Positions 1 through 64,000 of a stretch of DNA of 64,000 bases are shown here, piece after piece. The stretch lies in contig OY969767.1 in assembly GCA_963702895.1 (NCBI GenBank), positions 2,080,001 to 2,144,000 on the forward strand, given 5' to 3'. Under the pieces are notes generated by a model. That model did not search any database. It was not told where the DNA came from and saw nothing but the letters and a program-made list of their open reading frames with translations. The DNA is from an uncultured Elusimicrobia bacterium (lineage in GTDB: Bacteria; Elusimicrobiota; Elusimicrobia; 2-01-FULL-59-12). The stretch's first letter is position 1. Each line of letters begins with the position of its first letter. The position numbers and the translations under genes are program-made.

Positions 1-1
1 T

Positions 2-556
2 GAGCGCTTGGGCCTGCTGAGCAAAGTCTTGGGGCTCATTCTCCTGAAATCGCTCTCGAAGTCGGGTCACCACGCGATGGGCAGGTGTCGCCTGCTCAAA
101 GAAATAAGTGTCGGGGAAAAGAAAACCTTCCAGTTTCTCGCGCTGCACAATCTCGAGAAATTCTTTAGCGCTTGTGACACCTTTGGACTCGAGGAGCGCT
201 GCCATTTGCTTGGCCATCCAGCCTTCCGGGAACGTCACGCGAACAAGAGGTGGCCCTTTTTCAAACTGGCGGTAGAAGGCGAGCCCTGACGAACGAGGAG
301 ACAGCTCATAAATTCCGGGCCGTATCCGATGCGCTCCCAAGAACTTGGCCCAGACCCAAAATGTGGAGGGATGATACAGGAGCCCTTGTTCATAGAGGTC
401 GCGGGCAATCTCCTGTCCGGAAAGACCCTTGCGAAGCTCAAAAGGAACGACGCCCGCGGAGGTCCCAGGTCGACGTGATAAAGAAAGCGCAAGAAGCAGG
501 ACCAGCGCAAACGAAAGGCTGAGGAGGAGAACCTTAAATCGACTACCTGGAAACAA
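2..556 (-). CDS. mltG: Endolytic murein transglycosylase MltG/YceG (runs off the left edge of the window)
   Basis: Absent from the ORF track; manual minus-strand translation gives an N-terminal TM, VRVTFPEGW and KLEGFLFPDTYFF motifs. TTG at 556 is the only in-frame start. Confidence 0.88.
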   Translation of the reverse strand, partial: MFPGSRFKVLLLSLSFALVLLLALSLSRRPGTSAGVVPFELRKGLSGQEIARDLYEQGLLYHPSTFWVWAKFLGAHRIRPGIYELSPRSSGLAFYRQFEKGPPLVRVTFPEGWMAKQMAALLESKGVTSAKEFLEIVQREKLEGFLFPDTYFFEQATPAHRVVTRLRERFQENEPQDFAQQAQAL

Positions 557-1301
557 GAGGGAAGGTGTTGTCCATCGGCGATAGCGGCAGAGGACCGTCC
601 TGCGCTTGCTCGATGCCCAAGAGCTGAGAGACCGTCACAAAATGGTATCCCTGACGTCGCAAATCAGCGATCACGCGGGGCATCATCGCGATGGTATTGG
701 GAATTCCAGAATGCATGAGAACGATGCCCCCATCCGAAATATGACGATGGATTTTTCGCTCCATGACGCTGATCGCGGTGCCGTTCACATCCTTCGTCAG
801 GACCGTCCATAGCACCATGCGATAGCCGGCGGCGGAGGCCGCCTTAAACGTCTTTCGTGAGTAGACACCCCCGGGGGGCCGATAGAGATACGTGTCCTGA
901 CCGGACAGTTTCTCAATGACGGCCCGAGTCTGCGCCAGCTCATTGAGCATGGCACCGGGTTTGACATGAGAAAGATTGGGGTGGCTGAAGGTGTGATTGG
1001 CGAGTTCATGGCCTTGTCGCGCGATCTCGCGGACGATGTCAGGATAGCGCACGGCCATCTTTCCGACCACAAAAAATGTGGCTGGGACGCCTTCGCGTTT
1101 AAGTACCTCCATGAGGCGCTCGGTCAGGACGGGGTGTGGGCCATCATCAAAGGTCAGGGCAACCCAGGGGCGGCTCGGCATTTCCCCCACCAAGGGTCTT
1201 GGATAGCGATAGCGCAGGGGCTCATGACTGGAATAACTGACAGCCCCGCTCAGCAGGGTGGCAGCTCCGAAAAGGATGGCGTGGTAACGGCGTATAATCA
1301 C
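543..1301 (-). CDS. Polysaccharide/peptidoglycan deacetylase (NodB/CE4)
   Basis: ALTFDDGP, NHTFSH, YRPPGG and IVLMH motifs. Start revised to GTG 1301 because the track start overlaps cinA. Confidence 0.9.
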   Translation of the reverse strand: MIIRRYHAILFGAATLLSGAVSYSSHEPLRYRYPRPLVGEMPSRPWVALTFDDGPHPVLTERLMEVLKREGVPATFFVVGKMAVRYPDIVREIARQGHELANHTFSHPNLSHVKPGAMLNELAQTRAVIEKLSGQDTYLYRPPGGVYSRKTFKAASAAGYRMVLWTVLTKDVNGTAISVMERKIHRHISDGGIVLMHSGIPNTIAMMPRVIADLRRQGYHFVTVSQLLGIEQAQDGPLPLSPMDNTFPLVSR

Positions 1302-1332
1302 GACGCTTAAGACTACAGGAAACGGATGCCGA

Positions 1333-2721
1333 TTACAAGTCCAATTCCCGGAGCATATTGAGCATGCCCAGGACGGCCTTGGCGCGGACCGTGTCTCGGG
1401 ATCCTCGAAACTGAACACGCATGCTTCTTGTATAGCCAGGACCAGCCACGGCGAGGAAGACAAGACCCACAGGTTTGCCGGTGGTCCCGCCGGATGGACC
1501 AGCGATCCCCGTAATCGCCGCACCCCAGGTGCTCCCCAAGGACGCCCTCACACCTCTGGCCATGGCAATCGCGGTTTCCTTGGATACCGCACCATGAGTC
1601 CGTAAGGTGGCTTGGGCAACGCCTAAGAGAGACTGCTTGGCGCGGTTGTGATAGGTGACATAGCCACCCAAAAAATACTTGGAACTCCCTGGAACACTGG
1701 TCAGCCGTCCTGCCAAAGTCCCTCCTGTGCAGGATTCCGCGACGGCAAGTGTGGCGCTGCTGGTCACGAACTTATCCATAATGACCTTCTCAAGCGGGAA
1801 ATCGGCGTCCCGGCCGTAAAACGCAGGCCCTGTGCTCTTGCGCACAGAGCGTACGATGCGATCCAGGCGCGCCGCCGCCAGCTGTCGCGTTTTCGCATGG
1901 ACAAATATATCGAGATCGACCAGTCCAGGGTGGGCCAAGATCGTAAAGTCCACACCCGCCTCTTTCTGGATCATGGGGCGGATCTTATGATCAATGACGG
2001 ACTCCGGCACACCGACAAAATGCAAATGCGCTTCTGAATGGGCGCCTCTCTCAAACAGGCGCGCGAGCCTGGGGATCACAAACCGGTCCAACATCGGCTC
2101 CATCTCCGAGGGTGGACCAGGCAGCAAGATCAACAAGGAGGGGATAGGGGACAGAGCACAGGCGACAGGGAACGGCTGAGGCGTGATCGGTGTGACTTCA
2201 AAGAGGCTCTCCCGATCACGTTCCCCTTTCCCCTTTCCCCTTTCCTTTCGGCCTTGAATCCATTGTCCAGGCGCCGTACCCACGGAGTTCGAGATGGCCT
2301 TCGCCCCGTCGAGTAAATAGGCTTGACGCTTGTTGGCGGGAGGCATCTTTCGGTGTCCCGCCCGGCGAAATTTCTTTTTTATCCCCTGAAGCAGGAGGGA
2401 AGACAGAACGAGCGGCCGTCCGGAAGCCTCGGAGGCCGCCTCACGGGTCAGATCATCAAAGGTGGGGCCAAGCCCACCGGTCACGATCACAACTTCATAA
2501 GAAAAGAGAGCTCTGCGAATGCACCGGGTGAGTGACTCGAGATCATCGCCCGCCGTCTGTTCCGAAGAAAGGGTCAGCCCAATCGCCCCCAGGTGACGCG
2601 CGATGATCGAGGCATGGGTGTTGATTTTGCCGCGCAGCAGTTCACTCCCGACGCAAATCAAGCAGAGTTTTGGATTTTGGATTTTGGATTTTGGATTCGT
2701 GATGATCAGCCTCATACTCAC
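1333..2721 (-). CDS. cinA: CinA (MocF-like domain + NMN deamidase PncC) with repeat-derived insertions
   Basis: VGSELLRG, TGGLGPTFDDLT, LPGPPSE, AVAESCTGG, TGIAGP motifs. Confidence 0.93.
   Translation of the reverse strand: MSMRLIITNPKSKIQNPKLCLICVGSELLRGKINTHASIIARHLGAIGLTLSSEQTAGDDLESLTRCIRRALFSYEVVIVTGGLGPTFDDLTREAASEASGRPLVLSSLLLQGIKKKFRRAGHRKMPPANKRQAYLLDGAKAISNSVGTAPGQWIQGRKERGKGKGERDRESLFEVTPITPQPFPVACALSPIPSLLILLPGPPSEMEPMLDRFVIPRLARLFERGAHSEAHLHFVGVPESVIDHKIRPMIQKEAGVDFTILAHPGLVDLDIFVHAKTRQLAAARLDRIVRSVRKSTGPAFYGRDADFPLEKVIMDKFVTSSATLAVAESCTGGTLAGRLTSVPGSSKYFLGGYVTYHNRAKQSLLGVAQATLRTHGAVSKETAIAMARGVRASLGSTWGAAITGIAGPSGGTTGKPVGLVFLAVAGPGYTRSMRVQFRGSRDTVRAKAVLGMLNMLRELDL
2144..2248. 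repeat. In-frame hairpin element made of heptamer arrays, inside cinA
   Basis: Period-7 purine-rich array 2144-2178; inverted arms CGTGATCGG (2182-2190) and CCGATCACG (2212-2220); (TTCCCCT)3 at 2221-2241. Confidence 0.75.
2668..2697. repeat. (TTTTGGA)4 heptamer array, left arm of the four-helix-bundle cassette
   Basis: Perfect tandem repeat; encodes NPKSKIQNPK in the CinA N-terminus. Confidence 0.95.
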
Positions 2722-3071
2722 AGTCGTTTCCGGAGCGTTTTCATGGATGCCACTATCATGGCCACAATTTCGTTAGCTTCCTGTAATACAAGAGATACAT
2801 CCGAGACATCCAGGATTTCGGAATCCACAAGAACTTCAAGCCAGAATTGACTCTCGTCCGCCTCTTCTTCGACGATAGCGAGTTTTGCCAGCATGTCGGG
2901 CACTGATTTCGCGCGGCATACAGCCCGATAATTGGCCCCCACAGAACCCGCTGCACGGACCAGTTGGCGGCCGATAACCTGTGCAGCGATCGTCTTGGGT
3001 AGTCTGCCCACAAGTCGCACAATCAATACAGTAAAACGTTTGGTTCGTGCTTTGAACTCTTCTTCGTTCAT
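2718..3071 (-). CDS. Four helix bundle protein (23S rRNA IVS-protein / Avd-like family)
   Basis: QLVRAAGSVGANYRA and LAIVEEEADESQFWLE family signatures; 117 aa. Confidence 0.92.
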   Translation of the reverse strand: MNEEEFKARTKRFTVLIVRLVGRLPKTIAAQVIGRQLVRAAGSVGANYRAVCRAKSVPDMLAKLAIVEEEADESQFWLEVLVDSEILDVSDVSLVLQEANEIVAMIVASMKTLRKRL

Positions 3072-3074
3072 CTT

Positions 3075-3106
3075 AACCCAAAATCCAAAAATCTAAAATC
3101 CAAAAT
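3075..3106. repeat. Degenerate (TCCAAAA)n heptamer array, right arm of the cassette
   Basis: AACCCAAAATCCAAAAATCTAAAATCCAAAAT is the near reverse complement of 2668-2697. Confidence 0.9.
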
Positions 3107-3816
3107 CACTGTACCCCGAGATACGCTTGCTTCACCTGCGCGTGGTTCATGAGGTCGCGGGCATTTCCCTCCAGCACGATTTTTCCTGTTTCAAGAACGT
3201 AGGCGCGCTGGGCGACTTCGAGCGCCTTGTACGCATTCTGCTCGACCATCAGAATGGTCATCCCCTGCCGATGGATCTCTTGGATAATCGTAAATATTTT
3301 CTCGACCAGCATGGGGGCCAGGCCCATCGAAGGTTCATCGAGCATCAGGACTTTGGGCCGGGCCATAAGAGCCCGCGCGATCGCGAGCATCTGCTGTTCG
3401 CCCCCGGACAGTGTTGAGCCCGGCTGCTTCTGACGATCACGAAGGATGGGGAAGAGGCTCATCATGCGCTCCTGGTCTCCGACGATGCTGGATCGGTCGC
3501 GACGGAGGTAGGCCCCCATCATGAGGTTTTCCAGAACCGTTAAGCGTGGGAACACCCGTCGCCCCTCCGGCACATAGACGATGCCAAGGGCCGCCACGTG
3601 ATGCGGGGCTTTGCCTTTGATCGACTGGCCTTCAAAAGTGATTTCGCCGCCATCGGGAGGCAGGAGCCCGGCGATGGACTTGAGCAGCGTGCTTTTCCCG
3701 GCGCCGTTGGCGCCAATGAGCGTCACGATTTCCCCGGGGAAAAGCTTGAGGCTCACCCCTTTGAGGGCTTCGATCTGGCGGCCATGCAAGGTGCGCAGGT
3801 CCTGAACTTCAAGCAT
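3106..3816 (-). CDS. livF: Branched-chain amino acid ABC transporter ATPase
   Basis: GANGAGKST, LSGGEQQMLAIARALM, LDEPSMGLAP. Confidence 0.95.
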   Translation of the reverse strand: MLEVQDLRTLHGRQIEALKGVSLKLFPGEIVTLIGANGAGKSTLLKSIAGLLPPDGGEITFEGQSIKGKAPHHVAALGIVYVPEGRRVFPRLTVLENLMMGAYLRRDRSSIVGDQERMMSLFPILRDRQKQPGSTLSGGEQQMLAIARALMARPKVLMLDEPSMGLAPMLVEKIFTIIQEIHRQGMTILMVEQNAYKALEVAQRAYVLETGKIVLEGNARDLMNHAQVKQAYLGVQ

Positions 3817-4573
3817 GTTGTGTCCCCAAATAAGCTTCGATCACGGCAGGGTTCTTTTGGACTTCCTCGGGCGCATCATCCGCGATCTTTTCCCCATAGT
3901 CGAGCACGACCACACGATGGCAGAGATTCATCACAATGCGCATCTGGTGCTCAATCAAAAGGACCGAAACCCCGCGCTTTTGGATGCGCTCAACCAGGCG
4001 CATGAGCTCCTGGCTTTCGGCGGGGTTCATGCCGGCGGTGGGCTCATCCAAAAGAAGAAGCCGAGGCTCCAGCGCCAGCGCCCGGGCAATCTCGAGCTTC
4101 CGCTGTTCCCCGTAGGGAAGATTTTTCGCCAGGGCGTTACCCCTTTCCAGGAGTCCCACCTCCGCCAGAAGGTCGCGTGCCGAGCGCTGAATCGCTTGTT
4201 CTTCCATGCGAAAAGAAGAGCTGAGCAAGATGGCGCTCAAAAAGTCCGACCGAGTTCGACAGTGACGGGCCACCATCACATTTTCCATCGCGGTCATGTT
4301 CGTAAAAAGCCGGATGTTTTGAAAGGTCCTGGCAATTCCGAGGGCTGAAATCTGGTGCGGCTCAAGGCCATCAATGCGTTGATCACGAAAGAGAATCTCT
4401 CCTTTGTCTGGCTTGTAGAGCCCGCTCAGGACATTAAAGAAAGTCGTCTTTCCCGCCCCATTGGGCCCAATGAGTCCCAGGATTTCGCCCTCTTTGATGG
4501 AAAGATCAATGTGATCCAGGGCAGCGATCCCACCAAAGACCTTCGAGATCGATAAAGCCTCTAAAAAACTCAT
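3809..4573 (-). CDS. livG: Branched-chain amino acid ABC transporter ATPase
   Basis: GPNGAGKTT, ARTFQNIRLF, LPYGEQRKLEIARAL. Start revised to ATG 4573. Confidence 0.95.
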   Translation of the reverse strand: MSFLEALSISKVFGGIAALDHIDLSIKEGEILGLIGPNGAGKTTFFNVLSGLYKPDKGEILFRDQRIDGLEPHQISALGIARTFQNIRLFTNMTAMENVMVARHCRTRSDFLSAILLSSSFRMEEQAIQRSARDLLAEVGLLERGNALAKNLPYGEQRKLEIARALALEPRLLLLDEPTAGMNPAESQELMRLVERIQKRGVSVLLIEHQMRIVMNLCHRVVVLDYGEKIADDAPEEVQKNPAVIEAYLGTQHA

Positions 4574-4581
4574 AAACGGTT

Positions 4582-4651
4582 CGTCCGACGTTCTACGTCC
4601 GACGTCAAACAGGCTGATCTGCCTTGGACCTCGGACGTCGGACGCCGGACG
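4582..4651. repeat. Inverted CGTCCGA-heptamer hairpin between livM and livG
   Basis: CGTCCGA CGTTCTA CGTCCGA CGTC ... GACCTCG GACGTCG GACGCCG GACG. Confidence 0.85.
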
Positions 4652-4655
4652 GCAG

Positions 4656-5723
4656 TCATTTTCTTTCCTCGTCGTAGAGCGTTTCGTGGTCGGCCTCCTC
4701 ATTCGACTCGTGGGGCGTGAGCTCAAGGGTCCTTCGCTTGCTGGGCCAGAGCCCTTGCGGCCGATAAATCGCCATCAGGATGAGCGACAGCCCAAAGAGA
4801 AGATAGCGGGTGTTGGCAAACGAGCTTCCCAAAACGCTACGGAGAATTTCAGGCACAAGCACAATACAGAGGGCTCCCAGGATGACACCTGGGACGCTCC
4901 CCATTCCCCCCAGCACCACCGCGCACACCAGGAGCACCGACTCCCAAAATGTGAAGGACTCGGGGGTCACAAAACCTTCCCAGTGAACAAAGATCGCGCC
5001 CGCCAAGCCCGCGAAGGCGGCAGAGAGGCCAAACGCCACCACTTTCTGCCGGGTCACTTCCACCCCCATGAGTTCTGCGGCCACTTCGTCCTCGCGAATG
5101 GCCACCCAGGCCCGCCCGACACGCGAGTGCTTGAGACGTTGCGAGACCCACACCGCGGCCAGCACACACGCAAGGATCAGATAATAGTAATGAAGGTTCG
5201 TGGAGAGGGTGATCCCGAGCACGGACGCCGGTGGGATCGATTCCCCGACGCGTGGAAGTCCCTTCGGACCGTTGGTGAGCGTATCCCAGTTTGAAACGAC
5301 GAGGCGTACCACCTCTCCGAAACCAAGCGTCACGATCGCCAAGTAATCACCGCGCAGACGAAGCGCGGGAAATCCCATCAGGACTCGGACCAAACACGCC
5401 ACCAGGACCGCGGCAAGAACGCAGAGCACAAACGGAACATGGTGAATGGAAAGGACCGCCGCCGTATAAGCGCCAATGGCATAGAAGGCCATAAAGCCAA
5501 GGTCCAGGAGTCCAACAAACCCAATCACAACATTGAGCCCCAGCGCCAGGAGCATATAGAGGCCTGCGATCCCGGCAAGGCGAATCGAGAACGCGGCAGA
5601 GGTCGACTGCAGAACGTAAGGAAGGAAAACGAGAAGCACGAGTCCCGCCGCCCACAACAGGAGCCTGGCCGACTTAGAACCCATGGCGACGGTGGGTCTG
5701 GAAAGGAATTCTCGCCATATCAA
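4656..5723 (-). CDS. livM: Branched-chain amino acid ABC transporter permease
   Basis: LRLRGDYLAIVTLGFGE, GRAWVAIREDE, VLGGMGS. Confidence 0.95.
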   Translation of the reverse strand: MIWREFLSRPTVAMGSKSARLLLWAAGLVLLVFLPYVLQSTSAAFSIRLAGIAGLYMLLALGLNVVIGFVGLLDLGFMAFYAIGAYTAAVLSIHHVPFVLCVLAAVLVACLVRVLMGFPALRLRGDYLAIVTLGFGEVVRLVVSNWDTLTNGPKGLPRVGESIPPASVLGITLSTNLHYYYLILACVLAAVWVSQRLKHSRVGRAWVAIREDEVAAELMGVEVTRQKVVAFGLSAAFAGLAGAIFVHWEGFVTPESFTFWESVLLVCAVVLGGMGSVPGVILGALCIVLVPEILRSVLGSSFANTRYLLFGLSLILMAIYRPQGLWPSKRRTLELTPHESNEEADHETLYDEERK

Positions 5724-6616
5724 ACCTTATCCGGAACGTGTTTTCCGAAGAGGCCGTCTGGCCGGAAGAGCAGGATAAAAAGAAGGACCACGAACGCGAT
5801 CACATCTTTCCAGTCGGAACCGTTGGGGATGAAGCCGGCGACCAAGGCTTCCAGGACGCCTAAGATGATCCCGCCCCACATCGCTCCAGGGATGTTGCCA
5901 ATCCCTCCCAAAACAGCCGCTGTAAAGGCCTTGGTGCCTGGAACAAAACCCATGTTGTACTTGATGGAGCCGTAATACATGCCGTTCAAGGCCCCCGCGA
6001 CGCCCCCCAGGGCGCCTCCAATAAAAAAAGTGATCGCGATGATCGCGTTGACCGGAATGCCCATCAGGGAGGCTGTCGCCGGGTCCTGGGCGGTCGCGCG
6101 GATGGCCGTGCCTAAACGCGTTCGGTTCACGAAGAAATGCAGCGCGAGCATGAGGGCGAGTGAGACGCCGAGGATCAACAGCTGAAGGGTGTTGATTTGC
6201 GCGCCCATAAACTCCAGATGTCTCACCTCAAAGGCTTGGGGATACGCCAAGGATTGATCCGAGACCCATAAAAAAACAGCGTTCTGCAAGAGGATGGAGA
6301 CGCCAATCGCGGAGATCAAAGGGGTAAGCCGTGCCGCGCGTCTGAGCGGCCGGTAGGCGATGCGCTCGATCAGGAGGGCCAAGAGTGCGCAGACAACAAA
6401 GGAGAGAACGATCCCCGCCAGAAAGGCCTCCACCGGAGGCATGAACGCGCTGAATCGGCTGTAGCTGAGAAGACTGACCACCGCTCCGCACATGAAAATC
6501 TCGGAATGAGCGAAATTGATCATGAGGAGCACACCATAGACCATGGTATAGCCTAGGGCAATCAGCGCGTAGAGCGAACCGAGCGTGAGACCGTTCACCA
6601 GTTGTTGAAGGATCAT
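5720..6616 (-). CDS. livH: Branched-chain amino acid ABC transporter permease
   Basis: QQLVNGLTLGSLYALIALGYTMVYG, KAFTAAVLGGIG. Start revised to ATG 6616. Confidence 0.95.
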   Translation of the reverse strand: MILQQLVNGLTLGSLYALIALGYTMVYGVLLMINFAHSEIFMCGAVVSLLSYSRFSAFMPPVEAFLAGIVLSFVVCALLALLIERIAYRPLRRAARLTPLISAIGVSILLQNAVFLWVSDQSLAYPQAFEVRHLEFMGAQINTLQLLILGVSLALMLALHFFVNRTRLGTAIRATAQDPATASLMGIPVNAIIAITFFIGGALGGVAGALNGMYYGSIKYNMGFVPGTKAFTAAVLGGIGNIPGAMWGGIILGVLEALVAGFIPNGSDWKDVIAFVVLLFILLFRPDGLFGKHVPDKV

Positions 6617-6714
6617 GGTTCGGCGACGCTCACCATGACCTGGTTCGACAAGCTCACCACCCTGAGCATCGTCGAAGGGCTGAGCGAGCACGCTATGCGT
6701 GTCGAACGGGTCAC
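6613..6714. repeat. REP-like palindromic family A (GGTTCGAC..GCTCACC / TGAGCG..GTCGAA), apparently nested copy
   Basis: Shares CATGGTTCG, CCATGACC, CTGAGCG and GTCGAACGGGTCA with 32715-32765; has an extra internal TGGTTCGACAAGCTCACCACCCTGAGCATCGTCGAAGGG unit. Confidence 0.85.
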
Positions 6715-7865
6715 TTCAGCGGGACAAACTTCCCGTTTTGAACCTGGAAGATGGTGATCGTTTTGTTGAGAGTATCGCCCTTCCGATCAAATTGTGTTAC
6801 CCCCAGAACACCCTCATGCTTGATATGGGGAAGGGCCGTCAGGATTTTCTCCCGGTCTGGTCCTTCCTGACGGATGAGATCCAGAACAATGCTCATGGCT
6901 TCGTACCCCCAGTGGTCATAGGCTTTGAGCTCATCATCGGGGTAGCGCGCCTGATAGCGCTTCACAAAGTCGCGGGCGGAGGCCAGCTCCGAAGCCGGCG
7001 CTCCAAGAAAGGTGATGAAAGTTCCTTCCGCGCTGGACCCTGCGACACGGAGATATTCGGGGTCGAGGTTCGCCTCCGAAAGGATGACCGGAACCCGAAG
7101 GCCCGCGCCGCGAGCCTGGCGGACAACAAGACCTCCCCCCGCGTAATCACCTCCCCAGTAAAGGAGTTGGGGACGCTCGTTCTGGATCCTGGTCAGAAGG
7201 GCATTGAAATCCTTGTCTGCGACACTCACACCATCGAAAGAAAGGGCTTGCCCGCCGAGCGCTTCAAGGCGTTTCTTGAATTCCTCCGCTACACCTTGGC
7301 CGTAGGCCGTCTTATCATGAATGATAGCGACTCGCTTGGCTTTGATCGTCTTGATGGCATAGTCGGCCGCGAAGGGGCCTTGGACATCATCGGTCGTGTT
7401 GACACGGAAGATGTTGCGAGGATATTTCCAGTCGGGCTCCAGTTGTTGGAGCGTCAGTTTGGGATTCGAAGCGGCTGGCGAAATCATGGGCATTCGCGCC
7501 CGCGCGTAAACCTGTGAGGCGGGGATGGAACAGCCGGAGTTAAAGTGGCCAACGACCGCCACGATGGAGGGATCGGACACGATGCGGTTCGCGACGCTGA
7601 CCGCCTCTCTCGGGTCGCTCCGGTCATCAAAGACCTTGGCCTCGACTTGATAGCCCTTGAAGTGACCCTGTGCATGGGCTTCTTCAAGCGCCAGGAGACA
7701 GGCCCGTCGCAGGCCCTGTCCGAGAGCGGCGATATCCCCCGTGACGGGAATGGCGACCGCAACTCTTGCGACTTTCTCTTTTGGCGCGCAACCGCTCAGC
7801 AGAAAGGTCCAAGCGATAAGCGTCAGCCGAGGAAACACCAGCTTGGTTCTGGACCGGGTCGCCAC
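6711..7865 (-). CDS. Branched-chain amino acid ABC substrate-binding lipoprotein (LivJ/LivK family)
   Basis: LLSGC lipobox, VVGHFNSGCSIPAS, HDKTAYGQG; liv operon context. Confidence 0.92.
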   Translation of the reverse strand: MATRSRTKLVFPRLTLIAWTFLLSGCAPKEKVARVAVAIPVTGDIAALGQGLRRACLLALEEAHAQGHFKGYQVEAKVFDDRSDPREAVSVANRIVSDPSIVAVVGHFNSGCSIPASQVYARARMPMISPAASNPKLTLQQLEPDWKYPRNIFRVNTTDDVQGPFAADYAIKTIKAKRVAIIHDKTAYGQGVAEEFKKRLEALGGQALSFDGVSVADKDFNALLTRIQNERPQLLYWGGDYAGGGLVVRQARGAGLRVPVILSEANLDPEYLRVAGSSAEGTFITFLGAPASELASARDFVKRYQARYPDDELKAYDHWGYEAMSIVLDLIRQEGPDREKILTALPHIKHEGVLGVTQFDRKGDTLNKTITIFQVQNGKFVPLK

Positions 7866-8941
7866 TACAGCCCGATCGCTTTCAGGACAGCCGACTTCTC
7901 TGGCGGAATGGGGGCCGTCACCTTCATGATCTGGGTCGCCGTATCGGGATCCTTCAAGCCATGGCCCGTCAGGGTACAGACGATGATCTGACCTTCCTTG
8001 AGCAGCCCCTTTTGGGCCTGCTTGATCAATCCGGCGATCGAAGCGGCGCTGGCCGGCTCGGCGAAAATTCCTTCCTGGCTCGCCAGATACCGATAAGCCT
8101 CCAGTATCTCCTCATCGGTGACCTCGTCCACGAGGCCGCCGGACTCTTCGATCGCCATCGTCGCAAGTTTCCACGAGGCCGGATTGCCAACCCGAATAGC
8201 GGTTGCCAGGGTCTCGGGTTTTTCGATGGCATGGCCGCGCACCAGAGGCGCGGCGCCAGAGGCCTGAAATCCCCACATGCGAGGCACGCGCGTGCAGCGG
8301 CCGTGGGCTTTGTATTCCTGATAGCCTTTCCAGTAAGCCGAAATGTTGCCCGCGTTGCCGACGGGTATACAGTGAAGATCAGGCGAGTCTCCCAGGACGT
8401 CGACAATCTCAAAGGCCGCTGTTTTTTGGCCTTCGAGACGATCGGGATTTAAGGAGTTCACAAGCGTAATGGGATGGGACTGACAAACCTCGCGCGCCAG
8501 GCGCAGGGCGACGTCGAAATTTCCTGAGATCTGAATGACCCGGGCCCCGTGGATGAGCGCCTGGGCGAGTTTCCCCAGCGCGATTTTCCCGTCCGGAATG
8601 AGTACCGCGCAATGGAGGCCGCCTCGCACGGCGTAGGCCGCCGCGGACGCTGAGGTGTTGCCCGTGGAGGCGCAAAGGACAGCCTTCGCACCTCTTTCGA
8701 TGGCCTTCGAAACCGCGACGGTCATGCCCCGATCCTTAAAAGAGGCCGTGGGGTTTAATCCTTCATATTTGAAGTAGATCTGGACTTTGACCCCCAGACG
8801 ATCCGCAAGATACTTCGCCGGGATTAAGGGCGTGTCACCTTCCAGGAGCGTGATGACGGGCGTGCTGGGCGTGACGGGAAGGAAGGAACGGTAATGCTCG
8901 ATGACGCCGTAATGGGCGCGGCCCGTGGCGGATGATTTCAC
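7865..8941 (-). CDS. thrC: Threonine synthase
   Basis: [38 protein letters not shown]. Confidence 0.96.
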
Positions 8942-10248
8942 TCTTCGATCCTGTAGAGCACGGTGCGCGCGCGGATATAGGACTTCCCGCCGATTTCCTT
9001 GAGCGCCCGTTCCATGACGGACTCGGCCACCGGATGGGTCAAAATCATAATGGGCACGCCTTTAATGTTTTTAAAACCGTGTTCCGGCTGATAGACGCCC
9101 GAAATCGACACGCCGAGCTTGCTCAAGATGCCGGAGATGCTGGCGAGCACCCCGGGGTGGTCCGAAACGGTGAAGCGCAAGTAAAATCGCGAAATCATCG
9201 CCTCTTTGGGCACCGCGCTCAAGTGCCGCCGGAAATCGCCTGAAATATAGGGGAGGCGGCCAGCCGTTCCCGCGGCGACTTGGCGGGCCAGGCACGCGAT
9301 ATCCGATACGATGGCGGAGGCCGCCGCCATTTGCCCGGCCCCTTTGCCGTAGAGCATGACATCCCCCACGGCATCGCCGTGAATCTCAATCGCGTTATAC
9401 TCGTTTTGGACATTCGCGAAAGGATGATTTTCGGGGATGAGCGTCGGATGAACGCGGACCTCAACGGAATTCTCCGAGAGTCTTGCGATTCCCAGCAGCT
9501 TGATCACATAGCCAAACTCACGGCGCACAAAACTCATGTCCCTGGGATCAACACGGGTGATCCCCTCCGTCACCACATCCCCCAGTCTCACCCAAGTCCC
9601 CGATGCAATGGAAGCAAGGATCGCGATTTTATGGGCGGCATCAACCCCTTCGACATCAAAAGTCGGATCGGCTTCCGCAAAACCCGCTTTCTGAGCTTCC
9701 TTAAGCGCCGCGAGGTAGCTGAAACCTGCCTGGCTCATGCGGGTGAGGACGTAATTGGTCGTGCCGTTCAAAATCCCCGTGATTTTAGAGATGCGGTTGC
9801 CAGCCAGGCCCTCGTTTAAAGCCTGGATGACCGGAATGCCTCCTCCGACAGAAGCCTCAAAATAGACCAGGCGCCGGTACATGCGGGTGTGCTCAAAGAC
9901 ATCCCCCCAATACTTGGCGAGCAGGGCCTTGTTGGCGGTCACCACGTGTTTGCCGGCACGGAGTGCTTTGAGGACCAAGGTGCGTGCCGGCTCATAGCCG
10001 CCAATGAGCTCGATAAAGATATCGATGTCGGGGTGGAGGATGACATCGTCCGCCTTGCGGGTGAAGATATTGTCCAGGCCTAATTTCCGGACCTCGGCCT
10101 TTGGCGTGCGTTTATCGCAAACCAAGGAAAGAATCACAGGCGCACCCACTTTAGCTTCAATCAGCGCGCGGCTTTTCTGAAGCATCTGAACGACGCCCGT
10201 CCCCACCGTCCCCAGCCCCACCAGGCCTAATCGTACGGGGTGTTTCAT
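8938..10248 (-). CDS. hom: Homoserine dehydrogenase with ACT domain
   Basis: [38 protein letters not shown]. Confidence 0.96.
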
Positions 10249-11447
10249 GACGAAACCTTCGTTTTGATGGAAGCCATAAGTTTTTTAAAACGTAAAAGGA
10301 CGTCGTGAAACCGGTTATCATGGGTCACCAAAGACATTCGGATAAACCCTTCCCCTCCCGCGCCAAAACCCACGCCTGGCGCGACGGCGACGCCGGTTTC
10401 CCGCAACAATTTTTCAGCAAAGGCCAGCGACCCCATCGCACGAAAGGGCTCCGGCAGCGGCGCCCAAACGTACATGGTCGCCTTGGCTTTGGGGACTTGC
10501 CATCCCATCTTATTGAGACCCTCCACCAGATGGTCCCGCCGCTTGCGATACACGTCGAGCGTCGGGCGTACATTGGACGGCCATCCTTCCAGGGCCGCGA
10601 CGGCGGAGAGCTGAATAAAAGTGGGGGCGCCATAATCCAGAAAGGACTTAAACTTTTCTACGGCAGCCACGACGCGGGCGTTGCCGCACATCCAGCCGAT
10701 ACGCCACCCCGCCATGTTGTAAGTCTTGGAGCAAGAGTGGACTTCCAGACCCACCTGCATGGCGCCTTCGACTTCGAGGAAGCTGGGCGCCACGTAGTCA
10801 TCAAACGTGACTTCCGAATAGGCATTATCGTGGCAGACGATCAGATCGTACTTCTTCGCGAAGGCCACCCACTCTTTAAACACAGCCTTGTCCGGTACGA
10901 CAGCGGCGGTGGGGTTGTTGGGATAATTCAAGAAAAGGAGTTTTGATTTCCTGGCAACGCTTTCTGGAATTTTTTCAAGCTCAGGCAAATATTGGTTCTC
11001 GGGCTTCAGGGGAATCGAATACACCTCTCCCCCCGCAAGGATCACGCCGTTGAAATGAGCGGGGTAAGCAGGGTCTCCCACGAGCACCGTGTCCCCGGGA
11101 TTTAAGACCGCCATCGCCAGGTGCGCGATGCCCTCCTTGGAGCCGATGAGCGCCGTCACTTCCTGTTCCGGATCCAGTGACACCCCAAAACGCTTCTGCA
11201 TCCAGGCCGCAATGGTCTTGCGAAACTTGGGGATCCCTTTGGCCTGCGGATACCGATGTGTGGAAGGATGATGCTGAACGGTGTCGCAAAGACGATGCAC
11301 GATCGGGGCAGGGGTCGGTTGATCAGGGTTTCCCATGCCCAGGTCGATCACGTCCAATTTCTTGGCGTAGGCCTCCTTCTTAAGCTGCGTGATACGAGTG
11401 AATAAATAAGGAGGAAGCCGATTCAAACGATCGGAAAAATCCGGCAT
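10245..11447 (-). CDS. Class I/II PLP aminotransferase (AlaC / LL-DAP aminotransferase-like)
   Basis: IDLGMGNPD, LNYPNNPT, HDNAY, SCSKTYNMAGWRIG. Confidence 0.9.
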   Translation of the reverse strand: MPDFSDRLNRLPPYLFTRITQLKKEAYAKKLDVIDLGMGNPDQPTPAPIVHRLCDTVQHHPSTHRYPQAKGIPKFRKTIAAWMQKRFGVSLDPEQEVTALIGSKEGIAHLAMAVLNPGDTVLVGDPAYPAHFNGVILAGGEVYSIPLKPENQYLPELEKIPESVARKSKLLFLNYPNNPTAAVVPDKAVFKEWVAFAKKYDLIVCHDNAYSEVTFDDYVAPSFLEVEGAMQVGLEVHSCSKTYNMAGWRIGWMCGNARVVAAVEKFKSFLDYGAPTFIQLSAVAALEGWPSNVRPTLDVYRKRRDHLVEGLNKMGWQVPKAKATMYVWAPLPEPFRAMGSLAFAEKLLRETGVAVAPGVGFGAGGEGFIRMSLVTHDNRFHDVLLRFKKLMASIKTKVSS

Positions 11448-11494
11448 ATAACGCCGTTATCCTATCAAATATCGAGATTCGGTAACGAAGTCTA

Positions 11495-11821
11495 CTAGGC
11501 GGCCTGCGTTGGCGGCGGATTGGACGGCGCCACGACAGGGGCTGTGGACAGGCGAACCAGCTTCTTCAGCGAAAAGCTTGGCTTGAAAGAAACCTTCCGC
11601 CCGACGGGGATCTGAATGGTCTCACCCGTTTTGGGATTGCGCCCTTTGCGCGCCTTGCGGGATTTCACCTTGAAAGTGCCAAGACCAGAGAGCGAGACTT
11701 TATCGCCCACGCGCAGAGCTTCCCGGATCGTCTTGACGAGAGCTTTGACCGATCTTGAAGCCTGGGACTTTTTGACTCGTGCCTCTTTGGATACACGCTG
11801 GATTAACTGTACTTTATTCAT
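11495..11821 (-). CDS. hup: HU/IHF family DNA-binding protein
   Basis: MNKxQLI, GLGTF, RKGRNPKTGE. Confidence 0.93.
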   Translation of the reverse strand: MNKVQLIQRVSKEARVKKSQASRSVKALVKTIREALRVGDKVSLSGLGTFKVKSRKARKGRNPKTGETIQIPVGRKVSFKPSFSLKKLVRLSTAPVVAPSNPPPTQAA

Positions 11822-11947
11822 CTCTGCTCCCCTCCTCCTAACACACCTTTAAAAATTGACCTTAAATACATATCGATTCTTCACTACTCTTGCCAGTCGA
11901 TTTCTAACAGATTTAATTTTGACTGTCAATGGCTATTTTTCAATACG

Positions 11948-11978
11948 AAAAAGAAGCCCCGATGATGGAGATCGGGGC
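11948..11978 (-). terminator. Intrinsic terminator after rpsI
   Basis: Stem GCCCCGAT/ATCGGGGC followed on the minus strand by TTCTTTTT. Confidence 0.75.
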
Positions 11979-12013
11979 CTTCCTTAATAGGACGTACATA
12001 AATGAGGCTAAAT

Positions 12014-12421
12014 TTAGCGTTTGGAGTACTGGAAGCGTTTGCGAGCTTTTGGACGCCCTGGTTTTTTGCGCTCTACCATACGAGAATCGCGGGTCAAAAG
12101 GCCTTCTTTTCGCATAGCGATTCGCATTGAATTATCAAGCCGTGAAAATGCCCTGGCCACGCCGTGTGCAATAGCACCTGCCTGCCCTGTGACGCCGCCG
12201 CCAAGAACATCCACCCAAATATCATATTGCTGGCCGACTTTGGCGACTTCGAAGGGCCGCATGACGCCCCATTTCGCTCGGGTATGACCGCCAAAATACT
12301 CTTCCAAGTTCTTGTCATTGATCACAAGCTTTCCGCTGCCCGGCACAAGCCGCACACGTGCCGTCGCGTTCTTCCGACGACCGGTAGCCCAAACGGGATA
12401 AGCGATATTGGCGGGTGACAT
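12014..12421 (-). CDS. rpsI: 30S ribosomal protein S9
   Basis: TGRRK, GGGVTGQAGA, LTRDSRMVERKKPG, FQYSKR. Confidence 0.98.
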   Translation of the reverse strand: MSPANIAYPVWATGRRKNATARVRLVPGSGKLVINDKNLEEYFGGHTRAKWGVMRPFEVAKVGQQYDIWVDVLGGGVTGQAGAIAHGVARAFSRLDNSMRIAMRKEGLLTRDSRMVERKKPGRPKARKRFQYSKR

Positions 12422-12426
12422 AAATT

Positions 12427-12864
12427 TTAAGAGAGCGCGTACGCCTGCGGCTGCTGAGCGGCATGGGGGTGCTTGGCATCCCGGTAGACCTTGAGGCGGG
12501 TCATCATCCGTTCTCGGAGCTTGCTTTTGGTGAGCATCGTGCTCACGGCTTTTTCGACGGCTCGTTCAGGATTTTCAACCATCAACCGGCTATAGGGAAC
12601 GAGTTTGAGCCCTCCTGGATACAGGGAGTGGCTGTAGGCGACTTTCTGTTCCAGCTTTTTGCCGGTCAATTTCACGTCGGCGGCATTAATCACGACGACA
12701 AAATCACCCTCGTCAAGATACGGCGTAAAGGTTGGCTTCCCCTTACCGCGTAAAAGTTGCGCCACACGAGTCGCTAAACGTCCAAGCACCTGGCCTTTGG
12801 CGTCAATCATATGCCACTGGCGCGTGGGCGCGTGGCCTTGCTTGGGAAAATAGGTGGTTTTCAT
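12427..12864 (-). CDS. rplM: 50S ribosomal protein L13
   Basis: LGRLAT, GKGKPTFTP, GDFVVVINA, HPHAAQQP. Confidence 0.98.
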   Translation of the reverse strand: MKTTYFPKQGHAPTRQWHMIDAKGQVLGRLATRVAQLLRGKGKPTFTPYLDEGDFVVVINAADVKLTGKKLEQKVAYSHSLYPGGLKLVPYSRLMVENPERAVEKAVSTMLTKSKLRERMMTRLKVYRDAKHPHAAQQPQAYALS

Positions 12865-12879
12865 GAAGCGGCAATTGTA

Positions 12880-13521
12880 TCAAAGGTGCTGATAATGGGC
12901 AAGGCCAAAGGGCTGGTTCAAAGCGGCCTGCGACAGACGCAAAAGGAAGAAGGTAAAGGCCTTCAAGGCTTCCGGGCCTGAGCGCTCTGAGACGAACGGG
13001 ACCTTTTCGGGGTTGCCGTAGAGACCGAGCGAGTTGCGCAGGATGAAGTGATGGCCGAGACAAAGGACCCCGTCAACAGCCTGGCCGGAGGAAGCCCCTA
13101 GAAAGGAAGTCAGTTCTGACAGAGAAATAGGCTCAAAGCTGACGGCCAGGCACGCGATCTCCGACTTGCGCTTCTTGTCGAGCTTTTTAAGCTGCTTCAC
13201 GAGCGCCCCATACTGCGTCAGGTCATGTTCCGACCAGTTCTTAATTTGTAGCGTAAAGACGACTCCATCAGCCAAGAAGCTGCTCGCGTTTCCCTGCCCA
13301 AAAGGCGGAAAATTATCCGTTGTGGCGATGGCGTCAAAGGGACCCGCCTGCCTCTCTTTGAGATCAATAATCGTGCCGGGGCCCATTCGGATGGAGGTGG
13401 GAAGCAAGTTCCGGATTTGCCCAGCGAAGAAGCCGACGGCGGCCGACGGCTTTTTCGCTTTTTTATACTCCCCGAGAAGATGCTCGGTCAAATTGGAAAA
13501 ACTCTCGGTGATCGCTCCCAT
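12880..13521 (-). CDS. Hypothetical protein, possibly a degenerate PD-(D/E)xK (DUF6602-like) fold
   Basis: LLP..IRMGPGTIID...GPFDAI...P...FLADGVVFTLQIK pattern; family assignment by eye only. Confidence 0.55.
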   Translation of the reverse strand: MGAITESFSNLTEHLLGEYKKAKKPSAAVGFFAGQIRNLLPTSIRMGPGTIIDLKERQAGPFDAIATTDNFPPFGQGNASSFLADGVVFTLQIKNWSEHDLTQYGALVKQLKKLDKKRKSEIACLAVSFEPISLSELTSFLGASSGQAVDGVLCLGHHFILRNSLGLYGNPEKVPFVSERSGPEALKAFTFFLLRLSQAALNQPFGLAHYQHL

Positions 13522-13531
13522 AAGCTCCTTT

Positions 13532-14260
13532 TTAGCAAAGTTCCGCGAACGTCGCCAGCGAAATACACCGCTTTTGAAGTTCCTCTCGAATGGCGGTGGA
13601 GGTGCAATGGGAAAGCTCTTTTTCCCTCCAAGGTTCCCCTTGTCCTGGATGCACCATCAGTTCTGCCGTTTCGAACGGAAGCGACAAATCCAAATAGCGA
13701 TAGCCGGGAAGACTGGACTCGACCGCTTCCCAGCCTGCGAAAAAAGTGTCGACGCAACACAAACCAAAACGAGACAGCAAATCTTTGACCCAGGCTGTCG
13801 GCAGGCCTGGGTAGAGGCCCTCATAATAACCCTCGAAATACCGGATCATGGGAATCTTGTGTTTTGCGGCCAGCGCCGCAATCGTCGCGATGAGCTCTGG
13901 CCTGAGGTGGACGTGATGGTGGCCATCCAAATGATGGACCGGCAGACCGGTTGATCGTGCTGCGTTGATTTGCGCTTCCGTCTCTGTGGCGATCGCCTCC
14001 AGGGGTAGTCCAGGGTCCTTATAAGCGACCAGCCGTCCCGCGCCGTGTTCCACCTCAAAAAAAGAGTCGAGATCCAGATGCAGCCCAATCCCCAATCTCG
14101 GGTTGGCTTTGGCGAAGTTCACGGCTTCCTCAAACCCCTCGCGCGTGGTCATGAGACTGGCGCTGGTCACGATCCCCTTTTGGTGCGCTTCGATGATGCC
14201 CTGGTTGATCGAGGAGGAACGACCGAAATCATCAGCGTTTACGACCAGTTTCTTGGTCAA
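13532..14260 (-). CDS. YdjC/ChbG/HpnK family carbohydrate deacetylase
   Basis: VNADDFG, GIVTSASLM, GLHLDL, HLDGHHHVH, ELMVHPG. Confidence 0.92.
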   Translation of the reverse strand: MTKKLVVNADDFGRSSSINQGIIEAHQKGIVTSASLMTTREGFEEAVNFAKANPRLGIGLHLDLDSFFEVEHGAGRLVAYKDPGLPLEAIATETEAQINAARSTGLPVHHLDGHHHVHLRPELIATIAALAAKHKIPMIRYFEGYYEGLYPGLPTAWVKDLLSRFGLCCVDTFFAGWEAVESSLPGYRYLDLSLPFETAELMVHPGQGEPWREKELSHCTSTAIREELQKRCISLATFAELC

Positions 14261-15285
14261 AGAAAGCCTTTTTCAATCATCACTTCGGCGATCTGCACAC
14301 CGTTGAGCGCAGCCCCTTTGAGCAGCTGATCTCCGGCCACAAAGAGTGCAATGGATTTCCCGGAAGGGTCACTCCAGTCCTGGCGTATCCGCCCGACGAG
14401 CACCTCCCCTTGCCCCGTCGCATCCTTGGGCATTGGAAAATAGTTTTTCTCGGGATCGTCCACCACTTTCACACCAGGCGCGCTTTGAAGAAGAGATTTC
14501 ACCTCCGCTGGACTGATGGGGCGCTCACACTCAAGGGTCAAGGCCTCGGAGTGCGCGCGCAGAACGGGGACGCGCACACAGGTGGCGCTCACCCGGATGT
14601 CAGGGTCGCCAAATATCTTTCGCGTTTCGTTGGCCATCTTGATTTCCTCTTCGTTGTAGCCGGTCGCTGGATCCACTTTGGAATTGTGGCTGAAGAGATT
14701 AAACGCATAGGGGTGTGGAAGGACCGTGTGCTGATACTCTTTCTTGTCCAAATGCGCGCGTGTGGACTCCATGAGCTCCTTCATAGCCGCCGCCCCGGCA
14801 CCGGAGGCGGCCTGGTAGGTGGCAGCGATCAGCCTGCGGATGCGATTTTTCTTATGGATCGGCCAGAGCGGCGTGATCGCGATAATGGTGGAGCAATTGG
14901 GATTAGCGATAATGCCCGGATGGCCAAGGATGGCCTCTGGATTAATCTCCGGAATCACGAGAGGTACTTTCGGATCCATACGAAAAGCGGAAGAATTATC
15001 AATGACCACCGTACCCGACTGCACCGCAAGGGGAGCAAATTTCTTGGAAATTGACCCGCCCGCGCTAAAAAACGCCAGGTCGATCCCAACAAAACTCTTC
15101 TCCGTCAATTCATCGACGGTGATCTTCTTCCCGCAAAAAACCATCTGTTTGCCTTTGGAGCGAGCGGAAGCCAGGAGCGTCATCTCCGCTATGGGGAACT
15201 TGCGGTCCTCAAGGCATCGTAGAAACTCCACCCCAACGGCTCCGGTGGCGCCAACAACGGCTACGTGATACTTTCGAGTTGCCAT
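14257..15285 (-). CDS. asd: Aspartate-semialdehyde dehydrogenase
   Basis: VGATGAVG, IDNSSAFRM, ANPNCST, TCVRVPVLRAHS, LLKGAALN. Confidence 0.97.
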   Translation of the reverse strand: MATRKYHVAVVGATGAVGVEFLRCLEDRKFPIAEMTLLASARSKGKQMVFCGKKITVDELTEKSFVGIDLAFFSAGGSISKKFAPLAVQSGTVVIDNSSAFRMDPKVPLVIPEINPEAILGHPGIIANPNCSTIIAITPLWPIHKKNRIRRLIAATYQAASGAGAAAMKELMESTRAHLDKKEYQHTVLPHPYAFNLFSHNSKVDPATGYNEEEIKMANETRKIFGDPDIRVSATCVRVPVLRAHSEALTLECERPISPAEVKSLLQSAPGVKVVDDPEKNYFPMPKDATGQGEVLVGRIRQDWSDPSGKSIALFVAGDQLLKGAALNGVQIAEVMIEKGFL

Positions 15286-15367
15286 AGAAGCGGCTATTTT
15301 AGCAGGCCCTTCCTTTATAGTGCAATTCTCGCAGAGGCATCCTGTTTGCCCGGCCCGACGACGTAAG

Positions 15368-15423
15368 AATTAACTTACGCGTAACACAATCGTCATATTG
15401 CTGTAACTTCACCGGGATACCAT
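15368..15423 (+). promoter_or_regulatory. Pho-box-like (OmpR/PhoB family) promoter
   Basis: Half-sites TTAAC/GTAAC/GTCAT/GTAAC at 15370, 15381, 15392 and 15403 (11-bp period); TACCAT -10 at 15418, 10 bp after the last half-site. Confidence 0.7.
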
Positions 15424-15468
15424 TGGGGTCGACAGTATCGAGGTTTGTTGGGGGGGTGGAATTTCCCC

Positions 15469-15497
15469 TTGACCATCAAAAAAGCCTCTGTTAAACT
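15469..15497 (+). promoter_or_regulatory. Sigma70-type promoter for the TPR operon
   Basis: TTGACC-17 bp-TAAACT with extended -10 TG at 15489-15490. Confidence 0.7.
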
Positions 15498-15556
15498 GGC
15501 CATGGACAAATGGGGTCAAAATGCTCATCGATATTGCCGCTTAAAATCAACCTACA

Positions 15557-18500
15557 ATGAAAAGGTCATTAACATCTTTTGAGAGGCCAAGGTTTCTGCG
15601 CGTTATCTGCGCGGGAATCCTGACTTGGTGTTCAACCTTCAATCTGGGACTTGAGGCCCAGGAGAAAAAAGTTTTCTCCCATGTCGCTGATGTGAAGCTT
15701 GGCAATGACGATGCCCTTCTCGATGTTTACAAATCCCTCTCGGAGCGCTTTGAGGACGAATATCGCGCCATTGGGACCGCCTATACGGTTGGCGAAAATC
15801 TTTATATGCAAAAACGATTCGATGATGCCATCAAGAATTTTGACATGGTCATCGCACGGGCCAGCAAGAAGCACGCTTTTCTGGCCGACGCAGCTCGACT
15901 GCGCCTCGCCCAATCTTATCTTATGAACGGCGCGTCCTCCATGGCTCTTGTGAAAGCACGCGACGTGGCGAATTCTTCGAATAAATTCCTCGCCGCGGAG
16001 GCGTGGTACGCGTTGTCTCGGGGGTATCTGGCCAGCGGCAAAATCGACCGCGCCGAAGACGCCTATAAAAACATTCTGACCGTCAACCCTGTCTATGGGG
16101 GTCGTCTGAAGGTCGATCTCCTTTCCGGGCTTTTGGCCTACGAGAAGGGAGCTTATTTGGACGCCGCGATCCACTTTCAAAAACATTCGGACAATATTCC
16201 ATCGCTCTACTATTCCATCGCGTGTTTCTGCCAGATGAAGGACATCGCCAAGGCCGTTTCGGCCTATCAAAATCTTCTCGCCAGGGCTAAGAAGGGCACC
16301 TGGGTCGACCGCGCGCGCATCCTGATCGGCGAAGCCATCTACCAGACCAAAGATTATGACCTCGCGATGACCTTCTTTGGTCCAGTCAGCCGTCGGGACG
16401 CTCCAGTCCATTTGCGCGTGCTGGCCCTGTATCGCCTGGCCTGCATCGACTTTCAAAAGAAAAACTACACGCGCTGTGAGCTCACCTTGCAAAACCTTCT
16501 TAAAGATTTTCCCAACCACGCCCTGCGGACCGATTGGCTCTATCTGATCGCGACCATTCCGGTCTATCAGCGCGACTGGAACCGCACGATCAAGGAAGAA
16601 GGACGCTTTGCTTCCAGCGGCAAAGGCTCAACGCCAGCCCCGCGTTCGATTCCCCAAGACCAGCTCGCCCCCGAAGCTCAGTTCCGCGTCATTTGGGCGA
16701 CCATGGCCCTTGGAAAATACGCCGACGTCACACGACTTACGGACAAGTTCTACCGAAAGTATGAGCAGAACCCCTTAAGCGGCTACGCCTTGCTCTTGCA
16801 AGGGGTCGCTTACGATCAACTGAATAACACGGACAAGGCCATTGACGCCTATCAGACCATTGTCGACCTCTATCCTCATAGTCCAGCCGCTGGCAAAGCC
16901 GTCTACCTCATGACGCTAAGCCTCCACAAAGCGAAGGAACCGACCAGGATCGTGAGCGCCTTGAACCATCTCAATGAAAACCTGCAGCGCCAAGAAGAGA
17001 TCAAGTCCGACGCGTGGCGCAAGATCACCCTCTATTGGATCGCGGAGGGGTATTACTCCATTCAGGACTATGTTCATGCGGAACAAACCTATCAACGGTT
17101 TGTGGATCTTGCACCCGATCATCCGATGACCCCCTACGCCCTTCAAGGCCTTGCGGCAAGCCTTGCCTCTCAGGGGCCTGAGAAAATCGACAAAGCCAAG
17201 GTCTATATGCAACAAGCCATGCAGCGCGCCCAGGAGCTGGGCAACGGCCCTGTGGCGGCTGACGCGAAACTCCAGTACGGCAAGATCCTCTTTAATCAGA
17301 AGAACTATGATCTCGCCCTGGCCCAATTTGACAGCTATGTGCAGGAATCGACCAGCACCGCCCGCGTCGCGGAAGCGCTCTTTGCGGCCGGCAAAACGTT
17401 GTACAACCAGCAGTATTTCACGGAGGCCATCGCGCGGTGGAAGCAGCTGATCGATGGCTATCGCTTCTCCCCCCTACGCATTGAATCTTATCTGAAAACG
17501 GGCCAGACCCGGTTTGGACTGGGCCAGTACGATCAAGCGATCGCCGCTTATCAGTCGCTTGTGGCCAACTATCCCAACACCCCCCAAGCGCAGGAGGCCC
17601 AGTTCCAGATTATTCAGTGCTACTACAACAAAGGGGACCTGCGGAGCGCCTATCAGCAATTCTCCGCGTTTAAAAACAGTTTTCCTGCGGATGAGCGGAT
17701 CCGGGGAGTTTGCGAAAACCTTCTGGCCTCCTACCAAAACCAGGCTGGCGCCTCCTCGACGCTCCACTCCGCGGAACTCAGCGATCTCTTGAGGTCCTGT
17801 CAGGGCTCGGGCACGGCTTCCGCGATCCTCTGGGAGCGCGGGGCGAATCTTTTCAACAAGAAGGATTATGCCGCCGCGCAAAAATATTTCCAACGCATCA
17901 TGCTATCGTACCCCAACGATGATTACGCCGGCCAAGCTTACTATTACAACGCGGAATGCTATTTCTTCCTGAACGACATGGACCAGGCGGCTGGCGCCTA
18001 CAAGAGCTTTTTCATCAACTACCCCAATGACAAAATGGTTCCGCAGGCCATGTACCAGGTGGGCGTGAGCTTCTTTAAGAAATCCGACTTTAAAAAAGCG
18101 GCAGAGGCTTTCGATGAGTTCGTCAAGCGCTACCCGCAGCATTCGCTGGCCAAAGACGCCGCCATCAATGTGGCGCTGTGCTACAAAAAGGCCTTCCGCT
18201 TAGATGAGGCGATCACGTCCTATCGCAACTATCTGCTGCTTTATCCGAACGACCCCAAAGTGCCCTTCGTCCGCATGCAAATCGGGTCGCTCAAAGCCAC
18301 CAAAGGAAATTTCAAAGAGGCCATCGCTGAATACGAGTCCGTGCCCTCCGGCACCGCCGAACGGGCCGAGGCCCAGTACCGAATAGGTGAGGCTTACCAA
18401 AACCTCCATCAGACGGACCAGGCCCTGGCCGCATGGCAAAGACTTTTGACCATCGGGCCTCGTGACAACGAATTTCGTATCGCAGGGCTTCTCGAGGCTG

Positions 18501-18637
18501 CTAAAATCCTCGAAGCCAAAGGGTCTTCGCAAGGGTTGGCCACGATTTACTCGGATATTGCCGGATCGAGCAAGAACCAGCAGATCGTGCTCCACGCCCG
18601 GCAACAATTGAAGCAGCTAAAAGGAGGAGCACAATAA
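15557..18637 (+). CDS. Large exported tetratricopeptide-repeat protein (YbgF/BamD-like repeats)
   Basis: Probable signal peptide (..LGLEA|Q); many YP-x-S/T-P-x-A-type TPR units over 1026 aa. Confidence 0.88.
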   Translation: MKRSLTSFERPRFLRVICAGILTWCSTFNLGLEAQEKKVFSHVADVKLGNDDALLDVYKSLSERFEDEYRAIGTAYTVGENLYMQKRFDDAIKNFDMVIARASKKHAFLADAARLRLAQSYLMNGASSMALVKARDVANSSNKFLAAEAWYALSRGYLASGKIDRAEDAYKNILTVNPVYGGRLKVDLLSGLLAYEKGAYLDAAIHFQKHSDNIPSLYYSIACFCQMKDIAKAVSAYQNLLARAKKGTWVDRARILIGEAIYQTKDYDLAMTFFGPVSRRDAPVHLRVLALYRLACIDFQKKNYTRCELTLQNLLKDFPNHALRTDWLYLIATIPVYQRDWNRTIKEEGRFASSGKGSTPAPRSIPQDQLAPEAQFRVIWATMALGKYADVTRLTDKFYRKYEQNPLSGYALLLQGVAYDQLNNTDKAIDAYQTIVDLYPHSPAAGKAVYLMTLSLHKAKEPTRIVSALNHLNENLQRQEEIKSDAWRKITLYWIAEGYYSIQDYVHAEQTYQRFVDLAPDHPMTPYALQGLAASLASQGPEKIDKAKVYMQQAMQRAQELGNGPVAADAKLQYGKILFNQKNYDLALAQFDSYVQESTSTARVAEALFAAGKTLYNQQYFTEAIARWKQLIDGYRFSPLRIESYLKTGQTRFGLGQYDQAIAAYQSLVANYPNTPQAQEAQFQIIQCYYNKGDLRSAYQQFSAFKNSFPADERIRGVCENLLASYQNQAGASSTLHSAELSDLLRSCQGSGTASAILWERGANLFNKKDYAAAQKYFQRIMLSYPNDDYAGQAYYYNAECYFFLNDMDQAAGAYKSFFINYPNDKMVPQAMYQVGVSFFKKSDFKKAAEAFDEFVKRYPQHSLAKDAAINVALCYKKAFRLDEAITSYRNYLLLYPNDPKVPFVRMQIGSLKATKGNFKEAIAEYESVPSGTAERAEAQYRIGEAYQNLHQTDQALAAWQRLLTIGPRDNEFRIAGLLEAAKILEAKGSSQGLATIYSDIAGSSKNQQIVLHARQQLKQLKGGAQ

Positions 18638-19270
18638 ATGGAACACATGACATTGATCGGTATTCTCAAAATCAGTCTGGTCATTCCCGTCCTGATGGTC
18701 TGTTCGGTCATTATGGTGGCGTACTTCTTCGAGCGTTTCTGGGCGTTCATGAGAGTCGGAAGCTTGGACGGCGTCGTCGCCGAGCGCATCAAACAGTGCG
18801 TTCGCCAGGGACAAATCAAGGAAGCGATCGCGCATTGTGCGAAGAACCCGGGCTTCATCACCCACGCGCTGGAAGTCGCCCTCAATGCCGCCCACTTCCC
18901 GAGAGAAGAGATGGAGAGCATTCTTTCGCTCTACCACATGAAACTCCAGGGCCTCTTGAACAAGCACCTGGCGGTTTTCGGGACCTTCGCCTTCATCGGG
19001 CCTCTCCTGGGGCTTTTGGGGACCGTCCTCGGCGTGATCCGCGCCTTCCGTGACCTTGCTCTGTCGGGGTCCGGTGGTCCGACCATCGTCGCTGCAGGGA
19101 TCGCAGAAGCCTTGATCGCAACGGCGGTCGGAATCGCTGTGGCGGTCACGTCTTCACTGATCTACAACTACTTCACGGCACGCGTGCGCACCATTGTCAC
19201 GCAGTTTGACCTCTTAAGCCAAGAAGTTGCGATTCTCGTTTATACAGGAAGCGAGAAAGGGCATAGGTGA
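18638..19270 (+). CDS. MotA/TolQ/ExbB proton channel
   Basis: PLLGLLGTVLGVIRAF, AGIAEALIATAVGIAVA; AGGAG RBS. Confidence 0.95.
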   Translation: MEHMTLIGILKISLVIPVLMVCSVIMVAYFFERFWAFMRVGSLDGVVAERIKQCVRQGQIKEAIAHCAKNPGFITHALEVALNAAHFPREEMESILSLYHMKLQGLLNKHLAVFGTFAFIGPLLGLLGTVLGVIRAFRDLALSGSGGPTIVAAGIAEALIATAVGIAVAVTSSLIYNYFTARVRTIVTQFDLLSQEVAILVYTGSEKGHR

Positions 19271-19273
19271 TTT

Positions 19274-19696
19274 ATGTCTGACGTCAGGCAGACGGATTCG
19301 GGGGACCCCCTCAACGAAGTGAACGTCATTCCGCTGGCGGATCTTTCGCTGGTGCTGCTCATTATCTTGATGGTGATTTCCCCCATGATCATGCAGTCCA
19401 TGATCAAGGTGCAGTCGAGCCGCGCGACGATCGCCCGATCGGCGGCAGAGAAGGACCAGGAGCCTCCGCTCATCCTCGCGCTGAACAAATCAGGAGTTTC
19501 GCTCAACACCGTTGTGATGAAAGACGATGTCGACCTGGCCTCCAGGCTCGCTGCGGCCCTCGGAAACCGTGAGGACAAGACCGTTCTTATCACGGCGGAC
19601 CCCGCGGTGGAGCATGGCCGCTTTGTGCGGGTGTTGGACCTCGTCAAACAGCAAGGGGCAGAAAAGATCGCGCTCCTGAAGAAGGCAAAATCATGA
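19274..19696 (+). CDS. ExbD/TolR family protein 1
   Basis: EVNVIPLADLSLVLLIILMV (channel Asp retained); ITAD motif. Confidence 0.93.
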   Translation: MSDVRQTDSGDPLNEVNVIPLADLSLVLLIILMVISPMIMQSMIKVQSSRATIARSAAEKDQEPPLILALNKSGVSLNTVVMKDDVDLASRLAAALGNREDKTVLITADPAVEHGRFVRVLDLVKQQGAEKIALLKKAKS

Positions 19697-20121
19697 AATA
19701 TAAACCACGCTCGGAAGACTTCGAGTCGCTTTCGGGGGTCAACATCATCCCGGTGATTGATGTGTCGCTGGTGCTCCTGATCATTCTTCTGGCCACCTCT
19801 CCCATCCTCAATCTGCCGGGTTTTGAGGTCAAACTCCCGAAAGCGGTCACGGCCGAAAGCAAAGAAAAAAACATCAGCATCAGCCTCTCTCTCCAAGGAT
19901 ACATGGCCGTCAACGAACAGAGCGTCGATGAAACAACGCTCGTGCGCGTTCTGCGCAAGGAACTCAAAGATAAACCTGAATTTTTAGTCATCATCCGGGC
20001 CGACCAGGGTGCCCCGTATGGGAAGGTGGAACGCATGATGGACCTCGCCAAACAAGCCGGGGCCCGTCGAATCGCGATCGCCACACAGCAAGAACAGGAA
20101 AAGGTGGTGAAAACCCAATGA
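19693..20121 (+). CDS. ExbD/TolR family protein 2
   Basis: VNIIPVIDVSLVLLIILL, VKLPKA, IRADQGAPYG. Confidence 0.93.
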   Translation: MKYKPRSEDFESLSGVNIIPVIDVSLVLLIILLATSPILNLPGFEVKLPKAVTAESKEKNISISLSLQGYMAVNEQSVDETTLVRVLRKELKDKPEFLVIIRADQGAPYGKVERMMDLAKQAGARRIAIATQQEQEKVVKTQ

Positions 20122-21371
20122 TCCTCGCTATCGACACGCGCCTGAGTTCCACCAAAACGCAGGAAACGGTCAGCATGACGCTGGCGATCCTCTTGCACGC
20201 GCTCCTGCTGTATTGGGATCCCACGCTCCTGACCAGCCATTACAAACCCATCCACGATTTCGTCACGATCGATATCGTGGAGCAAGCGGCACCCGGCGGT
20301 TTTGAGCAGCCGGCGCCCAAAAAGATGAGCCTGATGGACACTTTGAAGGACATGCTCATGAAGCCTCGCGAGGAGCAAATCGCGCATGTGGCGCCACAGC
20401 AGCCCTTCGTGAACAAAGTGGCCGCCCCGGTGCAGCCTGCTCTTCAAAACAAGAACATGCCGAAACCCATCGCCACGAGCTTTCAGCCCAAGAGCCAGAT
20501 GGAAGACCTCGCCTCGGCGAGCTCTCCGAATGCCATTAAAACGGATTCCAAGAATTTCAATATTCCTACGCCCGGCCCTACCCTCACGACAAAGAGCTAT
20601 GGCGGGATCAAAGCCAAGGACCTTCCGTTCCAAGTGGGGACCGACCAGCAGTTGGCAGGCGGCTCAGCCGTTATACCCATCGCGGTTGGCAATTCGTCCG
20701 CCAAAGGCGCTCTGGGCTACAGCAATCCCTCCTTGAAGGATGCGGGTAAAAGCAAAGGGATCAGCGTGTCCAGTCTTGGATCAGGCCCTTCCCGTGATAT
20801 CAGTTCGATCGGTGGCGGAGCATCTTCCACCATCGAGATTTCAGGCACCGGCGGCACGGGCAACGCTCCGACCGGAGCCACCCATGGGCAAGTTCTCAGC
20901 GATCGATCCGGTGGACCGGGAGGCGGCGGGCGCGTGGCAGGGAGCTGGTTCGGATCGGGACGCAGTGGCGGCGGTTTTGGGGCAGGTGTTCAAGGCATCC
21001 CCAGCGCGGCAGCGGACTTGGACGCGCAACTCGCAGCTTCCGCCAGCGGCTCAGGCCGCGGCATGAAATCGAAGAAAGGCTTTGAGATTGCCGGCCCCCT
21101 CAACAACCGAACGATTGTGAGAAAAGTAATCCCACAATATCCGGCTTGGGCCGAAGAACAGGGCATTATCGGCTCTGTTCGTATATGGTTCATGGTCACA
21201 GGCGATGGGCAGGTGCGCTCCAATATGCGTCTGACCAAGACCACGGGATACCCCGAGCTGGACAAATTGGCTCTGGACGCCCTCCGACAATGGCGATTTG
21301 CCAGCTTCAGCTCGGGGGATGAAGCCGGCCAATGGGGCATCATCACCTTCACGTTCTCGCTGTCCTCTTAA
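20118..21371 (+). CDS. TonB-family energy transducer with long Gly/Ser-rich linker
   Basis: N-terminal TM with conserved His (AILLHALL); C-terminal PQYPAWAEEQGIIGSV...LDKLALDALRQWRF...ITFTF. Confidence 0.88.
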   Translation: MILAIDTRLSSTKTQETVSMTLAILLHALLLYWDPTLLTSHYKPIHDFVTIDIVEQAAPGGFEQPAPKKMSLMDTLKDMLMKPREEQIAHVAPQQPFVNKVAAPVQPALQNKNMPKPIATSFQPKSQMEDLASASSPNAIKTDSKNFNIPTPGPTLTTKSYGGIKAKDLPFQVGTDQQLAGGSAVIPIAVGNSSAKGALGYSNPSLKDAGKSKGISVSSLGSGPSRDISSIGGGASSTIEISGTGGTGNAPTGATHGQVLSDRSGGPGGGGRVAGSWFGSGRSGGGFGAGVQGIPSAAADLDAQLAASASGSGRGMKSKKGFEIAGPLNNRTIVRKVIPQYPAWAEEQGIIGSVRIWFMVTGDGQVRSNMRLTKTTGYPELDKLALDALRQWRFASFSSGDEAGQWGIITFTFSLSS

Positions 21372-21382
21372 GGAGAAAACGG

Positions 21383-22432
21383 ATGTCGAACAGGCCTTAT
21401 CCATCGAAGCATGGGAGCGCGAACCAGGGACTCTCGGTCCTGGTGCTCTTCACGCTTCTGTCCTCGGCAGGGTCCACTCCTGTCTGGAGCGCCAAGCCGG
21501 CCAAGACGGGATCCGCCACCAAGAAGGCGGCGCCCGCTCCGGCGGCAGCCCCTGCTGACACACACGCGCCAGCGCCGAAGGCGGTCCCGACTTCGACGGT
21601 CAAGCAAGTCAAAGAAGGAGAACTTAACGTCAGTATCACAGGCGAGCTCAAAGACAAGATGACAATTGGGAAAATCGATCCACCCGCGGCCTTCAACCTG
21701 GAGGACATCCAGAACTTCCCTCAGGAGAGGCTGCAGCCCGTGCTGAACAATCCCATTACCTTTGAAGAAGGGCGAGACTTCTCAAGCATGATGGACTCCC
21801 TCGATGATAAAGTGGTCCACCCGTGGCTCCCCGAGATCCCCCGAGAGCCCTTTTTGACCATGAAGGTGCAGTTGGAGAAGCCCACCAAGGACTGGCGCTT
21901 CTCCGTGATCGACCAGGGCGGCACGCCCGTGTCCTCCCAGGAGGGAAAAGGCTCTCCCCCCGACACGTTCACCTGGTCGGGTGAAGACAAGAGCCGCGGC
22001 CATATGGCGGTGGATACCGTCTACATCCCCCAGCTTTCGACCACCGACAAAGAAGGCTACCGGCACACGTATATGGGCCATCCGGCGCAATTTGCCACTT
22101 TTCTATTGAATGACAAGGGCCGTTCTACGATCGAGATCTCAAGTAAAAGGCTCTTTTTAGAAAACAAAGCAGAGTTCACCAAAGAAGCGCCGGTCCTTCT
22201 TGAGAAGGTCTGCGATTTCATCCGTGAAGAAGCGCGCATCCCTTTCGCGATCCAGGTCTTTGACATGAATCTGGAGTTGGGCAAGTCCCGCCAAGACACG
22301 CTTGCGAAATATCTCAGCGAAAATCTCATGATTTCCCCTTCCCAAATCACGCTCCTTGGCACGGCTGCCGCGGATAAGCGTGGACAGGCGATCGCGCTCA
22401 CGTTGAATAACACGCCGGGAGGCTCCGAATGA
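21383..22432 (+). CDS. Exported protein: Pro/Ala linker, FlgD-Ig-like domain, degenerate OmpA-like C-terminus
   Basis: AGGAG RBS before ATG 21383; signal peptide; W-x-G-x-D-x3-G..Y...L...D..G pattern; OmpA-like spacing without GHTD. Domain calls by eye. Confidence 0.6.
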   Translation: MSNRPYPSKHGSANQGLSVLVLFTLLSSAGSTPVWSAKPAKTGSATKKAAPAPAAAPADTHAPAPKAVPTSTVKQVKEGELNVSITGELKDKMTIGKIDPPAAFNLEDIQNFPQERLQPVLNNPITFEEGRDFSSMMDSLDDKVVHPWLPEIPREPFLTMKVQLEKPTKDWRFSVIDQGGTPVSSQEGKGSPPDTFTWSGEDKSRGHMAVDTVYIPQLSTTDKEGYRHTYMGHPAQFATFLLNDKGRSTIEISSKRLFLENKAEFTKEAPVLLEKVCDFIREEARIPFAIQVFDMNLELGKSRQDTLAKYLSENLMISPSQITLLGTAAADKRGQAIALTLNNTPGGSE

Positions 22433-23028
22433 AAACCTCAAGGATTCTTCTCCGTTGGTCCGTGCTCCTGGCAGCGTTTTGTGTTCTATCTCCGGGTGCG
22501 CAAGCGGAAGACCGGACGGGCTCTGCCGATCAGAGCGACAGTAACTATTACTGGCAGGGAACGCAGCTCTACAACCTCGGACGGCTGGGGGAGGCCTTTG
22601 AGAGCTTTGAGAAGGCGATCCAGCGTAAACAAAACTCCAAAGAAGCGGAAGCCTATTTGCTCCAGATCCGTCAAGAAATCGTGACCAACGCCAAGAAACG
22701 CTCGAACGAGAGCAGGGCTCTGGAATATGGCGGCAACAGCCCCGACACGGCGCTCAACATCGCTTATGTCGAGAAAGGTTTTATTCGCGTGACGGTGCTG
22801 GCGAAGTTCCTCTTCGATGAAAACACCACGTCACTGAAGACCGGCGCGATGGAAGTGATCAACAAACTGGCGAACGTCCTGCAGAACAAAGAAGGCCAGC
22901 GCGTGCAGGTGACACTTGTGAATGAACTCGATAATATTGTGAATGCTCGCGACGTCGACGCGGAACGGGCGCTGCTCGTCTTTTCACTTCTGAACCTTAA
23001 GCGCCTGGCCCCTGAAAACCCCGCCTAA
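22429..23028 (+). CDS. Exported TPR + truncated OmpA/MotB-C-like protein
   Basis: Signal peptide (GAQA|E); one TPR; FLFDENTTSLK...INKLANVL...ERALLV. Confidence 0.6.
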   Translation: MKTSRILLRWSVLLAAFCVLSPGAQAEDRTGSADQSDSNYYWQGTQLYNLGRLGEAFESFEKAIQRKQNSKEAEAYLLQIRQEIVTNAKKRSNESRALEYGGNSPDTALNIAYVEKGFIRVTVLAKFLFDENTTSLKTGAMEVINKLANVLQNKEGQRVQVTLVNELDNIVNARDVDAERALLVFSLLNLKRLAPENPA

Positions 23029-23043
23029 AGCTCGAAGCTCCCC

Positions 23044-23532
23044 TCAAGCAAGACGTTTTTTCACAAAGGGCATCAGTCCGCCCGCGCGGATCAGTTCCTG
23101 CATAAAGGGTGGGAAGGCTTGCGCCTGGTAGGTTTTCCCCTTCGTGCTGTTTCGGATGAGGCCTTTGTCGAGATCGACCTCGAGCTGGTCACCGGACTCC
23201 GCCTCGCGAGCGGCCTCCGGGCATTCCAGGATCGGCATGCCGATGTTGATGCAATTACGGAAGAAGATCCGTGCAAAAGACTCGGCGATCACCAGCCCCA
23301 GACCCATCCCTTTGATGGCCAGCGGCGCATGCTCACGGCTTGAGCCGCAACCGAAATTGCGTCCGGCCACAAGAATATCTCCGGCCTTGGCCTTGCGTGG
23401 AAAGTCCGCGTCTGCGATTTCCATGCAATGCTGAGCGAGTTCCTTGGGATCCGTCGTGACCAGATACTTGGCAGGGATAATTTGATCAGTGTCGACATTA
23501 TCGCCGAACTTATAAGCAGTTCCCTTCATCAT
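23044..23532 (-). CDS. leuD: 3-isopropylmalate dehydratase small subunit
   Basis: DNVDTDQIIP, NFGCGSSREHAP, SFARIFFRN. Confidence 0.96.
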   Translation of the reverse strand: MMKGTAYKFGDNVDTDQIIPAKYLVTTDPKELAQHCMEIADADFPRKAKAGDILVAGRNFGCGSSREHAPLAIKGMGLGLVIAESFARIFFRNCINIGMPILECPEAAREAESGDQLEVDLDKGLIRNSTKGKTYQAQAFPPFMQELIRAGGLMPFVKKRLA

Positions 23533-24812
23533 ATGGCCACCTTCCTCTTTCCAACGATCTCCTCCGGATGACAGACGTAGCCCGCGATGGCGCTCGCGGT
23601 CACCACGGCGGGGTTGGCGAGATAAACTTTGGAATCCCGGTGGCCCATACGGCCGGGGAAGTTCCTGTTCGAGGACGAAATACAGACTTCATCGGGCCCC
23701 AAGACGCCCATATGGCCCCCCAGGCACGGCCCGCAAGTGGCGGCCGATACAATGGCCTCCGACTCCATAAAGATATCGATGAGACCCTCCTTGAGGGCCT
23801 GCCGGTAGATGTTCTGTGTGGCCGGGATCACCATGAAGCGGATCCCCTTGGCCACTTTCTTGCCTTGAAGGATTTTGGCCGCGATACGCAGGTCCTCGAT
23901 GCGACCATTGGTGCAAGAACCCAGGAATGCGGAATGGATTTTTGCGCCTGAGACTTTGCTCACACCTGCCACCTTGTCGGGCAGATTCGGTTGGGCGACC
24001 TGCGGTTCCATGCCGGTCATGTCCCAGTCATAGGAGGCGCAGAATTTGGCGTCTGGGTCACTTTTGACGATCGTATAAGGGCGTTTGGCGCGTCCTTTGA
24101 GATAGGCCTCCGTGACCTCATCGGCTTCAATGAAACCGCTTTTACCACCAGCCTCAATCACCATATTGGTGATGGTGAGGCGCGCCTCCATGGAGAGACC
24201 CCGGACCGCGGGTCCCGTAAATTCCATGTTGCGGTAGAGAGCGCCATCAAACGTGATTTGGCCAATGGTGTAGAGAATGAGATCTTTCCCTGTCACCCAA
24301 GGATCGAGCTTCCCGCGGTAGTGAAAGCGCATCGTCTCCGGCACCTTGAGCCAGATCTCGCCGGTGGCCATGACGGCGGCCAGGTCCGTTGAACCCACCC
24401 CTGTGGAAAAGAGTCCCAGTCCGCCGTAGGTACAGGAATGAGAATCCGCGCCAATCACGACATCCCCCGGAACGACGAGCCCCAGTTCCGGCAAAAGCGA
24501 ATGTTCGACGCCGCCGCGCCCCTCGTCAAAGAAGAGTGGGAGGTCGTAGTGTGTCGCGAAAGCCCGCGCGACCGCGGCCTGGGCCGCCGATTGGATATCC
24601 TTGGCCGGCACGAAGTGCGAAAAGACGATGGCGATCCGTTCTTTGTTCCAGAGCTTGTGAATGCCGTGCTGTTCCAGCGCCTTAATCGCGATGGGAGCGG
24701 TCACATCATTGGCCATGGCCAGATCCGCTTTGGCCAGAATAAATTCCCCTGGCTCCACCGATTTCTTCCCCGCGTGAGACGCGAGGATCTTCTGCATCGC
24801 TGTCTGTCCCAT
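23529..24812 (-). CDS. leuC: 3-isopropylmalate dehydratase large subunit
   Basis: GADSHSCTYG, GSCTNGR, CGPCLG, SNRNFPGRMG. Confidence 0.96.
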   Translation of the reverse strand: MGQTAMQKILASHAGKKSVEPGEFILAKADLAMANDVTAPIAIKALEQHGIHKLWNKERIAIVFSHFVPAKDIQSAAQAAVARAFATHYDLPLFFDEGRGGVEHSLLPELGLVVPGDVVIGADSHSCTYGGLGLFSTGVGSTDLAAVMATGEIWLKVPETMRFHYRGKLDPWVTGKDLILYTIGQITFDGALYRNMEFTGPAVRGLSMEARLTITNMVIEAGGKSGFIEADEVTEAYLKGRAKRPYTIVKSDPDAKFCASYDWDMTGMEPQVAQPNLPDKVAGVSKVSGAKIHSAFLGSCTNGRIEDLRIAAKILQGKKVAKGIRFMVIPATQNIYRQALKEGLIDIFMESEAIVSAATCGPCLGGHMGVLGPDEVCISSSNRNFPGRMGHRDSKVYLANPAVVTASAIAGYVCHPEEIVGKRKVAI

Positions 24813-24828
24813 AACTACCCTTTCACTT

Positions 24829-24929
24829 CGTCACCCCGGCGTAAGCCGGGGTCTATCATGATGGATCCGACACACTGCAGTCGGACGCCTGTTGTGTGGC
24901 GTCCCGGCTTACGACGCGCCGGGATGACG
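24829..24929. repeat. CGTC-tagged REP-like element, family B; overlaps the leuA 3' end
   Basis: CGTCACCCCGGC..GCCGGGG ... CCCGGC..GCCGGGATGACG; near-identical 3' half at 33738-33784. Confidence 0.88.
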
Positions 24930-26471
24930 TTTTTTATCTCTTCTTCTTTTTGCTTGACTTAGCTTGTTGATCGCGTTGAGATAGGCCTTGGCGCTGGCTT
25001 CAATGATATCCGTGGAGGCTCCGCGTCCGAGGATCGTGAGGCCGCCGTCTTCGATACGGATCGTGACCTCGCCCTGAGCGTCTTTGCCGCTGGTAATGGC
25101 ATGCAGGTTGTAGTCCACGAGCTTCGGTTTGAGTCCCACCACCTTATCAATCGCCTTGGTGGTCGCATCGACTGGGCCGTCCCCTTGGGCTGTGCCTTCC
25201 AAAACCTCGCCATCCGCTTTGCGGATACGGACAATGGCCGTCGGGGTCGCGTCCGATCGGGAAGAGGCCTCGAAAAATTCCAGAACATAGTCTTCCTTCA
25301 CGTCCGTCACTTCTTGCTCGACCAGGGCCAGCAAATCATCGTCAAAGACATAGCGCTTTTTGTCCGCGAGGGCCTTAAAACGAATAAACATATCATCCAG
25401 CTGCTTCTTGTTGAGCTTATAACCCAGGTGTTTGAGGCGGTTTCCTAAAGCGTGACGACCGCTCCGCGAGGTGAGCAGAAGCTGGGACTCTTCCACTCCG
25501 ACATCCTCCGGGTTCATGATTTCATAGGTTTGCCGGTATTTCAGGATGCCGTCCTGGTGGATGCCGGAAGAGTGAGCAAAGGCATTGGCGCCCACAATCG
25601 CCTTATTCGGAGGGACCACGACCCCCGTCAGCGAGGAGACCAGCCGGCTGGTTTTCGCAATCTCCTTAGTATGAATGCCGGTCGTAACACCAAAAAGGGA
25701 GGACCGCGTTTTGAGCGCCATCACCACTTCTTCAAGGCTCGTGTTGCCCGCGCGCTCGCCAAGACCATTGATCGTACACTCCACCTGACGCACACCCGCC
25801 TGCACAGCCGCCAGGGAATTGGCGACCGAAAGCCCGAGATCATCCTGGCAATGGGTGGACATGATGGTTTGATGGATATTCGGTACCATTTCAAAGATTT
25901 TCCGGAACATGTTCCCGTACTCCCAGGGAATCGCAAAGCCGGTTGTGTCCGGTAGGTTGACGGTCGTGGCCCCGGCGGCAATAACGGCCTCGACCACTTT
26001 GGCCAAGAAGTGAATGTCGGTCCGCGTCGAGTCTTCCGCGGAAAACTCGACGGAATCCGCGTACTTGCGAGCCAGTTTCACCGATTCCACGGCGCGCGCC
26101 AAGACCTGATCGCGCGTCATATGCAGCTTGTGTTCCAAGTGGATATCGGAGGTCGCGATAAAGACGTGGACGCGCGGTCGTTTGGCGGGCTTGACCGCTT
26201 CCGCGCAGGCCTCAATGTCACCCTTGACGCAACGGGCAAGGCCGCAGATCTCCGGGGCATTGGGTGCTCGCCCTACGGATTTGGCGATATTTTTTACCGC
26301 TTCGAGATCTCCCAAAGAGGATACTGGAAACCCCCCTTCAATGACGTCGACACCCAAACGGTAGAGCTGCTCCGCCACCTGCAATTTCTGCTCCGGCCCC
26401 AGGCTACAGCCCGGCGCCTGCTCCCCGTCCCTTAAGGTTGTGTCAAAAATGATGATTCGGTTCTTGTCCAT
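24909..26471 (-). CDS. leuA: 2-isopropylmalate synthase
   Basis: IFDTTLRDGEQAPG, GLGERAGN, HSSGIHQDG, C-terminal regulatory domain with GDGPVDA. Confidence 0.96.
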   Translation of the reverse strand: MDKNRIIIFDTTLRDGEQAPGCSLGPEQKLQVAEQLYRLGVDVIEGGFPVSSLGDLEAVKNIAKSVGRAPNAPEICGLARCVKGDIEACAEAVKPAKRPRVHVFIATSDIHLEHKLHMTRDQVLARAVESVKLARKYADSVEFSAEDSTRTDIHFLAKVVEAVIAAGATTVNLPDTTGFAIPWEYGNMFRKIFEMVPNIHQTIMSTHCQDDLGLSVANSLAAVQAGVRQVECTINGLGERAGNTSLEEVVMALKTRSSLFGVTTGIHTKEIAKTSRLVSSLTGVVVPPNKAIVGANAFAHSSGIHQDGILKYRQTYEIMNPEDVGVEESQLLLTSRSGRHALGNRLKHLGYKLNKKQLDDMFIRFKALADKKRYVFDDDLLALVEQEVTDVKEDYVLEFFEASSRSDATPTAIVRIRKADGEVLEGTAQGDGPVDATTKAIDKVVGLKPKLVDYNLHAITSGKDAQGEVTIRIEDGGLTILGRGASTDIIEASAKAYLNAINKLSQAKRRRDKKRHPGAS

Positions 26472-26473
26472 CG

Positions 26474-27307
26474 TTATCTCCCTGTTGTGCTCGTCCACTC
26501 GTCCTTGGAGCCCACGTCCGTCTTGCGCCGGCCGTAGAGGCTATCGCCGGCCATGCTTTTGGCTCGCTGGGCACGATAGAACCGCCAAGCGAGCGAGAAA
26601 AGCCCGGCCAGCACATACAGAGAAAAGACAATAAAGATCATGTTCTGCGGGTACGTAAAAATGAGCAGGATCCCGACGAGAAGAAACGCGAGATTTTGCA
26701 GGGACTTGGGACGACCCAGTTTCATCTGTTTAAAATTGCTGTATTGGACCGTGGAAACCATGAGAAACGAAAGCATGATCATCGCCAGCGGCACGAACTT
26801 GAAAAAGAACGGCATCCTTTTCATGAGGATCGGAATCGTCTTGAACGTGATGATCCCCTCCCCAAAGAGCTCATAGCTTAGGACAAAGGATGCCAAGAGA
26901 ACGGCCGCCGCTGGCACCGGTAGTCCCACGAAATAAGCGGAGGTTTCCCCGGCCTGGGCACGGAGGTTGAAACGCGCCAGGCGCACGGCTGCCATCATGA
27001 CGAAAAAGACCGCGATCATGTACCCTGGGCGTCCCAAGGGCTGCAGCGCGACCTGGTACATTAAAAAGGCTGGAGCCACACCAAAGGTGACGACATCGCA
27101 CAGAGAATCAAGCTCCACGCCAAACTGGCTTGTGGCACCGGCCCATCGCGCCACACGACCGTCCAGAATGTCCAGGATGACGCCCGCGATGATGCACCAA
27201 GCCGCGGATGACAAGTGATCCCCGGCCGCGTAGATGATCGACATCACGCCCGCGGCGAGGTTGCCTAAGGTGAGGAGGCTCGGGAATAAGTAGATGCCTT
27301 TTTTCAT
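26474..27307 (-). CDS. pssA: CDP-diacylglycerol-serine O-phosphatidyltransferase
   Basis: LDGRVAR...FGVELDSLCD CDP-alcohol motif, RLARFN. Start 27307 forms an ATGA overlap with psd. Confidence 0.94.
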   Translation of the reverse strand: MKKGIYLFPSLLTLGNLAAGVMSIIYAAGDHLSSAAWCIIAGVILDILDGRVARWAGATSQFGVELDSLCDVVTFGVAPAFLMYQVALQPLGRPGYMIAVFFVMMAAVRLARFNLRAQAGETSAYFVGLPVPAAAVLLASFVLSYELFGEGIITFKTIPILMKRMPFFFKFVPLAMIMLSFLMVSTVQYSNFKQMKLGRPKSLQNLAFLLVGILLIFTYPQNMIFIVFSLYVLAGLFSLAWRFYRAQRAKSMAGDSLYGRRKTDVGSKDEWTSTTGR

Positions 27308-27951
27308 CGCCTTGCCAAAATGGTATCCCCCGCCGTGACCCGATCGCCCGCTTTCACTCGGACCTCGCACGCCTTGGGCAACACCACGTCCACCTGGGAA
27401 CCAAACCGGATGAGCCCGATCCGCTCGCCAGCCTTCACGGACTGGCCCTCACGGACCCAGCAGACGATTCGCCGCGCGATCAGCCCCGCAATCTGGGTCA
27501 CAACAAGCCGCATCGGTCCGTGGGTGGCTTCGATGACCACGCGGTTTTGCTCATTTTCAAACGCCGCACGGGGGTCTCGCGCGTCCAGGAACTTCCCCCT
27601 TTTATAGTCGATTTTCTGCACACGGCCAGAGACCGGGGAGCGCTGAAGATGCGGGTCGAAAACCGATAAAAAAATCCGGATGATCCAAACCGGCCCAGAC
27701 AAGGTCGGGTCGGTCCCTTCGATGACTTCCAGAACTTTGCCGTCCGCGGGACAAAGCACGAGCGACTCGTCCTGGGGGATGACCCGCAGTGGATCGCGAA
27801 AGAAATAGACACAAAACGCGGTGAGAAGAAAGAAGACCACGGCCAACGCGAGGAAGGAGCGGAGCATCAGAAAGATGCTGCTCAGAAGAAAGAAATGACT
27901 GACGAGCAGGCATCCGATGATGAACGGCCAACCTTCGCGAACGATACGCAT
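27304..27951 (-). CDS. psd: Phosphatidylserine decarboxylase proenzyme
   Basis: FFRDP, PADGKV, QIAGLIARRI, RFGSQVD. Confidence 0.95.
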   Translation of the reverse strand: MRIVREGWPFIIGCLLVSHFFLLSSIFLMLRSFLALAVVFFLLTAFCVYFFRDPLRVIPQDESLVLCPADGKVLEVIEGTDPTLSGPVWIIRIFLSVFDPHLQRSPVSGRVQKIDYKRGKFLDARDPRAAFENEQNRVVIEATHGPMRLVVTQIAGLIARRIVCWVREGQSVKAGERIGLIRFGSQVDVVLPKACEVRVKAGDRVTAGDTILARR

Positions 27952-27963
27952 GCGCGTGTGGGG

Positions 27964-29004
27964 CTAGTGGGAGGCCACGGGTTTGCGTGCTGGGGCGTTC
28001 CGGTCCATGCCCTTTTTCTGAAGCCAGGGCATCATGGAGCGCAGCACAGCGCCGACCTTTTCGATGGGGTGTGAAGCGTAGGCCTCTTTCATACGGGTAA
28101 AGTTTTTCCGTCCCGCTTTGTCTTCGGCGATCCACTCCTTCGCGAAGGCGCCGGATTGGATTTCACCCAGAATCTTTTTCATCTCTTCTTTGGTCTTGGG
28201 TGTAATGATGCGCGGCCCGCGTGTAAATTCCCCGTATTTGGCGGTATCGGAGATCGAGTGGTTCATCCAGTCAAGGCCGCCCTCGTAGATGAGGTCGACA
28301 ATGAGCTTCACTTCATGGAGACATTCAAAATACGCGGATTCCGGCTGATAGCCGGCCTCGATGAGGGTCTCATACCCGTTTTTGATAAGCTCCACGAGAC
28401 CCCCGCACAGAACCACCTGCTCGCCGAAGAGATCCGTCTCCGTCTCTTCCTTGAAAGTGGTCTCCAGGGTCCCCGCTTTGGTGCAGCCAATGCCCTTCGC
28501 GTAGGCGAGCGCCATGGCTTTGGCATCACCTGTCGCGTCTTGGAAGATGGCGACCAGGCCCGGTGTGCCTCCCCCCTCCTCAAACGTGCGGCGCACGAGG
28601 TGCCCAGGACCTTTGGGAGCGACCATCACCACATCCAAGTGATTCGGCGGAAGGATCGTTTTAAAGTGAATATTAAAGCCATGGGAAAAACCCAGCACGG
28701 CGCCTTTCCGGATATGGGGAGCGACGTCTTGGGCCCAAACCTCCGCTTGCGCGGTATCCGGAAGGAGCATCTGCACGTAATCAGCGCCTTTGACGGCATC
28801 CGCGACGGTTTGCACGTTCCAGCCATGGCTCGCCGCCAAGTCCCACGTTTTGCCGCCAGGGCGGGTCCCAATGACAACCTGGGCGCCCGAATCGCGAAGA
28901 TTGAGCGCATGGGCGTGCCCTTGAGAGCCGTAGCCCAGCATGGCGATCTTTTTGTGCTTGAGTAAATTAAAATCCGCGTCTTTGTCGTAATAGACCGTAG
29001 CCAT
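27964..29004 (-). CDS. ilvC: Ketol-acid reductoisomerase
   Basis: [30 protein letters not shown]. Confidence 0.97.
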
Positions 29005-29534
29005 CAGTTCTCTCCGTCTTTCTTTTTTCCCCCGCGCGCCATCGCGATGATGCCGGTGCGAACCATCTCTTTGATCCCGAAAGGCTTGAGCAGGGTTTCC
29101 AGGGCCTCGATTTTATCCTCGCCGCCCGTGATTTCCACAATCAGGGAATCTCCGGCGACGTCGACGATGCGGGCGCGGAAGATATCGACAATCTGGAAAA
29201 TCTCACTTTTCGTGCTCTTGTCCGCCTTGACTTTGATGAGGGCCAGATCGCGCTCAATATGCGCTTGGCCCTCGTAGTTCTGGACTTTGATGACATCGAT
29301 GAGCTTGTTGAGCTGCTTTTCCACCTGTTCCAGGACCGCTTCGGAGCCACTGGCGACAATCGTCATCCGCGAGACCGCGGGATCCTCGGTTTCACCGACC
29401 GCCAGGCTGTCGATATTAAACCCCCGCGCGGCGAAGAGCGTGGCGATGCGGGCCAGCACCCCGAATTTATTTTCGACCGTGACCGAAATCGTGCGCTTCA
29501 GAATCGGCGATAGGGTGGCTTCTGTTCCGTTCAT
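29004..29534 (-). CDS. ilvN: Acetolactate synthase small (regulatory) subunit
   Basis: [33 protein letters not shown]. Confidence 0.96.
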
Positions 29535-29887
29535 TTTTGAGTTCTCTCGATCAGTTCGTTAATGAGTTCCGCCAAATGCACGAGCGGATCTCCATCGCGT
29601 AAATTCAATTTATGCCGGGGGTTCGCCCCATGCAGCAGGGCGTCCAAATCCTTCTCGATGCGGTACAGGGGCCCCGCGATTTTGCGTGACACCAAGATGG
29701 ACGCGATCGCGCCAAAGCCAATCGCTGGCGCGATACGCCATACCCAGTCTTTGATCCACAGTGAGAGCCAAGCCGTTGCCCCCAAAGAAAAAAAGACCCC
29801 TGCGGCAACCAGCCAGAGGATTCTCATTTGCGTTTCTTTCGTAACGATAAGACGCAGCGGATTGCGCCGCTCGGAAGTGCCAGACAC
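29531..29887 (-). CDS. Small two-TM membrane protein with HAMP-like tail
   Basis: Two hydrophobic segments then SRKIAGPLYRIEKDL...LRDGD; ATGA overlap with ilvN. Confidence 0.65.
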   Translation of the reverse strand: MSGTSERRNPLRLIVTKETQMRILWLVAAGVFFSLGATAWLSLWIKDWVWRIAPAIGFGAIASILVSRKIAGPLYRIEKDLDALLHGANPRHKLNLRDGDPLVHLAELINELIERTQK

Positions 29888-29938
29888 TGAGAGGCATTAT
29901 AGCAAGAACTCTTGACTCGGGGACGTCTCCCGTCTGTC

Positions 29939-31501
29939 TCAGCGGCGGGTTTTGACGTTATCTTTGAGGAATTTGTATTCGACGGCGTCGACCAGGGCGA
30001 GCCACGAGGCTTCGATGAGGTTGGTGGAGACCCCCATCGTCGTCCATTCGTCCCGATGATCACGGGACTCGATGAGGACACGGACTTTAGCGGCCGTACC
30101 CGCGGAAGCGTTCACGACACGGACCTTGTAATCGGTCAGGATCATGTCCTTCAAAGAGGGATAAAACTTTTCAAGGGATTTGCGGAGCGCTTTGTCCAGG
30201 GCATTGACCGGACCGTCGCCTTCGCCGACCGTGTGATCGGCTTTGTCGCCCACGTGGAGTTTGACGGTCGCTTCGGTGCTGACCTTACCGGCACCAGAAC
30301 TCTCCACCTCAACACGGAAATGGTCCAGTTGAAACGCGGGCTTGTGTTTGCCCAAGGCGCGTTGCACCAAGAGCTCAAAAGAAGCCTCCGCGCCTTCGAA
30401 ATGATAGCCTTCCAGCTCCTTGTTCTTCAGGAGGTTCAGGACCGCCGCGCTTGCTTTTTCATTTCCTTCCAGCAAGTGCGTCTTCATCAGGAGATTGCTT
30501 TTCCCGGAAAGCTCCGAGACGAGGATGCGCCTCGTGTTGCCCACCCGCATTGGATCGATATGCTCGTAGGTGGCGGCATGGCGAGAGACAGCCGAGACAT
30601 GCACGCCGCCCTTGTGAGCAAAAGCGGAGTGCCCCACGTAGGGCTGCCGGTCGTTCGGCACCATGTTGGCGATTTCCGAGATCACCCGTGAGGCTTCGGT
30701 GAGAGACCGGAGTTGTTCGTCAGAGACGACGTTGTAGTTCATCTTGAGCTTGAGATTGGCGATGATCGTGGTGAGGTCCGCGTTGCCGCAGCGCTCCCCG
30801 AAACCATTCACGACGCCCTGGACGAGCGTGCACCCGGCCTCAACGGCCGCCAGGGCATTGGCCACCGCGCAGCCGGAATCGTTGTGGGTATGGATCCCGA
30901 GCTCGGCCTGCGGCAAGGCCCGCTGGACGGAGAGAATGGCTTCGGAGATCTGCCGAGGGATGGAGCCGCCATTGGTATCACAGAGCGTCAGGTTGATCGC
31001 TCCGGCCTCCAGGGCCGCTTTGAGCGTTTGAATCGCGTAGGACGGGTTCGCACGGTAGCCATCAAAGAAATGCTCGGCGTCATAAATGACATCCAGTTTC
31101 TTTGAGCGAAGGAAGCGGACCGAGTCCCGGATCATATTCAGATTTTCATCGAGCGAGGCACGCAAAGCCTGCGTGACCTGCATGTCCCAGGATTTGCCAA
31201 AAATGCAGGCGACAGGAGCTTGGGAGGCCACAAGGGCTTTGAGGTTGGGGTCCTCCGAAGCGCGAATTCCCTTGCGGCGCGTGGAACCGAAGGCGACCAA
31301 GCGCGCTGTTTTGAATTTGATCTTGCGCGCATCACGAAAGAACTGGTTGTCCTTGGGGTTGGACCCCGGCCAGCCGCCTTCAATGAAGTTCACCCCCAGG
31401 CGGTCGAGTTCCTGGGCAATGCGAAGCTTGTCATGCGGAGAGAAGGAAATCCCCTCCGCCTGAGAACCGTCCCGCAAGGTGGTGTCGAAGAGTTTGATCA
31501 C
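29939..31501 (-). CDS. cimA: Citramalate synthase
   Basis: DTTLRDGSQAEG, EGGWPGSNPKD, YDAEHFFDG, AFAHKGGVH. Confidence 0.94.
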   Translation of the reverse strand: MIKLFDTTLRDGSQAEGISFSPHDKLRIAQELDRLGVNFIEGGWPGSNPKDNQFFRDARKIKFKTARLVAFGSTRRKGIRASEDPNLKALVASQAPVACIFGKSWDMQVTQALRASLDENLNMIRDSVRFLRSKKLDVIYDAEHFFDGYRANPSYAIQTLKAALEAGAINLTLCDTNGGSIPRQISEAILSVQRALPQAELGIHTHNDSGCAVANALAAVEAGCTLVQGVVNGFGERCGNADLTTIIANLKLKMNYNVVSDEQLRSLTEASRVISEIANMVPNDRQPYVGHSAFAHKGGVHVSAVSRHAATYEHIDPMRVGNTRRILVSELSGKSNLLMKTHLLEGNEKASAAVLNLLKNKELEGYHFEGAEASFELLVQRALGKHKPAFQLDHFRVEVESSGAGKVSTEATVKLHVGDKADHTVGEGDGPVNALDKALRKSLEKFYPSLKDMILTDYKVRVVNASAGTAAKVRVLIESRDHRDEWTTMGVSTNLIEASWLALVDAVEYKFLKDNVKTRR

Positions 31502-32718
31502 TATTTTTTATCGAGCCCGAACGCCTTGTGCAGCACCCGCACGGCATCATCCACGTGGTCTCGAGAGATGACACAAGAGATCTTGATCTCGGAAGTCGAG
31601 ATCATCTGAATGTTGATTTTGGCCTCGGCGAGCGCCTCAAACATCTTGGAGGCCACCCCCGCATGGCTGCGCATCCCCACACCCACGACGGCAACTTTGC
31701 CGATGTTGGCCGTATGCACGAGGTCCTCGGCCTCGAGCGCGACTTTCACGGGGCGCAACGCCCGGAGCGCCTTTTTGAGGTCGCCTTCGCTCACCGTAAA
31801 GGAGATATCGTTTTTCCTGTCGACCGCTTCTGACTGAATGATCATGTCGACGTTAATGCCCGCCTTGCCGAGCGCGCCAAAGATCTTGGCCGCCACGCCG
31901 GGCCGATCGGGAATTTCCACGATCGAAATTTTGGCCTGCTTGCGATCAAAGGCCACGCCTGAGACCACCACATTTTCCATGTGCCTCACCTCCTTGTGCA
32001 CCCGGGTCCCGGGCGCCTGTGAAAAAGTTGACCGAACCTCAAAGACCACATCATATTTTTTCGCGACTTCCACGGATCTTCCCTGCATGACCTGGGCGCC
32101 CGCGCCGGCTAGCTCCAGCATCTCATCGTAGGAAATCTCATCAAGCTTGCGGGCTGCCGGCACCACCCGCGGGTCGGTCGTGTAAATGCCTTCCACATCC
32201 GTATAAATCTCGCAGAGATCGGCCTTGAGCGCCGCGGCCAGGGCGATCGCGGTCAGATCCGAGCCGCCGCGGCCGAGCGTCGCGATATCATCGTTGGGGT
32301 TGAGGCCCTGAAAACCCGCCACGACGACGACGCGCCGTTTGGCGAGTTCGGACCATATCTTTTTGGGCAGGATGTGCGTGATGCGCGCGCGCGTGTGGCT
32401 GGCATCGGCAAAGATGCCCGCCTGGGGACCGGTGAGCGAAATCGCCGCCTGCCCTTTGGCATGGAGCGCCATGCAAAGAAGCGCAATGGAGGCCTGCTCG
32501 CCGGTCGCCAAGAGCATATCCATCTCGCGCGGCGGGGCGCTCCGGGTAATGCCTTCCGCCATCTCGATCAAGTCATCCGTCATGTCGCCAGGGGCGGAGA
32601 CGACCACGACGACCCTGTAGCCCTCTTTTTTCTTGGCGATGATCCGCCCCGCGACATGCTTGACTTTCTGGGCATCCGCGACGGAAGATCCCCCAAACTT
32701 CATGACCACAAGCTTCAT
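31501..32718 (-). CDS. lysC: Aspartate kinase
   Basis: VMKFGGSSV, TLGRGGSDLTA, two ACT domains. Start revised to 32718. Confidence 0.96.
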   Translation of the reverse strand: MKLVVMKFGGSSVADAQKVKHVAGRIIAKKKEGYRVVVVVSAPGDMTDDLIEMAEGITRSAPPREMDMLLATGEQASIALLCMALHAKGQAAISLTGPQAGIFADASHTRARITHILPKKIWSELAKRRVVVVAGFQGLNPNDDIATLGRGGSDLTAIALAAALKADLCEIYTDVEGIYTTDPRVVPAARKLDEISYDEMLELAGAGAQVMQGRSVEVAKKYDVVFEVRSTFSQAPGTRVHKEVRHMENVVVSGVAFDRKQAKISIVEIPDRPGVAAKIFGALGKAGINVDMIIQSEAVDRKNDISFTVSEGDLKKALRALRPVKVALEAEDLVHTANIGKVAVVGVGMRSHAGVASKMFEALAEAKINIQMISTSEIKISCVISRDHVDDAVRVLHKAFGLDKK

Positions 32719-32765
32719 GGTTCGAGTCTCCTGACCATGACCCTGAGCGAAGTCGAACGGGTCAT
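32715..32765. repeat. REP-like family A copy filling the thrB-lysC gap
   Basis: TCATGGTTCGAGTCTCCTGACCATGACCCTGAGCGAAGTCGAACGGGTCAT; TCAT at both ends. Confidence 0.85.
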
Positions 32766-33700
32766 TGGTAGCGCACTCCTTTGTTATCAAGCAAGAGTTC
32801 CTGGAAAAGGCTTGTGACGCCGCGCGCGCCAAAAGCTTTTTGCATCGCAAACCCGACTTTTTTGGCGACCGGTCCCGGTTTGACGAGCGCGATGACAGAC
32901 GAGCCGGCGCCCGAAAGCGCGGCGCCGTAAGCGCCCGCTTTGGACGCTTCGGAGATCGCGTCCCGGAGTCCCGGGATAAGACGCGCTCGGGCAGGCTGGT
33001 GCAAGACGTCTTCCATGGCGAAATCGAGCCAGTCATAGCGCTTCTGCAGGAGGGCACCCAACAGGAACGCGACGCGCGAGGAGGTAAAGACAGCCGCTGA
33101 AAACGGGATACGGCTGGGAAGAACGCGCCGGGCGTCCCGGGTCTCGAGCGGCCTGTCCGGAGAACAAACCACAGCGCGGAGCTCCTGCGGTGCGGGAAAA
33201 CGAAGATAACGAACCTCTTCCTTGATGACTCCGGCGATACAGAGCCCCCCTACAAAAGCCGGAACAACGTTGTCCGGATGTCCTTCGACACTGACCGCCA
33301 TCTCCAGCAGGACGGACAACGGCAGGCGTCCGCCCGTTAAGGCGTTGGCCGCGCAGAGGCCGCCGACAATCGCCGAGGAACTTGAGCCAAGTCCGCGCGC
33401 CAGTGGTATGCGGTTGATGGTCTTGAGCCGGATCATGCCACGGGGCCAACGTTTGGCTTTCTCAAAAACTTTGAGCGCCATCTGAAGAACGAGATTGGAA
33501 TTGTCCGTCGGAAGGCGACCCGCACCTTCCCCCTCAATGGTGACGCTCATGATCGGATTCTGGCGAAACGAACTGAATTGAGCGTCATCGGTTTCCAGAT
33601 GCACTTCGTTGTAAAGCGAAAGAGCCATGCCCAAGACGTCAAAACCAGGCCCCAAATTGGCACTGGTGGCGGGAACTTGTACGACCACTTTCTTGCTCAT
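32762..33700 (-). CDS. thrB: Homoserine kinase
   Basis: PATSANLGPGFD, PLARGLGSS, EGHPDN, LSGAG. Start revised to 33700. Confidence 0.96.
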   Translation of the reverse strand: MSKKVVVQVPATSANLGPGFDVLGMALSLYNEVHLETDDAQFSSFRQNPIMSVTIEGEGAGRLPTDNSNLVLQMALKVFEKAKRWPRGMIRLKTINRIPLARGLGSSSSAIVGGLCAANALTGGRLPLSVLLEMAVSVEGHPDNVVPAFVGGLCIAGVIKEEVRYLRFPAPQELRAVVCSPDRPLETRDARRVLPSRIPFSAAVFTSSRVAFLLGALLQKRYDWLDFAMEDVLHQPARARLIPGLRDAISEASKAGAYGAALSGAGSSVIALVKPGPVAKKVGFAMQKAFGARGVTSLFQELLLDNKGVRYQ

Positions 33701-33711
33701 AACTCCCCTGA

Positions 33712-33784
33712 CGTCATCCCCCGCGGACGTAAGCGGGGGACGCCTGTCGTGTGGCGTCCCGGCTAACAACATGCCGGGATGACG
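33712..33784. repeat. CGTC-tagged REP-like element, family B; inside the thiE 3' end
   Basis: CGTCATCCCCCGC..GCGGGGGA..CCCGGC..GCCGGGATGACG. Confidence 0.88.
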
Positions 33785-34445
33785 ACAAAACCTCCTCAAT
33801 CCTTCTTTTCAATTGTCTTGCCGCTCCTGCAATGTCCTCTTGGCCACAAACGGCACGCACCACCGCCACGCGCTTAGCACCTGCTGAGAGCACCTCCGAC
33901 ACGTTGGAGGCATCGATGCCGCCAATGGCAACGTGGGGTGTGGAGACCCGGCTTGTGACCGCACGGACGAGCTCAAGGCCCACGGGATTATACGTTGGTT
34001 TGGTGGGTGTGGCGAACACCGGGCCGATGCCCATGTAATCCGCTCCCTGTCGCTCCGCTTCGAGAGCCTGTTCCAGGCTGTGTGTGGAGCATCCCACAAG
34101 AAAGTTCTTGACCCCCATGAGGCGGAGGAGTTTTTTCGCTTGGACGACGGGCAAATCCTCTTGGCCCAAATGAACACCATCGGCTTCGACCGTCAAGGCC
34201 ACTTCGAGGGCGTCATTGACGATGAAAAGGACCCCTGCCTCCGCGCAGATTTTTTTCAGGCGCTGGGCCACTTTGTAGCGCTCCCGGCCGGTAATCAGTT
34301 TGTCCCGAAACTGCAGGATCTCCGCGCCGCCTTCGCAAGCGGCCTTGACCATCGGCTCATAACCGTCCGGTCCGCTTTTCGGCGGACAGGTGATCACATA
34401 CAGGCGCGCTTGTTGAAACCGTTCGATAAGAGTCTGGCTTCCCAT
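33714..34445 (-). CDS. thiE: Thiamine-phosphate synthase
   Basis: LQFRDK, FIVND, DGVHLGQED, GPVFATPTK, AIGGI. Confidence 0.95.
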   Translation of the reverse strand: MGSQTLIERFQQARLYVITCPPKSGPDGYEPMVKAACEGGAEILQFRDKLITGRERYKVAQRLKKICAEAGVLFIVNDALEVALTVEADGVHLGQEDLPVVQAKKLLRLMGVKNFLVGCSTHSLEQALEAERQGADYMGIGPVFATPTKPTYNPVGLELVRAVTSRVSTPHVAIGGIDASNVSEVLSAGAKRVAVVRAVCGQEDIAGAARQLKRRIEEVLSSSRHVVSRDATRQASPAYVRGG

Positions 34446-34888
34446 TGATAAATTTTAAACCTGAGCATCTGCGCTCTTCTGATCGCGCGGGGGGAGATCA
34501 CGCGCCCATATTCTTCAAAAACCCGGAAGGCCTCTTCGCAACGCTTGAAATTGGCCGCCAGGAGCGCCCGGACTCCCCCTCGATAAGGTTTGGCCGGGTT
34601 CGAACGCCCGGGGTCACGAGCCACATTTCGCGCGGCAAGGAGATATCGGTAATGGCCTCGGACGAGTTCGTCGAGACCATGGCGCAGACCTCGTAGGGCC
34701 TCTGCCGCCGCCGCGTCTTCGATAACGAAACGTGCGGTGTCTTCGATGATCCGCAGGCCCTCACGCGCCCGGTTGACGTTGGCATCGAGCACGCGCCATA
34801 TGGCCGAAGAGCGAGAAAAGACAGAAGAAGTGTGCAAAGGCCGTTTCGCTTGTCGCTTGTTGTTCTTCTTCCTTCGGTTACGTCCCAT
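34394..34888 (-). CDS. Stand-alone ThiD2-like helical domain (N-terminal module of long-form ThiE)
   Basis: [43 protein letters not shown]. Confidence 0.85.
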
Positions 34889-35351
34889 ACGCCTTCATGA
34901 TTTTCCGAATGATCGCTGTGCTCGAGCGTCCCCGGACCAGGGGGATCCGCACGACTTTCTTCACCAAGTCGCTCCCGACGATTTCGCCGTGCGCGTAATC
35001 GCCTCCTTTGACCAGGACATCGGGCCGGAGCTTTTTGATGAGCTCATAGGGCGTGTCTTCATCAAAAAAAGTCACGTAATCGACCGCTTCCAGACCTGCA
35101 AGGACCTTGGCCCGGTCTCGTTCGGTCGCGATCGGTCGAAAGGGACCTTTCAGGCGCTTCACGGACGCGTCCGTATTGATCCCCACGACCAGCACATCGC
35201 CTAAGCGCGCGGCCTTTTCTAAGAGCGTCACGTGCCCTGCATGGAGAAGGTCGTAGACACCATTCGTGAAAACAATGGTCTTTTTCTCCCGTTTCTTGCG
35301 GGCTAAAAGAGAGGCCAAGCCAGACGCCTTCGTGATCTTTCGTATTTTCAT
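34878..35351 (-). CDS. rfaE2: D-glycero-beta-D-manno-heptose 1-phosphate adenylyltransferase
   Basis: [27 protein letters not shown]. Confidence 0.93.
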
Positions 35352-35369
35352 AAAGGGGGGATGCGCGCG

Positions 35370-35939
35370 TTAAACGCGCGCCGTCATGAACGCGGCATCG
35401 ACAGCAGCGCAGATCGCATGGATGAGAGCGATATGGCATTCCTGGATATGCGCGGTGCGGTCCGAAGGGACCGTCACGCAACAATCGACGATCCCTTTGA
35501 GCTGGCCTCCAGTCTTGCCAGTGAGTCCCGCGGTCCAGGCCTTTTGCTTTTTCGCCTCTTCCAGACCTTTTAAAACGTTCCGCGCGTTGCCGCTCGTTGA
35601 AATGCCAATCACCACGTCCCCCGCCGTCACAAGTGCCTTGACTTGGAGGGAAAAGACCTCTTCGTAGCCAAAATCATTGGCGATCGCCGTGAGCGCCGAG
35701 GTATCGGTGGTGAGCGCCATCGCTGGGAGCCCTGGACGCTCTTTCTCAAAACGACCAACGAGTTCAGCCGCAAAATGTTGAGCGTCAGCCGCGGAACCAC
35801 CGTTACCAAAGATCACCAGCTTCTTGCCGGCGCGAAATGCCCGGATAATTTCGGACGCGACGCGCTCGGCCTCCGCCGTTTGCGCGGCGGCCTGTTCCTT
35901 CACGCGGCAGCTGTCTTTTAAATGCTGGGAGATGGACAT
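35370..35939 (-). CDS. gmhA: Phosphoheptose isomerase
   Basis: GNGGSAADAQHFAAEL, ISTSGN, IQECH. Confidence 0.96.
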   Translation of the reverse strand: MSISQHLKDSCRVKEQAAAQTAEAERVASEIIRAFRAGKKLVIFGNGGSAADAQHFAAELVGRFEKERPGLPAMALTTDTSALTAIANDFGYEEVFSLQVKALVTAGDVVIGISTSGNARNVLKGLEEAKKQKAWTAGLTGKTGGQLKGIVDCCVTVPSDRTAHIQECHIALIHAICAAVDAAFMTARV

Positions 35940-35941
35940 TT

Positions 35942-37300
35942 TTATTTGACTCCGTTATTCATCATGTACTTCGCGATAAAATCGGTATTGGCCTCCCCCT
36001 TCTTGAACACCTCATGCTCCATGATGCGTTGAAAGAGCGGGATCGTCGTCTTCACGCCTACAATCTGGAATTCCGACAAGGCGCGCTGCATCCGACGAAT
36101 GGCTTGCTCGCGGTTTGTGCCATGAACAATGAGCTTGGCTAAGAGGGAGTCGTAGTAAGTGGGGATCGTATAGCCTGTGTAGAGGTGCGTGTCGACGCGA
36201 ACACCCGGAGGCCCTGGAAGAATCAGTTGCTCAATCGTCCCAGGGCATGGTCGAAAGTCATGGTCCGGGTCTTCGGCGTTGATGCGGCACTCCAGGGCAT
36301 GTCCTCGCGCCGGATAGTCATCCCGGTCGTAATCAATCCGCTCGCCCGCGGCCAGGCGGATCTGCTCCTGGACAAGATCGAGCCCCGTGACCATCTCGGT
36401 CACCGTATGCTCCACCTGGATGCGGGTGTTCATCTCAAGGAAATAAAACTCGCCCTTGGGATCCACGAGGAACTCCACGGTCCCCACCGTCACATAATCA
36501 ACGGCCTCCGCCGCGCGGCGTGCGGCTTTGCCCATCTTGCGACGAAGCGACGAATCCACGAACGGTGAGGGACTTTCCTCAATCAGCTTCTGGTGACGGC
36601 GCTGTACAGAGCACTCACGCTCCGGCAAATAGATCACGCGGCCTTTGGAATCAGCGACGATCTGAAATTCGATGTGACGGGGCTTTTCAATGTACTTTTC
36701 GAGATAGACGTCGCCGTTGCCGAAGGCCTTTTTGGCTTCCGTTTGGGCCACTTCGATCGCCGCGCGAAGCTCAGACTCGCTGTTGACAATCCGCATGCCG
36801 CGCCCACCGCCGCCCGCCACGGCTTTGACAATGACGGGGTAACCAATTTTTCGAGCGAGCTTCGGAAGCCCAGCGTCATCCGGTGACACGGGGCCCTCCG
36901 AACCCGGAACGATCGGAACATCGGCCTTGCGCATGGTCTCCCGCGCGGCCGCTTTGTCCCCCATGCGCTCAATGGCCTCTTTGGACGGCCCGATGAAATG
37001 GATATGGCAGGACTCGCACACATCGGCAAAATAGGTGTTCTCGGAGAGGAAGCCGTAGCCCGGGTGGATCGCGTCGGCGCCCGAGATCTCCGCGGCAGAG
37101 ATGATATTGGGAATATTGAGGTAGCTTTCCGCGGTGGGCCCCGGCCCGATACAGACCGACTCCTCCGCAAGCTTCACATGCAGGCTTTCACGGTCGACCT
37201 CCGAATGGACCGCGACCGTCTTGAGGCCCATCTCGCGGCAAGCCCTGATGATGCGCACGGCAATTTCACCACGGTTGGCAATCAGGACTTTCTTAAACAT
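35942..37300 (-). CDS. accC: Acetyl-CoA carboxylase biotin carboxylase
   Basis: [34 protein letters not shown]. Start revised to 37300. Confidence 0.97.
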
Positions 37301-37745
37301 CGAGGGTCGCCTCCCCGTTCGGTTCGATTTCAAAGAGCGGCTGGCCGTATTCGACGGGGTGTCCGTTGGCAACCAGAGCTTTGACGATCCGGCATGCTCC
37401 TGGGGCGAGCACATCTTTCATGATCTTCATGGCTTCAATGGCTGCGACCGGTTGGCCGGAGGTCACTTTCGTTCCCTCCACCACCAGCGGCGGGCGGTTC
37501 GGTGAATCGGACCGATAAAATGTTCCGACCATGGTGGACTTGATGGTCATGGGCTCCGCGGCTTTGGCGGGGGCCTCTTGGGCCGGCGCGCCCTGCTCCA
37601 AGGAGGCGATGGCCGGGGCTTGCGCGTGAGGAAAGACCGACCTGCGAAAGCTGATGGAGGACCCTTTTTTCTCCCACATCACTTCCTGAAGGTCGGTTGA
37701 TTCGACAAACTCCAGAAGATCGTTTAAGCGTTTATCCACCATCAT
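37293..37745 (-). CDS. accB: Biotin carboxyl carrier protein
   Basis: [18 protein letters not shown]. Confidence 0.94.
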
Positions 37746-38302
37746 GAAAGCCTCGACAAATACTCTCCGGTACGGGTGTCGACTTTCACGACATCCCCTT
37801 CCTTCACAAAAAGAGGAACGTTGATCTCGATTCCCGTTTCCAGCGTCGCCGGCTTCATCATGTTCGAAACGGAGTCTCCTTTGATGCCGGGGACAGTCTG
37901 CGCCACCTTAAGCTCCACCGTCGTAGGAAGAGCAATGGAGAGAAACTTGTCATCCAAATAGAGCGCTTCCACTTCGAGATTCTCCGTCAAATAGTGGGCG
38001 AGGTCTCCCATTTTCTCCTTGGGGTAGCTCAGCTGCTCAAAGGATTCCATATCCATGAAGTGGTAGCCTTCTGTATCGGAGTAGAGAAATTGCTTCTTTC
38101 GCTTGGTGGGAATGATCTCCTTGAAGCGGTCCGCCTGCTTGAAGGTGCGCTCCAGAATCGACCCTGTATAGAGATTCTTGAATTTCACACGCATGATGGC
38201 GTGCGACATCGCCGTCTTGTGGTTTTGGAACCACAGGATCTGATACGGCGCGTTTTCGAATTCGATGATTAGTCCGTTGCGAAAGTCAACTGGCTCGATC
38301 AT
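37742..38302 (-). CDS. efp: Elongation factor P with atypical loop (KTAMS)
   Basis: FMDMESFEQ, PGIKGD, KPATLETG, VPLFV..GD.VKVDTRTGEY; pepP-efp-accB-accC synteny. Confidence 0.95.
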   Translation of the reverse strand: MIEPVDFRNGLIIEFENAPYQILWFQNHKTAMSHAIMRVKFKNLYTGSILERTFKQADRFKEIIPTKRKKQFLYSDTEGYHFMDMESFEQLSYPKEKMGDLAHYLTENLEVEALYLDDKFLSIALPTTVELKVAQTVPGIKGDSVSNMMKPATLETGIEINVPLFVKEGDVVKVDTRTGEYLSRLS

Positions 38303-38315
38303 AAAATCTTCCTCT

Positions 38316-38400
38316 CGTCATCCCCGCATGATGTCAGCGGGGATCCAGCGATGTTGACGATAAAGTCTCTGGACCCCGGCTTACGGATTGCCGGGGTGAC
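38316..38400. repeat. CGTC-tagged REP-like doublet, family B
   Basis: CGTCATCCCCGC..GCGGGGATCCA ... TGGACCCCGGC..GCCGGGGTGAC. Confidence 0.88.
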
Positions 38401-38412
38401 TCCCTTTGGGAG

Positions 38413-39477
38413 TCATTTCGTTAGAATTTCATATCCACGACGGGTTACGAGCAGCGTGTCCTCAATGCGCACGCCGCCCCAGCCCTGCAAATAAATACCC
38501 GGCTCAACCGTAATGATCATGCCGGGTTCTAAAACATCCTGGCCTGTCGGGCCCACCCAGGGCGCTTCGTGGATCTCCACTCCCACGCCGTGGCCCGTGC
38601 TGTGTATAAAACGGTTCCCGTAACCGGCTCGCTCAATTTCTTCGCGAGCGATTTGGTCAATCCGGGAAGTCTTGACACCTGGTTTTACGGCTTGGATGGC
38701 GAGCATTTGGGCGCGGGCTACTGTATCGTAAACCTTGCGGCCAAGTGACGACATTTTACCCAAAAAGAAGGTCCTACTCAAGTCGGAGCAGTAGCCATCC
38801 ACGAGGGCTCCGATATCGCACAAAACGACCTCATTTTTTCGCAAAACCCGGTTTCCGGTAATGTAGTGCGGATAGGCTGCGTTTTCCCCAGAGGCCACAA
38901 TGGAATCAAAGGACGCTTTGGTGGCCCCGTGCTTGCGGATATAGGATTCGAACTCCGCCGCCAGGTCACATTCACGCATGCCGGGCCTGGCGATCTTTTT
39001 GATGTGCTGGTATCCCTTTGCCGCGGCATGACCGGCGGCGCGTAGAGCCTTGATCTCCTTGGCGTCCTTCTTGCAGCGCAGCGGGGTGGTCGCGCCGGGA
39101 ACGGGAACCCACTTGAGTTTAGAGCCGGCAGCTTTGCGCATCCCCATCGCGTAAGCTTCAGCGATGCGGTAGGGATCATAACCGATGGTTTTCCAGCCGG
39201 CTTTCACGGCATAATCGACCATCGTCCCATAACCGTCCGAGAGCTTCTTGAGCGGAACAACTTCATAGCCACCGGCAAGCGCCTTGGCTTGGTCGACCGC
39301 GAGCATGGGAACAAACATCGCCGCCTTGGATTTGCCGATCAAAGCCCAACAGCCTTCCGCTCCATATCCGGAAAGATAAAAGAGATCTGGAATATGTGTG
39401 ACCCAGTAGCCGTCGACTTTGAAACGGGACAGGCGGGCTTGGAACGCGCTGGAGTGGGGACTGGCCTTTCTCATCAT
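38413..39477 (-). CDS. Xaa-Pro aminopeptidase (M24B)
   Basis: DGYCSDLSRT, HSTGHGVGVEIHEAP, TVEPGIY, GVRIED. Confidence 0.94.
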   Translation of the reverse strand: MMRKASPHSSAFQARLSRFKVDGYWVTHIPDLFYLSGYGAEGCWALIGKSKAAMFVPMLAVDQAKALAGGYEVVPLKKLSDGYGTMVDYAVKAGWKTIGYDPYRIAEAYAMGMRKAAGSKLKWVPVPGATTPLRCKKDAKEIKALRAAGHAAAKGYQHIKKIARPGMRECDLAAEFESYIRKHGATKASFDSIVASGENAAYPHYITGNRVLRKNEVVLCDIGALVDGYCSDLSRTFFLGKMSSLGRKVYDTVARAQMLAIQAVKPGVKTSRIDQIAREEIERAGYGNRFIHSTGHGVGVEIHEAPWVGPTGQDVLEPGMIITVEPGIYLQGWGGVRIEDTLLVTRRGYEILTK

Positions 39478-40226
39478 AAACGCGCGGTCATCATTTTGGC
39501 TTGTCGGGTCTGGAAATCCTGGTCATAGCGCGGATAAAGCGCGCGGATGCGTTCCTGGAGCTCGCGATAAGGGAGCTGGCCGCTCGCCGTTGGGGTCCCG
39601 ATAAACCCATAAATGAGACAGGCGTCAAAAAGGGGAGCCGCGTAGCGCGAGAGGCTTCCCAAGGGCCCCATGCCCATGACCGTCATGAGTTTTTTGGGGC
39701 TAAACCTCTGGTTGAGATCCAAGAGTGTTCGAACATCGGTCTCGGATTTAACGCGCGTGGCAATTTTGAAAATATCCGCTTTTTTGCTGTAAGCCGCGCG
39801 CGCGATTTTCACGAGGTGTTGGGCGGAGGGAGTCGCCTGGTAATCGTGACAGGAGATCACCAGTCCCAGGTTCAACTTCTTGACGTTCTTGATGATCTCG
39901 CGCCACGGGTATTTCGGGTTCCACTCCACATCCACGAGAGAGGCGTGCGCCAGGGCCCGCCAATGCACCGGTTGCCACCAGTTCGGAAAAGGGTGGCCGC
40001 CACGGAAGCTGACCAGCATCGGGATGCCCACTTTTTCTTTGAACCGGGCCATTTTCTCGAGCATATCCTCCCGGAAGAAATTTCCCCAGATATCGAGGCG
40101 AATCTCGACCATATCAGCCCTGTCCGTTCGGGCCTGTTCCAAAAGATAAGGCAAATCATCCCCATCGAGTGAGGCCACCAGGAACGGCCGTGTCTTCTTT
40201 AAAGCTTCCAGAACGTCATTCTTCAT
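39474..40226 (-). CDS. aroD: Type I 3-dehydroquinate dehydratase
   Basis: EIRLD, SCHDY, KIAT, MGPLGSLSR, TASGQL; aro operon context. Start uncertain. Confidence 0.85.
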   Translation of the reverse strand: MKNDVLEALKKTRPFLVASLDGDDLPYLLEQARTDRADMVEIRLDIWGNFFREDMLEKMARFKEKVGIPMLVSFRGGHPFPNWWQPVHWRALAHASLVDVEWNPKYPWREIIKNVKKLNLGLVISCHDYQATPSAQHLVKIARAAYSKKADIFKIATRVKSETDVRTLLDLNQRFSPKKLMTVMGMGPLGSLSRYAAPLFDACLIYGFIGTPTASGQLPYRELQERIRALYPRYDQDFQTRQAKMMTARL

Positions 40227-40274
40227 GATTGGATTTCTCGTTTTCCCCTCCCCCAACCGCGGAGATGGCTTCCG

Positions 40275-41342
40275 TTACAAACCTGCAGACTGCAAGGCGA
40301 CACTGAGAATTTCCGGCGGCACCTCTTGACCTGAGATGGCCTTCCCAATTTCCTTAAGGAGAACAAAACCGACTTTTCCTCCCAGGGATTTTTTATCACG
40401 CGCCAGATACTGCAAGAGGTGCGCGCGTGGAATTTTTCGGCTCACACGGGAGGGAAGTCCTGCCCGGCTGAGGAGGTTCCCGATCCTGATCCTGCTTTGA
40501 CCGTCCAAGCCCGTCATTTGCTCGGAAAGCACACCCGCCACCCACATCCCAATCGAAATGGCCTCCCCGTGGAGGTAGTGGCGGTACCCCATGGCCCCCT
40601 CAATGGCATGGCCGACCGTATGGCCAAAATTCAGGAGCGCCCGAAGGCCCGTCCGCTCCGTGGGATCCTTCTTCACGATCTCCTCCTTGATCCTGGCGCA
40701 ACGCGCGATGATCGCGTCCCATTCTGGAGAATACCCCTGGCACAGGACATCCATTTTGCTCTCGAGCTGCTCAAAGAGCGCTGCGTCCGCGATGGCCCCA
40801 TACTTAATCACTTCGGCAAGCCCGTTCCGCCAATGGCGGACCGGAAGTGTCTTCAAGAGTGCGGGCGTGATCCATATGAGGCGGGGATGATAGAAAGAGC
40901 CCACCAGGTTTTTCCCCTCCGGAATATCGATACCTGTCTTTCCTCCAATGGACGCGTCCACCTGGGCGAGAAGGGTCGTCGGCACCTGCGCGTAGGACAG
41001 TCCGCGCAGGAAGGTGGCCGCGATAAATCCTGTCAGGTCCCCCACAACACCGCCCCCCAGCGCCAGGAGCCAGGATTTCCTCTCGTATTTCTTCCTGGCC
41101 AATGTTCGGTAGAGGCTACGCGCCTGAGACAAGGTTTTGGACCTCTCCCCGCTCGGAACACGCGTTAGAGAAACGTCGAAACCGGCACGGGACAAAGCGT
41201 TCTTAAGACCTTGTCCGTAGCGGCTGGCGACGGCCGAATCGGCCACAACCATGACCTTCGACCCGGACTTGGCGACTTGCGCAAGAACTCCGGGAAGCTC
41301 CGCGAGGGTCCTTCCGATGATCAGTTCACTCATCCATGCCAT
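40275..41342 (-). CDS. aroB: 3-dehydroquinate synthase
   Basis: LGGGVVGDL, PTTLLAQVDASIGGKTG, LNFGHTVGHA. Confidence 0.96.
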   Translation of the reverse strand: MAWMSELIIGRTLAELPGVLAQVAKSGSKVMVVADSAVASRYGQGLKNALSRAGFDVSLTRVPSGERSKTLSQARSLYRTLARKKYERKSWLLALGGGVVGDLTGFIAATFLRGLSYAQVPTTLLAQVDASIGGKTGIDIPEGKNLVGSFYHPRLIWITPALLKTLPVRHWRNGLAEVIKYGAIADAALFEQLESKMDVLCQGYSPEWDAIIARCARIKEEIVKKDPTERTGLRALLNFGHTVGHAIEGAMGYRHYLHGEAISIGMWVAGVLSEQMTGLDGQSRIRIGNLLSRAGLPSRVSRKIPRAHLLQYLARDKKSLGGKVGFVLLKEIGKAISGQEVPPEILSVALQSAGL

Positions 41343-41842
41343 GGCGGCGATACTTTTTGTGTGATTTCCTCGACTACTTGAGAAAGGGTCTTGTTGTCCG
41401 TGTCCACTTGGACAGGGCAGAGATCGTAGATGGCTTTTCGCTCTTTCAGCAAGCGCTCCAGCTTCTGCTCCAGATGTTCTCCCGCCAAAAGCGGCCTTGT
41501 GCGGTCCTCTTTGATGCGACCGAGGAGCGTATCGGTACGGGCGCGAAGACAGACGAGAACAGCGTTCTTTTCTAAGGCTTTGCGGTTGACCTCATCCAAG
41601 AGAGCGCCGCCACCGGTCGCGATCACCATTCTGTCTTTCTGAGCGATTTCCGTGATGGCGGCAGACTCCAGTTTCCGAAAGGCGGCCTCCCCCTCCTGAG
41701 CGAAGAGATCGGGAATCGACTTGCCTGCCTTCTTTGAAATTTCAACATCGAGGTCCACAAACGGCACGCGCAATCGGTCCGCCAACTGCCGACCAACAGC
41801 CGTTTTACCGGTCCCCATGAAACCCGTCAGGACAATATTCAT
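41330..41842 (-). CDS. aroK: Shikimate kinase
   Basis: GFMGTGKT, GEAAFRKLE, ATGGG, RPLL. Confidence 0.96.
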   Translation of the reverse strand: MNIVLTGFMGTGKTAVGRQLADRLRVPFVDLDVEISKKAGKSIPDLFAQEGEAAFRKLESAAITEIAQKDRMVIATGGGALLDEVNRKALEKNAVLVCLRARTDTLLGRIKEDRTRPLLAGEHLEQKLERLLKERKAIYDLCPVQVDTDNKTLSQVVEEITQKVSPPWHG

Positions 41843-41886
41843 GGTTCCATCCTCGCCCTGACCCTCCCGTCGCAGCCAGGGGTCAT
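41839..41886. repeat. Degenerate family A copy filling the aroC-aroK gap
   Basis: TCATGGTTC ... TGACCCT-14 nt-GGGTCAT; same ends and spacing as 32715-32765. Confidence 0.65.
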
Positions 41887-43049
41887 CTCGCGCGAACGTC
41901 CTCCACGTAACGGATGAAGTTATCTTTCATTTCGCGCAAGCTATCGCCGCCAAATTTTTCCCGCATGGCGAGCGCAATCTCAAAAGCGGCAATCGCCTCG
42001 GCGGCCACACCCGCCGCCGGGACCGCGATGACGTCGGAGCGGATCGTCTCCGCCGTGATGGGCTCTTTCGTCTCCATATGGACGGTTTTGAGCGGCTTCA
42101 TCAGGGTCGAGATTGGTTTTTTCGCGACGGACAGGACAATGGGCTCTCCCGTGGTCATGCCGCCCTCAAACCCTCCCGCGTTGTTGGAACCACGGTAGAA
42201 GCCTCTGTCCTGGGAATAGAAAATCTCATCATGGACTTGGCTGCCGAACTTGCGTGAAGCGTCAAAGCCCAGGCCGAACTCCACGCCTTTCATGGCTTGT
42301 AACGACATCATGGCCCAGGCGAGTCGCCCTTCCAGCTTCCTGTCCCATTGCACATGGCTCCCCAGACCGACCGGGCATCCGGTGATGACCACCGTGAAGA
42401 CACCGCCGAGCGTATCGCCGCCCGCTTTGGCCTGATCGATGAATCCGATCATGGCCTTTTCCGCTTCCGGGTCCGGACAGCGGACCGGCGAGGCTTCCGT
42501 TTTAGAGATGATTTCCGCCGCTGTCTTGGGAATATTTCGAGCGCGTACGGATCCAATTTCCCGCACATAGGAAAAGATATTGATCCCAAAAGGTTCGAGC
42601 ATCTTGCGGCAGACCGCGCCGACCGCCACCCGCATGGCGGTTTCCCGAGCGGAGGCGCGCTCAAGGATGTCTTGCGCGTCTTGGCGTCCATATTTGAGCA
42701 TCCCCACGAGGTCCGCGTGGCCGGGGCGCGGCTTCAGGATTCGCTTGGATTCGTCGCGGTCTTGTGGATCGACCGAGAGAAGCTTCTGCCACTTCTCCCA
42801 TTCCTTATTGAAAATGGTCATCGCGATGGGCGCGCCCGTGGTTTCGCCCCAACGAAGGCCGCCCGAGACTTGCACCTGGTCTGTTTCGATCGCCATGCGA
42901 GCGCCGCGGCCATAGCCTTTTTGCCGACGGGCTAATTCCTGGTTAATATCATGCTCGGTGACGGCGACGCCCGCTGGCATCCCGTCCAGGATAGCGCTCA
43001 GGGCGAGCCCGTGTGATTCACCGGCGGTCAGATATCGTAAGGCGCTCAT
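41883..43049 (-). CDS. aroC: Chorismate synthase
   Basis: TAGESHG, PRPGHAD, ERASARETA, NNAGGFEGG. Confidence 0.97.
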   Translation of the reverse strand: MSALRYLTAGESHGLALSAILDGMPAGVAVTEHDINQELARRQKGYGRGARMAIETDQVQVSGGLRWGETTGAPIAMTIFNKEWEKWQKLLSVDPQDRDESKRILKPRPGHADLVGMLKYGRQDAQDILERASARETAMRVAVGAVCRKMLEPFGINIFSYVREIGSVRARNIPKTAAEIISKTEASPVRCPDPEAEKAMIGFIDQAKAGGDTLGGVFTVVITGCPVGLGSHVQWDRKLEGRLAWAMMSLQAMKGVEFGLGFDASRKFGSQVHDEIFYSQDRGFYRGSNNAGGFEGGMTTGEPIVLSVAKKPISTLMKPLKTVHMETKEPITAETIRSDVIAVPAAGVAAEAIAAFEIALAMREKFGGDSLREMKDNFIRYVEDVRAR

Positions 43050-43906
43050 TTGATGAATTTCAGCGCGTGTTCCACCGCGTTTTTCATGACACGGAAGGGC
43101 GCGCGCTTCCCCGTGAAAATTTCAAAGGACCTGGCCCCCTGGGACACGAGCATCCCCAGGCCGTCCAGATGCTTCAGTCCCCGGCGGCGCGCCATGGCGA
43201 GCAGCGCCGTATCGCTATACACCAGGTCATACACAAAGAGTTTCGGGTGAAGACAGTTGGGATTCAGGGTGAGCCGTTCGCTGCCCTTGAGGCCCACCGA
43301 GGTGGCATTGACGAGAAGATCGGACTCTCGAATCAGCCAATAAAGCGCTCGCGATTCATCAAGCGCGACCGCCAGGGTCTCCCGGTCGGTGTGCCGCTGC
43401 ACACGCTTGGCAAGAACCTGCGCTCGGTTCTTGCTGCGATTGGCGATCACGAGGCGCCGAACCCCTGCTCCCGCAAGGGCCATGGCGACAGCGCTGGCGG
43501 CTCCACCGGCACCCAAGATCACGACCTTTTTCCCGGAGGGCTCAAAATGACCGTCCTTGTGGAGCGAAAGCAAAAAGCCGGAACCGTCTGTGTTATAGCC
43601 GTAGAGCTTACCGGCCTTCTGGACAATCGTATTGACGGCGCCGACCTGCTTGGCGGAAGCGTCTAACTCGTCGAGAAATTCAATCACGCCCCCCTTGTGA
43701 GGCACCGTGATATTCACACCGGAGATTCCCAGCGCGCGCAGAGAAAGGGTCGCTTTCCCCAGATCCTCCGGCTTCACCGCAAAAGGCACATAGACCGCAT
43801 GGATGCCCAGCGCTTCAAAGGCCGCGTTATGCATGATGGGGGAAAGCGAATGCTCCACCGGATATCCCATAATGCCGAAGATTTGTGTATTCCCGAATAC
43901 TTTCAT
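43046..43906 (-). CDS. aroE: Shikimate dehydrogenase
   Basis: HSLSPIMHN, NITVPHK, GAVNT, NTDG, GAGGAA. Confidence 0.96.
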   Translation of the reverse strand: MKVFGNTQIFGIMGYPVEHSLSPIMHNAAFEALGIHAVYVPFAVKPEDLGKATLSLRALGISGVNITVPHKGGVIEFLDELDASAKQVGAVNTIVQKAGKLYGYNTDGSGFLLSLHKDGHFEPSGKKVVILGAGGAASAVAMALAGAGVRRLVIANRSKNRAQVLAKRVQRHTDRETLAVALDESRALYWLIRESDLLVNATSVGLKGSERLTLNPNCLHPKLFVYDLVYSDTALLAMARRRGLKHLDGLGMLVSQGARSFEIFTGKRAPFRVMKNAVEHALKFIK

Positions 43907-43924
43907 ATCCCCCCCCATTCAGCG

Positions 43925-43965
43925 CGTCATCCCAAAGAACCCGGCTAACGGCATGCCGGGGTGAC
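43925..43965. repeat. Internally deleted family B element
   Basis: CGTCATCCC...CCCGGCTAAC..ATGCCGGGGTGAC. Confidence 0.75.
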
Positions 43966-43975
43966 AGCGTAAAGT

Positions 43976-45322
43976 CTATGTCCCGCCGACCGAAATCCCT
44001 TTAATCCACAGGGTCGGAGACCCTACGGATCCGTAAAAAACAAGATCATTTCCTACGGCTTCGATGTTTCGAAACAAATCGAGCAAGTTCCCCGCAATGG
44101 TCACCCCGCGCACGCCATGCGAGCGCTTGCCGCCCTCAATCTTTTCTCCCATGATGCCCAGGGAATAATCCCCAGAGACGGTATCGACGGTATGCAGCCC
44201 CATGACATTTCGAACATAAATGGCTGTGCCCGCCCCTTTCAGCAGATCGTCAGGCGCATGGTTCCCCGGCTTGACGAAGAAATTCGTCGATTCAGGCTCA
44301 GGCAGTCCTTTATACGAAGACCGGCCCGCGTTGCCAGTGGAGACTTGACCCACTTTGCGGGCGGAAGCCGAATCATAGAGAAATCCCTTCAGCACCCCGT
44401 CTTGGATGACGGTGGTGGTTTGGGTGGGCATCCCCTCCGCATCAAAGGGAGAACTCCCCAAGCCTCTCTTCAGACAACCATCGTCCAGGAGGGTCACACA
44501 CGCTGAGGCGATGCGTTCTCCCACCTTCATCCCCAGGAAAGACCTCCCTTTGAGCACTTGATCCGCCCGCAAGGCGCTCGCCAAGAGCTCGAGCATCTCC
44601 GCGGAAACAAGCGGATCCAAGAGGAGATTGTACCGCCCGGAAGGCACTTGTTGACCGCCCAAAAGCGAAAGCGTGTGATCGAGGGTCCGATCGATCACTC
44701 GATCGATGCGGAGATCTTCGTAGTGACGAACCGCCTGAAATCCATAACCGACCTGGGTTTCAGCCCCTTGGGTCGCGACACAAGCCAGCGAAAAACTCAG
44801 GGAGGTGCCGCAAGTCCATGCCGTGACTCCCGTGGAGCTGGTGATCGCTGAATCAGAGCAGCCTTCGCGGTAGCTCGCGCGGAGGACTTTCCTCAGACGA
44901 CTGTCCCGCTTTTTGACCTTTTCCTCAAGGGAGCTCAGGAACTCTGAGCGCTCCTCAAAAGTTTGGCTTCGCAGGGTTTCATCGACAAGGTCAAGATCTT
45001 CTCCCTTCCCTAGCGTCTGAGGTTTGGGCAGTTCCAGCTGCGAATCGGCACCCGTCACGTGGCTGGCGTCCACAGCCGCTTCCGCTAGCCAGGAGAGTCC
45101 CTCCGGGTCCAAACGATTGGTCGAAGCAAATCCCAATTTGCCTTGATCCACCACGCGAAGACCCATCCCTCGGCTTTTGGAGATCGATAAATTTTCCGGG
45201 CGCCCCTCGCTCCATTCCTGGGTACGATGTTCGGAACGGATGAAAAAGGCCTCCGACTGCGCGGAGGGGGCGAGATGGCGAAGCACCTCCAGAACTTGGT
45301 CGCCCAAAGTCGAAGGCGTCAT
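43976..45322 (-). CDS. PmbA/TldE family protein
   Basis: GMGLRV, PFDAEG, STGNA, SGDYS, GVTIAGN; no HExxxH. ATGA-coupled start at 45322. Confidence 0.9.
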   Translation of the reverse strand: MTPSTLGDQVLEVLRHLAPSAQSEAFFIRSEHRTQEWSEGRPENLSISKSRGMGLRVVDQGKLGFASTNRLDPEGLSWLAEAAVDASHVTGADSQLELPKPQTLGKGEDLDLVDETLRSQTFEERSEFLSSLEEKVKKRDSRLRKVLRASYREGCSDSAITSSTGVTAWTCGTSLSFSLACVATQGAETQVGYGFQAVRHYEDLRIDRVIDRTLDHTLSLLGGQQVPSGRYNLLLDPLVSAEMLELLASALRADQVLKGRSFLGMKVGERIASACVTLLDDGCLKRGLGSSPFDAEGMPTQTTTVIQDGVLKGFLYDSASARKVGQVSTGNAGRSSYKGLPEPESTNFFVKPGNHAPDDLLKGAGTAIYVRNVMGLHTVDTVSGDYSLGIMGEKIEGGKRSHGVRGVTIAGNLLDLFRNIEAVGNDLVFYGSVGSPTLWIKGISVGGT

Positions 45323-45534
45323 CGAACTGGAGTCGTGTAGCCGAGGACAAGCAAGATAAAGCCAATCAAAAGAAGCCAAGCCCCCACTTTTTTCCCCTTC
45401 AGGAGAACCAACGAATCTTTGAAGAAAGTCTCGCGCATAAAGGCATTCAGGCGCACGATCTGTTGAGGATCCAGAAGGTAGCCCAGGCCTATGAAAACAA
45501 GCAAGAAACCCAAGGAGAGCCGGAGCAGGAACAT
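45319..45534 (-). CDS. Small two-TM hypothetical protein
   Basis: Two hydrophobic helices; ATGA overlap with pmbA; the upstream part of the track ORF is repeat-derived. Confidence 0.65.
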   Translation of the reverse strand: MFLLRLSLGFLLVFIGLGYLLDPQQIVRLNAFMRETFFKDSLVLLKGKKVGAWLLLIGFILLVLGYTTPVR

Positions 45535-45614
45535 GGTTCGACTCACTTCCATTCGCTCACTACTGGTTCGACCCATCACGGACGGTGAGCGAGCTAATTA
45601 TCGCGAGTCGAACC
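45532..45614. repeat. Family A palindromic element
   Basis: CATGGTTCGACT..CGCTCAC ... GTGAGCG..AGTCGAACC inverted arms. Confidence 0.8.
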
Positions 45615-45747
45615 GCGACGAGGAATCTATCAAAATCCGTCGAGAATAGTCAATCAATTGGAAGAAATGAATAAGGTTGCCGAAGAGGGTGACTGATGGG
45701 CCAGAAGGCCCATTCATGGGCGTAATGGCCTCCAGTATGACAAAGGG

Positions 45748-45781
45748 ATGTAACACTCCTGTAATATTGCCCAAGTACACT
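45748..45781 (+). promoter_or_regulatory. Second Pho-box-like promoter
   Basis: ATGTAAC-ACTC-CTGTAAT, then 10 bp, then TACACT; same geometry as 15390-15423. Confidence 0.62.
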
Positions 45782-45797
45782 TGACGACAGACTTCTC

Positions 45798-46244
45798 ATG
45801 AACATCCTCGGGGTTGCTTCTTTGGTTTCGATCGATCGCCTGCCGGGTAAGCGTGGGCTGCGTTATCTCTGCACCTTGTTCCTCCTTAGCGGGCTCCCGT
45901 GTTTTCTATCAGCGGTGCAGTCTCGTGATACCTGTGAGCTCTACAGCTGGGAGAAAGGCAATGAATGGTATTACACTCTCGTCGCAGGCCAAGACCGCTC
46001 TCGCGATGCCCTTGAGATTCGCTGGTCGGCCGGGCGCGTAAGAGGTATTTATCCCCTCAAAGAAAAGATTTTTGACTTGCCCGCGGGGACCAAGGTGCAT
46101 TGGCGCGAAATGGACGATCGTGGCCTGGTCCTGCCTCCCCCTCCCATCGTCGCGGACCTGACGAAGTACGCGGCCAGTGTCGGCGTGGCTATCGTGGTGC
46201 ATCCCTCGCCACCGTCCTCCCACCCACATCCCAAGAAAGACTGA
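45798..46244 (+). CDS. Hypothetical exported protein (ELYSW motif)
   Basis: Hydrophobic N-terminal segment, globular remainder, upstream promoter. Confidence 0.7.
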   Translation: MNILGVASLVSIDRLPGKRGLRYLCTLFLLSGLPCFLSAVQSRDTCELYSWEKGNEWYYTLVAGQDRSRDALEIRWSAGRVRGIYPLKEKIFDLPAGTKVHWREMDDRGLVLPPPPIVADLTKYAASVGVAIVVHPSPPSSHPHPKKD

Positions 46245-46326
46245 CTGAAAGCGGCACTTGGCGTTGCCTCTCTTCTGAAATCCATCACGGCACCTTTATA
46301 TGATAGTGGCCTCTGACCAATCTCCG

Positions 46327-46869
46327 ATGAAGCTCACGATCAAACACAAAGAGCGCTTCAAGAAAGTGGTCCGACGCTATCAGGGCCGTGCCATTGGGTT
46401 TCGGATGGATGAAATTTTCCTCCACGATGGCCGTGTCCGCACCCGGGAATACCTGACCCACCCCGGGGCCGTAGGAGTTCTTGCGTTGGAATCGCCCGAA
46501 ACGATCATCCTCGTCAAGCAATACCGGTACCCGATCGCCCAATTCACCTATGAGATTCCAGCGGGGAAGCTTTCCAAAGGTGAAAATCCACTGGCTTGCG
46601 TGAAGAGGGAACTGCAAGAGGAGACTGGCTTTGTCGCGAAAAAAATACGGAAATTGCTTTCCTACTGGCCGAGCGCGGCCTTTTCGCAGGAAGTCATCCA
46701 CCTCTATGTTGCCGAAGGTCTCAAACCCGCGCGCATGAACCCCGATGAGGATGAGTTCTTGGAACTGGTGCGCCTGAGCCCGCAAAAACTTCAGTGGATG
46801 ATCCAGCGAGGGACCATCCAGGATTCGAAAACCCTGATTGCTTATCTCGCCTGGAAAGCATTCTGCTAG
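46327..46869 (+). CDS. NUDIX hydrolase (ADP-ribose pyrophosphatase-like)
   Basis: HPGAV, QYRYP, EIPAGKL..GE..LACVKRELQEETG, DSKT. Confidence 0.93.
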   Translation: MKLTIKHKERFKKVVRRYQGRAIGFRMDEIFLHDGRVRTREYLTHPGAVGVLALESPETIILVKQYRYPIAQFTYEIPAGKLSKGENPLACVKRELQEETGFVAKKIRKLLSYWPSAAFSQEVIHLYVAEGLKPARMNPDEDEFLELVRLSPQKLQWMIQRGTIQDSKTLIAYLAWKAFC

Positions 46870-46921
46870 AGGACTTGGGCCAGGGGTCTCCGCCAGCCCA
46901 CCTGCAAGCCTGTTGCGCAAA

Positions 46922-46946
46922 CTTTCGACATAGCTCCCCGCTCAGG
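46922..46946. repeat. Single family A arm
   Basis: CTTTCGAC..CGCTCAGG, the complement of the CCTGAGC..GTCGAAG arm. Confidence 0.5.
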
Positions 46947-47036
46947 ACGATGCCTTCCGAGAGTCACCCTGCAAGATCCCTCCCTGGCTCGCAGGACCTC
47001 GCAGCGTGAGGATCGCCCAAATAATCCGATAAGCCA

Positions 47037-47076
47037 CCCCTGACGTCATCCCCCGCGGCCGTCAGCGGGGGATCCA
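47037..47076. repeat. Half family B element
   Basis: CCCCTGACGTCATCCCCCGCGG (22 bp) identical to the start of the 33.7 kb copy. Confidence 0.85.
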
Positions 47077-47116
47077 TCGACGGCCTTGGTGTAGGTGTTG
47101 GTGGCGGGATCGAAGA

Positions 47117-48772
47117 CGAAGGGTTTCACTTATTGGGTGAAAAATGAGGGGTCAACACAGGAGGCTTTGAAAAAGGGTGCAGCGCGTGATTTTACAGCGA
47201 CGCGCAGAGGCAATAAAATACCTCGCAAGCCAGAGTGGAATCTGAACTGCGAGGTGCTTTTATGTTACTGAAGAACTTGGACGTATACAAGGTCTCGACG
47301 ACGGATCAAGCGGTGACGAGTTTTGCAGGGCTGCCGTTGTTGTTGGGGACGGCACGGAGCCTGGGGTTGGAGGAGCGGCTCAATGCGCTGCCGGTGAAGG
47401 AGCGGGCGCGGGGATACGATCCTGCCGAGAGTATTTTGGGGTTGATGGGATCGATCCAGGCGGGCGGGGAAGCGCTCGAAGACATCGGGCTGCTGCAAGG
47501 GGACGAGGGGATACGGCGCTTGCTGGGGGATTTTCCGGCAGCGAACACGTTGGGCGAATTTCTTCGGCGTTTTGGGCGCAAGACGATTCATGGGTTGGGA
47601 TGGGTCCAGCTCAAGACGGCGGCGAAGGTGATCCGGGCCTGCGAGCTGTCTATTGTGACGATCGATATCGACGCTTATTTTTTGGAGTCACAGAAGGAAG
47701 GCGTCTTGATGAATTACGATGGACTGGAAGGGTATTGTCCGGTGATGGTCAGTTGCGCGGAGCTGAAGATGCCGCTGGCCGGGGCGTTTCGGGCAGGCAA
47801 TGCGAGCCCGATGGCGAACCTGGCGAGTTTGTTGCGGCGGGTCTTGCGGCAGTTTTCCGGTTTGCGGATGAGGGCGCGCTCAGACAGCGCGGGGTATCAG
47901 GCGAAGGTGGTTCGGGAATTGGATCGGGCCGGGGTGGACTTCACCATCACGGCGCGCAAGGATGATGCCGTTTTGGAAGCGATTCGGTCGATTCCGGAGA
48001 AGGCCTGGAAGAAGTACAACTCGCCGGTCTATCCCCATAAGGGATCTGAGATTGCCGAGACGGTGCATGCTTTTGGGGAGGCGGACAAGGATATCGCCGC
48101 ATTTCGGTTGGTCGTGGTGCGCTGGCAGCAGGAGCCGCAAGGCGAGCTTTTCGATAAGGAGCACTTTGAATACCATGCGGTGGCGACGCGGTTCACATGG
48201 GAACCGGGATTGGTTCTGCAATTTCACCGTAACCGGCAGGATGGGTCGGAGAACGTGAACCGGGAGATGAAGAGCGAGGGTGGGTTTGGATTATCCAAGC
48301 TGCCGTGCCGGGATTTTATGGCCAATGCCGCCTATTTCCAGATCGCGATGTTGGCGTCGGTGGTCACGGCAGCCTTCAAGCATTTGGTTCTGCCGAAAGC
48401 CTGGCAGAGCTTCACGATCCAGACGCTGCGGCACCGGCTGATCCGCTTGGCCGGGACAGTGTGCCGGAAGTCGCGCTATCTGTGGTTAAAGATTCCGGAA
48501 AACTACCCGTTCCGGCGGGTTTTTGAAGAGGCGCGCTATGGCGTGTTGGGGCTGTCTGTGGTGATCGCGTCTACCGGTTGATTGACGGGACGGCGACACC
48601 GAAGGCATCGACGGAGGGAAAGAACCGAACAGAGGGTCGGAGCGGCGAAAACTGCCGCAAAAGGCCGACAATTGATCAGACGGTAGTCTGAACCGCCTCC
48701 GAGGGAAGCCAAGGGTACCCGAAGCAGGCGAGAAACCTGGTCGCCGCGGCGACCGAGCGGTGAAAAATTGGG
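47117..48772 (+). mobile_element. IS1380-family insertion sequence (ends approximate)
   Basis: Transposase ORF; right end GTGAAAAATTGGG; left TTTCAC-N7-GTGAAAAAT; G/T-skewed composition; no clear TSD. Confidence 0.75.
47235..48581 (+). CDS. IS1380-family DDE transposase
   Basis: VTIDID, RSDSAGY, R..GSENVNREMK, ANAAYFQ, TLRHRLIRLAG. Confidence 0.92.
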   Translation: MESELRGAFMLLKNLDVYKVSTTDQAVTSFAGLPLLLGTARSLGLEERLNALPVKERARGYDPAESILGLMGSIQAGGEALEDIGLLQGDEGIRRLLGDFPAANTLGEFLRRFGRKTIHGLGWVQLKTAAKVIRACELSIVTIDIDAYFLESQKEGVLMNYDGLEGYCPVMVSCAELKMPLAGAFRAGNASPMANLASLLRRVLRQFSGLRMRARSDSAGYQAKVVRELDRAGVDFTITARKDDAVLEAIRSIPEKAWKKYNSPVYPHKGSEIAETVHAFGEADKDIAAFRLVVVRWQQEPQGELFDKEHFEYHAVATRFTWEPGLVLQFHRNRQDGSENVNREMKSEGGFGLSKLPCRDFMANAAYFQIAMLASVVTAAFKHLVLPKAWQSFTIQTLRHRLIRLAGTVCRKSRYLWLKIPENYPFRRVFEEARYGVLGLSVVIASTG

Positions 48773-48881
48773 ACCTATGTGTGGCCTACGTCAAAACGCA
48801 GCGCTGCAGAAAATTACCGGAGCTTTTGGGAGGATCGGGTCTTCGATGCCCATGGGATCGAGAGAAGTTATAATCGTGCGA

Positions 48882-50432
48882 GTGCTGAATAAGAGATCTT
48901 TCCCGTTCCCTCTCCTGACTCAAGTTCTTCTGATCTTCCTGATCTTTGGGAGCCTGTACTATCTCACCCGCAGCTGGCTGTTTAGTTATGACAGCATCAC
49001 CAATGCCCTGGAAATTGAAAGGGTCGGCTGGGACGATGTCAGGACCCCGGCGCATATGCTTCCGACGCTTGTGGCTGTCTTGTTCTACAAGACGTTTGCG
49101 CTTCTTGGGCACCCCCTGCGCGCGCTCTACATTGCTCAACAACTCAATGTCCTTTGGGGGGCCCTTTCGGTCGCCGTCTTCTATGGGGTCCTGGCCCCGC
49201 GGTTCGGCGGGCGCGTGGCGGCCCTTACGAGCGCTGCGATGGGGGTGAGTTACGCCTACTGGTCCGAAGCTATTGATCCAGGGGTTTATCCCTTAGCAGG
49301 ACTCGGTGCAGCCCTAGCCGTCGGCTCAATTCTCTATCGAGACAAGATTCCTTCCTGGCTGGCTGGCGCCTTCGGCGGATTTCTTCTGCTTATTCACCAA
49401 ATGTTTCTCTTTGCCTTGCCCGCTTTAGCGTACAGTCAGTGGACGAAAAAGACACATGAATCTCAGAAGTTGCGGGATTTCTTGATCGGCCTTTCGCTCA
49501 CAGGCGCCTTGCCGTATCTGATCTTCATGTTTCGGCATAGCCGTTCTGGCAAAGAAATGATCCATTGGCTTTTGTCCCCCCCCGGGCAGCGCGCGCATGA
49601 CTCGATCCTGCATCATCAATTCTGGAGCCGGGACTTCGTCGCAAGCGCCAAGCTCCTATGGCACAGCACCATCGAAGCGATCATGGGCCCCGCCATGGCT
49701 TCACATGAGACATGGTTTCGGCTTGGGTATATTTTCTGGGAGATCGTCCTCATCTTGAGCATCGGTGTTCTGCTCTTCAGCCTGTTGAAAAAGAGTCGGC
49801 TGGGGTTCTCTCCGGTTGAAATCAAAGCTCTTGTCCTTTGGATTGGTCTCATGAACCTCTTTCAAGCTGTTTTCGCCGTAGGGATCGTCCGCTACAAGAT
49901 CCTGTTCCTCCCGGCGGCGCTTACGCTCTTGGCCGCCGGGCTGGCACATTGGCTCAGGCCGTACCTCTGGCTGGGTGGGGTTCTCATCGTCTGCGTGGGA
50001 TCCGTCAATTTGTCACGCGCTCTTCCCCCGTCGCGATCGATGAGCGTCAACCGCGATTTGCGGCGCGCGGCCTGGCTGACAAGCGTCGTCACACCCAAGG
50101 ACTTCTTTCTCTTTACGGGAGCAGGAGAAACATCGATTATGAATGTTGCTCTGTTGTATTTCGCCCCTCAGGTCAGGGCCCGTTCAATTTCAGGCTTCTT
50201 ATACGAACATTACGACCAGGCTGATTTCAAGCCCTTGGAGGAAGTGATGCGGCATGCTTGGTCCCTGGGTGGACAGGTTTATATCGAGAGCGCCTTATGG
50301 TCCAATGCGCGTCTCCAGGAGAGCCTGAGCGGGCAAGAAAACCCGTTGGGAAAATGGTTGAGGAATTTTGTCACCCTCGAAACCAAGGTGGGTCCCGACC
50401 GCTACAGCGTCGAGAAAGTGATTCTCCGATGA
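48882..50432 (+). CDS. Polytopic membrane protein, probable GT-C (ArnT/PMT-like) glycosyltransferase
   Basis: YDS motif in the first loop, about ten TMs, soluble C-terminus; start inferred from TATAAT at 48869. Confidence 0.65.
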   Translation: MLNKRSFPFPLLTQVLLIFLIFGSLYYLTRSWLFSYDSITNALEIERVGWDDVRTPAHMLPTLVAVLFYKTFALLGHPLRALYIAQQLNVLWGALSVAVFYGVLAPRFGGRVAALTSAAMGVSYAYWSEAIDPGVYPLAGLGAALAVGSILYRDKIPSWLAGAFGGFLLLIHQMFLFALPALAYSQWTKKTHESQKLRDFLIGLSLTGALPYLIFMFRHSRSGKEMIHWLLSPPGQRAHDSILHHQFWSRDFVASAKLLWHSTIEAIMGPAMASHETWFRLGYIFWEIVLILSIGVLLFSLLKKSRLGFSPVEIKALVLWIGLMNLFQAVFAVGIVRYKILFLPAALTLLAAGLAHWLRPYLWLGGVLIVCVGSVNLSRALPPSRSMSVNRDLRRAAWLTSVVTPKDFFLFTGAGETSIMNVALLYFAPQVRARSISGFLYEHYDQADFKPLEEVMRHAWSLGGQVYIESALWSNARLQESLSGQENPLGKWLRNFVTLETKVGPDRYSVEKVILR

Positions 50433-50459
50433 GGGCCGAGGATGGAGAAGCATCCATCG

Positions 50460-51152
50460 TCAACACCGCTTCGGATCAATGCGCGCAGGCCAAGCGCTCA
50501 AAACCTTCAGGGCTGTGGAGTCTCGTGGTTTTTGGCTCTTGCTCGATCCGATCAGCGATCTTCGCTCACATAGGCCGCGAGCGCTTCCTTCAGGCGACGC
50601 CTGGCGATTCGGCTCTTTTTCCACAGTCGAAAAGCGAGAGGCCATCCAAGCGGGTTCCATAATCTTGGCGTCATGATCATCCCGGGACGTGCGCCCTCTT
50701 GGACCGAACAAGGGGGCAAGATTGTCTGAATACTCGTCGCAAATGACACGCAGCATGCGGATGGGAACACCGTGCCGTGTTCCGACTTCGACGATGGCCC
50801 TGGTTTCCATGTCGACGGCGACGGCCCCCGCGCGCTCGGTAAGTTTTTGACGTTCTGTCGGGGTCCTCGCTGGCTGGTCGACGGTGATGATCCGTTGGGT
50901 CACAAGGTCCCCCGCCCGCAACTCGGGCACCAGGGCCCCACAAAAGCCGACCGAGACAAGCTCCTGGGCTCCTTGATCAACCAGCGTCTCTGCAGCGATC
51001 CTCGCAGCGGTACGTCCCATGCCGGAGATGACGGCAAGAACAGTCCTGCCACCCATGGTGGCGGCATAAATCCTATCTCTCTGACGTAAGAAATGGAAAT
51101 GTTTCAATATCGGGGATGCTTCCCATCGCGTTGGAATGACAAGGCCAATCAC
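50460..51152 (-). CDS. hpnG: Hopanoid-associated nucleoside phosphorylase HpnG-like; apparent frameshift near 50660-50700
   Basis: SGMG, SVGFCGAL, AVDMET, LRVICD; hpn context; GTG 51152 with GGAG upstream. Confidence 0.78.
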   Translation of the reverse strand: MIGLVIPTRWEASPILKHFHFLRQRDRIYAATMGGRTVLAVISGMGRTAARIAAETLVDQGAQELVSVGFCGALVPELRAGDLVTQRIITVDQPARTPTERQKLTERAGAVAVDMETRAIVEVGTRHGVPIRMLRVICDEYSDNLAPLFGPRGRTSRDDHDAKIMEPAWMASRFSTVEKEPNRQASPEGSARGLCERRSLIGSSKSQKPRDSTALKVLSAWPARIDPKRC

Positions 51153-51213
51153 ACCCCTTCTCCCGGCGCTTGCGATGGGAGAGGAGGGCACCGTTGGACC
51201 TGAAGAGCTTGAA

Positions 51214-52209
51214 TCAGCGAACATAGCCGTTGGCCTTAAACCAGGCGACCGCTTTTTGGAGGGCACTCTCGATGGGGGCTTGAGCAAGGCCCAGCTCACG
51301 GACCGCTTTGGATGCATCGTAATACATGGGTTCGTGAGACATCCGCACGCCGTCCAAAGGAATCGCTGGATCCAGACCCGTCACGTAGGACAATCCCGTG
51401 CTCAGGGCACCGGCCAGGTATGCGATGGGGTAGGGAATTCTGATTCTGGGAGCGGGCCTGCCCGCGATTTTGGCCAGCGTTCCCAAAAAGTCTTTGAGGC
51501 TCATATTTTGGTGTCCCAAAATGTAACGCTCACCGATTTTCCCCCTCTCGGCGGCCAGCCAATGACCGAGCGCGACATCTTCGACATCAATGAAATTGAG
51601 CCCCGTCTCGACATAACCGGGCATTTTACCGTTGAGGAAATCGACGATCATTTTCCCGGTGGGTGTAGGCTTGATGTCGCGCGAGCCGACCGGGGTGGAA
51701 GGATTGACCAGGACGATCGGAAGCCCCTGCCGAGCAAATTCCCGGGCCAGCTGATCGGAGGCGAACTTCGAACGTTTGTACGGACCGATCAGCTCCTCCG
51801 GCCGAGGGTCCAACTCTTCACGGCCGATACCCAAATGCCCATGTTCATGCGGCCGGCCGACCGCGGAGACGCTCGAGGTATAGACGATCTTCGTCAGCTT
51901 CGCATCGGCGGCCGCTTGGAGGAGCGCCCGAGTCCCTTCGACATTGGTCCGTATCATCTCTTCGGGGTGTCTCGCCCATAAACGATAGTCGGCGGCCACA
52001 TGAAAGAGCGCATCGCAATCCCGCAGGGCCACTCGAAGCGACGGAGTATCGCGAAGGTCCCCGATGACATAGTCCACATCAAGACCCGCAAGATTGGCGC
52101 GCTCAGAGCCCGCGCGAAGGAGGCAGCGCACCTTGATTTTTCGGGCCAACAGGACCCGTACCACATGGCTCCCAATGAAACCTGTGCCACCGGTGACGAG
52201 CGTTTTCAT
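51214..52209 (-). CDS. hpnA: Hopanoid-associated NAD-dependent epimerase
   Basis: TGGTGFIG, FHVAADYRLW, YKRSK, DIKPTPTG. Confidence 0.95.
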   Translation of the reverse strand: MKTLVTGGTGFIGSHVVRVLLARKIKVRCLLRAGSERANLAGLDVDYVIGDLRDTPSLRVALRDCDALFHVAADYRLWARHPEEMIRTNVEGTRALLQAAADAKLTKIVYTSSVSAVGRPHEHGHLGIGREELDPRPEELIGPYKRSKFASDQLAREFARQGLPIVLVNPSTPVGSRDIKPTPTGKMIVDFLNGKMPGYVETGLNFIDVEDVALGHWLAAERGKIGERYILGHQNMSLKDFLGTLAKIAGRPAPRIRIPYPIAYLAGALSTGLSYVTGLDPAIPLDGVRMSHEPMYYDASKAVRELGLAQAPIESALQKAVAWFKANGYVR

Positions 52210-52218
52210 GGAAAAAGG

Positions 52219-54369
52219 CTAGACCGCTTCAGGCTGGAGTGCGGGCGACATGGATTTTCGGCGGGGTCGTGCGGCCCGATGGAGCCGCTGGAACATCCCT
52301 AAAGCAAGAAGCGGAAAATAATGACGGTAGAAGGTGTACTCAAGATAGAACACTTTGGGGAATCCAGTGCCTGTAAACTCCGTTTCATCCCATGTGCCGT
52401 CTTCTTTTTGTGTTGCCAAGAGATAGCGAATGGCGCGTTCCACCGCAGGGTCCCCCAAGAGGCCGCAAGAAAGAAACGCCATCAGCGCCCATGCCGTTTG
52501 GCTGGGCGTGGAAGGACCCTTCCCCTTGCGCTTGGGGTCTTCATAGGTGTCACAGCGCTCCCCCCAGCCGCCGTCCGATTGCTGCACGCTCCTTAACCAG
52601 GCGAGCGCGTTCTGAAGATAGGGCTCGTTGGGGCTTTCACCAATGCAGGTGAGGCCCCTGACCGCCTGCCAGGTGCCGTAGAGGTAATTCACACCCCATC
52701 GGCCATACCACGAACCATCCGCTTCCTGCTCCTGCTTGAGGAACGCAATCGCCCGCTGCACGGGGGGATAGGTCTTGTCATAGCCGACGAGGCCCAGCGT
52801 TTCCAGAACGCGCGCTGTGATATCCGCCGTCGGTGGATCGATCATCGCGTTGTGATCGGCAAAAGGGATGTAGGTAAAGATGGCCTTGGTATTGTCCACA
52901 TCGAAGGCCGCCCAGCCGCCGTTGGAGCTCTGCATGGACATCAGCCAATTGAGTCCTCGTAAGAAAGCTTTCTCCCGCGCCTGGCTGAAAGGGTCCTCGA
53001 GTTTGACATGACGCAGCGCCAAAAGCACCATGGCCGTATCGTCAATATCGGGATACCAGGCGTTTTCATTCTCAAACGCCCAACCGCCCACAGGCCCGGT
53101 GGTATTCTTAACGCGCCAATCTCCCGCAATTTTGATTTCTTTGTCGATGATCCAGCGCGTCGCTCGCACAAGCGCCGGGTGATCGGCCCTCAAGCCGGAC
53201 TCCGCCAACGCGAGCACCGATATCGCCGTGTCCCATATGGGAGACACGCAGGGCTGCATCTCCAGCCCCTGCTCGCCGCGATCGAGATAGAATTTCTCGA
53301 GCTCCGTCAGATTCTTTCGGAGAACGGGGTGATCCTCACGGTGCCCCAGCGCTTTGAGCGCCAAGATCGTGTTGAGCATCGCCGGAAAAATGGCGGCCAG
53401 ACCTTCCGAATGTTCGTTGTGCTCGAGCATCCATTTTTCCGCGCGCTTCAGGGCCCAGTTGCGCAGGAAGTAAGGACCCTGGCCTTCGAAATCCTTTAAG
53501 AAAGAATCGACTTCAAGGAAAAATTTACGCCAGGAAAAAAACCCTTCTGGGGGATTGAACTGTTCCCCCCCCACGGGCACCCAGGCTGGCGTGCCTTCCG
53601 GAAAAAGCTCATCAATTCGGCCGTTATCGTGCAGCCTGTAACGTGGACGTTTCGACCAGACAATCGACAGGGGAATGACGATGGCTCGCGTCCAGGAAGA
53701 CATTTCGAAAATATTGAAATAAAACCAGCTCGGGAAGAACATGAGTTCGGGCACAATCGCGGGCACCCCGCCCCAATCATAAAGACCAAAAAGGGCCAAA
53801 TAGAACTTGGTGTAGGAGTTGACTTTGTGGATGCCGCCGTGGTTAAAAATGCATTGGCGTGCGCGCGCCAGCGGTTCTTCCTCGGCCCGGTGTCCAGCAA
53901 GTTTGAGCGCCCAATACGACTTAAACGTTGCGGAAATATCACTGGGACCATGGCGGTAAATGGGCCAGCCCCCATCCGGATTCTGGCCGCTTAAGATAAA
54001 CCTGGCCATCCTCTGGATTTTTTCCTTGTAAGCTGGGCGGTCTTGCCAGCCCAGAATAATGTAGAGCATGATCATGTCGCTCTCAAGCGTCGTGTCCGCG
54101 CGCAAATGGGCCGACCAGAAACCTTCCAGTGGATGCTGCTTCTGGAGAAGCCACTTCTGGGCTTTCTCAATCGTCTGTCTTAATTGATAGGTGGTGGGCT
54201 CATCTTCGGCTTGAACACCGGGGTTACGGGCTGGAAAGATTTTGTCCCAGTGACGAGGTTTCTTGAAAAGCTCTTTCCGGGAAAGACCCGGAATGAAGCG
54301 GGCGGCGTTCCTTTCCAGGATGTCGCCATTGACATAGGAAACGATCTCGGAAACGACCTTTCGAACCAT
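52219..54369 (-). CDS. shc: Squalene-hopene cyclase
   Basis: YPDIDDTA (DxDD), QW repeats, GSWYGRWGVNY, TGTGFP. Confidence 0.97.
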   Translation of the reverse strand: MVRKVVSEIVSYVNGDILERNAARFIPGLSRKELFKKPRHWDKIFPARNPGVQAEDEPTTYQLRQTIEKAQKWLLQKQHPLEGFWSAHLRADTTLESDMIMLYIILGWQDRPAYKEKIQRMARFILSGQNPDGGWPIYRHGPSDISATFKSYWALKLAGHRAEEEPLARARQCIFNHGGIHKVNSYTKFYLALFGLYDWGGVPAIVPELMFFPSWFYFNIFEMSSWTRAIVIPLSIVWSKRPRYRLHDNGRIDELFPEGTPAWVPVGGEQFNPPEGFFSWRKFFLEVDSFLKDFEGQGPYFLRNWALKRAEKWMLEHNEHSEGLAAIFPAMLNTILALKALGHREDHPVLRKNLTELEKFYLDRGEQGLEMQPCVSPIWDTAISVLALAESGLRADHPALVRATRWIIDKEIKIAGDWRVKNTTGPVGGWAFENENAWYPDIDDTAMVLLALRHVKLEDPFSQAREKAFLRGLNWLMSMQSSNGGWAAFDVDNTKAIFTYIPFADHNAMIDPPTADITARVLETLGLVGYDKTYPPVQRAIAFLKQEQEADGSWYGRWGVNYLYGTWQAVRGLTCIGESPNEPYLQNALAWLRSVQQSDGGWGERCDTYEDPKRKGKGPSTPSQTAWALMAFLSCGLLGDPAVERAIRYLLATQKEDGTWDETEFTGTGFPKVFYLEYTFYRHYFPLLALGMFQRLHRAARPRRKSMSPALQPEAV

Positions 54370-54391
54370 ACTTTATTGTGTCACTCCGGGA

Positions 54392-55561
54392 CTAGCCGCG
54401 TCCAGCGCCTACGACTTCATGTTCCTCTTCCGTCTTTTTGGACGATTGGGCCGGCGAGGGCGAGTCGTGGCTTAAAACCGGCAGAGTCCGCATTGGGGCG
54501 CGGGGATTCGCGCTCGATTTGGGTTTGGACCATCCGAGGGTGTCCATGAAAGACTTCCACATGTTCCGGACGCTCGCCGTGGAATCCAGGACTGCGGTCG
54601 GCTCATAGCCGCAATGCACCATGCAGTCAGCGCAGCGTGGGTCACGGCCCGTGCCGTACTGGTCCCAGTCGACTGTTTCCATGAGCTCTTGGAAGGTTTT
54701 GGCATAGCCATCGGACATCAGATAGCAGGGCTTCTGCCAGCCAAAAACGTTGCGGGTGGGATTGCCCCAGGGGGTGCACTGATAGTCCTTGTCCCCGCTC
54801 AAAAAATCGAGGAAGAAGGAGGAGTGATTAAACTTCCAGCTCTTACGCCGCTGGGGGCTGACCTGGTCCGTCGAGGGCTGCAGGATCTGGCGGAAAAGCT
54901 CCTTCGTACGCCGGCGCTGCAGGAAGTGTTCCTGGTCTGGGGCCTTCTGATAGGGATAGCCCGGAGAGACCATGATGCCGTCGATTTCAAGCTCGTGGGT
55001 GAGGAAGTCAAAAAACTCGTGAAATTCTTCCGGCTGTTCACCTTCAAAGACGGTGCTGTTGGTCGTGACACGGAAGCCTTTGGCCTTGGCGGCCCTGATG
55101 GCGCTCACCGCGGTCTTAAACACCCCTTGGCGGCAGACGAGACGGTCGTGCGTCGCTTCCAAACCGTCCAGGTGAATGCTTAAAGTCAGATAGGGTGACG
55201 GCGTAAACTCGTGCAGACGCTTCTCCAGAAGGATGGCGTTGGTGCAAAGATAAACGAACTTTCGGCGCTTGACGAGTTCCGCCACAATCGTGGGCATCTC
55301 AGGATGGATGAGGGGCTCCCCTCCAGGGATGGAAACGACGGGAACACCGCACTCTTCGACCGCCTCAAGGCATTCCTGGACCGAGAGCCGCTTCTTGAGA
55401 ATCTCTTCGGGAAACTGGATCTTGCCGCAGCCGGCGCATTCGAGGTTGCAGCGGAAAAGGGGCTCGAGCATCAGCACGAGGGGATAACGCTTCGTCCCCA
55501 AGAGGCGATGCTTCATGACATAGGCCCCCACTTTAAGGCTTTGCAAGGCTGAAAGTCCCAT
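54392..55561 (-). CDS. hpnH: Adenosyl-hopene transferase (radical SAM)
   Basis: [39 protein letters not shown]. Confidence 0.96.
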
Positions 55562-55621
55562 GGTTTCTCCTCAAAATAAAGGAACCGCAAGCCAAGTCGC
55601 CAGCGGTTCAATTCGGCTGAT

Positions 55622-55650
55622 ATGATACTCTGATATGGCCCGCAAGTCAA
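55622..55650 (-). promoter_or_regulatory. Sigma70 promoter of the hpnH-shc-hpnA-hpnG operon
   Basis: TTGACT-17 bp-TATCAT; GAGGAG RBS before hpnH. Confidence 0.72.
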
Positions 55651-55697
55651 GCCAGGAACATATTGATATATAGAGTCGTTTTGACTAAACTCGATGC

Positions 55698-56297
55698 TTA
55701 CGTATTCTTGACGAGGATGTCGGAGAGGATGTCGGCGGCCTCGTCCCCGCGGTCGGCCGCGTTGGAGAGATGGCGGTAGATCTCGCGCATCTTGATGATC
55801 ATGACGACATCGGTGGTTTTGAAGAGCTTCGCCAGGGCCTCGCGGTAGAGGTGCTCGATGTGGTTCTCGGACTTCTTGGCCAGGATAATGTGCTCCTGCA
55901 TCCCGCCGGGCATGCGCCGGAGGCATTCCACCGCCATCGCGATTTCGCGCGCGCCGTCGTAGAGGGCTTCCGCCATCTGGACGAGGTAAGGGTTGGTGGG
56001 GGCGCCAAAGAGCATCATTTCCTCCACCGTGCTGTTGGCATAATCGATCATGTCATCGATGCTACGCGACAAGGCAAAGATGTCTTCGCGATCCAGGGGA
56101 GTCACCAGGGTGCGGTTGAGCGCGTCAATGAGCCGGCGCCGGAGTTCATCGGCGTCTTTTTCCGCCTTCTTCACCTGATTTCCCGACTCATCGCCAGGCA
56201 GGCGCACAAAATCGCAAAGAAGTTTCAGCCCCTGCTCGCTCATGCGGGCCTGGTCCAAAAGCATCTGGTAAAAGTCAAAACGCTTTCGAAACCACAT
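55698..56297 (-). CDS. DUF47 / PhoU-like PiT accessory protein
   Basis: EKDAD, TPLDREDI..L...IDD, EIY..L..A.D. Confidence 0.92.
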   Translation of the reverse strand: MWFRKRFDFYQMLLDQARMSEQGLKLLCDFVRLPGDESGNQVKKAEKDADELRRRLIDALNRTLVTPLDREDIFALSRSIDDMIDYANSTVEEMMLFGAPTNPYLVQMAEALYDGAREIAMAVECLRRMPGGMQEHIILAKKSENHIEHLYREALAKLFKTTDVVMIIKMREIYRHLSNAADRGDEAADILSDILVKNT

Positions 56298-57279
56298 AAG
56301 AAATGGAAGCCGACAAAGCCCCCGCCATGGGAATGGTCAAGACCCAGGCCAGGCCAATCCCTCCCGCCAAATCCCAGCGTATGCCGCGAGGACGCACGGC
56401 CGCCCCCGCCCCGATCACCGAACCGGACATGACGTGGGTCGTGGACATCGGAAAACCGATCAGGGAACTCACGCCCACCAGGACCATCGACACACTTTCC
56501 GCGCAGAGCCCCTGTAATTCCTGCATCTTATAAAACCCCCTGCCCACGGTACGGACCGTCGGGCGCGATCCGAAAACGACACCCAGACCCAGCGTCATCC
56601 CGCAAAGAAGCGCGATCCAAACCGGGAGCGTCGCGTGCGTGACGGCCTGTCCTGAGGCCAAGAGCGCCAACACCACCAGGGCCAGGCTCTTTTGCCCGTC
56701 GTTGCTGCCGTGAACGAGGGAAATACCGGTCAGCGCCACCACGTGCAGGACACGCAAGAGTCCCGCGGCGGCGGGCGTCGCATACTGCCCGCTCCAGTAC
56801 AGCAGCCGGCAAAGAAGGTACCCCGCAACCATCGACACGAGCGGCACAACCGCCAGCGCGATGAGAACTTTGACCAGGACGGGCAGGCTCACTGCTTCCA
56901 GGCCGAAGCTCTGCCAAACGGCCCCGACGAGCCCCCCGAGGAGCGCGTGGCTCGACGAGCTGGGGAGCGACAGGCGCCACATCATCAAATTCCAGATGAG
57001 CGTCCCGAGCATCGCCGCCAGGAGCGTCCCCAACATCGTCGCGGCAGAAGCGGACGCGGGAAAGGCCATCATGCTGAAGCCCAGGACTCTCACCACGGCA
57101 CTGCCGAAGAGGAAGATCCCGACCACCTGACAAGCGGCCACCAGGCACAAGGCTGGAAAAGGTTCCATGACGCGTGTGATGACGACCGTGGAAACGATGC
57201 TTCCTCCGTCGAGGAAACCGTTGGTCAACACAAAGATGAAGATCAGCGTCAGGACCGCAATGAAAAGAGCCGTCGTCAT
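56275..57279 (-). CDS. Inorganic phosphate transporter (PiT family)
   Basis: LPSSSSHALLGG, HGSNDGQK, PMSTTH, GVRW-like GIRW. Confidence 0.92.
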   Translation of the reverse strand: MTTALFIAVLTLIFIFVLTNGFLDGGSIVSTVVITRVMEPFPALCLVAACQVVGIFLFGSAVVRVLGFSMMAFPASASAATMLGTLLAAMLGTLIWNLMMWRLSLPSSSSHALLGGLVGAVWQSFGLEAVSLPVLVKVLIALAVVPLVSMVAGYLLCRLLYWSGQYATPAAAGLLRVLHVVALTGISLVHGSNDGQKSLALVVLALLASGQAVTHATLPVWIALLCGMTLGLGVVFGSRPTVRTVGRGFYKMQELQGLCAESVSMVLVGVSSLIGFPMSTTHVMSGSVIGAGAAVRPRGIRWDLAGGIGLAWVLTIPMAGALSASISYVVSKAF

Positions 57280-58559
57280 ACAACGGAGGCCGCATCCACA
57301 ATGCAGTTGCGGCCGGCGGCTTTGGCCGCGTAGAGCGCGCGGTCCGCCGCCGCGAGGATCGCCTCGGGCGAATCCCCGTCACCGGGGAAATGCGCGATGC
57401 CGATGGAGATGGTGACCGTCACGTTTTCCAGGCCGATCACGAAGGATTCGTTCGCGACGCGCTGACGGATTTGCTCCGCCTTCACTTTCAGGCCGGCCGG
57501 CTGCGAGCGCGGCAAAAGACACACAAATTCTTCCCCGCCAAAGCGTGCGATGACGTCCGTTTCATAGAGCCCCTGCTGCAGGCGCTCGGCAACGGTTTTG
57601 AGGACTTCATCGCCGACCTGGTGGCCGTAGTGATCGTTCAGACGCTTGAAAAAGTCGATATCAATCATCAAAAGGGAAAAGGTGGTGCGGAAGGAACGGG
57701 CCCGGGCCACTTCTTCTTTGAGACGCTCCTCGAACGGAGCGCGCCGGGAGAGACCGGTCAGGCCGTCCGTGCGTGAGCGGATGTCCAACTCACGATAAAG
57801 TTTGGCTTTGGCCATCGCAAAGATCAGCTGAACGGAGAAATTGGCCGCCTCCGACATCAAGGCGGGCTGCTGATCGGGGGCGATATCCGAAATACGAAGG
57901 ATCAATAATCCGATCCTTTCATGAAGCCGCCATAGCGGGATCCCCAACGCCCAGACGCTTCGGCCAGCATCCGTACCCGTCTGAGGGATAAACGTATGCA
58001 AGTAAGGTTCTTTTTTAGGAAGGTCTTCCGCACGCGGATCCGAGGTCACACCACGCCTCTGCACGAGCTGGAGGTCCCCTGTTTCATCGGTTAAGTACAA
58101 GGTCCAACCCTCGGCCCGGAAAAAGTGCTTGATGGCCTTATCCAGGCTGGGAAACATCTCCTCCCAGGAGGTGGATTCGGCCAGACGCTTGACGAGTTCA
58201 TACTGTTTGAGCCCCTGGTCGACCTCCGTCACTTTGACGGCAATGCGGCTTTTAAGGTCTTCCACGACTCCTTTAATCTGCTGGTGCTTTTCCTCCGCCT
58301 CCGCGCGATCTTTCGCAATGCGATTCTGCCACTCCCGTTGCGCAAATACCCAGCGCAAAGATATACCCAGCGTCGCCATCGCCGCCAGGGCCTCGACGGC
58401 AAGCACCCCAGCGTCTGCGGCCCGCAGGATCAGAATGAACACCCAGCCACCCAGGAGCAAAAAGACGCTGAGGATCCACCCCATCATCCCGCCCGCGTAG
58501 ACGATGCCCAGGGTGAGCACAATTCCGACCGCAAAGAGGCATGAAGAGAGTCCGCTCAC
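57276..58559 (-). CDS. Membrane-anchored GAF-like + GGDEF diguanylate cyclase
   Basis: N-terminal TMs, coiled coil, DGLTGL, DIDFFK, RFGGEEF. Confidence 0.92.
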   Translation of the reverse strand: MSGLSSCLFAVGIVLTLGIVYAGGMMGWILSVFLLLGGWVFILILRAADAGVLAVEALAAMATLGISLRWVFAQREWQNRIAKDRAEAEEKHQQIKGVVEDLKSRIAVKVTEVDQGLKQYELVKRLAESTSWEEMFPSLDKAIKHFFRAEGWTLYLTDETGDLQLVQRRGVTSDPRAEDLPKKEPYLHTFIPQTGTDAGRSVWALGIPLWRLHERIGLLILRISDIAPDQQPALMSEAANFSVQLIFAMAKAKLYRELDIRSRTDGLTGLSRRAPFEERLKEEVARARSFRTTFSLLMIDIDFFKRLNDHYGHQVGDEVLKTVAERLQQGLYETDVIARFGGEEFVCLLPRSQPAGLKVKAEQIRQRVANESFVIGLENVTVTISIGIAHFPGDGDSPEAILAAADRALYAAKAAGRNCIVDAASVV

Positions 58560-58630
58560 CCCACCACCTCATTTTGGCGCAGAGCGTCGTATGGCGGCAG
58601 CGAACAGGCGTCAAGAGGTGGCGGGGTCAT
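58556..58630. repeat. Hairpin spanning the whole gap between the two GGDEF genes
   Basis: Arms TCACCCCACCACCTC (58556-58570) and GAGGTGGCGGGGTCA (58615-58629), 13/15 complementary. Confidence 0.7.
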
Positions 58631-59967
58631 CCGATCACCCTATTGCGACCGCTCTCCTTCGCCTGGTAGAGCCTGTAATCCGCAACCCGTAAGAGTTGAC
58701 TCGCAATCGTCGCTTCCTGTGGAAAGTGGGAGAGTCCAATGGAGATCGTGACCCTTTCCTGCGTCGCGGGGTCCGAGCCGAATTGGAAAACCTCCATTTG
58801 AATCGCTTGACGGATCCCTTCTGCGATCTCTCGTGCCTGAACCAAATTCACCTGAGGAACAATCAGGACGAACTCTTCCCCCCCATAACGCGCCAGGATG
58901 TCGACAGGACGCGAGAGCCTCCCCAACAGCTGGGCAAAACGCACGAGGACCTGGTCGCCCGCCGCATGACCGTAGGTGTCGTTGTAGCGCTTGAAATGAT
59001 CGATATCCATCATCAAGAGACAAAATTCGGTCTGGTAGCGTCCGGCTCGCAGAATTTCCTCCGCGAGGCGTTCATCAAAGAACTTTCTGGTATAGAGCGC
59101 CGTCAGATTGTCTCGGACAGCCCCTTCCTGGAGCTTCGCGAGCAATTGAAGGTTCTCCAGCGCGAGGGACGCCATGAGGGAGAGCGCTTCCAGGATGCGC
59201 AGGTCCCCCACGGAAAACATCTGGGGTTCAAAGCCGTTCAGTCGTACGATCCCCACGAGTTGCCGAGCAACCATAATCGGGGCGGCCAGAATGGAACGCA
59301 CCTCATTGCCAGCGCGGACCGTCTTGAACCGGCCATCCTGCGCAAGGTCTGTCACCAGGAGCGCCAGTTTTCGCTCCATGAGCCACCGGTCCATGGGGTC
59401 ACGGGGCGATGCTCCTGCGAAATAGTGGATGGTCCCCTTGCCAATAATGGAACGGACAAACTCCATGAGACGCTGGCGCACCATGATGGGGTCCAAGAGA
59501 CTTGCCAGCTGTTGAACGGCGTCGAAAAGATGACGCCTCAAGGCCGCCTGCTTGCCAAGGTCCGTCAGGCGTTTATCGAGGCTTTCTCTTTCCTTGTGAA
59601 GGGCCAGCGTCGCATTTTGCCTTTCGTTGACCACTTCATTGAAGGTGCGCTCATTTTCCGCCGCCCGTGAGTTAAAACGCTGGATCATGTAGACCGCGGC
59701 CCATAAGAGAACGATGTGCACGGCGATCCAAGGTTTATCGCGGCTTTCGACCACCCCCACACCACCGAACTCGATGAGCGTGACGAGCATCCCAAAGACC
59801 GCCGCCATTTCCATCGAGACCAGCACCGCCGTCGTGAGCACGAACGTGAAAAAGAGGAGAGCGATTAAGGGATATTGATTGGGAAGTGTGAAAAGGAGAA
59901 TGGACAGGCCAAAAAACAGCAAAAGGCCCGGGACAAGAAACATCGCGCTTTTTCGCTGGACATGCAC
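58627..59967 (-). CDS. Membrane-anchored GAF + GGDEF diguanylate cyclase
   Basis: N-terminal TMs, RSILAAPI GAF segment, RPVD I-site, RYGGEEF. Confidence 0.93.
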   Translation of the reverse strand: MHVQRKSAMFLVPGLLLFFGLSILLFTLPNQYPLIALLFFTFVLTTAVLVSMEMAAVFGMLVTLIEFGGVGVVESRDKPWIAVHIVLLWAAVYMIQRFNSRAAENERTFNEVVNERQNATLALHKERESLDKRLTDLGKQAALRRHLFDAVQQLASLLDPIMVRQRLMEFVRSIIGKGTIHYFAGASPRDPMDRWLMERKLALLVTDLAQDGRFKTVRAGNEVRSILAAPIMVARQLVGIVRLNGFEPQMFSVGDLRILEALSLMASLALENLQLLAKLQEGAVRDNLTALYTRKFFDERLAEEILRAGRYQTEFCLLMMDIDHFKRYNDTYGHAAGDQVLVRFAQLLGRLSRPVDILARYGGEEFVLIVPQVNLVQAREIAEGIRQAIQMEVFQFGSDPATQERVTISIGLSHFPQEATIASQLLRVADYRLYQAKESGRNRVIG

Positions 59968-60015
59968 GTGTTGCGTTTAACATGAACAGGCTTAGAAATC
60001 AACAGGAATTTGTAT

Positions 60016-60110
60016 TCGTCCGAGGTCCGACGTCCGGGACCTTGGTCCTAAACCAGCATGGATTTTTTCGGATGCTGCCGTTGGGTCGCAGGACGTCGAA
60101 CGTCGGACGA
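60016..60110. repeat. Second CGTCCGA-heptamer hairpin
   Basis: TCGTCCGA GGTCCGA CGTCC ... GGACG TCGAACG TCGGACGA, abutting the stop codon at 60111-60113. Confidence 0.85.
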
Positions 60111-61829
60111 CTATGAGGCGGTTTTCTGAAGATGCTGGCGGACGAAGGTTTCGAAGGCCTGGGCCGGTAAGGGATTGGTCAGGTGATAGCCTTGGATGAT
60201 GTCGCATTGATTCGCGCGGAGAAGATTTTCCTGCTCTTTCGTCTCGACACCCTCCGCGACCACGCTTAACTTTAAGCTGTGCGCGAGCACAATCACCGTA
60301 TTGGCGATGGCAGCGGCACTGGGATCGGTGGTCATGTCCCGGACAAACGATTGATCAATCTTAAGCGTCTGGATTGGAAACTTCTTAAGGTAGCTCAAGG
60401 AGGAATAGCCCGTGCCAAAGTCATCCAGAGCGACCCGGACACCCATCTCTTTCAAATGACGCAGAACGACATTCGTGTAATCCGCGTTTTGCATGACCGC
60501 CCCTTCGGTGATCTCGAGCTCCAGCCACCTCGGATCGAGGCCCGTTTCCTTTAAAATGCGCGCGACCACATCGGCCAACCCGGGCGTTTGGAACTGGCGC
60601 GCTGAGATATTGACCGCCACGCTCATGGGTGGCAGTCCCGCTTTCTGCCACGCCTTATTCTGGGCGCAGGCCGTCCTCAAGACCCAGTCGCCCAACTGCG
60701 TAATCAGGCCGATCTCTTCGGCAATCCCGACAAACTCATCCGGATACACGATGCCCAGGTCCGGATGCTGCCAGCGCAGAAGGGCTTCGGTTCCCACAAT
60801 GGAAGACTGACGGATATCCATTTGGGGCTGGTAATGAATAAGGAATTCTTTTCGTTCGACGCCCTTGCGCAGGCTGTTTTCGAGGGCGAGCCTTTCAAAG
60901 GCCCGAGAATTCATCGCGGGCGTGTAAAGCTGATAATTGTTTCTCCCCTGCTCCTTGGCGCGGTAGAGCGCCGTGTCCGCATTGCGCAGAAGCGTATCGG
61001 CATCCTCGCCGTCATAGGGGTAGAGCGTGATGCCAATACTCATCGTGACATGCAGCTCATTGTTCCCAAAGTGAAAGGGCGGTTTGATGGCATCAATGAC
61101 CCGCTGGGCCACCCGCACGGCCCGGTCGGCGCGATTGATCTGGGGCAACAAGATGACAAACTCATCACCGCCCAGCCTCGCCAACGTGTCTCCTTCCTCT
61201 AAGCTGGCTTGAAGACGTTCCGCCACGCCTCGCAACAGTTGGTCCCCCATCGTGTGCCCGAGCGTGTCCACGATGGTCTTAAAGCGGTCCAGGTCCACAA
61301 AAAGCACCGCCAGCATCTTGCGGTTGCGTCCCGCCTGCGCGAGCGCGACGCTCAGCCGGTCACGGAAGGTGGTCCGGTTCGGGAGGTCCGTCAGGAGATC
61401 GTAATGGGCCTGGCGTTCGATGGTGACTTCGGCCCGTTTGTGGTCTCGCCGCACCTCCGCTTCGCGCAGCTCGCGGAAAATCGCGGGACAAAGGCGCGTC
61501 AGGTTGTCTTTCATCACATAATCCTGGACGCCCGCTTGCATCGCGGCGGCCGCAAGATGCTCGGAGATCTTTCGCGAGACGATGAAAAACGGGATGTCAT
61601 ACCCGTTCTCCCTCATCAAGTCATAGGCTTCCAGACCTGCGAAATGAGGCAGTTGGTATTCCGCAACAACGATATCCCAGGGTTGCCGGGCCAGGGACAT
61701 CTCCATCTCAGACCCTGTGGTCACGCGTTCAAAAACAGGATCGAAGCCACCCTTCTTCAGTTCCTGAAGAAGCTGTTGCGTATCGTCTTCAGAATCTTCC
61801 ACAAGGAGCAAGCGCAGTGGGGTAGCCAT
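60111..61829 (-). CDS. REC-GGDEF-EAL protein
   Basis: LLLVEDS, RLGGDEF, EALLRW, DDFGTGYSS. Start revised to 61829. Confidence 0.94.
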   Translation of the reverse strand: MATPLRLLLVEDSEDDTQQLLQELKKGGFDPVFERVTTGSEMEMSLARQPWDIVVAEYQLPHFAGLEAYDLMRENGYDIPFFIVSRKISEHLAAAAMQAGVQDYVMKDNLTRLCPAIFRELREAEVRRDHKRAEVTIERQAHYDLLTDLPNRTTFRDRLSVALAQAGRNRKMLAVLFVDLDRFKTIVDTLGHTMGDQLLRGVAERLQASLEEGDTLARLGGDEFVILLPQINRADRAVRVAQRVIDAIKPPFHFGNNELHVTMSIGITLYPYDGEDADTLLRNADTALYRAKEQGRNNYQLYTPAMNSRAFERLALENSLRKGVERKEFLIHYQPQMDIRQSSIVGTEALLRWQHPDLGIVYPDEFVGIAEEIGLITQLGDWVLRTACAQNKAWQKAGLPPMSVAVNISARQFQTPGLADVVARILKETGLDPRWLELEITEGAVMQNADYTNVVLRHLKEMGVRVALDDFGTGYSSLSYLKKFPIQTLKIDQSFVRDMTTDPSAAAIANTVIVLAHSLKLSVVAEGVETKEQENLLRANQCDIIQGYHLTNPLPAQAFETFVRQHLQKTAS

Positions 61830-61845
61830 AGAGGGTACAACCGTA

Positions 61846-62667
61846 TTATAGAGTTTTGCCGGTCCGAAGGAGCGCCTCAAAATCAGGCACGGGGATGGGG
61901 CGGCTGAAGTAGTAGCCTTGCATTTTGTCGCAGTGATGTTTCTTGAGGATGGAAAGTTCGGAAGCCGTCTCGACGCCTTCGGCCACGACATCCATGCGGA
62001 GGCTGTGGGCCAGCACAATGACGGCCGAGACAATGGCCTCCTCTTTCGCATCCGATGCCAAATCCTTCACAAACGAGCGGTCGATCTTGAGCGTATCGAT
62101 GGGGAAGTGCTTCAAATGGCTCAAGGAGGAATAGCCTGTGCCGAAATCATCCAGCGAGATGTGCACGCCGAGACTTTTGAGCTCTCTCAAGATCGCCAGT
62201 GTGAAATCGGCGTCCTGCATGGCGTAGGTTTCCGTGATTTCCAGGTCCAGACATTGCGGGTCAAGTTTTGCTGCCTCTAAGGCGTCGGCCACCTTTTCCA
62301 CCAAATCCTGATGATGGAACTGCCGCCCGCTCAAATTGACAGCGACTGTCAAACGCGGCAATCCGAGGTTTTGCCAGGCTTTGTTCTGGGCGCATGCGGT
62401 GTTTAACACCCATTCCCCCAGCGGCACAATGAGGCCGCTTTCTTCCGCGACGGGAATAAATTCCGACGGTGGCATCATCCCGAGGTCGGAGACCTCCCAC
62501 CGCAGGAGCGCCTCCATCCCCACAATTTTGCCTGTTCCTAGGTCTACTGTGGGTTGATAAAAGAGTTTGAATTCTTGGTTTTCGATCGCACGCTTCAGGC
62601 GGCCGGTCAGCGCGAACTGATGTGCCGCTTCAAGACCCTCTTCGGCTTTGGACAGGGGTTTGCTCAT
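61846..62667 (-). CDS. Stand-alone EAL c-di-GMP phosphodiesterase
   Basis: YQP, EALLRW, LEITE, DDFGTGYSS, KIDRSF, AEGVE, QGY. Confidence 0.94.
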   Translation of the reverse strand: MSKPLSKAEEGLEAAHQFALTGRLKRAIENQEFKLFYQPTVDLGTGKIVGMEALLRWEVSDLGMMPPSEFIPVAEESGLIVPLGEWVLNTACAQNKAWQNLGLPRLTVAVNLSGRQFHHQDLVEKVADALEAAKLDPQCLDLEITETYAMQDADFTLAILRELKSLGVHISLDDFGTGYSSLSHLKHFPIDTLKIDRSFVKDLASDAKEEAIVSAVIVLAHSLRMDVVAEGVETASELSILKKHHCDKMQGYYFSRPIPVPDFEALLRTGKTL

Positions 62668-62736
62668 GACAGTTTAGTTTTACGTTGATTTTTCAACTTC
62701 GCAAGGCTTTTTTTACCACCCGGGATTTGATTTGAT

Positions 62737-63360
62737 ATGCGCATGAGCGTCAAACGGTTTCTGGCCGCGTCCCTCCTGGTCGCGCTTCCCCTGGTGGTTC
62801 TTCGGTACGCCAAAAAGACCCACTGGGGTCAACTGCAAAATTCTCCGCCGGCGCGTCAGAAGGGCGATCCCTCCGCGAAGGTCCTGATCGTCCAGTTTTC
62901 CGATTTCCAGTGCCCCAGTTGCGCCACGGTGGAGCCGGCCGTTCATCAGTTTTTGGACGTCTACAAAGGAAAAATCAAGGTGCTCTACAAGTACTATCCC
63001 CTGACACGCATCCATAAAAATGCGATGCCGGCCGCCCATGCGGCGGAATGCGCCGCCAGACAGAATCAATTCTGGCCTTATCACGACAAACTTTATGAAA
63101 CCCAACGCCAGTGGGCACTTCTCGCGGACCCGACCACGACCTTTATGTCCTACGGCAAAGCTCTGGAATTGGACATGGATCAATTCCGCACTTGTTATGC
63201 GGACCCGACCCCCTTGGTCTCGATCGAAGCCGATGCCAGGGAGGCCGTGGAACGAGAAGTCCGCGCCACGCCGACCTTTTTTGTTGGCGAAGAACGTCTG
63301 GTCGGCAACGTGTTTATGACGGATGGAGCACGGGCGATCGAAAAGGCCTTAAGGCAATGA
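62737..63360 (+). CDS. DsbA/thioredoxin-fold protein
   Basis: FSDFQCPSC, ATPTF, N-terminal anchor. Confidence 0.92.
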   Translation: MRMSVKRFLAASLLVALPLVVLRYAKKTHWGQLQNSPPARQKGDPSAKVLIVQFSDFQCPSCATVEPAVHQFLDVYKGKIKVLYKYYPLTRIHKNAMPAAHAAECAARQNQFWPYHDKLYETQRQWALLADPTTTFMSYGKALELDMDQFRTCYADPTPLVSIEADAREAVEREVRATPTFFVGEERLVGNVFMTDGARAIEKALRQ

Positions 63361-63875
63361 GTGACGACCGAAAACCTCCCCTCGACGTGGGCCCGGAGAA
63401 AGCGCTCCTTCCCTTGCCCGTCATATCGTCTTCTTGGATCCTCCTGCTTTCTTTGGTCTTTCGGATGTTGATCGGCGGCGTCCTGATCTATGCGGGTTTC
63501 ATGAAGGCGATCAGGCCGACCGCTGAGTTTGCCGCCGTCCTGTCCGCCTATCAAATTGTGCCGCCCTGGGCCATTCCGCACCTTGCCCTCGCTGTTCCTT
63601 ATCTTGAGATGTGGATTGGGCTTTTCGTCTTTTTGGGTCTTTACGCTCGGTTGGCGCCCCTGGCGGCTTGTGGGATTTTTAGCGTCTTCGTGGTGGTGCT
63701 TACAGCCGCGCTTGCACGCGGGATCGATCTGGCCTCCTGTGGCTGCTTTGGTCCGGGGGTTCTTTCTCCTCGCAAGACTCTCCTGTTGGACATCGTGCTC
63801 CTGCTTATGTCGTTTTGGCTCTATAGGATCAATAAATATCCACAAAGCCTGACGCTGGATGACCTGCTGAGTTAA
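63357..63875 (+). CDS. MauE/DoxX family redox-associated membrane protein
   Basis: PYLE, CGCFG; ATGA-coupled start at 63357. Confidence 0.88.
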   Translation: MSDDRKPPLDVGPEKALLPLPVISSSWILLLSLVFRMLIGGVLIYAGFMKAIRPTAEFAAVLSAYQIVPPWAIPHLALAVPYLEMWIGLFVFLGLYARLAPLAACGIFSVFVVVLTAALARGIDLASCGCFGPGVLSPRKTLLLDIVLLLMSFWLYRINKYPQSLTLDDLLS

Positions 63876-64000
63876 ACCAGAGGGATACGATTAATTTCTT
63901 GGAAGTTGGCGGATTGAGGCACGCCGTATTGCGCGCGGTACCAGGGAAGCAGGACCTCCAGAAGCACTTTCACCATGCTGGCCACTGGAATGGCGAAGAG
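63872..64000 (-). CDS. C-terminus of a probable AI-2E family transporter (partial)
   Basis: Manual translation LFAIPVASMVKVLLE...*; only 42 residues visible. Confidence 0.6.
   Translation of the reverse strand, partial: LFAIPVASMVKVLLEVLLPWYRAQYGVPQSANFQEINRIPLV

Follow-up and report, generated by a model that had tools for sequence, protein, structure and literature searches.

The window analysed here, which is the whole 64-kb stretch of DNA from an uncultured Elusimicrobiota bacterium, harbours an operon of seven open reading frames on the plus strand (positions 15557 to 23028), confirmed in the order TPR-ExbB-ExbD-ExbD-TonB-X-Y. The spacing between the genes is, in this order, 0, 3, −4, −4, 11, and −4 nt, in agreement with the tight coupling (gaps of 0–11 nt, ATGA overlaps) read in a preliminary description of this DNA. 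In a search of mainly open-access literature, no published description of the seven-gene operon was found. The genes and associated features are:

15381..15407, plus strand, three 5-nt half-sites with 11-bp spacing (winged-helix regulator type)
15469..15497, plus strand, sigma-70-type promoter with a 17-nt spacer and an extended −10 region
15557..18637, plus strand, giant TPR protein (1026 aa), predicted periplasmic scaffold with a signal peptide (by inspection) and without membrane helix
18638..19270, plus strand, ExbB/TolQ-family channel subunit (210 aa) with three hydrophobic segments and conserved threonines
19274..19696, plus strand, ExbD/TolR paralog 1 (140 aa) with Asp23
19693..20121, plus strand, ExbD/TolR paralog 2 (142 aa) with Asp23
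20118..21371, plus strand, TonB-like transducer (417 aa) composed of a membrane helix with His27, a Pro-rich and then Gly/Ser-rich linker, and a TonB-C domain
21383..22432, plus strand, protein X (349 aa) with a signal peptide (by inspection), a disordered arm carrying the box, a FlgD-like Ig domain (about residues 150–240), and an OmpA-like domain (about residues 245–342)
21617..21652, plus strand, TonB-box-like strand of X (residues 79–90), predicted target of TonB-C
22429..23028, plus strand, protein Y (199 aa) with a signal peptide, a TPR hairpin, and a putative shortened OmpA-like domain

The promoter search yielded one promoter (shuffle mean 0.5), both hexamers of which are kept in all six relatives. 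The half-site repeat ends 62 bp upstream of this good −35 hexamer, its two-half-site version is present in two of the six relatives, and only the middle one of its three half-sites has the GTCAY form found near the pst/phoB-like genes of the genome. On these grounds, neither a conserved Pho box at the −35 region nor PhoB as regulator of the repeat is supported, and the phosphate regulation that had been suggested from the promoter is unsupported as well. Rfam matches were absent from the 64-kb window.

The channel subunit matches the MotA_ExbB family (E 7e-27 in the Pfam/NCBIfam search), and its residues T129 and T162 are invariant across a 15-row alignment. Both ExbD paralogs, which are 32% identical to each other, match the ExbD family (E 1e-17 and 3e-24, respectively) and carry D23 in the transmembrane segment, so that the channel aspartate previously noticed in both was found again. 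In the transducer, His27 lies in the membrane helix with Ala at −4, and an SxxxH-type motif ([SA]xxxH) occurs in 87 of 93 homologue rows; the middle region consists of 24% Gly and 17% Ser, as expected from its earlier designation as Gly-rich TonB; and the C-terminal domain matches TonB_C (E 5e-11), all 16 of its PDB matches being TonB proteins. By its channel threonines, the ExbD aspartate, and the His-bearing TonB_C transducer, the motor can be assigned from sequence to the Ton/Tol 5:2 family.

In the ExbB tree, which comprises 45 of 89 ExbB rows, the protein of the window lies within a starred clade of 16 rows (support 100/99) together with six cargo-PorV operons; a common clade for all operon ExbBs reaches a support of only 39/17. 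The window clade is separate from the starred TolQ clades, and no grouping with the genome's own TolQ is seen. A full Tol-Pal set (TolQRA, TolB, Pal, and CpoB) is encoded away from the operon. The possibility named at the outset, that the motor is an ordinary ExbBD or TolQR set and the only one of the genome, thus did not hold, and the proposal of an envelope-spanning force transducer of an uncharacterised kind stands, as a dedicated system next to TolQRA/TolB/Pal/CpoB.

TPR repeats of the 1026-aa protein were recognised by Pfam/NCBIfam models, the best NCBIfam model being YbgF/CpoB, through the repeats. For X, a start at 21383 is supported by a ribosome-binding site, and the C-terminal domain adopts an OmpA-like fold (AF2 pLDDT >90, Foldseek E 2e-6, VIA Z 13.4, rmsd 1.8) in which Arg303 is kept in 61% of the rows. 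X shows no lipobox by inspection, which leaves the operon without a product anchored in the outer membrane. Protein Y was seen only in the family of the window organism, in both copies (operon and cassette, see below). Its putative OmpA-like domain is incomplete and has a weaker basis (Z 7.1 and rmsd 2.6 for 84 residues; hhalign probability of 92.9 in the comparison with the X profile; no Foldseek match at E ≤0.001). Of the two degenerate OmpA-like proteins reported initially, X is therefore clear and Y less certain. By inspection, the acidic loop in the OmpA-like domains of X and Y seems shortened. Both proteins may be seated on peptidoglycan by these domains, as their modelled folds suggest.

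The arm of X contains a strand resembling the TonB boxes that were read in five of ten receptors of the phylum. Among 78 X rows, Ile or Val at position 85 is present in all, Gly87 in 59, and Asp or Glu at position 82 in 55; the window copy has Asn at residue 82. A box motif, the pattern of which was fixed after the alignment had been viewed, occurs in 43 of the 78 X N-termini (shuffle mean 5.2), compared with 1 of 68 TPR and 1 of 29 PorV N-termini. The strand was predicted as target of TonB-C ahead of the complex run. Structure modelling of TonB-C with its partners had been advised in the preliminary description, and for the arm of X (residues 70–125) it gave a score of 0.47 versus 0.10 for the best control; this value falls in the weak band. 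The complex mark is reached by 116 of 157 solved pairs and 2 of 215 mismatched pairs, and at scores ≤0.60 by 18 solved pairs and both mismatches. At least 61% of the contacts are common to the runs, and the partner pLDDT is at least 43; one run of three scored just 0.12, and because TonB-box complexes have already been solved, the pass may reflect memory. The modelling thus weakly predicts that TonB-C binds X by adding its strand to the TonB-C β-sheet.

The synteny survey proposed earlier was carried out, and the core TPR-ExbB-ExbD-ExbD-TonB-X, without Y, recurs in 94 distinct operons (TPR in 86, two ExbDs in 94, TonB in 87), which were chosen by likeness to X or to the window ExbB clade and are mutually kin, so that counts among them are not independent; the search was seeded with an ExbB alignment and is therefore biased toward that clade. 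A TonB-dependent receptor was not found in the visible DNA of any of the 94 loci. A PorV-family barrel lies within 300 nt in 22 of the 70 operons with visible upstream DNA, in 21 of these 22 accompanied by a CTD protein, and no PorV was found at 20 Tol or receptor-linked control loci. The other 48 operons, including that of the window, have no adjacent PorV; 38 of them show nothing comparable and 10 an Ig-repeat/OmpA gene instead. In one relative (G004, locus L065), a PorV barrel is fused to the TPR protein. The PorV/CTD link, the sister cassette described below, and the TonB-box-like strand of X go beyond the preliminary description.

The genome has 12 strong PorV-family genes (PorV_fam 177 bits, cut-off 90) and 29 proteins with a C-terminal CTD (Por_Secre_tail above cut-off, i.e., type A CTD cargo). 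An SprA-like protein of 1811 aa scores 170.9 bits, below the cut-off of 200; its Atlas clusters contain SprA_N, and a phmmer search against the PDB, including solved SprA, gave no match. GldK, GldL, and GldM matches were absent from the genome at cut-offs that were passed by none of 14 control genomes. As stated before for the operon and the window, neither contains a TonB-dependent receptor, TolB, or a canonical Pal, all receptor, TolB, and OmpA/Pal matches of the genome lying elsewhere.

A second locus carries paralogs of three of the operon genes next to a barrel and a cargo gene:

C1:1,765,152-1,774,009, motor-less cassette PorV-cargo-TPR2-X2-Y2

This gene order is kept in all six genomes with DNA in view, and X and X2 occur together in 8 of the 11 genomes of the family; one genome, G153 (96% complete), carries the motor operon without a second copy of X. 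TPR2 is 34% identical to the window TPR protein and its sister in a FastTree tree (support 1.0) of 73 rows, restricted to TPRs >900 aa and >700 bits. The barrel of the cassette stems from another PorV lineage than those of the eight-gene operons, and neither it nor the cargo is an orthologue of theirs, which implies more than one origin or replacement of the TPR-X/PorV pairing. That a single eight-gene operon simply broke up into window operon and cassette was rejected, since a duplication would account for TPR, X, and Y but not for PorV and cargo, which are of another lineage. In all four genomes with that DNA visible, TolQRA is found four or five genes upstream of the cassette, so that TolA could serve the cassette instead. 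PorV-cargo-TPR2-X2-Y2 is the best client candidate in the genome. Another candidate, a giant protein of 13,690 aa (C1:31,591-72,663), shares repeats with operon cargo (best E 1e-29) and may be a client, but such giants are present in 42 of 151 genomes, many of them without the operon.

Our tentative interpretation, to which we grant slightly less than an even chance, is that the motor pulls the box of X and works via the TPR protein on a PorV-family carrier and its CTD-tagged surface protein. By analogy to established Ton/Tol motors, the ExbB pentamer and the ExbD1/ExbD2 pair would turn proton flow into work on TonB. TonB-C would add the strand of X to its own β-sheet, X rather than a receptor being the target, while X and Y would sit on peptidoglycan via their degenerate OmpA-like domains. 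Synteny and the PorV-TPR fusion suggest that the TPR protein would connect X with the barrel's periplasmic tail. The job of the motor would be the loading, release, or repositioning of one carrier-adhesin class after export through the SprA-like pore, and in this genome the client would probably be supplied in trans, most plausibly by the cassette. A more far-reaching version, which we regard as improbable, is a third kind of adhesin-moving machine, whose motor would hold on to a cell-wall anchor by its box and, by way of a TPR scaffold, haul or retract a carrier barrel of type IX style together with its adhesin. It would provide free-living Elusimicrobiota with surface movement or a means of handling prey or particles, and in this genome its motor and client parts would be divided between two loci.

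The most serious alternative, unlikely though it appears to us, is a second Tol-Pal-like system for envelope remodelling without a secreted client, in which the motor strips X from, or loads it on, peptidoglycan, X standing in for TolB and Pal, TPR acting as a giant CpoB-like partner, and PorV neighbours being optional add-ons. It agrees with the invariant core TPR-motor-X, with the operons that lack an adjacent PorV or have an extra Ig-repeat/OmpA gene, and with the YbgF/CpoB model as best match of the TPR protein, and the box evidence fits it equally well. However, the genome already possesses a full Tol-Pal set, X shows no lipobox by inspection and hence no tether to the outer membrane, and this reading would still have to account for the 22 operons with PorV alongside, for the fusion of PorV with TPR, and for the cassette with its PorV barrel.

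Distinctly improbable is a motor for surface motility that, like Agl-Glt or GldLM-SprF-SprB, drags a carrier barrel and adhesin along the envelope. Its arguments are the layout of one ExbB, two ExbDs, a TonB-like protein, and TPR shared with AglRQS-Glt (passages of PMC3169522 used here), the combination of a dedicated, periplasmically tailed carrier with an Ig-repeat surface protein as in SprF-SprB (passages of PMC12635249), the lack of an FlhA match in the genome, and the finding of the operon TonB in 1 genome among the 89 of the two families with small genomes, f2 and f12. Against it, no gene for a track or hub was seen, pilus motility would be an option given five PilT genes, and the passages of PMC3169522 cited consider the core complex by itself unlikely to power motility. 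Moreover, the GltG model NF033760 has no match in the genome, the GltE model NF033758 gives 11 sub-threshold TPR matches, none of them in the window, and the NCBIfam matches in the window include no Glt-named model (the AgmX/PglI tail reaches 17.6 bits, cut-off 40). From the proposed AglRQS-Glt layout, the one-ExbB/two-ExbD arrangement was retained, whereas membership in Agl-Glt is not supported; this arrangement with TPR is also found in vWA-transducer clusters of PVC bacteria (passages of PMC12204202).

Very improbable is a conventional Ton system powering the single receptor of the genome, a BtuB-like protein (C1:1,827,874-1,830,048) distant from the operon, with no Rfam riboswitch match at its locus. 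The C-terminal domain is indeed TonB-like, the transducer and TolA provide the only two TonB_C matches of the genome, and a receptor is present in 23 of the 25 operon genomes; but no receptor match was found in the other two (G110 and G128), and TPR, the second ExbD, X, and Y would be left unexplained. Furthermore, 48 genomes combine a receptor with one ExbD, and 36 of 40 tested have a single TonB/TolA-type protein, identified as Tol-locus TolA in all six inspected, so receptors do not need the operon, although its motor may serve the receptor on the side. Hardly probable at all is a general energy source of SprA-like export in place of GldLM/PorLM, which would suit the presence of SprA-like protein, PorV family, and CTD cargo without GldK/L/M, a GldM domain above cut-off in 0 of 151 genomes, and an SprA-like gene in all 25 operon genomes, but is largely refuted by distribution, the SprA-like gene occurring in 140 of 151 genomes and the operon TonB in 25, so that 115 SprA-bearing genomes, most with a single ExbD match, lack the operon.

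TonB-type motors are known from the opening of nutrient receptors, the removal of TolB from Pal, and myxobacterial gliding. The operon points to another output, in which a periplasmic protein itself bears a box and is linked to carriers of type IX style, and for which TonB-C and residues 79–90 of X provide a concrete and small predicted interaction. With the Ton system it shares the motor families and residues, the His-bearing anchor, TonB-C, and a predicted β-strand box as target; it differs by two different ExbDs, the giant TPR protein, loci without any receptor, operon genomes (2 of 25) without a receptor match, and a predicted box on a soluble Ig/OmpA-like protein instead of a plugged barrel. 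Like the operon as interpreted here, Tol-Pal has a motor pulling a boxed periplasmic protein, a TPR partner, and an OmpA-like cell-wall fold, whereas the operon lacks a TolB propeller and a lipoprotein Pal, its ExbB falls outside the TolQ clades, and the complete Tol set is separate. The Myxococcus AglRQS-Glt system and its 'core complex' (AglR/Q/S, GltD/E/G/C; Luciano et al. 2011), in the passages of PMC3169522 used here, combine one TolQ-like and two TolR-like subunits with a TonB-like transducer and a TPR partner, as does the operon, which has one TPR gene rather than three, a transducer without FHA domain, no Glt model match, and OmpA-like X/Y and PorV/CTD neighbours in place of GltA/B/H/K. 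The PVC clusters, of unknown function according to the passages of PMC12204202 used here, similarly encode TPR, one TolQ-like protein, a heterologous TolR pair, and then a His-anchored transducer, which ends in vWA and not in TonB-C as in the operon, where X and Y follow downstream. In type IX secretion of Bacteroidota, carrier-substrate pairs (PorV; SprF-SprB) are powered by the GldLM/PorLM chain (passages of PMC12635249). Elusimicrobiota possess the outer-membrane half of this system, its motor being absent. The genome and the surroundings of homologous operons show an SprA-like pore, PorV barrels that have a periplasmic tail, and Ig-repeat cargo tagged with a CTD. In contrast to Bacteroidota, no GldK/L/M match was found, and the motor of the operon is of Ton/Tol type; most SprA-bearing genomes of the phylum lack it, so that it would serve particular carriers only. 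The operon therewith bears on the question of how proton force reaches surface proteins beyond the Bacteroidota.

The tightly coupled seven-gene operon of the preliminary description was recovered in full. Its open reading frames encode a TPR protein (1026 aa), ExbB, two ExbDs, TonB, an Ig/OmpA-like protein of 349 aa (X) and a 199-aa protein (Y), with intergenic gaps of 0, 3, -4, -4, 11 and -4 nt. Family matches were obtained to TPR repeats, MotA_ExbB, ExbD (twice) and TonB_C. Both ExbDs indeed retain the channel aspartate (Asp23 in each), ExbB retains T129 and T162, and TonB has His27. The relevant features in the window and elsewhere on the host contig (C1) are as follows.

Window 15381-15407: 11-bp repeat, 62 bp upstream of the -35 element, present in 2 of 6 relatives
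Window 15469-15497: sigma-70-type promoter, kept in 6 of 6 relatives
Operon flanks: asd upstream, divergent; leuD downstream, convergent (gene identities by inspection)
C1:1,671,584-1,674,131: TolB-CpoB-Pal
C1:1,765,152-1,769,865: TPR2, X2 and Y2, paralogues of the operon TPR, X and Y
C1:1,778,993-1,780,766: TolQ-TolR-TolA, distinct from the operon

Phosphate control of the operon, suggested earlier from its promoter, is not supported: the repeat is real, but it is remote from the -35 element and sparsely conserved, and only one of its three half-sites matches the form near the pst/phoB-like genes of the genome (identified by inspection). GTAAC-type repeats with 11-bp spacing (C1:705,366; 722,672; 727,354; 315,258; window 15381) precede a number of envelope genes, among them an Ig/OmpA gene and a pair encoding a PorV-family barrel and a protein with a type-IX-style C-terminal sorting domain (CTD), and possibly serve a common regulator other than PhoB. 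Elsewhere in the window, a gene at 12880-13521 (minus strand) encodes a 213-aa protein that matches DUF6602 weakly (E 5e-4), and its place between ydjC-like and rplM genes is conserved in several relatives.

Conservation was surveyed in X-match loci of a 151-genome phylum sample and in 80 GTDB loci from an ExbB alignment search. Ninety-four distinct operons were found to combine ExbB, ExbD and X, two ExbDs being present in 94, TonB in 87 and TPR in 86. Within the DNA in view, none of the 94 has a receptor gene nearby, and one has a TolB-like gene at about 7 kb. Among the 70 operons with visible upstream DNA, in counts that are descriptive rather than a test because the loci are kin and were selected by likeness, a PorV barrel lies no more than 300 nt away in 22, accompanied in 21 by a CTD protein, usually of 1,800-2,000 aa with Ig-like repeats; in ten, TPR is separated from ExbB by an Ig-repeat/OmpA gene, and the remaining 38, among them locus L100 with PorV ahead of a split TPR, show neither arrangement. 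Twenty control loci, either Tol or linked to a receptor, showed no PorV, and relative G004 encodes a PorV-TPR fusion protein followed by X. The eight-gene form of the operon, with PorV and CTD-tagged cargo, is also found in FCPU426-labelled loci. At L045, L047, L108 and L113, the place of Y after X is taken by a protein of about 270 aa that begins with a TPR-like hairpin, and a barrel-like gene without Pfam match comes next. A related ExbB-ExbD-ExbD-TonB clade without X is seen at L127, L136, L144-L147 and L153, loci labelled Desantisbacteria and others.

Protein X was modelled by AF2 (56-row alignment) as a low-confidence arm (residues 1-145) followed by Ig-like and OmpA-like domains, with pLDDT above 90 from about residue 150. 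The OmpA-like domain resembles the T6SS cell-wall anchor (VIA Z 13.4, rmsd 1.8) and the Ig part FlgD (Z 7-8). The arm has I or V at residue 85 in 78 of 78 rows, Gly at 87 in 59 and D or E at 82 in 55. The pattern of its TonB-box-like strand (residues 79-90), defined after the alignment was seen, occurs in 43 of 78 X N-termini (shuffle mean 5.2, maximum 14), 1 of 68 TPR N-termini and 1 of 29 PorV N-termini; the strand resembles the boxes of five of ten receptors compared, e.g. LDEVVVTA, and X2 retains the motif. The TonB-C/X pairing was predicted before TonB-C was folded with X(70-125), and the complex, a check proposed earlier for the OmpA-like proteins, obtained weak support, scoring 0.47 against 0.10 for the best control, with one of the three runs (0.47, 0.48, 0.12) falling away; the runs had at least 61% common contacts and a partner pLDDT of at least 43. 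Of 157 solved pairs, 116 attained the score mark, as did 2 of 215 mismatched pairs, yet those at values up to 0.60 comprised just 18 solved pairs and both mismatches; because like complexes have already been solved, the predictor's prior exposure to them may contribute to the TonB-C/X score. Y, seen in the host family only, appears on weaker evidence to combine a TPR hairpin with a truncated OmpA-like domain; Foldseek returned no match for it at E<=0.001.

The paralogues TPR2, X2 and Y2 (34%, 26% and 27% identical to their operon counterparts) belong to a motor-less cassette, in which they immediately follow a PorV-family barrel, scoring 177 bits against a cut-off of 90, and its cargo, a 938-aa Fn3/Ig protein bearing a type A sorting domain. 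This order is kept in six of six family genomes that show the DNA concerned, with TolQRA four or five genes upstream of the cassette in four of four. Eight of the 11 genomes of the host family carry both X copies; G153 has the motor-linked copy only, and one copy or a fragment was seen in each of two genomes that are 73% complete. In a FastTree phylogeny of 73 rows, the clade of the window TPR has the cassette TPR as its sister (support 1.0). From this relation, the two X copies and the cassette order, TPR-X-Y was duplicated in the host family, one copy being kept with the motor and the other with a carrier-cargo pair of different lineage. The barrel of the cassette, whose tail is helical, clusters with others from the host genome and apart from those of the eight-gene operons, which carry Ig tails.

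As the most likely reading, though somewhat short of an even chance, we propose that the ExbB/ExbD/TonB motor pulls on the X box and acts via TPR on a PorV-family carrier. Force from X would pass through TPR to the periplasmic tail of the carrier, which would hold a CTD-tagged surface protein and in the host genome would be encoded in trans. The motor-to-X step probably holds, and is better supported than the X-to-carrier step, which is suggested by synteny, the PorV-TPR fusion and the sister cassette. The host genome (2.72 Mb, one contig, 98% complete), whose closest kin are labelled Elusimicrobiota, contains 12 strong PorV-family genes and 29 CTD proteins according to iterative searches. Twelve large CTD-bearing genes with near-identical C-termini lie in tandem at C1:2,185,276-2,232,109, with one more on the opposite strand, and an 873-aa CTD-bearing gene (C1:1,674,153-1,676,774) is divergent from pal-cpoB-tolB. 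At C1:26,281-72,663 (minus strand), a 13,690-aa repeat protein is followed by a 1,099-aa CTD-bearing ORF, past what looks like a frameshift near 31,650, either genuine or an assembly error, and by a TPR-tailed PorV barrel. The repeats of the giant protein are similar to the cargo of eight-gene operons, and repeats of this kind match in 42 of 151 genomes.

A second Tol-like system remodelling the cell wall is unlikely, yet the strongest of the alternatives. The anchor-like fold of X is compatible with it.

In an ExbB tree (IQ-TREE, 45 of 89 rows), the window ExbB falls in a starred 16-row clade together with six cargo-PorV operons, outside the starred TolQ clades that include the host's own TolQ. 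The phylogeny proposed earlier thus separates the motor from TolQ, and the TolQ-TolR-TolA locus establishes that the operon is not the genome's sole motor set. A single clade for all operon ExbBs has low support (39/17), and two receptor-linked ExbBs fall among them.

A surface-motility motor is a distinctly less probable alternative; the genome has five PilT genes and gave no FlhA match. It also has a second motor cluster (C1:1,835,246-1,841,116; L074:11246-17116, minus strand), in which a PorV-family barrel is followed by a TPR/LysM protein, a FliF-C/FliG fusion (502 aa), MotA and two MotB-like genes. Relatives of the fusion occur in 55 of 151 genomes and a second host copy at C1:2,300,591; in several genomes the giant repeat protein shares a contig with the FliF-FliG gene.

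An ordinary Ton system is very unlikely. Receptor matches occur in 23 of the 25 operon genomes and in 89 of 151 overall; 48 genomes combine receptors with one ExbD (tally of both searches), 36 of 40 tested among these have a single TonB/TolA-type protein, and in six of six inspected it is the Tol-locus TolA, so the receptors of the phylum can run without the operon. Many Elusimicrobiota appear to power TonB-dependent receptors by the Tol motor and TolA alone. The host has one receptor (best models B12 receptors, scores below cut-off) and two TonB_C matches. A sugar-uptake-like cluster at L076:5268-12596 (C1:1,965,268-1,972,596) encodes a 970-aa protein that combines a barrel-like region with Ig and OmpA domains; next to it are a glycoside-hydrolase-like gene and genes for small proteins of carbohydrate-binding-like type (assignments by inspection). 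A group II intron is found upstream of the cluster. Least probable of all is a general motor of SprA-like export, which the distribution argues against: a SprA-like gene is present in 140 of 151 genomes, whereas the operon TonB-C profile matches 25, all of them among the 140.

Compared with known systems, the operon resembles the Agl-Glt core complex (PMC3169522) in layout, as noted earlier, but failed the Glt orthology tests. GldL, GldM and GldK of type IX secretion were not found in the genome with models whose controls held no positive case, and its SprA-like protein (1811 aa, score under the model's cut-off) gave no match to solved SprA. The operon works in like manner to Ton and Tol, but its loci lack the receptor of the former, and TolB and Pal of the latter, which the preliminary description found in neither operon nor window, are encoded elsewhere in the genome. 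Literature searches that took in PMC3169522, PMC12204202, PMC12635249, PMC7031533 and PMC11658791 gave no account of it, and the operon encodes a real, conserved and apparently undescribed variant motor of the Ton/Tol type.
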